DNA from: Ginglymostoma cirratum | Lineage: Eukaryota | Direction of reading: 5' to 3' | Length of the DNA: 64,000 nt | NCBI GenBank assembly: GCA_024137785.1 | Contig: JAHRHZ010000073.1 | Span: forward strand, 12,347,488-12,411,487 | Shown: positions 1 to 64,000 of the stretch, piece after piece | Layout: each line of letters opens with the position of its first letter | Numbering within the stretch: the first letter of the stretch is position 1 | Notes under the pieces: model-generated | What the model was told of the DNA's origin: nothing | Seen by the model: only the letters and a program-made list of their open reading frames with translations | Database searches by the model: none | Made by a program: the position numbers and the translations under genes

Positions 1-1940
1 CACTAGTACTACAAATTTCCCTTCACACTGTAGCACACCCTCTCTTATGTGTAAGCTTTTTTGTTCCTCGTATTCCTCTGACTCCTTCCTTGCTTATAAT
101 TTTTTGTAATTCTTTATCCTTTCTTTGTTCTCCTGATATATCGATTAGGGCCACTTCTTTCACTTTCTGTTCTACTATTTCCTCGATCTGTGCCTGCAAC
201 TCTTCTCCTGCTATTGCCCCTTTTTTAGCTAATTCATCTGCCTTTCTATTTCTGACTGGTGATAAGGTGATAACTTAAGAATGAGCTTTTACTTTCATCA
301 CTCCATATTCTTTCCCTTTCGCCTTCTCAAAGATGTACCTCAACAATGGGGCAGATGGGAGGACCTTCCCAACTGCTGAGACAAAGCCTCTCACCTCCTA
401 CAAGGGTAGGTATTCCATCAGACTGAAGCACACATACATAGTATCTGAATTTTTGAATGATCCTGGGGGAAGTTTATCTGGGTAGCTCACTATATATGCC
501 ACTGCTGCCAATTCAGCTGCTTGAGCACTCATGATCTTTGGCAGTTTGAGGTCTATGCTATTCACTTCTCGTCTTTGCTCATCTTCCATATGGATACCAC
601 AACCAGTTCTCCATTCTGCACCTTGTACAGATTAAGAGCCATCAGCAAAAGTTTTTAATGGTGATTTGTTATTCCCTTGCTGTGAATATTCCCTATTCAT
701 CTATTTCTGTCTTTGTCTGTCTCTTGTCTTGGATATTCCCTGTATTCTCTTTACCAATATTCCCTCCATTTTGTTTTGATACAAATGGGGTGTCCCCTGG
801 TAAATTAAGTTATCTGCAAACATGGCTGTACTGTAAAACCTTTTTACCTCAATGTTTCTGCCTAGTAATTTTAGCGTCCATCTCGTAATTCTGTTTTGGC
901 TCACTGTGCCATCATTAATACGTCCGTCCAGCAGCATCTGAATGGGTGTATGTTCCATCAAAATTGTCAATGGGTTCAACCCTACAATGTGGGTAAAATG
1001 TTGTACTGCCCAGAATACTGTCAATAAATGCCTTTCACATGCTGTGTACCCCTGCTGTACTGCTGTGAGCATGCGCAAGGTGTAGGCTACTGGTCACAAC
1101 TGACCATGCACCTCTTGGAATAAGACCGCTGATATTGTGGAATCTGTTGTAGCCATCTCCATGGAAAATGGTTCAGCTGGGTTTGAGGTTTTTAGGGCAG
1201 GAACACTCGCCAAGTCCTGTTTCAAAGCTACTATTGCTTGTGTGTGCTCTGGCTTCCATTCCCATTGGGTATTTTTCTTCAGTAACATCATTAGTGATGC
1301 TGCCTTTGTGGCAAAAAACATCAATATGGTCTCTACAATACCCAATCAAGCCTAAAAACGATCTTAATCCCTTCACATCTGTGGGGATAGGAAGTCTAAC
1401 TGTTGTTTCAATTCTTTGTTTGTCTATCTCTCTTTTTCCTGGTAGTAACACTACTCCTAAGTAACTTACTTCCTGCCTCATAATCTGAGCCTTTTTTGGA
1501 TTCAATTTTAACCCAACCTCCTTTAACAGTTGCAACACCTCATTCAGGAGCTGGTAATGCTCCTGTTTGGTTTCATTTTGTATCAGGCAGTCTGGCCTAG
1601 AAGAATCCCACAACTTATTTCTTAAACATTGATGAAATATTGATGGGAGTTGTGAAATCTCTGTGGCAAAGCTGGTCTTTAAAGGTAAAAACAAATTTAT
1701 ACTGACACTCCTTGGACAAATGGATTGACCAAAATCCATTATTTATATCCAGCACCATAAAGCACTGTGCAGATTCATTGTTTAATTGTGGTTTATGGAC
1801 TAGTAGCCACTGTAGATGCTGTGAAGGGTGTTACCTTATTTAGTTCTCAATAATCAATAGTCAGTCACCAACTCCAGTCTGGTTTCTTTACCAGCCAAAT
1901 AGGTGATTTTTTTTGTAGAGGTGACTCACCTTAATACCTG
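1..1940 (-). mobile_element. pol: Decayed pol gene of an endogenous retrovirus-like (lokiretrovirus/spumavirus-related) LTR element: RT - tether RNase H - RNase H - start of integrase
   Basis: Manual - strand translation across frameshifts and stops. RT: SPIWLVKKPDWSW*LTIDY*ELNKVTP, VLDINNGFWSI, QYKFVFTF, LPQRFHNS/PSIFHQ, LKLNPKKAQ..VSYLG, LRSFLGLIGYCR. Tether: SAVLFQE..PVAY..GYTACERHLLTVFWAVQHF. RNase H: TFADGS, SAQAAELAAV, NSDTMYV, KVKAHS, NRKADELAKKGA. Then a linker into an integrase-like N-terminus running off the window edge. Confidence 0.9.
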
Positions 1941-2036
1941 AGATAACAAGGTGTAGAGCTGGATGAGCACAGCAAGCCAAGCAGCATCAGAGGAGCAGGA
2001 AAGCTGATGTTTCAGGTCTGGACCCTTCTTCAGAAA
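1938..2036 (-). repeat. Short Penelope-associated repeat (~100 bp) with a hammerhead-like core
   Basis: Near-identical to 13855-13951 (+) and 33846-33922 (+). The - strand reads CTGAAGA-AGGGTCCAGACCT-GAAA-CATC. Confidence 0.75.
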
Positions 2037-2068
2037 TCCATTTTGGAGTAACTTAAAGTTACTTCTTG

Positions 2069-2090
2069 TCGACTCCCACCAGGGATGCCA
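2069..2090 (-). promoter_or_regulatory. Primer binding site (PBS) of the LTR element
   Basis: - strand TGGCATCCCTGGTGGGAGTCGA begins 6 nt after an LTR-like ...GGTAACA end. It has the TGG start and tRNA-3'-complement form; the first 12 nt match the complement of tRNA-Asn (TGGCGTCCCTGG) with one CpG-type mismatch. Confidence 0.7.
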
Positions 2091-2096
2091 AAGTTA

Positions 2097-2705
2097 TGTT
2101 ACCAGTCTCTGAGAGACAACAGTACATACATAGACGGAGATACAGGAGAGACACTTAGAGGTGTACAAAACCACAATTCATTTACTAAGTACTCAAACAA
2201 ATAACACACACTTTTAACTACTAGAGATATCTCAATCACTGTCTTTTACTACGCTGATTTCTGTAACTTAACCCAAACGCTATTACCCAGGAGAGTTCGT
2301 AGTTGGTCAGGCTGAAACTCTGTTCGATGTCTTCACCATGCCTCCTGACATAGGGTACTTCTTGCACAACATTAATCTTCAAAGTGTTGTTGAACGAAGG
2401 GATTTCTTCAGGCTGTTTATACACAAATCTCTGTGTCAAGTGTGTGCCTAATTTGGAATTATATGTGCATGTGACCAATCCTGAATGTTTTATCCGAATG
2501 CATATCTTATTTGGACTTAGCTGTGCACGTGATCAATCCCAAACATTTTGTCCAAATATATGCCTTATTTGGTGGAGACAGCGGTTCCTGATTTCCTGCA
2601 GTTTTAACTCATAGCAAACCTGACCGACTCAGTATAATTCCATTCACATAACTGCCCATTGTTAGGCCTTTTATCAGTTCCTATTGTCTTCAGCCTTATC
2701 CAACA
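2097..2705 (-). mobile_element. 5' LTR (~610 bp) of the retrovirus-like element
   Basis: - strand starts TGTT (2705) and ends AACA (2097). It has a TATAAA box near 2416-2421 and an AGTAAA polyA-like signal near 2245-2250, and is directly followed by the PBS. The outer boundary is inferred. Confidence 0.6.
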
Positions 2706-2774
2706 ATTGTAAAGCTGGAGACTTTCTTTATTTCTTACTTTTTTCTATCTTTTTGTTGTTTTTCAATTTGGGTC

Positions 2775-2870
2775 TTAAGATGGTGCCAGAAAGTGGCAAC
2801 AATATGCAACACTTTCCACTGTATTTTGTAACAAGATATATGTGATAATAAATAAATTAAGACAAATCAA
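2775..2870 (+). repeat. SINE/LINE 3' tail sharing the Rex1-like LINE terminus
   Basis: CACT..CACTGTA...GTGATAATAAATAAA..AAATC resembles the 3' tail of the LINE at 4165-4230 (- strand). Confidence 0.45.
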
Positions 2871-3365
2871 TGCATACAATCTCACATTGTCCCACATTAT
2901 GTTCTTTCTGCCAAGTTTTTACCCACTCCCTTAACTGTTTGTATCCCTCTGCAGATATTTGTTATCCTCACCACTTGCCCTGCCACCTATCTTTGTGTCA
3001 TCTGCAAACTTGATTATAATACATTCACTTTCCTCATCCAAGTCAATAATATGCATTGTAAGTAATTGTGGGTCCAACACTGATCCTTGTGGTGTACCAC
3101 TAGTTATTAATTGCCAGTCTGAAAACATCCTTCTTATCCCAACTTTTTCTAATCTGTCTTTAAGGAGTTAACCAATCCTTGCCCCATGCTAATATGCTAC
3201 CTCCAGCACACGGGCTGCTATCCTATTAAATAGCCTAATGTGTGGCACTTTATCGAAGCCTTCTGAAAATCCAAATGTATTACATTTACTGCACCCCCTT
3301 TATCTGCCCTGATTACCTTTCAAAGAATTCTAGCAAATTTGTCAGGCATGATTTTCCCTTCACCA
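2871..3365 (-). mobile_element. CR1-type LINE RT fragment
   Basis: ORF 2931-3128: SGTPQGSVLDPQLL..IIKFADDTKIGG. Upstream DFQK-like motif. Confidence 0.85.
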
Positions 3366-3767
3366 CATTTCTATCTTGTTAAACTTTACACATTAATCAT
3401 TTCCAAAACCCTTTCTTACTAAACACTGACATCTTAAGCACTGACTATAAGCTGATCTGTAGCCATATCCCACCATTAAATGAAACAGACGAGCTTCTTA
3501 ATTTCACCATGTCATACAGAAAGAACTGGAGAATAAAAAAGAAAGAGAGTTGCGGCGAGGAATAATTGACATATTCCCATGTGACAAAATGCAAAGCATT
3601 TCATTTGCAATTAATTACGAGATAAATCCAATGTATGTTGTACCCATTCCATCTTCTTGAATTGAAAGAATGAATTTGAAAGCAGTTGAAACCTCAAAGA
3701 GCTGAGGCTTAATTTTAGCAAAGCAGACCTCACATGCAGAAGTTCATTCATCTTTTATTTGAAATTG

Positions 3768-4090
3768 AAGCATAGAATCCCTACAGTGTGGAAACACACC
3801 CTTCAGCCCAACAAGTCCACACTGACTCTCAGAGCATCCCACCCAGACCCATCCCCCTGTAACCCATCTAATATACACATCCCTGAACACTACAGGCAAT
3901 TTAGCATGGCCAGTCCATCTAGCCAGCACACCTTTGGACTGTGGGAGGAAACTGGAGCACCCAAAGGAAACCCATGCAGGCATGGGAAAAATGTGCAAAC
4001 TCCACACACAGTCGCCCGAGGGTGGAATTGAACCCAGATCGCTGGCGATGTGAGGCAGCAGTGCTAACCACTGAGCCACCGTGCTGCCCC
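3768..4090 (-). repeat. tRNA-derived SINE (HE1-like elasmobranch SINE)
   Basis: Head GGCACGGTGGCTCAGTGGTTAGCACTGCTGCCTCA..GGTTCAATTCC (A/B boxes) and CR1-like tail ..CACACTGTAGGGATTCTATG. Several copies in the window. Confidence 0.85.
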
Positions 4091-4164
4091 AAAGTGGACT
4101 ATGTCATTGCGTTTTAATCAGCCATGGCGTTAGTATCCCACTTACAGATTACCCAACCAAAGAG

Positions 4165-7090
4165 ATTTAATTTGATTTGATTTATTGTTGTCTCGTACCA
4201 CGATACAGTGAAGAGTGTTGTTTTGCGTGCTCTACAGTCAGATCATACCATACAGATGCAGCAGGATAGCAGAAAAGAGTGCAGAATACAGTGCTACAGT
4301 CACAGAGAAGGTGCAGAGAGAGAGATCAACATTAACATTTGAGAGGTCCGTTCAAGAGTCTGATAACAGTGGGGAACAAGCTATTTTTGAATCTATTTGT
4401 ATGTGCATTCAAACTCTTATATCTTCTGCCCAACGGAACAGGGTGGAAGAGAGTATAAGCAGGGTGGGAGGGGTCTTTGATTATATTTGTTGCTTTCCCA
4501 AGGCAGTGGGAAGTATGGGTGGAGTCAATGGATGGAAGGCTGGTCTGCGTGATGGACTGGGCTGTGCTGATGACTCTGTGTAGTTTCTTGTGATCTTGGG
4601 AAGAGCAGTTGCTATCCCACATTGTGATGCATCCATATAGGATGCTTTCTTTGGTGCGTCAATAAAAATTGGTCAGAGTCCTTGTGGGCATGCCAAATTT
4701 CCTTAGCCTCCTGAGGAAATAGAGGCACTTCTGTGCTTTCTTGACCTTAGCATTTATGATGGAGAACCAGAACAGATTGTTGGTGATCATTACTCCCAGG
4801 AACATGATATTTACAACCATCTCCACTTCAGCACCGTTGATGCAGAAAGGGGCATGCCGTTTTCTCCACTTCCTAAAGTCAGTGACCACCTCCTTCATTT
4901 TGCTAACATTTTTGGAGAGTTTGTTGTCTTTACACCATGCTGCTAAGTACTCGATCTTTTTCCTGTACTCTGTCTTGGTTATTGTTTGAGATCTGACCTA
5001 CAATGGTCTTCTTGTCAGCAAACTTGTAAATGGAGTTGGGGGTGGAATTCAGCTGCATAGATGTGAACATATAAGGAGTACGGTAGGGGACTGAGTACGC
5101 AGCCTTACAGGGCTGTGGTGTTGAGGATTATCGTGGATGAGGTGTTGTGTCCCGTTCTGACTGATTATGGTCTCTGGGTCAGGAAGTTGAGGATCCAGTT
5201 ACAGAGTGGGGAGCCGAGACCTAGGTTTCGGAGTTTGGAGGTGAGTTTGTTCAGAATTACGGTGTTGATAGTAGAGTTGTCGTCAGTAAGTAGGAGTTTG
5301 ATATAGGTCTCCTTGTTATCTAGATATCCCAGGGATGAGTATAGGACCAGAAGGATGGCGCCTGCCATCGATCTGTTGTTCCACAAAGGATCAAGGCAAA
5401 CTGGTTGGCTGCAGTTGATGTGAGCCATGATTAATTTCTTGAAGCACTTCACAGTTATGGAGGTCAGAGCCACCATAGTCATTGAGGAACGCTGCATGAT
5501 TTTGCTTTGGCACTGGGATGATGGTAGTCTTCTTGAAATAGGTGGGGACTTCAGGTTGTAGTAAGGGGAGATTAATGATGTCTGTGAATACTCCCGCCAG
5601 CTGGTCCGCACAGCATCAGAGTGCACAGCCGGATACTCCATCCGGGCCTGTCACATTCCATGGGATCGCTCTCAAAATGGCTGATCTAATGTCTGCAGCA
5701 GTGATCATGGTTATAGGTGCATCCGAGGCTGTTGGGACAGTTAACATCCTTTCACTGACCTTCTGTTCAAAGTCAGGGTAGAATACATTGAGGTGATTGG
5801 GTAGAAATGTTATTGCCTGCGATCTTGTCCGAATTCAATAGCCCATCATGTAGAGTGAGCCTTGCCACAAATGATGGATGTCCATGTAGTTGGACTGGGC
5901 CTCAAGCTTAGTTTGGTATTGCCTCTTGGTCTCTTTGATGGCTTTATGAAGGTTGTAGGGAACATTATGATTAACTTCTTCGGCATGCAGTCCTCTACAC
6001 ACTTACTGATGAAAACTGTAATGATAGTGGGCATACTTGTTCAGGTTGGCCACTAAGTTCTTGAATATGGATCCGTCTACCGACTCTAAGCAGTCTTGTA
6101 GAAGCTCTTCCATTGCCTCAGACCACACTGTACTACTTTCTGTACTGGGTCCTCAGGCTTCAATTTCTGCTTGTAAGCCCTGAGCAGGAGCACCGTATTG
6201 CGATCTAACTTTTCAAAATGCGGATAGGGGATGGAGTGGTAGCAGCTCTGATGGTTGTATAGCAATGGCCCCTTGACCTCTGGTTGTCAGGAGATGTGCT
6301 GATGGTACTTTGGTAGCACATTCTTGAGGTTGGCCTGGTTGAAGTCATTGGCTGCGATGAATACAGCCTCAGCGTATTCCATCTCAAGACAGTTTGTAGC
6401 ATTGTATACTTCATCAAGTGCTCTATTCACTTCTGCATGTGGTGGGATGTAGACCACCGTCAGGATAGTGGAGCAGGTAGTAGGAACGACACTTCACTGT
6501 AACATATTCTGGTCCAGGAGATGTTGATCAGGAAGCAGACCCTCTCCACCCTTTGCTTTGCCCAAGGATATTGAATGGTCCATTCAATGAACTGAGAAAT
6601 CCTCAGGTTATAAAGCACTGCAGGAGTGAGTCATCTGTCTGTGGAACAGAGCACACAACAGTCTGTCAATTCTGTTTAGACGGTAAGTCTAGCTTTGAGA
6701 GCATCCATGTTGCTTTTAGTGGCTTGGACATTTGACAGGAGTATACTGAGGAGGGGGCTGTCTTGAAACCCCATAGTTTCAGTCTCACCTGAAGTCCAGT
6801 GCATCTCCTACATTTGCTGGGCTGCTCTTAGTCAATCCTGCGTGTTGGTGAGGGAAGTCTGCTCTCCGAGAGGTAACTGTGTGCTCCCGATGGTGTCGTG
6901 AGTACCAGCTGCGGGCGTGAGCATTCCTATGGACCATGTGGTCTGTTTGGTCGGGAATCCTTGATGTAGGGTTACTGTGGGGTCAGGTCTTGTCCCAGCA
7001 CTGGTTCAGGTCTCCACATTCTGGGTTTCCATGAGGTTGGGCCTGTGAGAGGCTGGAAGAGTTTTGATCCCTCTGGACTTCAGAAGAAAG
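4165..7090 (-). mobile_element. Near full-length decayed Rex1/Babar-type non-LTR retrotransposon (endonuclease + RT)
   Basis: Fragments VYIPPHA (EN), [74 protein letters not shown]. 3' tail AATAAATCAAATCAAA at about 4170-4185. Confidence 0.85.
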
Positions 7091-7139
7091 ATAAAAAAAA
7101 TGTGCCAGATGAAGGATTTCAAGTTTCTGTTGCTAGTTA

Positions 7140-7640
7140 TCTTAAATCTAAGCCCTCATGTCATTGATCCTTCCAATGATGGAACAGATTTTCCCTTTCC
7201 ACTCTGTCCAGACCCCTCATGATTTGAAATAACTCTCTCAAATTTTCTGCAAGGAGAACAGTCCCAACTTCTTCAGTGTGTCTCCGTAACTGAAGCTCCC
7301 CATCTCTGTGAACATATTGTGAATCTTTTTTGCACTTCCATGCCTTGCACTTTGCATAAATGTGGCACCCATAACTCGATTGAATACAGCAGTTTATGCT
7401 ACACATCATTAACATCATTTCCAAGTTTTTAGATTCTGTGCCCCTATTAATAAAGCTTAGGATACATTATGCTTCATTAACTGTTGTCTCAACTAGTCTT
7501 GCTACTTAAATGACTTAATTATGTTCAACCCACTGTCTGCTCCTGCACCCCTTTAGAGCTGTATTCTTTATTGTATATTGTCTCTTTGCATGCTTCCTAC
7601 CAAAATTTGCATTAAGTGTCATGGCCACTTGTGTGCGCAT
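7140..7640 (-). mobile_element. CR1 LINE 3' fragment
   Basis: ORF 7161-7424 ends ..LFQIMRGLDRVERENLF, typical of the CR1 ORF2 C-terminus. Confidence 0.65.
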
Positions 7641-10257
7641 TCCACATGCTTTGTTTGTTTGAGGTAAACGTTCTGAAGGGGTTAATGTTCATGTTGCATT
7701 AACTTCACAATTCTACCGATGCCATAAACAGTCTGTGGATAGAGACAAGGAGCTCTACTCTTGCTTTCAGAGGGAGCAAATGCATTTGTACCAGCTCTTT
7801 TAAGGTCCTGGTAATAATGCCTGGTCAAATGTGCTTATTGCTGTCATACAATAAATCTTAGTATCTAAGAACAGCTTCTTCTCTAAAAATCCTCTATAAT
7901 GATGAGTTATAACTTTTCCCATAAATTTGTTGCATAGCCAATTTATCTATTTAATTTTGGAAGCCTGCATACATCACATCCACAGTATTACCCTCATCAG
8001 TATTCCCTGATTCTTTGTCAAAAAACATCAAGTTGGTTAAACATGATTTACCCTTAATAAGTCTATGCTGGCTTTCCTTAATTAGCAATAAAAATTAATC
8101 TTTGGAAATTAAAATATCATTGATTTTCGACTTTGGCTATAATTAGTTGGTTGCTAATATTTGATGCATCCTGTACTCAGTAACTGTGGAAAATTTATCA
8201 CTCATCTATTAAACAGTGTATATGTGAATTTTGACCAAATCTCAGAATGTGAGTGCATTTATTTCATTCACTATAGGATATGGGCACCGCTGGCTGGCCC
8301 AAAATCTGGACTATCTGGATCATCTCTAGTTGCCCTTGAGTGGTGTTGAGCTGGAAAATCAATTACTGAATGAAATTTCTAGGCCTTGATTTAGAACTGA
8401 TGCCATTAGCTGGACAATTATCCAGTAGTATTAACATTGACAGTTAAATGATGCAATAAGGTGATCTAAGCTGCCTCATTGTGAATAGCTCGTAAAATTT
8501 TGCTGGCTAAAGGTAGCAGCAACTCAGAATTGAAACATTAAAATATTTGAATACAAAAACATAATACTATCAATGTTAAAAATTTGAAAATAAAGGGAAA
8601 ATCCTGGAAAGACTCAGTAGGTCATGCAGCGTCTGTGAGAGTTAACATTTCAAGACTGAGCTTATTTTGGAACTAGAAAAAGATAGTTTTGTAACAGTCT
8701 TTAAGGAAGTATAGAGACAGGAAAATGTTGCAGAGAAGAATTAATGAAAAAGTCTATGATAGGGTAAAAGGCGGGAGAAATTAAATGGTGAGTGATGGGT
8801 GATGGTACAAGGCAGAAGTGTTGTCATTAGGGCAAGTGATGAAATTAAAGGTGAATCTAGATCCTCGGTCATGAGCATTGTTCCCACTTTTTCAGACAGT
8901 GAGTGTGGGAAATTGATTCCTCTGTTGCCATTTGCACTTCCTGTTATTAGACCTCACTCAATATCCTTTCTGTTGGTGTTATAGAGTTTATGTTGAAACA
9001 CTGACATTTAAATACACTAACTAGCACATTTTCTGTCTTCAAATACAAATGGTACGCTAGAGCAATTTACTTTTCCCTGTGGGGATGGATTCCTGTTTAT
9101 AATTTCAGGAAGAGAGGACAGAAAAGAACAAAAGAAAGTGAGCCTTCAACAATGGAAGAAACCAATTTGCCAGGTTTCCAATTTGCTATGCTTTATCTCC
9201 AGAACCTGAAAACTTTGTGAGGAATTGTGTGAGAACCAGATTCTTTAGTTTCTATTCAGTTTAAACAAATCCCTGAATGACTGTGACGCTTTCTGCATGA
9301 GAATTCACAACCCAGAGAAATGATGCACATGACTAAAATTAACCATTCACACCATTTCTCTGTGATTAAGGAACATTGATATTCCACACAGCCAGAAGGG
9401 ATAGTTTCTATACATAGGGCTAAGGTGACGAACATATTGCAGAAAGTTTCTTGGGAACTGTAGAGCACTTTGGAGAAAGTTTCTCCAGCAACGAAGCGTA
9501 AAGAGTAGGTACTAAGGACAGCGTTGGTTTCCAAGTCTTCAGCTGTTTTCTCTGTTTTCAGGGTTAATCTGAAAGCCACACTTACATACACTTTCCAGAA
9601 AACAGACTTGTGATAACAATATGGTGACCACCTGCAAGAACTGATCATAGCTGTCTTTATCTTCAGTTCTAAAGTCCTTGAGTTTGTTCTCTCTTCTAAA
9701 TCTGCCTTAATCTTTCATGTTTTTTTTTGTTTATAGCCCTCTATTCAGGTTTCTTCCCTCCCATTCTACCCAAACCATTTTTTAAATCAAAGTCATAAAT
9801 GACTTAATATAGGATTGTGAGAAAGGCAAACCAATGCTTATTATTTTTAAAAATTCATTGCGTGTGGTTGTTATAGGCTAGGCCAATATGAATTGTTCAA
9901 CCTTGATTGGTCTAGATGGCAGCTGAGAGTCAACCATTGGAGGTTCTGGAGTTACATACAGGCTAAACCAGAGAAAGATGGCTGACAAAACAGCTGTCAA
10001 AGGGATCTGTCAAGATGTCAAGGCATTTAAAATTCCTGCTCTTTAAACAATTGAAGCAAAGTTGCTTACTATTTCAGACTATCTGTTGACATAATTCTGA
10101 GGACTTTTGTTGTCAGATTCCTGCTGTATGACTGATTTCACAACCATCCATCATCACAGAAGGACGCCTGCCATTTCACTGCAGTGTTATTGACAGTTGC
10201 AAGTGGTTCTGAACTATTGGAGTGCAGCTATAGATGAATATCAAGGTTTGTTATAAA

Positions 10258-11075
10258 ATAGAATCACATAATCCCTATAGTGTGGAAGCAGGCCATTTGG
10301 CCTATGGAGTCCACATTTACCCTCCAAAGAGCATTCAACCCAGACCCACCTCGACCCTATCCCTGTAACCCTGCTTTCCCTAAGACTAATCCACCTAACC
10401 TGAACATAGAGTCACAGTCATAGATTCGTACGGCATGGAAACATGTTGACCATGTTCCCAAATTAGACTAGTCCCACTTGCCTGCATTTGCCCCTCAGTC
10501 TCCTATCCTCCAGTGAAATATCTCCCAGTCTATCCAGCCTATTTTTATAACTCAAACGCTCCATTCCCAGCAACATCCTGGTAAATGTTTTTTGATCCTT
10601 CTTCAATTTAATAATATCCTTCCAATAGCAGGGCAACCAGAACTGCAGAAGATGCCTCACCAAGGTCCTGTACAACCTCAACATGACATCCCAACTCCTG
10701 TACTCAGAGGTCTGAGCAATGAAGGCAAGCGTGCTAAATGTTTTCTTAACCACCCTGTCTGTGATGCAAATTTCAAAGAACTATGTACCTGAGCTCCCAG
10801 TTGACTGTTCTACAACACTCCCTAAGGCCCTACCATTAATTTTATCTGTCCCACCCTTGTTTGTTTTACCAAAATGCAATGCCTTGCATTTATCCATATT
10901 AAAATCCATTTGCTACTCCTCAACCCATTGACCAAGATCACTTTGTAATATTAGAACTGTGGGAAGAAATCCACACAGACACAGGGTGAATGTACAGACT
11001 CCACATAGACAGTCACCTGAGAATAGAATTGAACCTAGGTCCCGAGTATTGTGAGGCAGCAGTGCTAACCACTGA
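10258..11075 (-). mobile_element. HE1-like SINE split by an inserted CR1 3' fragment (~10405-10955)
   Basis: The SINE tail (10258-10405) and SINE head (10955-11075) flank CR1 ORF 10463-10753 (EYRSWDVMLRLYRTLVR..FTRMLLGMERLSY). Confidence 0.75.
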
Positions 11076-12063
11076 ATTTGATTTTATTTCTGCACATGTC
11101 CTCAGTTCTGTCCATAGTAACTACTAGGTGAGTTAGCCTGGTAAGGGCAAAGGACAATGTGTAAGTGGCAATGGTCGGAATGAGTTGACACTAAATTGAG
11201 ATAGGGTTTATAAAAGGGTCATTTGTGTGGGCAAAGGGACATAGGCTGTTAATGAGGGTATGGATAAACATGGGTTACAGAGATTGGCATGGAGCGTATA
11301 AGGGAATGGGGTTTGGACCCAGCGCAGTGGTGACATGGAGTGTATGAAGGCCATAGGGATGCATACAGAGGCATGAGTTGGCATGGGAAACAGGGAGTAT
11401 GCAAGAGTTGAGAGGGTATGGGGAGTGAAGACTGGAGTGCTGGTTTATGTTTTATTTAGTTTTTTAGAAACTTTGTTACAGTGGCAATGCCCTCCATGGA
11501 CCTGGTATCTGTCACTCTTCCTCCAGATCACCCAACCTGCCTTCCATTTAATCCATCATTCTCCACATTAAAAACCTAATATCTGGACAACTATTTCAGT
11601 ACGGTTGAAGGACCAGGAATTCCCTTGACTATGCACACCTGATTTATGGACAAAAATTCAGGCTCCAGAGATTAACAATGTTCCAAGGGAAGGTGTGGTT
11701 AAGAGTTGAATTTTGTTTCATAATGCTTTTTAAAGTCCCTATGGATGCTCTTTTGCATTAAAATGCACTTCATAAACACAATTATTGTTGTTTTTGAGAG
11801 AGTGGAGCTCCCTGTCATTGTTTGTTTATGAGAAACTTCATCCATAAGTCTTATTCCTATTTCTGGAACAGAAAGGTGCTGGCAAATGACTCTTCTAGCA
11901 CATCAGCTTCCCTGAGACAAGAATAACCCAGGGCCGAAATGGCTCCAGTGAAGTAATCTCAGTGGAATTACATGAGGTGGCTAGCAAAAAAAAGTAGACA
12001 AAATGTTAATAACAGTTTCAAGATGAGTCTATTGATCTATTGTCATCTTTTGATCAATGTTAT

Positions 12064-12203
12064 NNNNNNNNNNNNNNNNNNNNNNNNNNNNNNNNNNNNN
12101 NNNNNNNNNNNNNNNNNNNNNNNNNNNNNNNNNNNNNNNNNNNNNNNNNNNNNNNNNNNNNNNNNNNNNNNNNNNNNNNNNNNNNNNNNNNNNNNNNNNN
12201 NNN
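12064..12203. other. Assembly gap (140 N)
   Basis: Run of n. Confidence 1.
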
Positions 12204-13854
12204 AACGATGTCTTCTTCCTGGCTTCTGACTGCTCTTCCTGTCCGCTCTCCCCGTGCAGTTGGCATTAAGGTTCTTACCTTTTCCCCTTTCATTTTCAGC
12301 TTCTGAACATGACAAGTATTTATTCATTGCTGTTTGATCTGACAACAAACTACTCTGATTGTGGATTGTGGCACTGACATGGATTATAGATTTCAACAGA
12401 TTTACCAGGACATTGAAAATCACACCTCTGCATGTTAATTTAATTGCTAGATCACAAGTGTCATCCCAGTATGGGCCTCATTAAGCCTGTTGTCTAGGTC
12501 AGCCACAGTAATAATCATGACTGTAGGGGCTATCCTTGATAAACAATTAATCATCTTAATTCATAGCTTTAAGTCACCTTGGAAGTTATGCCACTTGAGA
12601 AAATGCCACAACTACTTTGTCTTATCATTGGAGGTGATTTACATCACATTAATGGAATGAAAATTTTCCCTGTCCTCAAAATTAAGAGTTGAACACTTTG
12701 AGTGTCTCATACTTTCTATAATTTACTTCTGGCACCTCTGGGAGCCCTGCCAGCCAGCAGAACGGTTTAGCTCTCTCTATCTTTTCTTGCTCTGATTCTT
12801 TTGGGAAGGAAATGTGTGGCATATTTGAAGGAAATATCAGTCATCTTCATACAGTGTTGAGTTGCTGCCTACCAAAAGTTGCAAAGGTGAACAGATATTA
12901 CAAAGGAATATTCAAGGTGATGTTGACTTTGACTGGGCCAAATACTGTTGATCCCAGTGAAAATGGAGAACAGACAGTCAGTTAGCAGTGACACACCTCA
13001 GCTATAAACTCCAAGAGAAAGTAATGTCTCCCAGATACTGATATGAAGAAACATCTAAATAAGAACATTTCATATTGGGGAATTTGTTGATTATGCATCC
13101 ATGCATAGGGAACAGGCACCACAATTTAAATATCTTTGAATTAGTCTTCTTCGATCACTTCCTGTTCAAAACATCAATAAAGTAATTTTTATTGGGAAAT
13201 TTGTGTTTCCAGTCGACGAAAGTGTCCTTGCAGGGTTAGCTAAATGAAGCAGTAACTTATGAACATCCAAGCTAGGACTGGAAGTGGACTTCTTGTCACC
13301 CCAGGTTTGCTCTGCCGTTTACTAAAATTATGGTAATCGGTTTGTGTTTCAAATTTGACATTCTCATTTCCCCCTCCAGTACCCACGATTTCCTGGCTAA
13401 CACAAATCTATCCCCCTCTGACTTATGCAATATAATTGAAAATATTCAATGACCCTGTCTCCACTGCCTTTTGAGGCAGAGAGTTTGAAAGGCACACAAC
13501 CCTCTGAGAGAAAAAATATTCTTCTTATCCCTGTCCTGAAAAGACAATCCCTAACATTGAAACAGTGTCCTTGTTCTGCACTGACTCACAAGAGGAAACA
13601 AAATAGTCTTCCAAACACCAGCAATATTATTCAAGCCAAATAGGATCTTTAGCTCTCAAATATTTTGCCTGCCTCAGAAATATTACTGTTCTGCTCAAAC
13701 TGCCACTCTTATATTCTTGGTATTAATTAGATCGATATATTGGGTTGGAATTTTTAAAAATGGAGGCAGTCGCTCACACTTTAGTTCATTTAAATGTGTC
13801 AGGTTGTGCTCCAGCTCAGGGTATTTATGGGAAATGGTGTATGGTCTAGAGCAT

Positions 13855-13951
13855 TTTCTGAAGAAGGGTCTAGACCCAAAACGTCAGCTTTCCTGCTCCT
13901 CTGATGCTGCTTGGCCTGCTGTGTTCATCCAGCTCTACACCTTGTTATCTC
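13855..13951 (+). repeat. Short Penelope-associated repeat with hammerhead-like core
   Basis: CTGAAGA-A-GGGTCTAGACCC-AAAA-CGTC followed by the same body as 1938-2036. Confidence 0.75.
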
Positions 13952-14491
13952 TGGTCTAGAACAAAGTTGTGGTGCAGTTTTATTTTGTTTAGGGAATGTG
14001 GGCCTCACTAGTTCGGCCAACATTGATTGCCAAATCCTTATTTTCTTTGGGTAGGTGGTGATGAGCTGTTTTTTTGAACTGCTGTAGTTCATATTGTGTC
14101 GATTCATCCACAGTGTTGTTCAAGAAATATGACCCAGCAGCAATGGTTTGGATGAGGCAGGGATGGGCGAATTGACTCCCATCTTTTTCACACCCTTCAT
14201 CAGCTGTAACAAAGACTTTTTAATTCATTTTAGCATACATCCGTATCATAGAGTTGAACAAATAACCGTTTGTTGAGTTTGACACCTTAAATTGACCTGA
14301 AAACAGGCGGTGAACAAATGAATAAAGAAACAATTAGTTTGTGATACAATTGTTTAACAAGTTTAGTCCCAGGTAGGGGGAGGACAGGGAAAGTGGAAGA
14401 CGTATGGAGAAAGAACTTACAGCATGACTGCAACACACTTCTAAACTCAATATCGACAACAATTAAAACAAGATACCGTCGATGTTGGAGA

Positions 14492-14679
14492 CCTGAAATA
14501 GTAACAGAAAGTCCTGGAGAAACTCAGCATCTGCAAAGAGAGAGACAGGTTTAGCTTTTCAAGTCCATTGTTCAATGGTCATCACGAGTCATTGGGCTTG
14601 AAATGTAACTCTGTTTCTCTCTGCACAGATGCAGCCAGACCTGTTGAGTTTCTCCATCAATTTCTGTTTTTATTTCAGG
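14492..14679. repeat. Fold-back (inverted-repeat) short element
   Basis: Left arm CCTGAAATA..AACAGAAA..TGGAGAAACTCAGCA is the reverse complement of right arm TGTTGAGTTTCTCCA..TTTCTGTT..TATTTCAGG. Confidence 0.75.
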
Positions 14680-15929
14680 GTTGACTATGTCTTCTACACA
14701 TCCCCTGGGGAATAGAGAAAAGGTTATCCTACAGTGAGTAAGAATCTGAACTACTGTAGGTTACTAACACCACAGCCCCTTCCACCCACACATCTATACC
14801 CTCAATTTGTCTGATACGAGAACTAGGGTCCTATAAAATATCTTGGAATAGATCGTCATAAAAACTGTTGGGCCTTCTTGTTTAAATTACACTCAGGTAT
14901 TCTAATGAAGTATTTTCTGGGGTTTGTCAAGGAATTAACAAATTTTACTTTGTTTTATTTATTGTAAGTGACTACGTTGTTTTCTGCAGGGGCGTTCACG
15001 TAGAAAAAAAAGCATTTATATGAGAGGATTTGAATCCATTACCAGCAGTAGAATAATGAATTTTTCACTGGATCAATTTTGTGGGTAGCCGTTTCTCATT
15101 TAACGTGCTCCTTTCAGTTTCTAATTTGGGACATGCATTGAAATAAGCTGAATATTCCAGCACTGGCACTCATGCAATGCTCAAAATTGTTGCTACTAAT
15201 ACGGCAAGTACCAAAGAGAAAAGCAACATAAAATGTTGTTAGATGGTGCTGGGCAATATCGCTAGACATTTGGAGAGGTGAAACCTTAATTTGTAATGGA
15301 TTAAGCAGACTTCATAAAGGCTTCAGCTAATATCAATATTGAAAACCTCTAAATCTTCTGACAGCAGGATTTTCAGTATTTCAAAAAAGATTTTTTTTAA
15401 AAAATCAGACAAGGAATTGTTCCATGGTTTCTCAGTTTATCAACAGAACCTCCAGGACATTCTGTCAGATCTGATGTTAAAACTGCTCATCACTAATACT
15501 ATCTTGTTACTGCCTAACAGATGTTGCTAAGGGTGAGTGGAAGGCTTACTTAAACTTCAAATTCTTTCCTGCCAAAAATAGTCAATTGGTCACCAGACGA
15601 GCAATGGCATGGGATAGTCATCTGTGAGATTTAAAAATGGATGCCATTTAGCCTGCCCCGTAAGCATGCGGCTCAGCTCTGACCTCTGAGAGTGGCACAG
15701 CTACCCTTTTCCGACCCCTGCTACCTCCCACCATCTTCAGAACAGCTTCTCCAACACAAATTTTGATTAATTCGGAGGAAAGTCCTGGTGCCCATCTCTG
15801 AGGTAGCTCAATGAATAGCAAGGTTTCGATGTCCAGCCTGGACAGATTTAGACAATTTGGCAATAAAGGAGCTAAAATTGCTACAGAGTCAAGGACCTAT
15901 GGAATAATGCAACATGATATTGCACAGAG

Positions 15930-17430
15930 CAGTGTATTTTTTTAAAGTTTACACATGAGTAATCATGAAGTGGATGGTTTACTAGGAGGTGATTGCCACT
16001 CAAGGAATACCCTGATAACTAGCTAAACTATTCAGTTCAGGAGGACCTGTGAGAAAATTTCAGCAAAGAAGAAAGAATCCTGTCCATTGTAAACCTATCT
16101 TCACTGGACATCATACACATTATATTCCTACAAATTTAGCTTTAACTTATGTAAATCAGGCCTGAGAGGTTCTCAGTGTACAAGCTTGATGCTGAAATAA
16201 GGTGTATCATTACCATCCTGTGAGATAATGGCTACCTTGATGGGAACCTTTCACGTTGTATATCACACAAACTCATGAACTGGCCTTTGTCTAGAAAATT
16301 CACCCTGAAAAGTACCTAGTTGACCTCAGATCACCCTGGGAGGGGAAGGAAACTCAAAATTTGAGCAACAGATGAAGCTAGGTATTCTCGCTTTGGCTAT
16401 GCAGGAGCAACACAAGTGGTATCTGCTACTTACAGGATATTACCAAGATATGTAACACAGGATATTATCAAGGCAAGATATTTTGGCGATGGTCCAGTGG
16501 TATTACTGTGGGAGTGTTAATTCAGAGACCCGGATAATGTTCTGGCGGTCCAGGTCCGAATCCTGCCATGGCATTTGGTGGAATTTGAATTCAGTAAAAA
16601 TATCTAGAATTAAGAATCTGATGATGGCCGTGAACCCATTGTCGATTGTCAGAAAAATCCATCTGGTTCATTAGTGTCCTTTAGGGAAGGAAACTACCAT
16701 CTTTACCTGGTCTGGGCTACATGCAACTCGAGACCCACAGCAATGTGTTTGGCTTTGAACTGCACTGTGGGCAATTAGGGAAGGGCATTAAATGCTGCCT
16801 AACCAGTGACACCCTCATCCCGTTAATGAATAAAAAACAAATTCTGCCTCTTAAACTATACGTATGTGGTACATGAATGTCAGAGTTAGTGGGATGCCAG
16901 TTGTGTAGGCCATGGGTTCCAAAGCCATCATATCATGTCCTTTAGCTATTCTCAACAGCCAAGGATGCTGACCATACTCAATTAGCTCATGCTTGCAAAA
17001 CGCTAAACAGTGTCCAACATTAAATGTGATTCCACAATTGAACAACATTAGGTAAAGAATCCTGATAATTGCAATTCTGCATATTTGTGCATACTGGAAG
17101 TGGCATATGTTAATATACAGGACCCTGTTCTTTGCAGGCAGAAGGAATATGTACGTGCACCACGGAACACAGTCGGTGACAGCCATTCTCTCATTCATTT
17201 CCCAGGACAAAGCCTTGACCAATCAGAATTTTGGCTTTGGTTTCAAATTTAAACAAAGCTTAGCAATCTAACTAATATATCATCTGCATGGCAATGCCTC
17301 CACCAATCAGAATTCATTCTTCTCATTCAGTATTAAAAAGTTGTTCCCCTCTAGTTTAGTATTTCTTGAAAATTGCTTTGATTGCAGGACAAAAAGCTTT
17401 GATAAATGTTTCTTTTTTCAGCAATACTCA
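15930..17430 (+). mobile_element. Penelope-like retroelement 3' fragment (RT C-terminus + GIY-YIG endonuclease + 3' repeat), interrupted by a SINE
   Basis: Manual translation: LKFTHE, VHCKPIFTG (VYRKPTFTG-like), KLDAEIRCIITIL*DNGY, LRSPWEG, VVHECQS*WDASCVG (GIY-YIG-like), CDSTIEQH, LCILEVAYVNIQDPVLCRQKEYV. Confidence 0.8.
16483..16837 (+). repeat. tRNA-derived SINE with LINE-derived tail (second family)
   Basis: A/B-box-like head; tail GGGCATTAAATGCTG..CATCCC..ATGAATAAAAAA. The same tail occurs at 53840-53900 and reversed at 17470. Confidence 0.7.
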
Positions 17431-17469
17431 AATTTCACACTCCTATTTTGCCTGACTCTGCACATTTTT

Positions 17470-17805
17470 GTTTTATTTATGGGATGTGGGCATCACTGGC
17501 AAGGCTAGCATTTATTGTCCATCCCTAATTACCTAGAGGGCATAAAGAGTAAATCACATTGCAGTGGGTCTGGACTCACATGTATTACAGACCAGGTAAA
17601 GATGACAGATTATCTTCCCCAAAGTACACCACTGAACTAGGTAGATTTCTACAACAATTGCCAATGATGAGGCTAGTTTTTATTCCAGATTTTCACTGAA
17701 TTCAGATTTGACCATCTGCCTTAGTTGGATTCAAACTTATTCCCCAGTACATGAGGCTACAGTCTGCATTATTAGTCCAATGACATTGCCATTACACCAC
17801 TGCCT
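17470..17805 (-). repeat. SINE of the same family as 16483-16837
   Basis: Reverse-complement similarity to 16483-16837. Confidence 0.65.
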
Positions 17806-20017
17806 TCTTTTAATATTGATGTTAATTGCGTAATTATTTTTAATTAAACAGAATCACAATTGCTGGATTTCTGAAATGAAGTTAAAAAAATGCTGGAAAT
17901 AAACAGCAGGCCTGTTGGTAACTGTAAAGAGAAAGGAAAAGTGAATATTTTAGGTACAAATCTTTCTCAGAACCCAAGTATAATCTCCAAACCTGGTTTG
18001 GAAGCTATCCAATGGAATGAATGAAAACAGATGTGATTGCTATTCAGACATTTGATGTCTGTGGTGAGAGCTAGTAAGTGAGAAAGTTTTGAGGGTTATT
18101 ATCTGACTAAAGCCAAGCCTGCTTTTTAATTCAGCAATTTACTAATACTTAGTTCTTAATTTAAGAGAAATTAAGACTTAGATGTGGAAAAGGCACCTCT
18201 GTGAGAGCAGCTGCAGCTAGTTAATGAGTTAGTGAGCAAAACATAGTTTTCGGAAACTTGAATCAGTTGTTCTTGAGATTTCGGTCTGCACTGATTGCTT
18301 CTTTAGGTGCCCTGCACAAGCTGATAGTTTGTTGAGTGAATGAGGAAGTTTGCTGAAGGGCAGAAGAAGGTGCTTCTTTCTTCTTCAATATTTTCCAGTC
18401 TGTAGTCATTTGTTCTACTTTGCTGCAGGAGAAGAGACTGATAGGTGAATAGCTGCTAAGTTATTCTTATTCTAATTGCAAGAAATAATTTTTGAAGTTT
18501 TGGTACTGCAGATCAGCTTGGCCAAGTAGAATATACATCCTCAGATATGTCTAAATTCATGGGTGGCTGTGTTCGCTGTAGTGTCACTGGCTGCACAAGC
18601 TTGCTATCTGACTTTCAGAATACGAGTGGTGGCTGTGCATCCATGATGCAGGGAAATACCTGCCCAACATGCTTTGGGAATTTGTCGCACCACAGGTTAG
18701 GAGTGTGCAGACAGAGAGGAAATGGATGGCCACCAGGGAGTCAAAGAGAACCAAGCAGATGCTGAAGAGGTCTCCTGAGTCTGTCTGGTGTGCTAATCAG
18801 TTTTCCATTTGGATACTGGTGAGGATGACGACTCCTCAAGGGAGTGCAAGCAGAGCACAGTCTGTGGCTCAGCTGTATAGGTGAAGAGGAAGAAGAGCAA
18901 TGGTGATAGAGGGTTCCACAGTCAGGGAATCAGGAGCACTTTACTGCAGCAATAAACATGTCTCCAGGATGGTGTGACCTCCCTGCTGCCAGATTGGCTG
19001 CAGGATGTCCTTGTTTGGGAAGGTGAATAGCCAGAGGTCATGGTCCAAATTGGTATTAACAGCATAGATAGGAAGATGTATGAGGCCCTGAAAACAGATT
19101 TTAGGGAGTTAGGATGGAAGTTATTAAACAAAAAGGACCTCAAACTATAATCTCAAGATTACTCCCAGGGTTACACTTTAATGGGCGTGGGACTGATATC
19201 CTAACAGAGATTTGCCAGAGTCGTTGGGGAGAGTTTAAACTAGCTTGTAAGGAGGAAGAGTAGCTCAAATTAAAATAAAGTATAGCAAATAATAAGAAGT
19301 AGCAAATTGTCAAATGAATTTAGAAGGCAGTTGAAATTAAGGCAATCATCAACTAAGCTTAGAACGCAGAATATTAACAAAAAGATAAAGCTAAGGGCAC
19401 TCTCACTGAATGCACACAACATTTGCAACAAGATAAATGATTTAGAGGCATAAAAATGGGAATGATCCTACTGCCGTTGCAGAAATATGGTGCAAGGTGG
19501 CAAGACTTGGAACCGAATATTAAAGGATATTCAACATTTACAAAGGGCAGGCAAGAGATTAGAGATGGTGCATTGTATTGTGAATAAGGGATGAGATCAA
19601 TACATTACTACAGGAGAATCTCACAAAATGTGGAATCTGGGAGGAGCTAAGAAACAGCAAGGGGGCAACAAACATTAATAAAATTAGTTTGTAGGCCACT
19701 GGACAGTAGTGGTAGAGTGGGGCATATGATAGGGTTAGGTTTATTAATCGAGAGATTAAAGAACTGCGTAGCATGAGTAATTCAGTAATCATGTGACTTC
19801 GATCTGGACATAAGCAGGGTAAACCTCATGAACACAAATGCTGTGGAGGGTCAGATTCTGAAGTATGTTTTGGATGATTTTTTGGATGAATGAGTTGAGA
19901 AGCTGACTCAGCTATTTTATATCTACTATTATGTAAGAAGAGGGGTAAATAATAATTTTGTTGTTAAAAGAGACCTTTAGGGATGAGTGACCATTATATG
20001 ATAGAATTTTGCATTAT

Positions 20018-20235
20018 CTTAGCTCAGTTGGCTGGATAGCTGGTTTGCAATGCATAGTGATGCTAACAGCATGACTTCAATTCCTGCTACTCGTCAAGGT
20101 TACTACAAAGGACTCTCCCTCTCAACCTTTCCCCTCACCTGAGGCATGGTGACCCTCAGGTTAAACCACCACCAGTCGTCAGTGTCTAATAAGAGAACAG
20201 CTCAATGGGTTGGCAAGACTATGGTGACTTTACTT
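20018..20235 (+). repeat. tRNA-derived SINE (third family) inserted in the CR1
   Basis: Head TAGCTCAGTTGG..TTCAATTCC; interrupts the CR1 EN region. Confidence 0.55.
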
Positions 20236-21142
20236 CACTGTACAGAAGCAAAGAATGGGCTTTAAAGAATTATTACCTATTTCACAGCAACTATACGTTC
20301 CTTCATAGTGCAAAAACCTAAATAAAAAAGTCAGTCAACTGTGGATAACAAAAGATGTTCAGGATTGTGTAAGATTAACAGAAAAGGCGTATCATTATTG
20401 TCCCAGCTGACAGTAATACTGGAAAAGTCAGATTTCAGCATAGACATGACTTGAAATACCATAAGTTTTGCTTTCCTTTTTGTTCAGTCACAAAAGGCTC
20501 ACAATGCGTGTTTAACAGAAAAAAAGTCGCAAATTTATAACATGAAAAAGCATTAGCTATATCATACTAGAAGAGAACTCATAGAACAAACTCAGTTCAA
20601 ACATCGGAATGAAAGATTCACCCCATTTACCTCCAACTATAACCTCACAAGTGCTCAAACTTCATCGAATACTCACTCCTGTCTCCGTGCTAAAGCTTTT
20701 TTTTAGATGGCATGACTGTAATCAGTTTGTTTTTGGAAAATTGCTGCACAATTAATAGATGCTATTATCTTCATTTAAATGTGTCTGCTTAAGAGACTTA
20801 AAAATAACTTTTAACTTAGTTCATTATTAGTTAACATGAGCTTCTTAAATGTATGTCTCCAATAGCCAGGTGGGGTATGCTGTTCACTGATACCCTGCAG
20901 TCTCCTGCTTCTGGAGCTTTGTCCTCACTGACATCTGAGCAACTCAAGACTTTTCTCCAAGCCCAACGGCTTGGAAACTTCTAATAGCAACACTTCTGCA
21001 GATATGGCCTCTTTCTTATGAGCTTGCCTCTGCTTCACCTCTCTGGTAGCCATAAAACTCAAGTTAGCAAATTCTTTTGCCTATATCTCCCTAAGGTGGC
21101 TTTCTGGTATTTCAAATAAAATCACGTGACTCCTTGTAACTC

Positions 21143-21345
21143 AAAAACAGAAATTGCTGGAGAAACTCAGTAGTTTTGGCAGAAGCTGAGGAGAGAAAAG
21201 AGACCTAACATTTCGATTCCAGTGGCTGTTCTTCAGAAACAGACTCCACGCATTAACTCTGCATTCTCTCCTAAGACACTGTCAGACCTGTTGATTTTCT
21301 TCAGCGGTTTCATTTTTTGCTTCAGATCTTCAATATCCACAGCTC
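21143..21345. repeat. Fold-back short element with hammerhead-like core on - strand (21207-21236)
   Basis: Arms AACAGAAATTGCTGGAGAAACTCAG and CTGTTGATTTTCTTCAGC. The - strand reads CTGAAGA-ACAGCCACTGGAATC-GAAA-TGTT. Confidence 0.65.
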
Positions 21346-21477
21346 TTTGTTTTACTTTTGACTTCTTGTAAATGTCATTTTCAACGTCATGTTAAAATGA
21401 CTGTCTGATTTTCACAGAACTGAAACTAAAATCCAGTTTTTCCTCTACTTTGGAAACTAAGATCTCAATCAAAGTAA

Positions 21478-21740
21478 TAGGCTCAGTGGTTAGCACTGCT
21501 GCCTCACCAGGGTCCTGGGTTTGATCCCACCCTCAGGTGACTGTCTGTGTGGAGTTTACACATTCTCCCTGTGTCTGTGTGGGTTTCCTCCCACAATCCA
21601 AAGATGTGCAGGCTAGGTGGATTGGCCATGCTAAACTGTCCATAGTGTTCAGGGATGTGGAGCTTAGGTGGGTTATGGGGTGTGGGTTAGTGTGGACTTA
21701 TCGGGCTGAAGGGCCTGTTTCCACATTTTAGGGATTCTAT
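21478..21740 (+). repeat. HE1-like SINE
   Basis: GGCTCAGTGGTTAGCACTGCTGCCTCA head and GGGCCTGTTTCCACA..GGGATTCTAT tail. Confidence 0.85.
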
Positions 21741-23842
21741 TAAAAAAATGTATAAACCAGCTTAGCACTATAATTATTGCCTGAAACAGTAATAAACCAG
21801 GACATTTGGAGATTTTTTAAATAAAGGAATACAAAGAAATTAATTATTAAAAAGAGGCAAAACAGAATACACTAACAAAAAAGGGATTCTAAAAGCTTCA
21901 TGTGGTACAAAGGCAACACATGTTGAAGATAAATTGTGCATCAATTATAGGCAGTTTCAGGACAATTTGGGGACTAGAGAAATGGCAGTGAAGTTAAATA
22001 ATTACTTTGTGTCCATTTTCTTTCTGGAAGGTACAAGGATCCGCCCAGAATTAGAGATCTAAAGGAATAGGTAGAATGAGGAATTAAAGGAAATTAGTAT
22101 CAGTAGGAAGGTTGTGTTGGAGAAATCGATCAGAATGAAGGTAATAAATCCCTGGGATTTGATAATCTACATCCCAGAATGTTGGAAAAGATAGCTTTGT
22201 AGATCATAGATGCATTGGTAATCATCTTTGAAAACTGCCCAGATTCCAGAGTAGTTCCTGCTGCTTAGAAAGTAGCAAATATCACCCCACTATGTAAGAA
22301 GGAAGGATGAGAGAAAGCTGGGAGCTACAGACCCGTCAACCTCTCACCGATGCAATGCTAGAATCTGCTTTCGAGAATATGATAAAATGGGTACTACAAT
22401 GTTAATGATCTGATCACGAATAATATGGATTTGTGACTGGGAAAATATATTCAATGAAGTTAAAAAATGCTCAACGGGATAGACAGGCCAGATGTCGGTA
22501 AGAGGTTTCATCTGGCTGTGGAGTCTAGTGCCAAGCCACAAAACTTCAAAATAAAGGAAGGCACATAGGACTGAGATGAACCCTCTTTTACCCAGAGGGT
22601 TGTGATTCTTTGGAATTTCTTACCACAGATATAGGAAGCTTAGTCAATACCTATTTTTAAAGATTGACAGATTTCCAATCCCATTAACATCAAGGTATAA
22701 GGGGAAAGTATGGGAGAAAGGTATTGGAGTGGGTGATCAGCCATGACTGTTTGAATGGTGGAGCAGGTTCAGTGGGCTGAATAGCCTACTTCTGTTCCTG
22801 TGTTGATACGTTGTCCTCCTATGTTGCTATGACTGATCAAAAGGGGTCCCCCAGCGTGTAAAAGGTACAGCTTAGTCCTTTGGGAAGAGTGAGTCTTAGC
22901 TGTAAAGCGCAATGAAGGCTGCACCATTCATGTGGCACCATGTTATAAGCTGAATGCTAGACAAAAACTTCAAACAAGCATTCTCCTCCTTACCATAGGA
23001 AGACATTACTTAAGTCTTTCTCAACATTGTTCCTTAGATTTGTTGTGTGCATTTGCCGAAATGAGAAGTGGATGTGGAAGACTGCACTAAGTGTGCAGAA
23101 TTTTACCTGGCTCTCATTGAACTGTTGGGACGTTGTGTGGGGAGGACCATAGAATCAGGACAGAACATGGAAAATAGAGAGTCTTTCTTCTTCCTAATTC
23201 CCAGAAATTCAGCCCCAAGAATGGAAAATTGAGGACCTTTGTTCCAAAGATGTGTCATATTCAATATTTATTGTAGGATATCTTGAAGGGTTGTGGAATT
23301 TGGATTTATTTCAAGCTTCATGGAAATACATGCAATGGTTTCTTTAAAAATTGCAATTGAAAGATAACAATGGATATTGAAGACTTTTTAAATCAAGACC
23401 ACTGAGAAAATGTTGATAATTATTTGTTTTGCTGTGGACTTCTGCTGAGATTTTTTGAACAATGACTTTGGAGAGTGATTTTGCATCTAGAATTAGTTTG
23501 AAAAGAAAAAGCCTGTTGGGAAAGGCTGCCCATGTAATCTCCTCTATTTCTGAAAATAATTCTCTTGTTGACTTCAAGTTAAAACCTATTTGATCTGGGA
23601 GAATACCTGAAGGAATTTCTCAATAATGCACATTTTGAGCAAGTTGTGTCAACCAAGACTTCTGATACAATTGTATGTGATTAGTGACTTGACATGCGAG
23701 AACATCACAGTTGCCAGTTTGGGTCATTCTATGACTATTTCATTTCGCCTTCAATAAGCATCTAATACCTAAGGGCGAGATTTGCTTATTTTTAATGTGA
23801 ACCTCGGCAGAAAGAAATCTGTTTTTGTTTCTCTTTTTCTAC

Positions 23843-23844
<2 letters not shown>

Positions 23845-23892
<48 letters not shown>

Positions 23893-23912
23893 TGTGTGTG
23901 CGTGCGTGTGTG
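23845..23912. repeat. (TG)n/(CG)n compound microsatellite
   Basis: 68 bp of uninterrupted pyrimidine-purine alternation. Confidence 0.95.
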
Positions 23913-26900
23913 TTTGTTGTGTGCACGTCTTGGGTTATTTAGAAGATGAAACATTTATGTTTACATATTACCAGCTGTGTATGCTAACCAGTTATTGCAC
24001 TTTCCTTGAATATGCTTTGTTTTGAATAATTTCTTTTATTAAAGAAACCTGGTTGATAGATTTTTTTGTTTAATACCTAATCAAGATAAGGTGTTTAATT
24101 GGTCACCCTGGTAACTGTAACAAGTACTTTTATTTAAATTGTGACTGATGGAATGAGACTAGTGCAGCAATGAACTCATCAAGTCTTGGTTGTAATAGTT
24201 TCCAGAAGCTAATTAAGAGGCCATCCATGCTTCCACAGGTAGTCTGCCAGTGATAATTGGACTAGGTACTGTGTGGAGAAGCCATGAGTAAACAGTGATG
24301 GCTTCTTTGCAGTCCTGGGTAAGGGGAATCCTCCTGACTGGGTACACCATTTTCCACAAAGGCTTCCCATCTCCAGGCAGCAAAGGCTGCCCCCTCTGAA
24401 ATGACAGCCCTGTCCATAGTAACGACCTAACCAACTCCCATGCTTTACCCCTCTCCCCAACCCCTACACCTGCTCTTCTTTCTCCCACCTGCCTTCCACA
24501 CCCCTCCTCCCCCTCCTTTAGCCCTTCTCCTCCCCTCCCCTGCACTCATCCCTTCCCTGATCCATCCCTGCAGCCCCTTCCAATTCCACCCCACTCCACC
24601 CCCTGGGTTGCTGTTCCAGTCCCACTCCTGGAAATACTGCTGGATAAGTACTGCTGACCCTGGCAAGCAATTAGAGCTAGCAACCCTCTAATTGGCTGGC
24701 AGTACTTGATTGTGGGACCTTTGCTATCAAGTAGTTTAACAACTGATGGTAAAAGTTATCAGATGGGCTTAGAACTGAATAAGCAATCCTGGATTCATGA
24801 ACTTTGGGGTTACCCTCAACTTTTGTGACTGCTTTCTCAGCCACTTCTGTGGACATTACATTCAGCCATTGCCAACTGGAACCGTGCTTGTTCTAAGGTT
24901 GGCTTTTCATCTGTCTCCAAAGTACTGTATAGCCACTTTCCTAAATGATTTCTTCTCAAGTACAACCAGCAAAGCTGTTCTCAGCGGAGGGGGCAGTTCC
25001 TGCTGCATTCACTGCTTTCTTCTGTGTATAGCAGTCAGCCTTTGAAGAAAATGTTGCGCATGGGTTTGATGGGAATGATTATATAATCCAGATGACTCAG
25101 CAAGCACAAGTCATGTAAAATTGTGCAGGAATCTGAGGCGATTTTTTTAAATTAGCCTGTGAAATGCAACAGAGCAAAAGCCAGCAATAGAATCAATATC
25201 ATTGCAACTGAGAGTGCAGAGAGGAATAAGCATCTTTCAATCCAATAATGGAAGCAGTTCTTATGAGAAACAAAAATACATTTTTTTTGGATGATATGCC
25301 AACAATGCTTTGATCCCAACTGATGGTACTACTGAAGAAGTCGGGTTCCAGAATGAAAATTGACTTGATAGACTTTTTTTTATTTTTAGTTAGCGTGGTG
25401 GGTATTCCCTGGAGTGCTTTCATATGAGGTTGTGCATGTTCTTTAATAACAGAACATAATGTTATTACACAAATGAAAGTAAACAAATAAACCAAACGAA
25501 ACCACATATACTACAGTTGAAAAGACGTTAACACAAACATCAAAACAAAGCTTCAACATTTTCCAAAGCTACCCATTGAAGTCACTCAAATCCAAAGAAA
25601 TTACACCCTTATCTCAATCTCTAGGTTTCTAATTAACTGACTCCTTCCAGGGTCTTTTTTGTGCTCTGCAGATTGTTCCTTTCAGAGTTTGTTGTCGCAA
25701 ACCTTTCACAAATCTGACGGCTTAAACTTTCCTAATTCTTCTAGCTTCCAGATTTCAGTTGAAACTTTTCAGGCCTGGAATCTTCACAAACTAAACATTT
25801 ATTCTTGGGTAACTGGATTGCCTCAACTCCTGCTAGGAGAGAAAACTAAAACTTGCTTCTGAACTCATTTCTGGTGTTTTCAGAATGGAACTGAAAAAGT
25901 TGCCTCTTAATTCAGTCCCTGCTTCTTTTGAAGTAATCTGAAAACAGAGCTAACAGCCTTAAAGGTTACCCTACTTACCATAAATGCAACAATGTAAACA
26001 ACTTTCCATTGATACCACAGGAGACTGCAAACACATACTTTTGGAGCAATGGTGAATTTAGGTCACTATTCTAGAATGACATGCTGACATCTTTTAAAAA
26101 AAAAATCTCCACAGCAGTATCCCATATAAATCGGCCTTTCTTTTTGAAACAATACAACTATTAAAAATTATCATACATGTTGCAACACCTTTCATCTCAA
26201 TATAACTTACCCCATCGTGCACTTGTGCTCAATCATATTTATGACCTGAAGGTTTTGGTTAGCAGCAAAGCAGTACGCATTCCCACTGTCCATGTAAATT
26301 TTCCTGATCTGATACTTACTACTATCCATTTCTTCCAGAATCTTCCAATCCAGAAGAGATGGAAATAGAGCATTACCTGCCATGGAATTCTATCAGGTCA
26401 GAGTAGAGTTGTGGAAGTGAGAGCACACTCTTTTTATTGGGCTAGCTGTTGTTTTCAAATCAGTTTGAAGGTCTGGACTTTGAGTGGGACTAGTGAATAG
26501 GTGAGTAAACAGATGAATGAATTAGTGAATGGCAGAATGGTGAGTTAGCAAATAGGTAGCTAGGTGAGGTAGGTGAGTGGATAGGTGTGACCGTGGATAG
26601 GTGTGACCATGGGATAGGTAGATAAGTTGTAGGGGTTGGTTATTGAGTTAACCAAGAATAAGACCAGGCTTTAAACAGTCTAACATTTCCTAGCCCACTA
26701 TCAAGGTAAGTTGCCCGGATTTATCTCAAATCTCCAGTTTCAGCTCAGACTCTGAAATGTTCATGGAACATCATGGGCAATAGGGAATTGTCCAGCAGAT
26801 GGCTGTACTTCCTGGACAAGACCCATGTAGATCCACACATTAGGATTAATTTCTACCACGGGATTCTGATAATCTGGAGAACAGAAGATTTGGACTGTGG

Positions 26901-28307
26901 TTGACATCTCATAGAACCACAAAGTGTTGATTTCCTTGTAACTCTTCCTGTTCTACCACACAGTAACTGGGACAGAAGTGTGGCAAAAACCCAGTATCCA
27001 CCACAATTGATGCAATGTTATAATGATATTGTGGGAGTAATGTTGTGAAATCCTGGACTCAGAGAATATCTGAATGATATGGCCACACTACTAATTTTGC
27101 ACTCTGACCTCCAATGCTTCTGAGTCACCCATTCTTTGTCTACCAAATGTATCAATAGCTCCATACTGTTGAGAGATTTTTATTATTTGTATGCAGCCAG
27201 TAAATTGTATTTGCTATTTGGTGGCTTGTCTTTAAAGGGAAGAGCAACTGGAGTTGAGACAGAAAGATACTGTTGACTGTGGAAATTCCTTCTCACACTA
27301 CATTCCCCAAGTTGACATGTTGAGTAATGTTTGTGCAATCCAGCAATTATAGCTTGTACACCAAAAAAAATCACTGTTCCTAATATTAATGGACAAACAC
27401 TAACATCTGCCCATTGGCAAATATTAACTCATTTATTTTAAATGGGTTAATGCCTGTGTTATGATAACATGCAGAGATTATCATAAACATGTGTTAAGTG
27501 GTTTCTGCTGATATCGCCAGCAGCATATTTCTGGGCTATAATTATCTTGCTGCATCCTTGTGAACATTTCTCAGCCAAAAAAAAAGACATTTTTGGATGC
27601 TTATTTTCCTGGGGTAATAATTTATGTTAATAATTACAACTTCCCTCTATGCTCTAAACTTCATGAATTTTTTTTCTCCTTTCCTCTCAGGGTTGTTTAA
27701 CTTGCAAACTGTATTTGTTAGTACATTTTCTATTTATTTCTGACCTTTCCTTGCCCTTCAAAATTGTTAACCCAGTGCTTCATTATAACTTCCAACAGAG
27801 CTTGGAGGCCTTTGTTATTGAAATATGCTGTTCTCTGCTGGCAATCAGCCATTTGTGCCTATAATTGCATACTCTAGTTTGAAATTTAGACATAATTGAC
27901 GTATTAAGTGCTTGAGAAGTGTTAAAGAATCGTTGTTTGAGAAATATTGTGATTGGCTGATATTTCTCATTACAATTAACATCCATTTTTTGGGACAATC
28001 ATATTACGGAATTATAGGCTCTTATGTTTTGCAATTAAAGCTGCCCTTGATCATTTTGAATATTTTGTTTGAGAGCAATTTGATACCGTAGCTCCTGACG
28101 GAGATACTAATTAAATACATTATTTGAAAAGCACTCTATTTTGAATTCAAAAGCTTTGCAATTTTGTGATTGTGATCTCTGCAAAAGTCCCCATATGTTG
28201 CAAGCACGTAGTATGAAGGGGAACAACGACAATATCCATTGGAATTAGATACACATTTGAAATATTGTGAGATTCACTCCTTTCTAAGTGTATTCATTTC
28301 ATTACAG

Positions 28308-28418
28308 GACAGCTTTCCATCTCGTTTTGGAGGAATTCATTTTGTCAATCAGCCTTGGTACATCCATGCACTTTATACTGTCATTAGGCCCTTCCTCAAA
28401 GAGAAGACCAGAAAAAGG
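28308..28418 (+). CDS. CLVS2: Clavesin-2 internal coding exon (CRAL-TRIO/Sec14 domain), 111 bp, phase 0/0
   Basis: ttcatttcattacAG|GAC ... AGG|GTaaga. Encodes [37 protein letters not shown]; GGIH, TVIRP and LKEK are CLVS2-type residues. Confidence 0.95.
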
Positions 28419-30614
28419 GTAAGACAAATGTATTGATGTCTAAAGCACATAATGCCATGTTCCATCTCTATATTAAAAGTGTTTATGCTGTATACTTGAA
28501 ATTAGCTATTTATTATGTTCAGTAAAGGGTAATAGGTTATTCAGAGCAATGCGGTCTTATAATAATTCAAAAGGACTATCTTAATGAAGTTTGTCTAAGC
28601 TGTACTCTATTCAAGTACAGCTTCCCATTGGGAGTACAGAATCAGTTAATTTATCTTGTGTGCACAGACACAGCAATGAATTTTGATCGGATTTGCTTCA
28701 TTGTGCCACATAAGTAAACAAAAAGGCTTTGCCAAACAAGTCGGCATGTTAAACGGTGCTTGTTTAACATGACACTTTGCTGTTCAGGGTGAGTTTATGA
28801 CTTTACAGTCTCAGTAGGAAGCCTTATCTACTGATAACACATATGGGAAACTCTGCACACATTACAATACATGACTGCATTTATAATACATGCTCTCAGC
28901 ATGCAATGCTTCCCACATGGAAAACGAAGTTAAAAAATCATCCTGTATGATAGTTCTTTCATGAAAACATGGCTTTACATTAAATTATTGCATTACTGAA
29001 TGTTATCTTTTCCCTACTTTGTGTTGCTATATGTGTATATCTATTTTTCAACAGCGGTTCATAAATATAGAAGCAGGACTATTAAAAATCATGCAGCATC
29101 ATTATGAATATTGTAACAGATGATTCTGATTGCTTTGTTCCTGTAAGAATCCAAGTGAGGTATAAGCTTGGAAACTAAATACTGATCATGCACTGAGTGC
29201 AGCCTCCTGCATCTCACTGTAAATTTCACAGGCAACCCTGCCTCTAATTGGCCAACTCAGCTCGCTTTAACTTTTCAGGCAATGTCTCTTTAATTAGTAT
29301 GAGGTCGAACTTCTACCGACATCCAGGAGGAAGTGCCACCTCAGCCAATCAAATGTCAGGAGCTCTACACCACACCAGAATTGGTGGCCAATGCTGGAGT
29401 GATGAAGGCTTGGCAGGAAGCCCCCAAACCTAGATACATCCAGGTTCTCACTGGGGCTGTTTTGGCAAGGGATTCTGTATGGATTCTGGATTGTGCAGGG
29501 AGAAAGGTGACTGCTGGGAGTCAAACAGTGAGGAGGAGCCCCTGATTGGCTGAGTGGGCCCAGGAAGTAGGAACCTCCACCCAGCCCCTTCACCCTTGTC
29601 CTTTCACTAAGCAGGATCAAAGTTGAACTTGGAAGACCCAATCATGAAAATACGTCATTCATCATTGAGACTGGAACTGGTAAACAACACAGAAGGAATA
29701 GGGTCCCTATTCAGATGACACTGGAGTTGGAAAAGCAGGGAAGATCACCAACAGCACTAGTGACATCATTAACCAGTAAGACAATGTCAACAGCTTGAAC
29801 ATCATGCAGTACAGCATCAACAATGTGTTACTTGCTTGTGACAGTATTAACAGTATTGGGCAAACAGTATTGTACAACATCACTGTGCAGAATGTGTGCG
29901 ATTCACCACTGAGAGCAATGAATCTCAAATTTTCCAAGATGGAGGCATAGCATCCTGTAACCTAAGAAAAACCCTGAATAATATTCCAGGAAAAGAAAAA
30001 TAAAGCTAAAAAGATTCTGAAGATGTATAGATTATCTCTAAAAGAAAAGATCCTTAATTTCTGTCAGTTTAGGAAAAAGAAATGCTTTGAACAGTTATAT
30101 TCAAGTGGAGGCTGTTTTTGAAGGAAAATGCGTTTTATTTTATTTGTAGCAGTACGAGCTATTTATTAGGAGACTGTACTTTCAGAGTGACATATTACTG
30201 CTGCGCAAGAGTTATGTGACAAGCAATAATGTATCAACTGTCAATCTATCGGTCGTACTCATTGCAGCTCCAGCATTTTGAGTCTAAAATGTGTTTATTT
30301 CTAAGTACTGGGAGCCAGAAGTCACAGCATAAATTAAATTAAAGGATTTGAACAAACAAACTTGAAGTGCTTGCACATTCTGAGGGAAAATTAGAGATAA
30401 AAATGTATCTAAGATACATGTTTGTTTTTCTGTTGCTAATAAATATCATTTAACCTGAATCGATGCAAGAAGTAAACTCAAGTTTTAAGTTTATAGACCC
30501 TGGGATCTGCCAGGAGCTCGGTTGCACACGGGCTAATTTTTTTTTTTTGTTGTGTTTGCTTGTGAATATCAAGTTCCTCCCACTGGTTGGAAGACACCAA
30601 CAGGCAGTTAGTAA

Positions 30615-30765
30615 CCAAGCAGAAAGTGCAGGAGGAACTCTGTCGGTCTGGCAGCATCTTTGTAAAGAGGGAAACAGAGTAATTGGAGTCAACATTCTAT
30701 CTCCACAAATACTGCCAGGCTTGCTGGGTTTCACCAGCAGTTTCAGATCTGCAGCATCTGCATGA
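30615..30765. repeat. Decayed fold-back short element (same family as 14492 and 21143)
   Basis: GCAGGAGGAACTC..GGTCTGGCAGCATC and ..CTGCCAGGCTTGCTGGGTTTCACCAGC arms. Confidence 0.55.
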
Positions 30766-30909
30766 TTTTGCCCCAGGTGTAGCACTGAATTTGCATCTGT
30801 GAAAAATGTTGGCTACTGATGCTTAATATGATTTTTTTTAATTAATGGTTTGAATCTTATTGTTTTATTATTTATACTATCTATGCTGTTTGCTGCATTA
30901 TCTTTCTAG

Positions 30910-31130
30910 ATATTTATGCATGGAAATAACCTGAACAGTCTTCACCAGCTTATACACCCGGAAATCCTGCCATCAGAATTTGGAGGGATGCTGCCACCTT
31001 ATGATATGGGAACCTGGGCACGAACTCTGCTGGAGCATGAATATGATGATGACAATGAATATGTCAGTGATTCCTATAATATGTCTTTCAAAGATGTAGA
31101 AAAGAGCCTCTCTCCAAAGTCTATGAAGAG
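30910..31130 (+). CDS. CLVS2: Clavesin-2 penultimate coding exon, 221 bp, phase 0/2
   Basis: tctttctAG|ATA ... AAGAG|GTgtgt. Encodes [56 protein letters not shown](R). Confidence 0.95.
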
Positions 31131-31257
31131 GTGTGTAGTCTTCTGTTTATCAAACCTGTGTGATCGAATATACCTCGTTAAGATAAATTTATCATCAAAT
31201 AGTAAATCTGTCAGTTAAATAAATAGGAAACTCTTAGCACTGATAGAAAGTAGGTAA

Positions 31258-31720
31258 CACACATTGGAAGCAATTCAGAGAAGGTTGACTAGACTAGTAC
31301 TAGGAATGAACAGATTGCCTTTTGAGAAAAGGCTAGACAGGCAAGTCCTGTATCCTCTGGAGTTTAGAAGAGTGAGAGGTAACGGAATTTAAACGTATAT
31401 GATCCTGAGGGAACTTTATTGTGTGGATGAGGAAAGGATGTCTCTACTTGTGGGAGAAACTACATGTAGGGTTCGTAGTTTACAAATAAGGGTGCGAGTC
31501 TTTGGAATTCCTTTCCTCAAAAGGCAGTGGATGCGTAATCTTTGAATATTTTTTGTAAGGCTGAGGTAGCTAGATTCTTGATTACCAAGGAGATGAAAGA
31601 TTATTCGGAATATTCAGAAATGTAGAGTCGGGGTTAAATCAGATCAGCCGTGAGCTTATTGAATGGCAGAGCAGGCTCAAAAGACTGAGTAACACACTCT
31701 TGTTCCTTGTTCGTATGTGT
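31258..31720 (+). mobile_element. CR1 LINE 3' fragment
   Basis: LEAIQRRLTRLV..LYPLEFRRVRG-like translation and CR1 3' tail (ATTGAATGGCAGAGCAGGCTC). Confidence 0.75.
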
Positions 31721-33845
31721 GTGACGTTACTTTGTTTTGAAGCACTTCAGAATGTGCCTTTTCATTTGAAATTATGGCATTTGTCTATGTAAGGAATTCA
31801 GGCCTTTTTTTTGCAGAATACAGCAATGGTGCAACAGAAAATTATTTTGCAGGATTTTCCATCCATTAATTCAACTCAATGGAAGGAAAATCTTGAAGAG
31901 GTTGCTGAACATTGTGCTTAAATTCTTGACTTGGCCCATTGTATGCTTTTAGGTTGAACACGGAAGGTTGCTTTCATTCCCAAAATCATATAAAACTCAA
32001 TATGCATACTTAACAATCTACATTTTCATATTTTATAAATATCCAAACTGTAAAAGAAATGAAGAATATAAATATGAATGGAAATTATGAGAAGGAAATA
32101 GTGTTTTGATAGTTGTGTAATCAGTCATGCATAGTAATTCTGTAACAGAGGCCCTCAGGGTTATCTCAACAAACACAGTGAAATAGCAATAATTATTTTA
32201 AACATTATGCAAAATATTATGGTTATGCAAAATTTTAAAATGTAGGTGTTTTAAATGCCTTGACAACCTGATAATTCCTCTTGAAACTTTTGACATTTCC
32301 TCTTGATAGTTCCATACATTTATGCACTTTTTATGCACATATATGCCTACTTTTAGTAATCAAATTGTGTACCTAACACTTCCCTAAAAACATCTGACAT
32401 CCCCCAGATGTGTCCCAGGATGTATGCAAAGAGATATCTTACCTCTCCAGAAGGGTACCCTGATTTTACAAATGAATCCAGTGTTCAAACCTACTGCTAC
32501 CAGATAGACTCTGCTCACTTCATGACTCAACACAAATGATACCAAAATCACACAGGAGTGAAGGAAGCTGCTTGTTTCTATGCGTAGATTCCTCATGAAA
32601 CATGCATGTGAAAATTGCAGTTTCCCATTCCTGCCACTGTATAAATGGTGGGTGCTGTGTTCAGGGGTAGGAGTTCCAATTTTTAGCAACATCCACCATT
32701 TGGAAAGAATCTTCATTTACAAAAGTCAAGATCAATCTGAGTCAGTGTTACTGATCTAATTATCACAGTGGCTTCCCACAAACCCAGAGAAAATATGTAT
32801 TGCTAGAGAGATTGATGTAATGATATCATTATAATGTTTGTACCAGAAAATCATTTTAGAGCTGCAAAGGATTCACTTATAAATCAAATCGCCAGGCCAC
32901 CACCAATTAATTCTTCCTTTCATGGTAGGTTTTTCATCAACTTCGGTTGGACCATTCTGCCCAGATTGCAAGATGAAATGTTGCAGTTCTCTAACAGATG
33001 TTGATGCAGAAAATCATGCCCTATGGCCTGTATGTAACACATGTGCTTTATACAGCACACAATAACATATCTTGTAAAGGATCTGACCTAGCATTAATTG
33101 TAATAGCAGTTTCTTGAGGCTCAGGAATCATATGCTAAGATTGCATTGCATTATTAACTCATGACATCTGAATACTCAATCCAACTCACGTGATACATTA
33201 AGAAAAGTAGCATGGGCAAAAATGTGGCATGACCATGTTATTTATTCAAGTTTTAACTTTACTGATTAAAAGTTCTAGTCTCTTTCCCACTTGACACAGG
33301 TTAGTGAAATAGATTAGCTACAGTTAATCTTCAAAGGTCATATTGTGCCTTCAAGGATTTTTACTCAGCGTAACTTGGGTATCATGTTGGCCTTTAGTTC
33401 AAATATATAGCACTAGCAGAATCCTAGAAATTTCTCAAGGTTATATTTAGAATGTCAACAAGGAATAATTCCTGTTCTGAGGTGGAGATTAAGGATCACT
33501 AAAAATTGCTTTGGTGTCATTGGTATATTAGCTGATACCTGTTATACGTCCACAGACAATTTTCCTAACCAATAATTTCTACTTTGGGTTTGCTGCCTCA
33601 CTGCTAACAAGCTTCAAGGAACTGTCAGGAGAGGGATTTGGTGTAGGGAGAACTTAATAGGCAAGGGATTGATTGCAGCCAACTGCATGCACATTAAATA
33701 ATATAAAACATTTTCCTTGCTTTTTGGTAGCAACATCTTGTTGAACCTTATAGTGCCTGGAAACCCTAAACTGAACTGACTATTCATGGTCTGCACTGCT
33801 CAGATCATTCCAATTTGGCATAAAACTTTTCAACAAGCAGATTTA

Positions 33846-33922
33846 ACCCAAAACGTCAGCTTTCCTGCTCCTCTGCTGCTGCTTGGCCTGCTGTGTTTAT
33901 CCAGCTCTACACCTTGTTATCT
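33846..33922 (+). repeat. 5'-truncated copy of the Penelope-associated short repeat
   Basis: ACCCAAAACGTCAGCTTTCCTGCTCCTCTG..ACACCTTGTTATCT matches 13874-13951. Confidence 0.75.
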
Positions 33923-36900
33923 TAACACATGTAATGTTTATTTTAGGCTGCTGTCTGTAAAATGTATCTGGTGAATTTAGTAATAGACCAAATTTTTATT
34001 CCTATGCCATGATGTCAATGCATTACAAAAATGCTTTGTAATAACACCATGTTTCTAAAATCAGTTGTAATTCTTGTACCTCAGAATGTGTAGTTTATTT
34101 GGGTTGATTATGATTGAATTCTGGAATTAACAGGGTTGAATCTGTATTTCCTGTTCAAATCAAGTCTTCTGTTTGGTCTCAGTGAAATACTGAAGATTAT
34201 ATAAGTTTAAATTAATTGGAAAGAAGAAGAGTTGAAATGTTCAAAAACTGACCACATGCATTCAACAAAAGCCTGTCCTCACTAAATTTCATCTGTAGTA
34301 ACCAGTGATGCACGTTGTTTTTCCCAGAATGGAACCTCAGTTGGGTACCCTTTGCTTGTTTTTCAAATTAAATTTTGGCTTGAAATTGTAAGTCTGTTCT
34401 TGAAAGCATACAATTTGTTATCAATATTTTGACAGACATATAGCCAGCTGTAGTTTTCTTTTGACAAATTCATTAATAGCATAAAGGTACCGACAGCTGA
34501 GGTTACTTACTAACACAAACTGACTGAAGGCACAAGAAGCAGCTATTAATTCTATTCAATTACCCTGGTTAAGACAATTGTTCTCAAATTGCTAAGCCAT
34601 TTTGAATTAGAATCATTGACGCCTTGAAGGATGCAGCTCGAAAGGACTCCAGTGGTATATTGTGCCTGTGACAGCACTCTGAAAGAGGTCTCTAATTAGT
34701 TCCAATCCTTTCTTTCTCCCTACTGCACTGAAAATTTTCACCCTTACAATATGTGCCCATCCAGTTCCTTTTGAATATTACTATTAAATCTGCTTGTATT
34801 GCCATCTCCTCCACAAATTCTCTTTCAGGAAATATATTGAAAATTATTATACAGTTGTGTTAAAAAATATATTGCATATGATGCCCCTTTTGTCATTCAT
34901 CTTAAATCTGGTGCATCTCACTTCTCCCTCTGGAGCCAGTTTCTCTTATTGACTCATTCATTAATATCTATGACTCAGAATATCTCTATAAAATTTCAAT
35001 CATGCACTGAGGAAAATATCCTCAGCTTCTCTAGTAATTCTCTATAAAGCAAAGTGTCACCTTTGATTTTATTTAAATAAATACATTCCACTTGCTGTCT
35101 TGGGACCCTTGGTATCCTTCTTAAAGTGCAATGTCTAGAATTTAATATGATGTTTCCTATAAGGTGAGTTTTTTTTGTAAATATTATTTGTTTTCATGTT
35201 CAATGCCTCCGGTAATAAAACCAAGGATTTCCACATACATTTATAATAGTTTTCTCAATTTACGCTGGCATCTTTAAAGATTTACGTACATTGACCCTAA
35301 GGCATCCTGTTATAATACCCCACACACCTATTACACTACATCCTCACCCACTAACTTCTCCATATAGTTTTTTCAAAGAGGATTTGGGACCTTTATATGC
35401 TGTACTGGAATAAGGCTAGCACCATAAAAGGGGGCATAGCTTCTTCACAGATTGCCTGTGCTGGTCCATGTGAGGATTGTTGCACAGCATCAGTTAGAAG
35501 GGTCCTCCATCAGAAGCTGAGCCCAAAAAAATAAGTGCAACTTTTTTGTCTGATTTGGATTATATATTGAGACTTCAACCCAGGTTGGAAGATTTGGGCC
35601 ATTATATATTTAAAAAGAATAGTGGTCTTAATACTTATCCCTATGAAGCATCAATGTAGACTTCCCTCTAGTCTGAAAACAAAATATTCACTGCTACTTT
35701 CACCACCTTTAAGCTATTTAGACCAAGATGACTATAAATGGCTAACAACCCATTTTTTTGGCCACAGACCTGTCAGCCAAGAGTTGAATTTCTACCCAGT
35801 TTATAAAAACATCAATTTTTGTTCTGGCAGGTCCAAGTATATATAAGTCACTTGTCATCCATTTCCCTCTTTAGATGAATGTCAGTGAACACAACTTATA
35901 GCCTGTACTGTAATTGCAGGCTACTTCTTACTTTACTATTCAGTCAGGTTAACACTAACATTAAAAAGAATCAGGTTACAAACAAAGCTGCCTAAGACTC
36001 ATTACTGAGACTTGGGTATTACCCATACTGATCAGGGATAGCTGGCCAGGATTCAGTCACTCACCTGGGTCTGTCCTTTTTCTCTGAACTCCAAGCTCAG
36101 GTACTGCTTCTGCGACGGTCCTAGGTTACGCTGCCAATGTCTTCAAAACACTTAATTTTTATGTGTTCTCTTGAAAGTTTCAGAAAGTTTGACTCTTGCC
36201 CAGGGCCTTTGTGACTGCAGGATCATCCATCCAAGGGTCAGATAGACGAGATACATTTGTTTCACTGTGCTCCATTCTGTATTTTAATTAAGTTTACTGG
36301 TCTTAATAACCTCAAAGGTAAGCAGCCTTTTAGGAGTCCTTATCAACAGAATCCTACTTAACAACCTTACAAAATAGGCTTTAGTTCCTGTGAAATTGGC
36401 CACTTTTTCCCTGTCATCTTTGTAGAGTTACCATTCTGGTACAGTGTTGAAATTAAGATGCAGCCATATGGCTAACATTTGAATGAAAAATAGTAATCAT
36501 TGATGCTGCAATGCCCATTATTTAATGATGAAATAGGAATTAAAGATGCCTCACACTTAGGAAATGAATCTCCACACTCTGAAAGGATGCATGAAACAGA
36601 AAGTACATTCACATTTATAATAATTAAAATTCTACAGATATGAGAGAAGAGGATAAAACAGAGTGCTGTGATGAAAACCTGACCTGTTCTGGACCTTTGG
36701 CATTCAGCATTAATTATACTTGACAAGTTGTGTGCAGTTATTGATTTCAGAATTTACTCATGTTTGTTTGTTACTAGGTCAAATCATAATATTCCATTTA
36801 ATTTTTCATTAGTTTTTCCCCCAAAATTTTCTCCCTTGTTTTTCTGGAGATGCTGATTCCTGATGCAAATAATTCAATGGCCATCAGCTGTTTTTGAGTG

Positions 36901-37048
36901 CCTTCCCGAAATGACCATTGTATACCTTTGAGCCTAGACCATGAGTATTTGCTTAATCATGATGTGTTAGAAAATTTAAAAAAAACTTTGCTTACAACAT
37001 AGTTATTACCTTGTCCTCGTGCTGAATGCACTTTTGTTTTACTTACAG

Positions 37049-37133
37049 ATCCCAGTCAGTGGTTGAAGCTGGAGTTCTGAAACACATAGATAAAGATGAT
37101 GAGAATACTCAACCATTACTTTCCCTGGACTGA
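37049..37133 (+). CDS. CLVS2: Clavesin-2 last coding exon with stop codon; C-terminal clathrin box
   Basis: ttttacttacAG|A TCC CAG ... GAC TGA. The first base completes the Arg codon from the previous exon (phase 2). Encodes SQSVVEAGVLKHIDKDDENTQPLLSLD*. Confidence 0.93.
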
Positions 37134-39985
37134 CAGTTTCCAGGCTACACATTTATCATGAAAGAGAAAAGCACTTCTTCAGGATGAGTAGAGTAACACA
37201 GAGGATTCTGTGTAAACTATGATGGTAATATGTCACTTGGTATGAACATTTCAAATTAGAAATAGGCTGTAATATTTGCAGATACATCCTTGCCTGCCTG
37301 TTTGGGTGGTAGCTATTGGTAAATGATGTCTTTATTCTAAAAGTGGAAGTGCCAACTTTATTGTAAATACATTTTCTTATCATCATTGGAAAGTATTCAA
37401 AAATCCGCAAGTTTAGTCAGAATTCAATGTAAAATAACAGTGAAAAATATTTTCTGAGCCAAGTTTACATGTTATGCAGCCTGAACTAAATGCTGTCTGT
37501 TTAATCTTTTGTTCTGACCCAACAGCCTTTTCCTTCAAAAAGGTTATATTTTGGTAAGAGAAAAGGAGCTTTGCCCAAGTAAAGGGTTAAGTACTTCTTG
37601 TCAGTTTGATTGTTCATGGCAACAATATAAGAATAACACTTGCTTTTGTATATGGCTTTATTACAAAGAGAATGCCTCAAGCCCTCCACTTAGAAACATT
37701 CTTTTATGATGCACGGTGCAAAGCAGATGCAATTCTCCGTGATAAATTATGTGTAGGAAGAGAATCCTGGGCAAGATCTGGGTCCCTTATTCTGAAAATT
37801 TTATGAAGTGTCACTGCAATAGCAATATGTAAGAAAGCTATTTGCACTGTCTTACAATTACAATAGCATCACTTTTTTAAACATAGACTTACATTATAGA
37901 ACACAGATAATGACCATTCGGCCCAACAGTCTATGTTGATGCTGAAGCTCTGTCTAAACCTCCTCCTGTCGTCCTTCATCTCATTCAGTGTGGTATAAAA
38001 AGACATTTTCCAACTGTTTAATTCGTTTCAAAGTCACAAATCTTCTATCCATTTGTTCTCTTAGATTGCCTTGCCTGCCAAAAATATACCCAGTAACCTC
38101 TTAAAATTTATATTTTTCACTAATTGTTGGGCAGATGCTTTTACATATTTATTTTCGTCTTCATATATGTTATTTTTATTTGTGTTCACTTTTTTCTCAT
38201 GTAAATTATACTTCCTGTATTCCCCATCAGCGTGTATTTCCTTATCCTGAAGATTGTGAAACATTGAGTTTTGCTGTCAGATCCACTTTATTTATTGCGC
38301 GGCTTTCTTAAGTACTTCAATGTGATCACATCTAGGCACCCTATTTTGAATATTAAGCAACACAATACTTACTTTAAACTACATTTAACCTTGTTTCTTA
38401 AAACTTCATCCAATATTTGTACTCCCTGTTATTTCAGATCATCCCTTTGCAGCATGGATTTAGAACTGCGCATAATTCTCAAGGTTCACCATTTTATGGT
38501 AGCTAATGATTTCTCTGTAGGATTTACGCTCTGTTCTTCAAGCCAGAAATTCCAAAGTGCTGTTTGTCTTTTTGCTGACCAGTCCAGTGCTGCTACTACC
38601 ATAAAATTTCCCATTAAGTATTGTCTGGATGAACAGCAGATGAATGTAGTATATTGTCAGGATCAAGGCGATCTTTAGAATAATTGTATGATTTGCCATT
38701 GTGAATTCATATTAATACCTTATATCCATCTGAAAGGGCAAACATCACTTCACTTTAATATTTTATTCAAAATTTATGGTCTGAGACTGCATTACTCCCT
38801 TAGTGCTACACTGGAGTGTCAATCCGAATTCTGTGCTCATGTAATTGGAGTAGAACTTTCACAGTCAAAGACAAGAGAGCTGTTGATGACCCAATATTGA
38901 CATAAAATACATAAATATTCTATAAAATGTTAAGGTTATGAGCTTAATTTTATATATCCGTTATTTATGAATAAGGCTGCCACCAAGAGCAGGAGTAAAT
39001 TAGATACAAACACTGGAGTGTAACACCAGAAACACCTATAATTGAAATTCTTAGATACATTAAGGAGATTACAAATTGAAATACAGAGAGAGCCCAGACA
39101 GAGCATGGGCATTAATTAGAAAGCTTTGTTCTTATATTTAATTATATGAATGGATCATTTCAGTTTAGTAGGATATATTATTTCCCAACCAACTAAGATA
39201 TAAACAACTGTGGTGGAGTTCATCCAGGAAATTAACTCCAATTGAATGTTGTTTAATTGGAAAAAAAAGGAGATAAACCTGAGGTTCGACTCAAATGTTG
39301 ATTGAGCGTTTATTCTGAGTTATCAAAATAAAATTATGAATCCAGCATAGAGTCTACAAAGCTAAAGCTAAAACGGACTGATAGAAGAAAATATAATGCA
39401 TTATTGGAGGGAGGTGGAGAGACACTTGGGAGGTTAGTTTTCCACTTTGGCTTCAATAAAAAAAGAAAATTCAGCAAGGAAAATTGCTGTCAATAGGCGT
39501 TTTATGCCCTGCCTCAGCTGCAAGCCCTAGCCAATAGTTTCCTTATTTTAATACTTGAAATATCAGCAAATAACATTCAACAAATAGATTGTGTTGATAA
39601 ATTTAATTAAGTATTCCTTACCTGTAATACTTTCTGCCAGTCAATGTAATTTAGTAATTGTAAGTTTTGTAAAATATGTTTTCTTACATTGCTATGCTGA
39701 TGAACAGAACAAATGGACTCTTTCCAAGTATAACTTAACCCTTCCCAATAAAATGTTGACGTAGATTGAGAACGTAGGATGTTGCCATAGTGTAGAGGTG
39801 ACTTTTTAACCCAATGCCCTAGTTTATTTTAAAGCAAGGATGCCCATTGGTCTATTTTTTTTAATTACCTTTATTCTTGTGACTCCCACAGTTCTGATTT
39901 GTTCATAGGCTATTTTGTTTAATGACTGGAATGTGAAGTCCTTATTAAGTTTAAATAAAAGTGTATTTTTGTTAAATAGATCAGG
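37134..39985 (+). other. Probable CLVS2 3' UTR; candidate polyA signals AATAAA at 39455, 39747 and 39954
   Basis: AT-rich, repeat-poor stretch after the stop codon. AATAAA at 39954 is followed by GT/T-rich sequence. The true end is unknown. Confidence 0.45.
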
Positions 39986-40639
39986 TCACTGAAATAATCA
40001 ACTGCAGATAAAAGCTCTCAGGAAAAATATTGGAGTTTGTTTTGCATAATCATTCATTTTTATTGCAGTTTAATTTATTTTTCAATACGGTATTACTTGG
40101 AGAATTATGTCATAATTAATTTAAACAGCTTTCACAATAATAATGAAAGAAAACAGAATATTTACTTCAATCAGTGTATGTTTACCAAATGATGTAAAAA
40201 CAAATAAGCCATATAAAACAAAATAATCTGGAAGCATACATATACAAAGATACCACTGAAAGGTATATTCTTACCTTTCCTGACATGATTGATTTGTGCT
40301 AAAACTACAGTGTTATTTCCAAGACTGTCGACATGAGGTGCATTATACTGTAACCTTTTGATGAGTACTGTATGCTTAAAATGTCTCTCCCTTTATCATG
40401 AATTCTCAATTCCTGTATTTGTCAATCTTTATTCAAGATTAGAAAAAATGTATTTTCTCGTCCATAATTCACAATGTAATTTTTCATGCCTGAAGCAAGG
40501 AAGACCTTTCAGTGAGGTGCAAATTATTAGTCATTTGCTCCTAGATACCAGATAACACAGATCTTGTTAAAGGGACAATCTCCATACTGGACAATTGCTA
40601 CATTCTCGTCATTGGAGTTTTAGTCTCCAACTCTACCTT

Positions 40640-42290
40640 TTGACACTATGTAATTTCGGATGGAAGAAAGCTATTCAGCCCATCGAGCCCATGCCAACCA
40701 TCTGAAGAGCAAAAAAATAAGTTCCTTATTCTGTTCCCATAGCCCTGTACACTCGTTTCTTACAAGTGCTGAAACACTTTCGTTGTAAAATTGTTCATCA
40801 TCTCTACTTCCACTAACATTATAGACAGTGAGTTGCAGGTCTTTATCATTTGCTTTGTAAAACATTCTTCCTCACATGCTTCCCAGCATCTTTTGCTCCA
40901 AATTTAAAACAATGTTTCCAGTCCTTGTACAATCATATAGTGGAATTAGCTTTTCTTTGTTTACCTCAGCAAAACCTACTACATATTTTATGTCCAGTAT
41001 CAAATCCCTCTCAATTTCCATAATTTCAAGGAGAACAACACCAGCTTCTCTGCCGAATATTACAACTAAAATCTATCCTCCCTGGAACCATTCTGGTAAG
41101 TCAATTCTGCACATTTTCAAGGACTTTCATATATGTCTTATACTGTGGTGACAAGATCTGGACACAGTATTCTAATTGTAGTTTCAACAGAGCTTTTCAC
41201 AAGTTCAACACCATATTCCTGCTTTTGTGCTCTGAATTTCAAATGATGAAGCTCAATATCCCATGTTCTTTGATGACCACGCTCTCAATATACCCCAATA
41301 CCTGAAAAGATCTAAATACATGAACTACCAGCCTAAATACCTTTTTTACAACTGTGCCATTCAGTCTCTATTATCTTTCCCTATTCTTTCTGCCTAAACA
41401 TATCACATCAAACTTATTTGTATTAAATTCTGTCTATCACTTGTATGGTTATTATGTCAGCCTATTTCAATCTTTTTGCAGTCAGTTGGCCCGCTTCATT
41501 CCCAGCATCAAATCTAGCAAGCCGTCTTTTCCAGTTGGATTAAAAACATGCTGGTCAAAGAAGTTTTCCTGAACATATTTCAGATATTCTTTCTCCTGCC
41601 CTTACCTTTCACTTTAATATCATCATGACTCTGTACTTCTTGCACATTTCTGCAATTTTGCCACTCTGTCCCTCACTATTTAAAGGCCTCTAGCAGCATG
41701 AGCTTTATGCTTTGGAACTCTAACTAAACAAATTCTGCCCTTGGCCTCTCCAGCATATCCTATCTTTTCTAAATTGCAATGACCTCCTTATCAGTACTCC
41801 TACCTGACCTACTTGTTTTATTGTGCCCTATCTATTCTGACCATGGAACATTATATAATGACTGTCTTTTGTACTTCACCCAGAGGCACTCCCTTTGTTG
41901 TTGGTATCTTGGGCTGGACTGAACTTCCAGCATTTTCACGGATACTGTTCTGATTGTGGCTCACACAGCCCAAAAATACTTGTTCTTCCTGCCTCTTATA
42001 AGTCTTCTGGATGCTGGCCCAACGACTGTCCTGAACTCTCATTGCCTGCGTGCAGTGTATGGGACAAGGAACCTCACATCCTTGTTAATATTCTGGAGTG
42101 ATTACAGCTGCCCCTCAGTCTCAGAAATCCTGAACTGCGGCTGAAACAGTTGGAGATACTTCCTACACCCTGATCCACAAAGGGACATGGAATAACCTGA
42201 GACCCCTATATGACACAGGAATTGCAAGCAACAGATCCCAGTTGTCCATTCATGATCTAACCAATTTCTATTCCCTGTTTTAGAATCTGA
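40640..42290 (-). mobile_element. Decayed CR1 LINE (3' tail, RT, EN and ORF1 remnants)
   Basis: Tail-like CTATTCAGCCCATCGAGCC at about 40670; ORF1-like CPIHCTQAM / GVPLG at 41.9-42.2 kb. Confidence 0.55.
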
Positions 42291-42639
42291 TTAAAATCTA
42301 TTTACCTGATATATTCTTATAATAGTCAATCCCATCTAAGAGTGAACCTTTGGTCTGAAAATCCTTAGTTTTGCATATGTCACGTGTATAAGTAGATCCC
42401 AGACTTATGGCCCCAAAATCCTTCATTTTCATATACCTTGTACAGAGTTGGTGCAGACATTCTGTTGAGTTTTTGTTTTTTAAAAAGAATTGTGCTTTTC
42501 TGGGAAATGCCGGTTAACAGCCTTGGGAGAGCCGTCAGTGTTAAATTCAGCACCATGGTCAGCATCCAGTGTCTGTATCATTATCAGCAGTTCCAAAAGA
42601 AGTGGCTTGGATTTCTACACCTTAAAAGTATCACTGCTG

Positions 42640-43380
42640 AAAGAGTCATAAGAGCTTTTAACAGCACAAAAAGAGACCCTTTGGTCTATCATTTCCTCCC
42701 AGGTCATCAAACGTCTATCTATTCTACTCCCATTTTCCCGTTGTTAGTCCTTACAAAATTGATCACTTCACACTTTTCAGGATTAAATTCCATTTGCCCC
42801 TGTCCAGCCCATCTGACGAGCCATCTATAATGTACTGTAGTCTAAGGTTTTTCTCCTTGCCGTTGACCACATCACCTATTTTCATGTCATAAACTTACTG
42901 ACCATACTTCTTACATTCATGTCTAGCTTATTGACATACGCAACAAACAACAACAGATCAATCAACAAATCCAATGATACGCTACTGGACACAGACTTTC
43001 AGTTACAATAACGTCTTTCAACCGTCATCCTCTGCTTCCTGCCACTAATCCAGTTTTGGATCCCATTTGCAAAATTGTCCTAGATTCCATGGGGTCTTAG
43101 CATCTGTCATGTGAGACTTTGTTAAAAGCCTGACTGAAGTATATATAGACTAAACCAACTGCAATGCCCTCATCTACTCACCTAGTCACTTCGAAAAATC
43201 AGTAAAATTTGTTAGACATGATCCCCCTTTTTCAAAGCCATGTTGATTATCCTTGATTAATCCTTGCCCTTTCATGTGAAGGTTTATGCCCTTGCAAACT
43301 CCTCCCTTGCCTCCCATAGCAGCGTGGATAGCATCCTGGGATTTTTTCTACTTTCAAGCCTGCGAAAACCTCATCCGTCT
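42640..43380 (-). mobile_element. CR1 LINE RT fragment
   Basis: - strand similarity to the CR1 RT segment (QHGF..G.SCLTN, DFSQAFNKVSH-like). Confidence 0.6.
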
Positions 43381-46300
43381 CACTGCTAAGAGATGGTTTC
43401 TAACAACAAGATAATGGTCATCATTAGATTTTTAATTCCAGTCTTACTTGTTAAATTCAGATTCCACCATCTGCTAGAGTAAGATTTAAACCCAGCTCCC
43501 CAGAATGTTACCTGGATCTCTGGATTACAACTCCAGCAATATCACTAGGCCACATTGTTGTGATAACATTACTCTGGGGTGTGGATTTACTCGTCCACTT
43601 CATTGCCACATCCTGTAATTATCAATTACTAATTTTTGACTGAAAAACTGGTGTCGAGACCTGACTTTTAAATGGGTATATACAGTTGTATGAATTCTCA
43701 AGCATTATGAAGTTAAGCAGTTATCTGTGATGCTCTTTTAACTGATTTGGAAGGTATATTGAGATAAATTTAGCCACATTCAAAGAACCTTTCCTAACAT
43801 GAGTGGAGATCAGAGACCTAGACCTTCATATTAAAGCCCTATTTCTAATATTAACCATTGTCTAGTTTCTGATCTGCTGTCCATCTGTCAAATGTCTGTG
43901 TTTTTAGCACAGAAGGAGGCTTTTTGTTTCTGTCATGTCTGCTCTGGCTCCCTGAATGAGCAATTCACCTTATCTCTGTAACCCTACACACTCTTGCTTT
44001 TTAGTTAAACCAATTCCCTCCTGAATGCCCGCCTCTATTACATTCTCAGACAGTGCCAAGAGTCCAACCATTTCTTTGAAGTAAAACTCAGCTGTTGGGC
44101 CTTGCAAAGATATTCTGTCATAATTTTATCTACAGGGTTGATGGCTTGTGTGCAGCTTTTCTCCACATGTTGTCCCTGGAGAAAGCTGTCAATCATCCCA
44201 TTGCATTAAGAAAGCCAAGTGGTGGTAGTGTACACGGCCTTCCCTCCTGACTTTTATATCACTCTGAAGTTTTGTTAAGTGACCTTGTGATTGAAGAACC
44301 CATGGTCTTCTTTCAAAACATCAGAAAGAATTATCCTTCATATGAAATATTTCAAGACTGCTTCTAACATGATGGAAAAACAAGCTAAGCATGAAAACTC
44401 ACTTTGTGGTCTATTTTCCAACATTCATTTCTATTTTTCTATCCTAATTAAAATTAAATAACATTTCCTGATCACATTTTTATTTTTAAAAACAAGTAAA
44501 TGAAACTACACCCTTTATTACTAAAATGTTGTCAGTTGGTAGACTACAATATTGTCTAATAATTTTGCTAAAAACTGAAGGTTAAAGTTGGAAAGATTTG
44601 GCCTGTAATTTGGATCATGCCATTGTGCTACACATTATACATGCCTGGTGAGACTGGTAAAAAGATCACAACCAATTAATTAGTGGATCTCATTAGGCTG
44701 GTGCCAGCAAGCTGGGGGTGCCACCCTGACCCAGAAACAACTTGACATCTAAGGAGACTGGTGGGGTCAGTAAAGTGATGTAAACTCAGTCAGTGGCCAA
44801 GTCTTTAAAGAGTGTCCATGTCCCTGTGGGAGTTGCAGGGACTGGGGAACATGCAATCAGGTTTGGGACTGTGGAGTGATTGGGGCAGCAATGACCAACA
44901 TAGGTCCTCCATGTTAATATGATGTTAGAAAGAGCCCCTGACTCCACAGTAGTGTAAATTGAACTTTACCCTTCTCCGTGGGATAGTAAGTTCCAGAACT
45001 TCTTTTATAGACTGCTATATTGGTTTTGAGTACCTAAAAAACTGTCTACAGTATTGGCTGTGGAGGTTAGCAGAGAAACTTGAAATGGGTATCGGTGCCG
45101 TTCTTTCCATCCCAGATGAAGATATGTGTCCTAGATGCCTATTGAACTGCTGAAACCAATATGTGAATTTCAAATGCAGGAAACACACATAAAGTGGGTA
45201 CAATTCAGAGTTAAGGCTGTTATTAATCTGATTTAATTAATGTTAAATTTTTATCTAACAGAAAGGGAAGGTTCAATCTACAGTGATTTAACTCGCAGCA
45301 ACTGCATCTCCCTAGGAACTCCCAGGTGGCCTTTACTGCATTTCACTAGCTGACTGCCTCTGTAGTCATCACTCAGCCCTTTAATTCATGTTAATATCTA
45401 ATCTCTAGCATTGAAATATACTTTTGAAATTTGGTGCTGCTGTACCAATTTTTATTTGAATCAAGCAAAGGTCGAATAACATGACTGAAATCTACCTTCA
45501 ATCCACTGTGCTGACATACTATCAGTGGACAGGTCATGTTATTCATCAAGAGTGGGAAATGACTGAAGATGGGAGTTTAACTGTTTGAACTGTGGCTGCA
45601 ATTTCCTCACCATGCTTATGTTCATTTTTAAAAGTGATTTTAAATAATTAAAATGAGATTCCTAATTAATTTGTCAAAAATACTTTCTTAAAAATAACTG
45701 TTTCAGATGTCATGTGTGTGTGCTGTTAGACATTCATTTTATGCAATATTTTGTTCTTTATTTCTGGGGTAAAGTTCACTTGTCCCTGTTTCTTAGTTTG
45801 GCAAATCTGATTAAATTTAGTGCATGTTCTAAATACCTTTACTGTGATGAAATTGCATAGCTTATTATCCATTAGAATTGCATTTAAGGCAGATTAACAG
45901 TCATTCATCATATTTCTAACTTTTCTTTTATTTTGGATAGACTAACATGACATCTCTCATTCACTGGGATGGGAGTTTGTGCCAATAGTGAATACAACAA
46001 TAAAAATGAAGGTGTAAAATACAGCCACTCTTGCAAAGCATGAGCTTTCTAAAGGTTAATAAGCAACTGAAAAAGAATGAATGACTTCTGTTTCCATTTT
46101 TGTAATCCCTAAAACTTTCTAATACCCGAGTTAGTCTATGGACATCTGCATTAGCAGTTTAAGATGGAAAACTTGCAAGAAAAGCCATAACACATCCGCT
46201 TAAATATTTGTAAGAAATTCGAAAAATTTACAAATGCAACGGCATTCAAATTAAAATTTAAACATTTCAAGTAATAGCTATTATCATGCTGATGGAAATT

Positions 46301-47429
46301 GAATTTCCAATTTAAAACAAAGTCTTGTATCTTTAAGTTGTGAAATTGAGAAAGGGCAAGGTAAAGCTAACATTCTTCGTGAAGTTCATGGCATTTAATC
46401 CTCTTCTTGGTCCCCTTTAAAGATTGCTTATAATTGAAGCATAGCTTACAAATACACTCCTGTAACACATCAAATGGATTTGCCCTTCATACAGCCATTT
46501 TTAAAGTTTGAAAACTGGAAACTTCTCATGAACTATATATTTTTTTCCTCTGAGCTAGGATGAATTGAAGCAAAAATGTAAACCAGTTACATAAATGTGA
46601 GAAATTAAATGGATTTACATTAATTAACTCAGATTTGCTTTAAGTCTCAGAGAATGGTTCTGAATTTAAAACAAGTGAAATGCAAACTTTGGCACAGGCA
46701 GCCAAGGCAAAATATCATCATCTTTATCAGCATGCACCACTCTGAAGTGCATTACTCCTTTTAGTGAAAAAAGCTCCTGATGAAGGGAAGGTTTAAGATA
46801 TTATCATTTTAATACAATAAATAAAACTCTTATCAATGAAATGAACATTTATTTTATTTTTTGCACAATTTTGTTTTACTTTCAGCTGCTTTTAAAGGTA
46901 TGTTTTTGATCTTTTGCCAAATACTAAGGCACAGAAATAAAATGAAAGCTCGTTGTTATGGTAACTATTATTTGGTTGCTGCTCACTCTGCCAATATTTA
47001 TTTTGTTGTCAAAAATTACATCTATCATATTTCTAATTGAAGCAATGGCTATAGGTGATGCTTGTATAAGAAAGTGACTGATTCTTGGATCTGTGCCATT
47101 TTTGTTCGTTAGGCATTGATACTGTTCAGATTATAAAATTCACATTCAAATATTGATGACTTTTATCTGTTTTACACAACGATGTTGCAAGTTTTACGAG
47201 TATTGTGTGCACCATTTTCATACATGCAGTAACTATTTTATGAACTGTGGAAAGATGCAAAATACACTGGACAAATGTAAAATTTGAAATCAGCATAACT
47301 TACCTCATTGCACACAATTTTATGTTGCTGTGTTAATTTATTTACATATACTATTGTGTACCATAATTTCATAAAAATACCCTATTTTCTACCAAATTCG
47401 GTTTTGGTTATTGTGTAAAGTTAACACTA

Positions 47430-48075
47430 AAAGGCAGAGTTTATAGATGGCAGTGGTTTCCTCCCCATTGACGACAACATTGCTATTAAAGTCACCCCTG
47501 CTGCAACAGGCCCAGAGCCCTTTAATGCGTATAGCTTGAGGTATGTCTTTGCCTGGCACTCCATAGTCTCAGCAGTACTACTGCGATATCCAGTCGCCAA
47601 GAAGAAGAGGATGATGATGGGTTTGGCTGTCCATCGTGAAGCCAGGATCTGAGGCCCCATTGAAGACCTGAGGGTGCCAAGTGGGCTAGTAGGCGAAGAG
47701 AAAACACGAGGGAGCTGCTGACACAGGGAGTGCTTCCAATTGGAAAAGGGGGTCTGATGAGGAGACACTTCTCCCGCCCCAGATTCTTTCCAGCTGGAGG
47801 TCCAAGGAGTCTAATTTGGTGGACTTTCACCAAAATCTCTCCCATCCAAAGCATTGTGACTGAGCAGAAAGTGTCCTATAAGTGGCCATTAATTGGTCAA
47901 TTAAGAGGCTGAATAGGCGTGAGGAATGGCGTGCTGCCTGATGCCTTGTCCGCTGCCACCCATTAAATCACAGGCATGTCAAGGATATGTGATTAAGCAA
48001 CAGCGAAGGCACCCACAGAATTTTACTGACTTTGCCATGTGAAACCCACCGTCTCAACAGTGGACTGAAATGTTC
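47430..48075. mobile_element. Probable non-autonomous DNA transposon (Harbinger-like MITE) relic
   Basis: GC-richer block containing AAGTGGCCATTAATTGGTCAATTAAG, a motif also seen at about 58135 (AAGTGGTCATTAATTGTCCAA). Family assignment is an inference. Confidence 0.35.
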
Positions 48076-48077
48076 TT

Positions 48078-48400
48078 AGAATCTTAGAATCCCTACAGTG
48101 TGGAAACAGGCCCTTCAGCCCAACAAGTCCACACTGACCCTCCTAGCATCCCACCCAGACCGATCCCCCTATAACCCACCTGCACATCCCTGAACACTAT
48201 GGGGCAAGTTAGCATGGCCAATCCACCTAGCCTGCACATCTTTGGACTGTAGGAGGAAACTGGAGCATCTGGAGGAAACCCACGCAGACATGGGGTGAAT
48301 GTGCAAATTCCACACAGACAGTTGCCTGAGGGTGGAATCAAATCCAGGTCCCCGATGCTGTGAGGCAGCAGTGCTAACCACTGTGTCACCATGCCGCCCC
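48078..48400 (-). repeat. HE1-like SINE
   Basis: Full-length similarity to 3768-4090. Confidence 0.85.
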
Positions 48401-51400
48401 TTAGCGAATAGCAGAGGATCGTTCTGCTCAAGTGTTGATTTCTGTAAAAATTTGACTTCCATTGTCATTAACACATTTGGGTCTTTTTCATATTTATAAG
48501 CTACCCTCTAAATATCCATTAATCCAAAAGATACCTGCTCTGATTTCTTCAGTTTCTAAAGTAGAATAAGCAAGATTGAATAAACAAAACAGCAAAGACA
48601 ACATAGATGTGGAAGGAGAAATGGACAGAGTCTGGAAACACTAAGTCAGCATCCAAAAGTGGAACTGGAGAGATATCCTGGTGGAGCATCGGAAATGGTG
48701 AGCAGGCGCTCATTTCCTAAGTTGACCTGAATGCCAGGAAAAACCTGAGTTAAGTTATTGTGGCAGCAGTAGACCCTACTAAAAAAAGGTCAATGTCCTC
48801 AGGTATGTTGATCTCCTTAAACAAGAAGTCAGCTGATTGACAGCATTAAAGAAATAGTGTTTCACAATGTTTTCTCCCTCCTACTCCTGTGGTTGTTGAA
48901 AACACAATCATAATGCTGTGGACGCTCACTGTAGGTAAAGTAATAAGCTAATGCCATCCTGACTCCAGATATTCTGGAGCAATTAACCTCACCACCAGAC
49001 TTAGAGTGGTGTAGCAAGCTTAAAGATTTCCAGGACATTCTCAAGGAGAGAGGGCTACGTTTTACTATTCTGCACCAGTGACCAAGGTATCTCTCCACTG
49101 CAACTCGCAATGGTCCAGCAGCCACCAGCAGAGAGTTAGTGGCCTCACTACTTGCTTATGCTCAGGAAGGCTACTGTCACTTTCTACTTGTTGCTGATAG
49201 ATAAAATGGTACTGGTCAGGTTACTGCAAGCATAACTGCCTACTAGTGTAATTAATTGCTGCAAGTGGAACATTTCAATTTACAAAATAGGTTATTTTCA
49301 TGGAATTATGGAGAATGTAAGTTATTGTTATGCAATATTTACTTGCAAAGTATCTGCGAAAATGTAACTCCGACCTTGTGTAAAAGCTTTCATTAAAATG
49401 CCATGCTATGTATAAGCTCTTTGTATTATGGTGTTAAACTTCACAGGAGGCCTAAGTCTGTTGAGTTTCAATCTTTTGAAGTAATACTCACTATTTTTGG
49501 CTAGAAAATGTAAACTTTCTGTACGTCCCACTCTTTGAAAATAAATGCATCTCTATATATTTAAATAGCCTCTTTATTCATTACAAAGTGTCACTTTTGA
49601 TAGTATATCTAATTCTTTCCAGGTGTGCATGATAAGGTTCCAGTCTAAAATAGTCTGAGACATTTTAATTATATGGAACTATCCTTGGACTGAACTATCA
49701 ATACCACAAGCAACTCTTTTCCAAGATTTTCACCGAACAGATCCCCAAAAGGTTTACCCAGAGAATGTGAGGCTTTAAGACTTCAGTCAACTGGTTCAGA
49801 ATTGGAGGATTAGAAGGGGCCTCCTGGATTAATTAATCATCAATACAGTCATGGTTGGGGAGGTGGGGAAGTGGGTAAGCAGCAGGATCTTTCAGGCCTG
49901 TAACTTCAAGATGTGTACTCCTGTAAGATGGAGTGGCTGCCAGTTTATTATAAAAACATGCCATGCAAGTTAACTGAATATTTTTAAAACAGCCTGAATT
50001 TTTACAGTGGTAGAAATTTTTACAGTGGTAGAAATTCAGGTCTGTTTATTTTTAATCCACACTCTTCCAACTCAGGCTGGATAATTCTTCTGAAAACAAA
50101 TGGTGAGGTCTGCAATTCCTGCGCGTTCAGCCTTCATTAGACTGTGGTAATAAGAACTTCAAATATGGGCCACTGGTAAGTACATAATGCTTTTATGGTT
50201 ATTCTTGCTGTGGCTTTGCTGGAAGCAATCAAGACCTTTAACTGGGGAAGCAAATCTATGTCAGATTGGGGGTAAGGAAAAAATTAAGGACTTGTAGAAA
50301 GGAAGAGGAGATTGGGGGATGCTATTGGCATGAATGAAATCTTTCTAAACTGTAACCATTCTCTGATTCTAGACTTTGTAAACATCAGTTGCATCCGTAA
50401 GCTGATAACTGTGCTTCGACGTTCTTGTATTCTGTTTTCCAGCCTTTCCACCTGACAGTTCCCAATGACCAAAACTTTCATACCAGGAGGTTTCTTGATC
50501 AAGTGGTGCAGATAATGTCATAACTCAGCATAATTTACCATGCACTGTTGTGAAAATCCTACCCAGATGTTGGCACTGAGAAAAGCACTGGCTTTTGGGT
50601 TTTTAAGTCCTCTGAGATGGTTCATAGTGTCTCTATACCACATCTTACTGAAGATAGAAACGATACTCATATTAAAGAGACTGTAAGGGAGAGTTGGGGA
50701 AGCATGCAACTTGCCTCGTATGCATTAGTGAGTTGCTAAACTTCATGCATTGCAAATTAATTGAGGTTCAACTATTTAGTTGTCAGTGCCCAAATCACTT
50801 CTATTCTCAGAGGATGTACTACATTTTTGATAATTTCCAGCCCTTGCTCCCAAACATAATTTATTTGCTTCATATCTCTGTTCAGAGGTTCAGCTTCCTG
50901 AAGTCTGCTGATTATTTCTTCGATGTGCCTGCCACTAGTGTTCCTTTGCCTCCATTGTTCCTTTAAGCAGTGGCAGGTTTTAGATCCTGTCGCTGTATTA
51001 AATCCACACATTGGCTCCAAGTACTTTTTGACTCCTTCCTCCGCCAGTGTCTACTTGAGATCTAACTCTCAATCTGCTGCTAATTCACACAGCCCTCCCC
51101 CAGTATGTGAAGTGTGCAGACTCTATTTATACAACCTACCTGTATCTATGTATGTTGGCTGACCCCACAACTCGCAGCAAGTACAAAGAGCTCTGAATTC
51201 CTATCCTGCCAACAGTGTAACGATGTAGTTGGAGTGTTGGCTCCTTTTGCATTTAAAAGGAGTTTGGTAATATAATGTCTTCGTCGTATTCGTTTCTTAG
51301 CACAGGAAACAAAATCATCCATATGTGACAACTTCACATAACTAACTACTTTTACTTTCCCTGATTGACTACATTCCAAACAATGGCTAATTTTTCTTGG

Positions 51401-51599
51401 CATATTACAAGCTGTATATGCCAGTGCTGTACACATACTGGAAGGTATACTGGATCTTATTGATTCAATGACAGGAGCCAAGATCGCAGATGGTGAAATG
51501 TTAAAATGTCTGCACCTCCTTCCACTGATTTTTGTGATTTGGACACCTTACAATCATTTGCAGTGTTTTGCAATACTTTCAATTACAAATTTTTATTTC

Positions 51600-53130
51600 A
51601 CACTCATATTCACTCTCATTGCCACTGCACTCACATCTAACCAAGGCTCATGGTTCATCGCTCTCACAATTGCAGTATTTTCCTTCAATCTCTTGTCACT
51701 CACTCCAACCCCCACCCAAACTACTTACCCTGCATGGCCTCTTTGCTGCCTACTCACCAACTCAGGGCTAACCTCGCCATCATTGCCCTACCTGCACCAG
51801 CGCTAATGGCTGTGTCAGTCATTTTCATCTCACTCAATCCCTCCCTTTGTCTCATTCCAGGTGAGAATGGCACACAATAGGAGGAGAGAGCCAAAACAGA
51901 TGGTGGAGTGCCCAACATTCATCTCTTTATCTTATAAAAGGAAAGGATTCATGTCTTAGTAGTAGGGGACTCTGATCCCTGATGGGATGATGCTAAGACT
52001 CCCCGTGTCCTGGCAATCAAGTAAGATTCATTGTGATGTGTTGTGCTGCATCCCAACCACTAGTACGGTGCATGTATTCTTAACACAACCAAACTTCTAC
52101 CCCTATTTGACAATTCATTCATTCTATTATCTTCTGCAGGCACAAGCAGTATCACTGGCCTGAAGACATTAGCCCTTCTGGGCATCACCTCCTCCTCTCC
52201 CTCAGAGGAAGCAAGCACAGACCTCTAAGGAATCACTGTCAAAGCTATCTCCTACATCTTCCATCAGCTTAGATAATGACACCTTGGTAAGTACTTTACA
52301 GCAGTAAATTAGAGTTAAAAGCACATCACTGCTACAACTCCGTAGCTGGCTAAGGAAGAATTGTCCTACGTTGGTGGCACACAGTATGTTGCCAGAGACT
52401 GGTCACTTGTTGAGTTCCAGATAGGGTGGGATTCCATGTCTTGGCCGTGATTAACTTCTTAATCAGTGCAAGAACAGCAGACAAATCTGTCAGAGACACG
52501 TGGGAAACTGGATCAAAGGTTGGAGGGGACAGCCAATGATAGCTGTCCTTTGCTGCCTCCAGAGTGTGAGTGTGTCTGTGTGTGTCTGGCTGTCTGCATG
52601 ACAGATTGGCAGCTGCCAATGGAAAGCCAGGTCCCACAATCTCGGAGTCTGCTGGATATGTACACAGTCCTGCACTCCATCACTGCAGCCACTGGTGCAC
52701 AGCACCAGCAGAAATGTGGCGAGGAGATGGGGGACTTTGACCTCGCTCCAGGTGCCCCTTCCACACAAGAACACAGATGACGCCAATAGGCAGTCAGCCA
52801 GAGGAAGAACCACATAAATGCAACCTCCCCCACTCCCATCCCAACCCCGAGGCTTCCTCTCAGGACCCTCCAGAAGTCTTCAGTCCCTCCACTTTTGCCC
52901 TGACTTATGGAAGTTCAGGCTGAGGAGGATAAACCTGCACCTTTCCCAGGAGACCCTCAATATGTCTGGGTCCTATAGAAATAAACACCTCCAGGTTTGC
53001 CTGCCCAAAGTCCAAGGCTGGCAGGGTCCACAATAGGACAGCTTCCCTACACTCCAGCTGTGGACCTCAGGACTGCATATAGATTTAATGCGAGGAAACT
53101 GAAAACATGGTTCAGAGCAAAGCTTCCAAG
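51600..53130 (+). pseudogene. Intron-containing Myb/SANT-like accessory gene relic of a PIF/Harbinger transposon
   Basis: Exon 51861-52020 (cattccAG|..|GTaag) reads MAHNRR/ERAKTDGGVPNIHL..KERI, matching the post-Myb 'AHNxRERxxTGGG.P' signature. A further acceptor at 52139 precedes a Pro/Ser/Gln-rich coiled-coil-like segment. Confidence 0.6.
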
Positions 53131-53649
53131 GATTAAACAGCGTCCTCTGCTCTGTACTGCAGTGAACCACGGGGCCTGACTTGTATGCGAACCTGATGTA
53201 AAGGAGACATCTTATAACCCTTATTGGCCTCAGAGATGTTACATTGCAGATACACTGGGCATCTTGACACAGCGTTCTGATTGCCACTGCCATCTGCATG
53301 TAATTCCATAGAAACTAAGCTTCTGTGAGGTCTCCTGCATCTTTGCTGCTTCATGAAGGTACCTATAGCTGGGAACTCTGCATTAGGAGGCTGTGCCACA
53401 TCTGTTGGAGGTTGCAGCTAGTCCTAAGTTTCCAGATGTGCTACCTGCTCCCTTCCATTCTAATTCAATTTGCAAGTGCACAACTGGAATTAAAAATGGC
53501 TACCACCTCACACAGAGTGGAGGGAGTAAGTTCCTCATCCATTCTTGTGGATGGTGATAGTGTAGCAGCCAAAGTGATTACAGCGGCTTCTGTGACTGCA
53601 TCCACTGGGTACGTTTCCACTGAGCTGATATGGGCAATGTCATGAGATC

Positions 53650-53900
53650 ACAATCACTTACAGGTTCCCCTCTAAGCCACTCATCATCCTGACGTGGAAA
53701 TATATCGCTGTTCCTTCAGTGTTGCTGTGTCAAAATTCTGGCATTCTCTCCCCAACAGCATTGTGGATCAACCTGCAGCATGTGGATTGCAGCAGTTCAA
53801 GAAGGCAGCTCATCACCACTTTCTCAAAGGCCATGAGGGATGGGCAATAAATGCTGGCTCAGCCAGTGACATCCAGACCCCCAGAATGAATTTTAAAAAA
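53650..53900 (+). mobile_element. LINE 3' end fragment
   Basis: ORF 53694-53903: KFWHSLPNSIV..GLQQFKKAAHHHFLKG, plus tail GGGCAATAAATGCTGGC. Confidence 0.7.
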
Positions 53901-56500
53901 TAGGCTATGGAGTCTAAGGGGTTCGGTTATATGGAATATTATAGAAAAAGTTAAAGGAGCGGAGGGCTTAGCAGATGTTGTTAAAGATTCCAGAACAAGC
54001 AATAGGACAGAAAGTATGGAAAAGCTCAGGATTCGAACACAGCAGATAAGAGGACAACTATGAAAAGGCAGTAATGGACAGAGTAGGCCTGCAGAGTTCT
54101 TCAATGCAGAACTGAGGGTTTTGGACTTCAGTGCACACAGTATATGAAACAAGGTAAATGAGTATGTTGAGCAGATTGAAATTAGCAGGTGAAATGTTAT
54201 GGCTATCACAGAGATTCCATGGCTGCTAGGGGATCAGGGCCAGGGACTAAATATTCATGGATACGCAACCTATTGAAAGGACAGGCAGACACGGAGAGGG
54301 GATAGGGTTGCCTTGTTAGTAAGAAACAAAATTAAATCAATAGCAAGAAGCAATACAGATTCTGAAGGCATAGAATCTGTGTGGGTAGAGTTGAGGAACT
54401 GCAAAAAGGAAAAAAATCTTTTGATGGGAGTTATGTACAGGATTCCTAGCAGTAGTCAGGATGTAGGGCAGAAAAGAAATCAGGAGATAGAAAAGGCATG
54501 TATAAAAGGCACTATTACAATAATCATGGAGGGCGGTTAGACTGGGAGAATAAGGTTGTCAGTGAATCCCAAGGAAAGGAATTTGTGAAATGCCCATGAA
54601 ATTACTTTTTGGAGCAGCTTGTTGTAGAGCCCACTGGGGATCAGGAAATTCTGGCTTATGTGATGTGTAAAGAGGCAGACTTGATGAGGGAGTTTAAGGT
54701 AAAGGAACCCTCAGGGGCAGTGACCATGATATAATAGAATTCAACCTGCACTGTGAGAGGGAGCAGCTGGAATTAGATATAACGGTATTAGAGGTAAGGG
54801 GAGTAAAGGTTACTACAGTGACATGAGGGAGGAGCTAGCCAGAGTTGATTGGAAGGAGAGCCAAGCAGAGGAGACAGTAGAGCAGCAATGGCAGGAGTTT
54901 CTGGGGGTAATTTGGGAGGCACAGCAGAAATTCATCCCAAGGATAAAGAAACATATTAAGGAGAGGACAAGACAAATCGTGGCTGTCCAGGGAAGCTGGG
55001 TACTGCGTAAAAGCAAAATAAAATCACACATTGTGGTGAAAATTAGTGGGAAGCTAGTGGATTGGGAAGCCTTTAAAAACCAGCAGAGGATAACTAAAAA
55101 AGCAGTAAGGATAGAGAAGATGAAATTAGAGGGTATGCAATCTAGTAATATAATAAAAGAGGGCAAGATTTTGTTTTTGGACAAATAAACAGTAAAAGAG
55201 AGAGGCAAGAGTGGACATTGGACCACTGGAAATGAGGCTGGAGAAATAGTAATGGAGAACAAAGAAATGGTAGAGGAACTAAATAGGTACTTTGTATCAA
55301 TCTTCACAGCGGAAGACACCAGTAGCATACCAAACTTTCAGAAGAGTCATGGAACAGTGGTAAGTGGAGTGGCCATCACTAAGGAGAATGTGCTTGGGAA
55401 GCTGAAAGGTCTGAAGGTGGATAAATCACTAGAACGAAATGGACTACATCCCAGATTTCTGAAGGAGATATCTGAGGACACTGTGGAAGCATTGGTGGTG
55501 ATCTTTCAGAAATCACTTGAGTTAGGGAAGGTCCTGGATGATTGGAAAATGGCTAAGGTAACATTCCTGTTTAAGAAGAGGAGGAGGCAGAAGACAGGAA
55601 ACTGTAGACCGGTTAGCCTGACCTTGGTCGTTGGTAAGATTTTAGTGTCCAGTATTAAGGATGAGATTGCGGATACATGGAGGTCCGTGGTAAAATAGGG
55701 CTGAGTCAGCACAGCTTCTATGACTCAGAAATCTTATGATTCTTTGAGAACGTAATGAGCAAGTTAAACAAAGGAGAGCCAGTGGATATGATATTTTTGG
55801 ATTTCCAAAAGGCCTTTGACAAAGTGCCGCACCGGAGGCTGCTAAATAAGTTGAAAGCTCATGGTGTTAGGGGCAAGCTCCTGGCATGGATAGAGGATTG
55901 GCTGATTGGCAGAAGGCAGAGAATGGGGATAAAGGTGTCTTTTTCAAGATGGCACCCAGTGATTGGTAGAGTTCCTCAGGGGTCAGTGTTGGGATAACAA
56001 TATTCACATTATACATTAATGAAGGAACAAATTATTTTACTCTGATTTGACAAAACTCCTGAACAACTTCATGCCAGTGTTCTGCTTCTGAAACTGGCAT
56101 GACCAGTTTTAGCCCCCTTAAATAAGGAAAGATCGGATGCGGTCCAGAAAAGGTTCACTGTCTTATAAGTAGAGTTTGAATGGTAAAGGCCTGTACTCAT
56201 TCACCCTCAAAAGAATGAGAAGTAACCTTATTGAACATACAAAATTCTGAGGGGGAATTTGACAAGATAGATGCAGAAAGGTTGTTTCCCCGCTGTGGGA
56301 TAGTCTAGGATCAGAGGGCACATCTCAGAATAAGGGGTCATCTGTTTAAAACAGAGATGAGGAGGAATATCTCCTCTTAAAGGGTGGTGAATCTGTAGGA
56401 TTCTTTATTCCAGAGGATTTATCAGATTATCAGACCAGATATGATCTAAATTGAAGAAGCAGACTGAACAGCCTAAATGGCCTAATTTTGACCCTGTGGC
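53900..56500 (+). mobile_element. CR1 LINE ORF2 (endonuclease + RT) with 3' tail, decayed
   Basis: IESVWVELRN..GVMYRIP (EN); GLHPRFLKE, DWKMAKVTFLFKK..GNCRPVSLTLVVGKIL, FLDFQKAFDKVPHRRLL..VPQGSVLG (RT). Confidence 0.92.
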
Positions 56501-58189
56501 TTATAGTGTTGTATCAAATACATACATGAATACAGGTTTATGCTTTAAAAAGGCGAGGGGCCAGTACAATCAGAAGATAAGACACATGCAATTTAAGAAG
56601 TTCTTAGAGCCAATGAATTATTATTGTTCAGTTAGAGATCATGACTGTCTACTAGATATCTTATACTTTCAATAAGAGCAAAGTTTTAAAACCCTTGAGC
56701 TCTTGGTGAAGGGATGTTTCTGTGGTTTGCTTTATTGCCAGTGCTATCTTTCAAGATGATGAGAAGGAAGCAGATGGAAAGGATCCTTGGTGTTAGCAAT
56801 CCATTTTTATTTATCTCTGTTTATTGACCTGCCAAGCAATTACTGAAAATGGATCATTTGTGTATTCTTGAGTCAGGCCTCATTGTCTGTTAAGTTGCAA
56901 GAGACTTTTCATATCAAAAGTATGCGACTTATCAGACAAGTGTGAAATAAACCAGGAGATGTGAGTTTCTTGATGACTGACTCAGTTGACTGTTTCAATA
57001 TCTTTAGATAAAATGATAATTTCAGATGACAATTTAATTTAATCCACTTTGATTTCCTGATCTTGCTTCAGGTTAGATGATTGCTGAAGCCATGTTATAT
57101 TTGTTTCTTTCTTTTCAAGAAAAACATTTTGGTCCACGAAGATCTTGGATATTAAATTCAGATGATGGAAGTTGAAAATTGATCGTGCATTTTGGCTGTT
57201 TTGTGACATATTTGATTTCTACAGGTTAAAGACTTGCAACTGTCTCTATTATTTAAATTTGCTTTGCCTTGAGTACCCTGCAGGCACAAGCTGTCAGCTT
57301 CAATAAAAGAACTCCTCAAGTTTTCAAATTCAGTCTGGCCTATAATCTTGATGATATACATTGTATAAAAGGAGAAAGGAACTGTGATTACTTTCTAACA
57401 CAAAGCTTTATCCATACAGATAATTGTACAGGAATCCCACAGTTCATGACAAAGCCAAGGCTTTATATACTGCTCTAGAATAATTTCTTTCAACTGTATA
57501 AGAATGCCTTATTTTAAATTCGACAAAATAATCCTCTTCCTCTGCCAGTACTGTTTTTTTCACTGGAGACTACACTTCCGAGGCCAATAACTGAAACATT
57601 AATTTCTAAATAAAAAATAACATAAACATGCTTACCTTTTGAAAGTCATTAAGACAGATTTCACTCATTAGGTCAGTTAATGCAAATATATAACCATTTT
57701 AGAATAATAAAAAGTAAAACACCTGTTAAAAAGGACCTATGTTGAAGAAAGTTTATTCTCAGAAACAATCGGCAGTTTTTAATGAAGGTGGTAGGGGTCT
57801 CACAGACTTTCTGAAGAGCCATTAAGAATCCCATGCCATTTTCAGAAGTCTCCCTGCATCTTTTGGCAATCAGGCATTTAACTAGACAGAGACACGTTTT
57901 CCCTGCATTCAAGGACCCCAGCGGTTCCCATCAGCAAATGTTGGCCAATGAGAGGCCGAGGATAATTGCTGAATCCCAAACCACTGGTGAGAGATGGTGA
58001 GAGAGTGGTCATGGGTGAGGGAGCGGGGTGTCAGCAGCAACTGGCTGACTATCGGTGGGCCTCAGTTTCTTGATGCTGATCCCTCAATCAAACCACCTTT
58101 AAAAAAGGGTTAAAACCAGCAGCAGCAGCAGCTTAAGTGGTCATTAATTGTCCAAGTATTGATGTGGTCACTCTGCAGCTGGACAATAG

Positions 58190-60070
58190 ACAGGAAAAGA
58201 GGAAGTGAATGAACTCTAGACAGTTAAGGAGAAACAGGCAGGTAATGGAGAAGACTCCCAAGTGCATCCCAATCTCTGACCAGTATTCAATTTTGAATGC
58301 TAATGGAATACTATTGCTCCACCAAGGAGTAAAACTCGAGCCTAGTCCATGTTACCGCAGATAGCTGGGGTCTACTATGCAGGTGGCAATAAGACCTAAA
58401 GAGCAATAGGGATAGGTAGTTCAACAGTTAGGGGAATGGACAGGCATTTCTGTGACTGCAGATGTGCATCTAGGGTGGTGGACTGAATCTTACCACATTT
58501 TGTCAAAGTGTTCTTTTTGTTGGGCTTCATGGGTGATTCCTTTCCATGAGGTCTCGCGGGTTTCCTCACATTATCATCACAAGCCTGCCTCATTAACTGT
58601 CTAGCATGCCCCTACTGCATCCCTGTCATCCAGTTCACCCATTCACGGTCATCACAAGTACTCATCACTGCTGGAATGTCCCAGCCATCTTTAATAGGCT
58701 ATTCACCCAGTCAAACATTGTCAGTGCAGAGCTGCCCTGCACAGTTTGTCACATTTGCTCTGGATATGATAGATCAGGGGAAACCAGTGCTATGCTTTGT
58801 AGGCAAGGACCTGGAAGTGCTGGTGGATACTGATGACTGTTGGCAACTAGGACAATCTGCATGGCTTTGTGTCAGTGCTGAAAGGGAAGACCATACAGAT
58901 ACATTGTGATTCTTTAAGGTTTAGCTGAGGGGCCAAAGCACAACAAGGCAGGTCAATGCAAGGCAGGGATGCTATGAGCATCCTGGTAGGCTTAAAGTGC
59001 GAGAGCACTAAGAAGAGGTCCATGCAGCCCTGAGATGCAGTCTGGTCGTAACCATGAGCTTGGTGTCTATCCACAAGCGTAGAGTATCATTGGAGTGGTT
59101 GGTGGCAGTGCCTGCAAAGTGCAGCATTAAAGTGCAGAAGTGTACTGTGAGTGTGTGGTGAGGCTGGTGCATGTTGGATGCCAGTAAAGTATGGCCTGAG
59201 ATGCTCATGCTGGGTGTCCAAGATAGAGGTTGGAAGAGCAAGCAGCAAGCATGGAGTCATCAAGAATCCTCTTCTGACCTCCATGTCGGGTATTCTCATT
59301 GTCTAGTTTCTATCCAGTGGGTGGTAGATTTGGAGACAGCATATTAATAAGATGAGATTCATTATCAAAAGGGCTTTAATCCCAGCTAATAGGCCCTCTC
59401 ACTGTTCACCAGCCTTGTCTTGACATCCAGAATTTAGTTGGAAAACGTGACTTGTCAGACCTGATGTCAGGAAAGGCCCCATTCAACATCTCCCACAATT
59501 CTTCCAAATTTCTCTCCATTCCCCATGTGGTTCAGGGCCTGGGAAGATTCCATCTGGAACATTGGTTCTGTGGTGGTGTGGTTCCAGGGGCAAGTATGTT
59601 ACTGAATAGCTGCAGAACGTCCTGAAGGGAGAGGATTAACAGCCAGCTGTTGTGATCTATATTAGTACGAACAATGTAGACAGATTGTTGAATGTAGTCA
59701 GAATATGGAAAGGTAGGCAGGAAATAAACAAAAACTCAAAAGTAGTAACCTCTGAGTCTCTGAACTGTGTTTGTTTAAGGCTGAGATGGATAGATTCTTG
59801 ATCAGTTGGGGAATCAAGAGTGTGGGGAAAGGGCAGGAAAGTGGAAGTGAGGAGTGTTCGATCCTATTGAATGGTGGAGCAGGTTCAAAAGGCCTACTCC
59901 TGTTTCTGTTTCTCATGGTCTATCACTCGGAGGAGCAGACAGAAATAACAAGATGTTGAATGGATTGCTAAAGAGATGGCGCAGGAGAAGGGGGGGCTTT
60001 AGTTTCCTGGGAAATTGGGACCAGCTATGGGACAATGGGACATTCACACAGTCTGGATGGTTTGTACCTA
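58190..60070 (+). mobile_element. CR1 ORF1 (SGNH esterase-like) fragments interrupted by other insertions
   Basis: GIGSSTVRGMDRHFCDCR at about 58410-58470 resumes as PGA../VVIYISTNNV at about 59580-59680 and WRRRRGGFSFLGNWD at about 59980. Confidence 0.6.
58481..59554 (+). mobile_element. Harbinger-derived element with imperfect TIRs and a Myb/SANT N-terminal relic
   Basis: Ends GACTGAATCTTACC and GGGAAGATTCCATC (imperfect inverted). Internal MIDQGKPVLCFVGKDLEVLVD resembles the 'GK.APRF.D.DLEVLVD' Myb/SANT start. It splits a CR1 ORF1. Confidence 0.5.
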
Positions 60071-60099
60071 AGTAGGGTAAGGACTGAGTTACGATCCCC

Positions 60100-60235
60100 T
60101 TCTGAGGAAGGGTCACCGGACCCAAAACATTAACTCTGTTTTTCCTTCACAGATGTTGCCAGATCTGCTGAGCTTTTCCAGCAACTTTGTTTTTGTTCCT
60201 GATTTACAGCATCTGCAGTTCTTTTGGTTCTTATT
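60100..60235 (+). repeat. Penelope-associated short repeat (single arm of the fold-back family) with hammerhead-like core
   Basis: CTGAGGA-A-GGGTCACCGGACCC-AAAA-CATT followed by AACTCTG..CAGATGTTGCCAGATCTGCTGAGCTTTTCCAGCAA. Confidence 0.7.
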
Positions 60236-60974
60236 TAATTGTCTACTGTTGTTTGAGATGGTCTAAACTAACTTAGCAGAGAATCAAAAGATAATATCGG
60301 AAAGGAATACCAAGATATACAGGATACTTAAAAGAGATAGACAGCTCTGGAATAGGGAACCATAAGTTATTACATGAAGTTAGACTAAGGGAGAAGGTTA
60401 TTGTGTATGTAAGCAAATTAGCTGTAATATTTTTGAATGGCTTAGCGGGTTCCAGGTTCCCAGTTGGTCTCCTGTTGTTTTAAGTCCTGTGTTTTTCACA
60501 ATCATCAGGGATTCAAACAAAATACAGATAATGTTGATGGAAAGAGTAAGAATAAGCAGGCACACATGTAAAGTAATGAGCAAAAGAAACAACGGAAACA
60601 TGAATTTCTTTGTGAGGGTCGAGGATCTGGAATGAACTGCCTGACTGTGTGTTTGAGGCAGGATCAGTCAAGCCCTTCCAAAGAGAATGAGGTAATCATC
60701 TGACAAGAAAGAATGTGCAGGCTTACAGAGAGAAGATCGGAAAATGGCACTAGTTGAACTGTTCGTTCAGACAAGTGGTGCAGACAATAGACTGAATTAG
60801 ACTGAATGGTTTCCTGTGATGCAACAATTATGCAATTTAAGCCTTTTGAAGGTACAAAAAGTGAGATCCTGAGAGAAAATCTATAGATGATAATTCAAAA
60901 GTTATTTTCAATAGTTTTCACAAAAGTGATTGCTGTTCCTGGCAGTTTGGAATATTGACTGTACATAGTGAATG

Positions 60975-61545
60975 AGGGCAGCACAGTGGCTCAGCAATTA
61001 GAACTGCTCCTTCACAGTGCCAGCAACCCAGGTTCAATTCCTCAGGCAACTGGCTGTGTGGAGTTTGTATGTTCTCCCTGTGTCTGTATGGATTTCCTCC
61101 AGGTCCTCCCACAGTCCAAAGATGTGCAGGTTGGCTGGATTGCCCAGGTTAATTTGTGCATAATGTCCAGGGATATGCAGGCTATGCGGATTAGCTGTGG
61201 GAAATGCAGGGTTTTAGAATCATAGAATCCCTGCAGTGTGGAAACAGGACCTTCAGCCCAACAAGTCCACACCGACTCTGAGAGCATCCCACCCAGACCC
61301 ATCCCCCTATAATCCACTTAATCTATACATCCTTGAACACTAAGGACAATTTAATGTGGCCAATCCACCTAACCTGCACATCTTTGGACTGTGGGAGGAA
61401 ACCAGAGCACCGGACGAAACCGACGCAGACACGGGGAGAATGTGCAAACTCCATAGGGTGGATCTGGGTGGGATGCTCTTAAGAGGGGTGTTGTAGGCTC
61501 GAAGAGCCAAGTGACCTGCTTCCACACTGTAGGGATTCTATGATT
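60975..61545. repeat. Cluster of HE1-like SINEs in alternating orientation
   Basis: + copy 60975-61210, - copy 61215-61455, + tail fragment 61456-61545. Confidence 0.8.
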
Positions 61546-62429
61546 GAAATTATTGAAGAAAATACATTTGAATAAGTAGACATTAATCAATGTCAGTAAC
61601 AGCTCAATATTTATTAGATCCAATAATCTTTAGGCTAGAAAGAGATTTCCTGCCGGTCGATTTTCACATTCTATTCTTTTTCAAATTCTTTCCAATTTTT
61701 CTTTTTTACCCCTCCTGGCATATTGTTCAATTGGCTGTTTCAGTTGGCAGGTTTCCAGTCAAGGAGAATGCCTTCACAAAAGTTGGGTTTACAATTTTGC
61801 TTCACATCCTATGCAGACAATTTATTTTTCCTTAATGAGCATGCATACTTTAAAGGATGAAATTGGAAAAGCTGCCAAATTATAATATTTAAATGATCAG
61901 CCAGCCTCTGATGAGCAGAGCCATCTCTTGCCTGTTATTCTACCTCTGCTAAAACTGGGAATAAATCAGTTTGAGGGATTTGGTTTTACATTTTGAATAT
62001 TTTGAATTTTGAACTCTGATCCGAACTCAGTTTTGTGAGTTAAGCTTCAGCTGCTGGTCTCTTCATAATTTTAAACACCTTCATCAAACCTCATCTGTTC
62101 TAATAAGCCTCAAATTCTCAGGCTTTTTATTTTAATTTCTTGATATATTGTGACATCTGTGCTGTTCTCTCTGTTTCCTCAACATCAAAAAAATGAACGA
62201 AGTGCTTCAACTAAGATTTTACATTCATTCACCTTCGTTGCAACATTTTTTAATTAATAATCTTTGACATGAAATACACTGTTCCTTTACTTTAGCTTTT
62301 ATTCCAGTTAACTTATTGCAATTAAAATTTTGTGAACTTGAGTATCTGAAACAATATTTTATTATTTTTCCGCTTTGACCCTATATGTTGTTGTTATTTT
62401 ATGGTTATAAAGTCTGTGCTTTCCCATCA

Positions 62430-63080
62430 CAATCTGGGTATCATTAACAATACAGTTGCCCAGCAATGTCACCATATCCTTTTGCTTTTTAAGCCTATAT
62501 ATCCCAACTTCTGAGCCCTCCCCCACTCTGGTTAGTTCAAAGCCCTCTGTAATAGCCCTAGTAGTTCCCTTTCCAAGACACTAGTTCCAGCACAGCTCAA
62601 GTGAAGCCTATCCCAGCTCCCTTTTACCCCAGTATTGGTGCCACTGCTACATGAGATGAAACTCATTCCACCCACACCAATCTTTAAGCCACACATTTGA
62701 CTTATTTATTTACCCAATGTCAGTTTGGCAGTGGCTTAGTTGGAGACCCTGAGATTATTACCTTGGAAATTTTGCTTTCTTAATTGAGTTCCTAATTGTT
62801 CAAAACCTTTCAGCAGAATCTCCTTTCCAATCCCGTCAATGTTGATAGTACTAACATACACACAAAGACAACTGGATTCCTCCACCCCAATCCAAGTTCC
62901 AAGTTTCTCTCTGGCTCAGATGAGATGTCCTCAACCCTAACACCAAACAAATAGCACAGCCTTCATACTCCCAGCTGCAGAGAATAGTATCTAGCTCCCT
63001 AATAATACTGTCCCTTACAATAGCAATGTTCCTATTGCCACCCCACGTGTTCACTTGAATGGCTCCCTGTACCACAGTAC
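62430..63080 (-). mobile_element. CR1 ORF1 (esterase-like) fragment
   Basis: ORF 62851-63075: RNIAIVRDSIIRELDTILCS..CLVLG (GDS.IRG.D..C..CLPG-like). Confidence 0.65.
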
Positions 63081-64000
63081 CTCATGAATAATCCTCATGA
63101 GCAACAGAAATACACTTGATGCCTTACTTTATGTTTAGTGTGGTTATGTCATCATATCACAACATGCTAATAATGCACAAACTATCATTGGATCTTTTAG
63201 AAACTGCAGTGTATATATTTCCAGGGAAGGAGAATTGATTTAGAATGAGTAATGTTTCTTCTTTGCACCTTTGATAGTTTTTGAAATGTTTTGAATGTGA
63301 TTAAAGATATACTAGTAGAATTAAACATGTCACATGATTTAGTTGTAATTACCAAGGTTATGTTTTTCATTTACATTTCAAAGTGGCAACTACCTATACC
63401 GTCACATTTTACACTCGATGTGTAAGCTAATCCCTAGTTTGGAAAGAGTTTGTAACATCAGTGGTTAACCTTGTAAATTGTAATCCATGGATAATTCTTT
63501 ATTTTCAACACCTTTTATGTTTTTCATAGTTTATTTTCTGTTATTATCCATGTGTTTTTACGGGCTTTTTCCAATCTGATTTTATTCTTACTTATCTTCT
63601 TATCACAGGACTGTATGCTTATGCTCTGAGTTATAATGTAATCAATCTGTATCATATTGATTTTACATTAAAGTACTTTCTACTGATAAGTAGTTGTTTA
63701 ATCTGCGATTTTTCTAACCAATTAATCTAGGCTTGTTCTTTTTCAAGTCACTGGAACCAACTGATTTCTAGATCAACACTTTTATAGTGACTCTTTCTCA
63801 TTATCTATTTTCAATATTAACCTAATTAGGTTTGTGTCTTTGCTTCTCAAATGCTCTAACCCAAGATGCTTATCCGTCCTATTTCTTACTGAGCAACAAC
63901 CAACCTTCATTCAAATCTTTATCATAGTGATTTAAAATCTAATGTATTCTAAGTGTCCCTCTAACTATAACTCTCCTCAGACAAAAGTTTAAGTTTGCTG

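Follow-up and report, generated by a model that had tools for sequence, protein, structure and literature searches.

A dead, partly deleted endogenous retrovirus (ERV) occupies positions 1 to 2,705 of the window, the 64,000-nucleotide stretch of the shark Ginglymostoma cirratum analyzed here. We consider it likely that the element descends from a canonical, non-Loki retrovirus whose nearest relatives are the frog and coelacanth "NYNRIN-like" ERVs, that it is probably of the class III/clade Huo grade that includes the elephant shark element CmiERV-I, and that its env is probably of the paramyxovirus F type. As a locus it is an unremarkable dead ERV; the interest lies in its family.

When annotation was extended to the left of the window, positions 1-2705 (minus strand) proved to form the 5' third of a provirus 8.2 kb long. 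On the minus strand the order is LTR, primer binding site (PBS), a SINE tail where gag and protease are deleted, a broken reverse transcriptase (RT), tether and RNase H, followed left of the window by integrase, env, a polypurine tract and the 3' LTR. The sequence-only reading had described the part inside the window as LTR, PBS, RT, RNase-H-like domain, second RNase H and the start of integrase, and this order is present as claimed; the extension beyond position 1 that it called for recovered the integrase, env, polypurine tract and 3' LTR. The linker at 1..214 (minus strand) leads up to the integrase zinc-binding domain (PF17921, E 1.8e-15), which starts right at window position 1. The integrase lies at about L011 10000-8965 (PF17921, PF00665) and env at about L011 8950-5440, including an unrelated insertion of about 950 nt. 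The order protease, RT, tether, RNase H and integrase is found in pol, with the protease taken from other copies.

The provirus was also said to lie inside an intron of CLVS2. It is intronic and antisense, as a CRAL_TRIO (clavesin-type) exon lies at 28308..28418 on the plus strand and a CRAL_TRIO_N exon, also on the plus strand, lies about 50 kb left of the window, which places the provirus in the intron upstream of the former. The gene is presumably CLVS2, a name based on the protein sequence. This antisense intronic copy is most likely neutral, and no function is expected of it.

Paired LTRs, a PBS, a polypurine tract and a target-site duplication, all features of Retroviridae, were found. 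The 5' LTR (2097..2705, minus strand; 609 bp, TGTTG...AACA) aligns with its partner 3' LTR, which lies some 4.9-5.5 kb to the left of the window (L011:4524-5085). Of 542 aligned sites, 49 differ between the two (K2P 0.097), and four other copies have LTR K2P values of 0.12-0.16. With literature rates of 2.2e-9 and 2.2e-10 this divergence corresponds to 22 to 220 million years; because these borrowed rates span such a range, only "old" is safe as an age. The duplication was predicted at the bases flanking 2706, and a 4-bp register was found there (5' copy at 2706..2709, minus strand), although only three of the four letters equal the flank after the 3' LTR. The same agreement at 3/4 letters was seen in all four copies that have both outer ends, and the target duplication looks to be 4 bp long. 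The PBS (2073..2090, minus strand) begins 6 nt after the LTR and was compared in five copies. Comparison with host tRNA 3' ends leaves the primer ambiguous between tRNA-Arg(CCT), which by eye fits 15 of 18 nt, and tRNA-Asn(GTT), which fits the first 12 nt.

Relative to copies C45, C43 and C87, the window copy has lost about 2.5 kb between 2043 and 1936, comprising gag, protease and the beginning of RT. In its place is a SINE 3' tail of about 100 nt (1938..2040), whose junction coincides with a gap of 2.5-2.6 kb against the same three copies; the tail has two further copies within the window. The RT remnant (1259..1936, minus strand) is frameshifted, matches PF00078 in two frames, and has small deletions that include the YxDD codons. 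Other copies retain a gag CCHC knuckle, a protease motif and YVDD. A DNA search of the 4.36-Gb genome gave at least 62 matches (the best 40 of 1458 candidates were scored), with near-full pol matches 73-81% identical among these best 40, and a protein search gave at least 109 (the best 94 of 2385 candidates were scored). The intact copies that the sequence-only reading proposed to search for did not appear: the longest stop-free stretch in any of the 109 listed protein matches spans about half of the query at most. The family consists of dozens of decayed copies. A scan of viral contigs with RT gave three pattern matches, none of which was confirmed.

The window retains both RNase H domains of pol. 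A single frame at 2-1345 (minus strand), interrupted by six stop codons, spans them. The tether, or connection (866..1258, minus strand), is a degenerate Ty3/Gypsy-type RNase H that matches PF17919 (E 9e-20) and PF17917 (8e-18) at residues 30-160 of this frame. The second RNase H (215..655, minus strand), of retroviral type, matches PF00075 (E 1.4e-7) at residues 231-377. Alignment with Gypsy-like and retroviral Pol bears out the description of both domains given from the letters alone: the first lacks the three acids (MATT, ERH and MEH stand in their places, and other copies have EVAAT), and the second has the full catalytic set D-E-D-H-D. The best PDB match of the frame is MLV RT-RNase H, and the alignment to it takes in both domains. 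Weak Pfam matches, such as Intein and DUF2883, are due to chance.

Had a Gypsy element acquired an RNase H and an env in independent insertions, this would explain why Gypsy-type RNase H profiles give the tether its best scores. However, a single reading frame runs through both the tether and the second RNase H, so the latter did not arrive on its own, and the two are co-linear in many copies and in intact frog and coelacanth Pol. In an approximately unbiased (AU) test, moreover, joining the shark rows to Gypsy was rejected (p-AU 0.0036, with only two Gypsy-like rows). We regard such a composite as extremely improbable, and the view that this is a true retrovirus with tether and RNase H, not a single-RNase-H Gypsy element, is upheld.

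Identities were calculated with a 158-aa frame of copy L021. This RT is 54-57% identical to the frog and coelacanth "NYNRIN-like" Pol and 54% identical to P0036, which carries the motif strings of snakehead retrovirus (SnRV). Identity is 31-37% to lokiretroviruses, 31-35% to foamy viruses (FFV/SFV), 29-33% to Gypsy-like rows and about 40% or less to epsilon-like rows. By RT identity, SnRV is the closest named virus. The Pol relatives came from database searches (28 and 120 among the matches listed), and trees were built with 27 rows for RT alone, 28 for RT plus tether under LG+G4 and 20 for RT plus tether under C20. Two rows, P0081 and P0087, bear foamy virus names; those of Loki were labeled by motif identity to the supplement of PMC7947760. 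The trees were without rows for ERV-L, Odin, alpha-, beta- and lentiviruses, fish foamy-like elements and CmiERV-I. In these trees the shark rows group with two unnamed proteins and then with the frog and coelacanth ERVs, outside Loki and outside Gypsy clades. A separate RNase H tree did not resolve relationships.

The element had been proposed to be lokiretrovirus-like, and as a first lokiretrovirus of cartilaginous fish, or a sister lineage to Loki, it would share with that group its dual RNase H, a likely F-type env and an integrase clade. The tether is also 31-35% identical to Loki and 23% identical to SnRV, and on RT alone a shark-Loki grouping was not rejected (p 0.148). However, the Loki RT motifs RCPFGY-NSP-EFNIF are absent from the shark family, RT identity is low, and Loki is monophyletic at 100/100 without shark rows in an RT tree from which 9 of the 14 shark rows and 10 redundant references had been removed. 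With the tether added, a shark-Loki grouping was rejected (p 2e-5 under LG+G4 and 0.042 under C20), as was a grouping of the whole grade, turtle elements and Loki (p 0.004). The gag zinc knuckle also argues against Loki. We consider a Loki origin very unlikely. What survives of that proposal, the integrase clade and the likely F-like env, lies outside the window, and the placement on RT plus tether contradicts it.

The integrase is 29% identical to SnRV and closer to Loki. In its tree a clade starred at 95/94 contains the shark, frog, coelacanth, turtle and Loki rows, with SnRV, foamy viruses and gamma/epsilon viruses outside; CGIN1 was not a row.

A deep foamy-like (clade Tu) ERV was the other placement offered, on the basis of RT motifs. 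DINNGFWSI is present in the window, but LPQ(R)FHNS spans a frameshift. Although NGFW and PQGF-NSP do resemble foamy virus motifs, the same motifs are those of SnRV in the supplement of PMC7947760 and are ordinary in the SnRV/class III grade, which is known from sharks (PMC4422223), so they do not mark the element as foamy-like. Other points favor a foamy relationship: the apparent 4-bp duplication, the F-type Env reported for foamy viruses in the available text of PMC11468914, and a grouping of the sharks with FFV that has p 0.55 under C20. The remaining tests gave p 0.012 (RT plus tether, LG+G4, two foamy rows) and 0.054 (RT alone), so a position as sister to foamy viruses is not firmly rejected by the AU tests. 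Against it, RT identity to FFV and SFV is low, and shark rows never grouped with foamy viruses in free trees. Gag has a CCHC knuckle, and the protease gave a weak gag-asp match and no spuma protease match in the frames scanned. In addition, env ends about 350 nt before the 3' LTR, which leaves no room for accessory (bel) genes. A foamy-like origin is, in our judgment, very improbable.

Returning to the canonical, non-Loki placement, SnRV is near by RT identity and less so in the tests. Shark plus SnRV, with a four-row shark clade, was rejected (p 0.022; RT plus tether, LG+G4). The whole grade plus SnRV was not rejected (p 0.064 and 0.054), and this grouping is absent from free trees, whose deep branches have weak support. 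Because the shark grade forms no supported clade with SnRV, the label "clade Huo" is based here on identity and on CmiERV-I.

The env gene has a furin site, a fusion peptide and a membrane anchor. In the window copy it matches a 63-row env profile in order, at profile positions 140-260, 241-505 and 520-650 of 652 (L011 8005-7637, 6740-5964 and 5926-5504); among the rows of this profile are sister copies and one fragment of the window copy itself. Gamma-type Env is recognized by an ISD motif and CX6CC in a short TM subunit. No ISD motif was found in any of 11 loci, and a CX6CC-like pattern was found in 1 of 11. A HMMER search with env gave nine matches, of which six are env fragments; the other three (P0150-P0152) are unrelated bacterial repeat proteins and were dropped. 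A profile of the env fragments found an intact homologue of 714 aa in Mustelus asterias (P0157), with about 400 residues between the furin site and the membrane anchor. All env homologues with named hosts are from sharks.

The fold was analyzed in P0157, a homologue about 24% identical, rather than in the broken env of the window copy. AlphaFold modeled it poorly (mean pLDDT 42.9, core blocks 57-77), and a single-sequence fold was useless (pLDDT 34). The helix-strand order of the model fits F2/F1. In the PDB, Foldseek gave 14 matches at E up to 0.001 (best 7.8e-5; TM-scores 0.09-0.14), and all 38 of the matches listed are paramyxovirus or pneumovirus F proteins. In BFVD there were 21 matches, led by lispivirus glycoproteins, walleye-virus Env, baculovirus F, foamy Env and paramyxovirus F. 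ESM features of P0157 pointed to the Baculo_F and Fusion_gly clusters (0.91-0.92; the recognition value of 1608 is a weak match). By eye, the Loki Env text of PMC7947760 has the same motif order as the shark env.

Should the pol placement be right and env be an unrelated long class I fusogen, the F matches would reflect long helices. The low pLDDT and TM-scores are consistent with this, and sequence-level searches returned no F match: Pfam, applied to env pieces and all 63 alignment rows, found no viral envelope family (PF00523 was unmatched, and GP41 gave one weak match at E 0.04), and a PDB sequence search with env profiles gave nothing below E 0.3. Among the 50 VIA-align matches listed there was no F protein, only generic coiled-coil helices (best Z 7.7). 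However, the Foldseek matches listed are F proteins throughout and not random helical proteins, the helix-strand order is that of F2/F1, and the independent feature search names F families. For these reasons, we consider an unrelated fusogen unlikely and an F-type (paramyxovirus-F like) env likely.

Within the canonical retrovirus reading, the parent virus would have primed reverse transcription with a host tRNA, as retroviral biology suggests. Its second RNase H would have removed the RNA, with the first domain serving as a structural tether, and integration would have produced a 4-bp duplication. Cell entry would have relied on a class I fusogen, cleaved by furin and having a long F1-like subunit. 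Repeated reinfection presumably spread the virus through the germ line, at least tens of millions of years ago. The copies would then have decayed, and the window copy would have lost gag-protease at the SINE junction.

Wang and Han (PMC7947760) set out, in the available text, four scenarios for the origin of retroviral Env, with F-type Env taken as confined to Loki. F-type Env is published for Loki there and for foamy viruses in the accessible part of PMC11468914. Canonical retroviruses generally have a retroviral class I Env according to the available portion of an eLife 2026 paper. Searches that covered neither subscription papers nor Repbase turned up no paper that pairs a class III/SnRV-grade pol with an F-type env. 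The combination of a canonical-side pol, an env that is likely F-type and a Loki-type integrase, set against the gamma env of CmiERV-I, favors an ancestral F-type fusogen that was later replaced, which agrees with foamy Env structures. A broader reading, which we advance only tentatively and regard as rather doubtful, is that the shark family and its frog, coelacanth and turtle relatives are the earliest-branching canonical retroviral grade, one that kept an ancestral F-type env and a Loki/CGIN1-type integrase. An F-type Env would then date back to the ancestor shared by Loki and canonical retroviruses, gamma-type Env would have come later by swaps (CmiERV-I, XtERV-S), and sharks would have domesticated one solo F-type env. 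A candidate solo env ORF was found at G000:C263:30444465-30446759 and may be a co-opted F-type env gene in sharks. Of RNA reads there were 33 in run X15, most of them falling on flanking repeats, and 0 in run X16; no RNA record was listed. ERV screens that demand a known Env homologue, as described in the available text of PMC4422223, miss a large shark family of this kind.

Class III/SnRV-related ERVs were already known in sharks (available parts of PMC4422223 and PMC6001957), and 2843 clade III RT loci are given for six chondrichthyan genomes in the published text at hand. Judged by sequence likeness, the closest published element is likely CmiERV lineage I (class III/clade Huo) of the elephant shark. 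As far as the accessible text of PMC4422223 goes, it shares by eye about 37 of 52 RT-block residues with the shark family, along with the tether motif CERHLL, a gag zinc knuckle, a chondrichthyan host and the layout LTR-gag-pol-env, and it clustered with snakehead retrovirus (Han 2015). The same text gives it a gamma-type env (ISD and CX6CC, both by eye) and a Ser-like PBS, whereas in the shark family ISD is missing, the F1-like subunit is long and the PBS is Arg/Asn-like. SnRV and clade Huo, in the available text of PMC6001957, have in common with the family the RT motif set, tether plus RNase H and class III-type TGT...ACA LTR ends, although the SnRV tether and integrase are far from those of the sharks. 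XtERV-S differs from the family in its class I TM env, 5-bp duplication and Ser PBS (PMC8278194, available part).

Spumavirus gag is not known to carry a Cys-His box, and accessory genes lie between env and the 3' LTR; the foamy duplication is 4 bp. The shark family differs from foamy viruses in its gag knuckle and in having no accessory-gene space, whereas the likely F-like fusogen core (PMC11468914, in the part available) and the likely 4-bp duplication are alike. Dual RNase H, seen in both the shark family and Loki, is common to all retroviruses. Lokiretroviruses, as presented in the available text of PMC7947760, also have in common with the family a likely F-type env and the CGIN1/NYNRIN-type integrase clade; they differ in RT motifs and in RT (plus tether) phylogeny, and no smc-gag was found in the shark family by Pfam. 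In the same portion of that paper, the Loki screen reports none in six chondrichthyan genomes. The sister group of Loki, Odin, has dual RNase H without env, whereas the shark family has env. ERV3 and ERV4 (Chong 2014, available text) have a 5-bp duplication and no gag zinc finger, in contrast to the 4-bp register and knuckle found here. Ty3/Gypsy elements have one catalytic RNase H; the shark family has two domains and an RT outside Gypsy. Lastly, the Env proteins of walleye dermal sarcoma and epidermal hyperplasia viruses are among the best BFVD matches (E 6.5e-8 and 7.7e-7), whereas the Pol of these viruses is epsilon-type (class I), unlike that of the shark family.

The Nurse Shark genome (G000) yielded at least 65 matches to the env family of the provirus, at 24-51% identity (62 scored of 770 candidates), and harbours several distinct decayed families side by side, all with this env type. 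The env of the window provirus itself carries an insertion of about 950 nt (L011:6686-7633, in coordinates of the locus holding the whole provirus), which matched neither the 10 other loci compared nor the window. Adjoining the LTR are LINE reverse-transcriptase fragments at window 2931-3380 and 4332-4997 (weak PF00078; PF09004), and a run of N lies beyond the provirus at 12064-12203.

Another contig, C263, holds a solo env frame of the same family on the + strand (G000:C263:30444465-30446759, L040:922-3216), with 764 codons and no interruption. Neither pol nor an LTR pair was found in about 16 kb of readable flanking DNA. Contigs from a second organism span this frame and show substitutions, with zero indels listed within it. 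The frame is a candidate for co-option. It shares about 24% identity with P0157 of Mustelus asterias, where P0157 and P0158 (LOC144497276, LOC144503695) are intact, near-identical env proteins of 700-720 aa, present at several loci and annotated as "uncharacterized". The eight named env homologues found, from five species, were all from sharks.

When the low-confidence AlphaFold model of P0157 was searched against BFVD, the Env proteins of Walleye dermal sarcoma and epidermal hyperplasia viruses ranked 2 and 5, a hint from modelling that epsilonretrovirus Env may be F-like too. A literature search with all terms jointly required gave no paper on this.

Five frog, coelacanth and turtle records annotated as the host "protein NYNRIN-like" (P0009-P0012, P0037) are intact ERV Pol from the grade of the shark provirus. 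Since their integrase clusters with that of lokiretroviruses, these Pol proteins suggest a source for NYNRIN/CGIN1.
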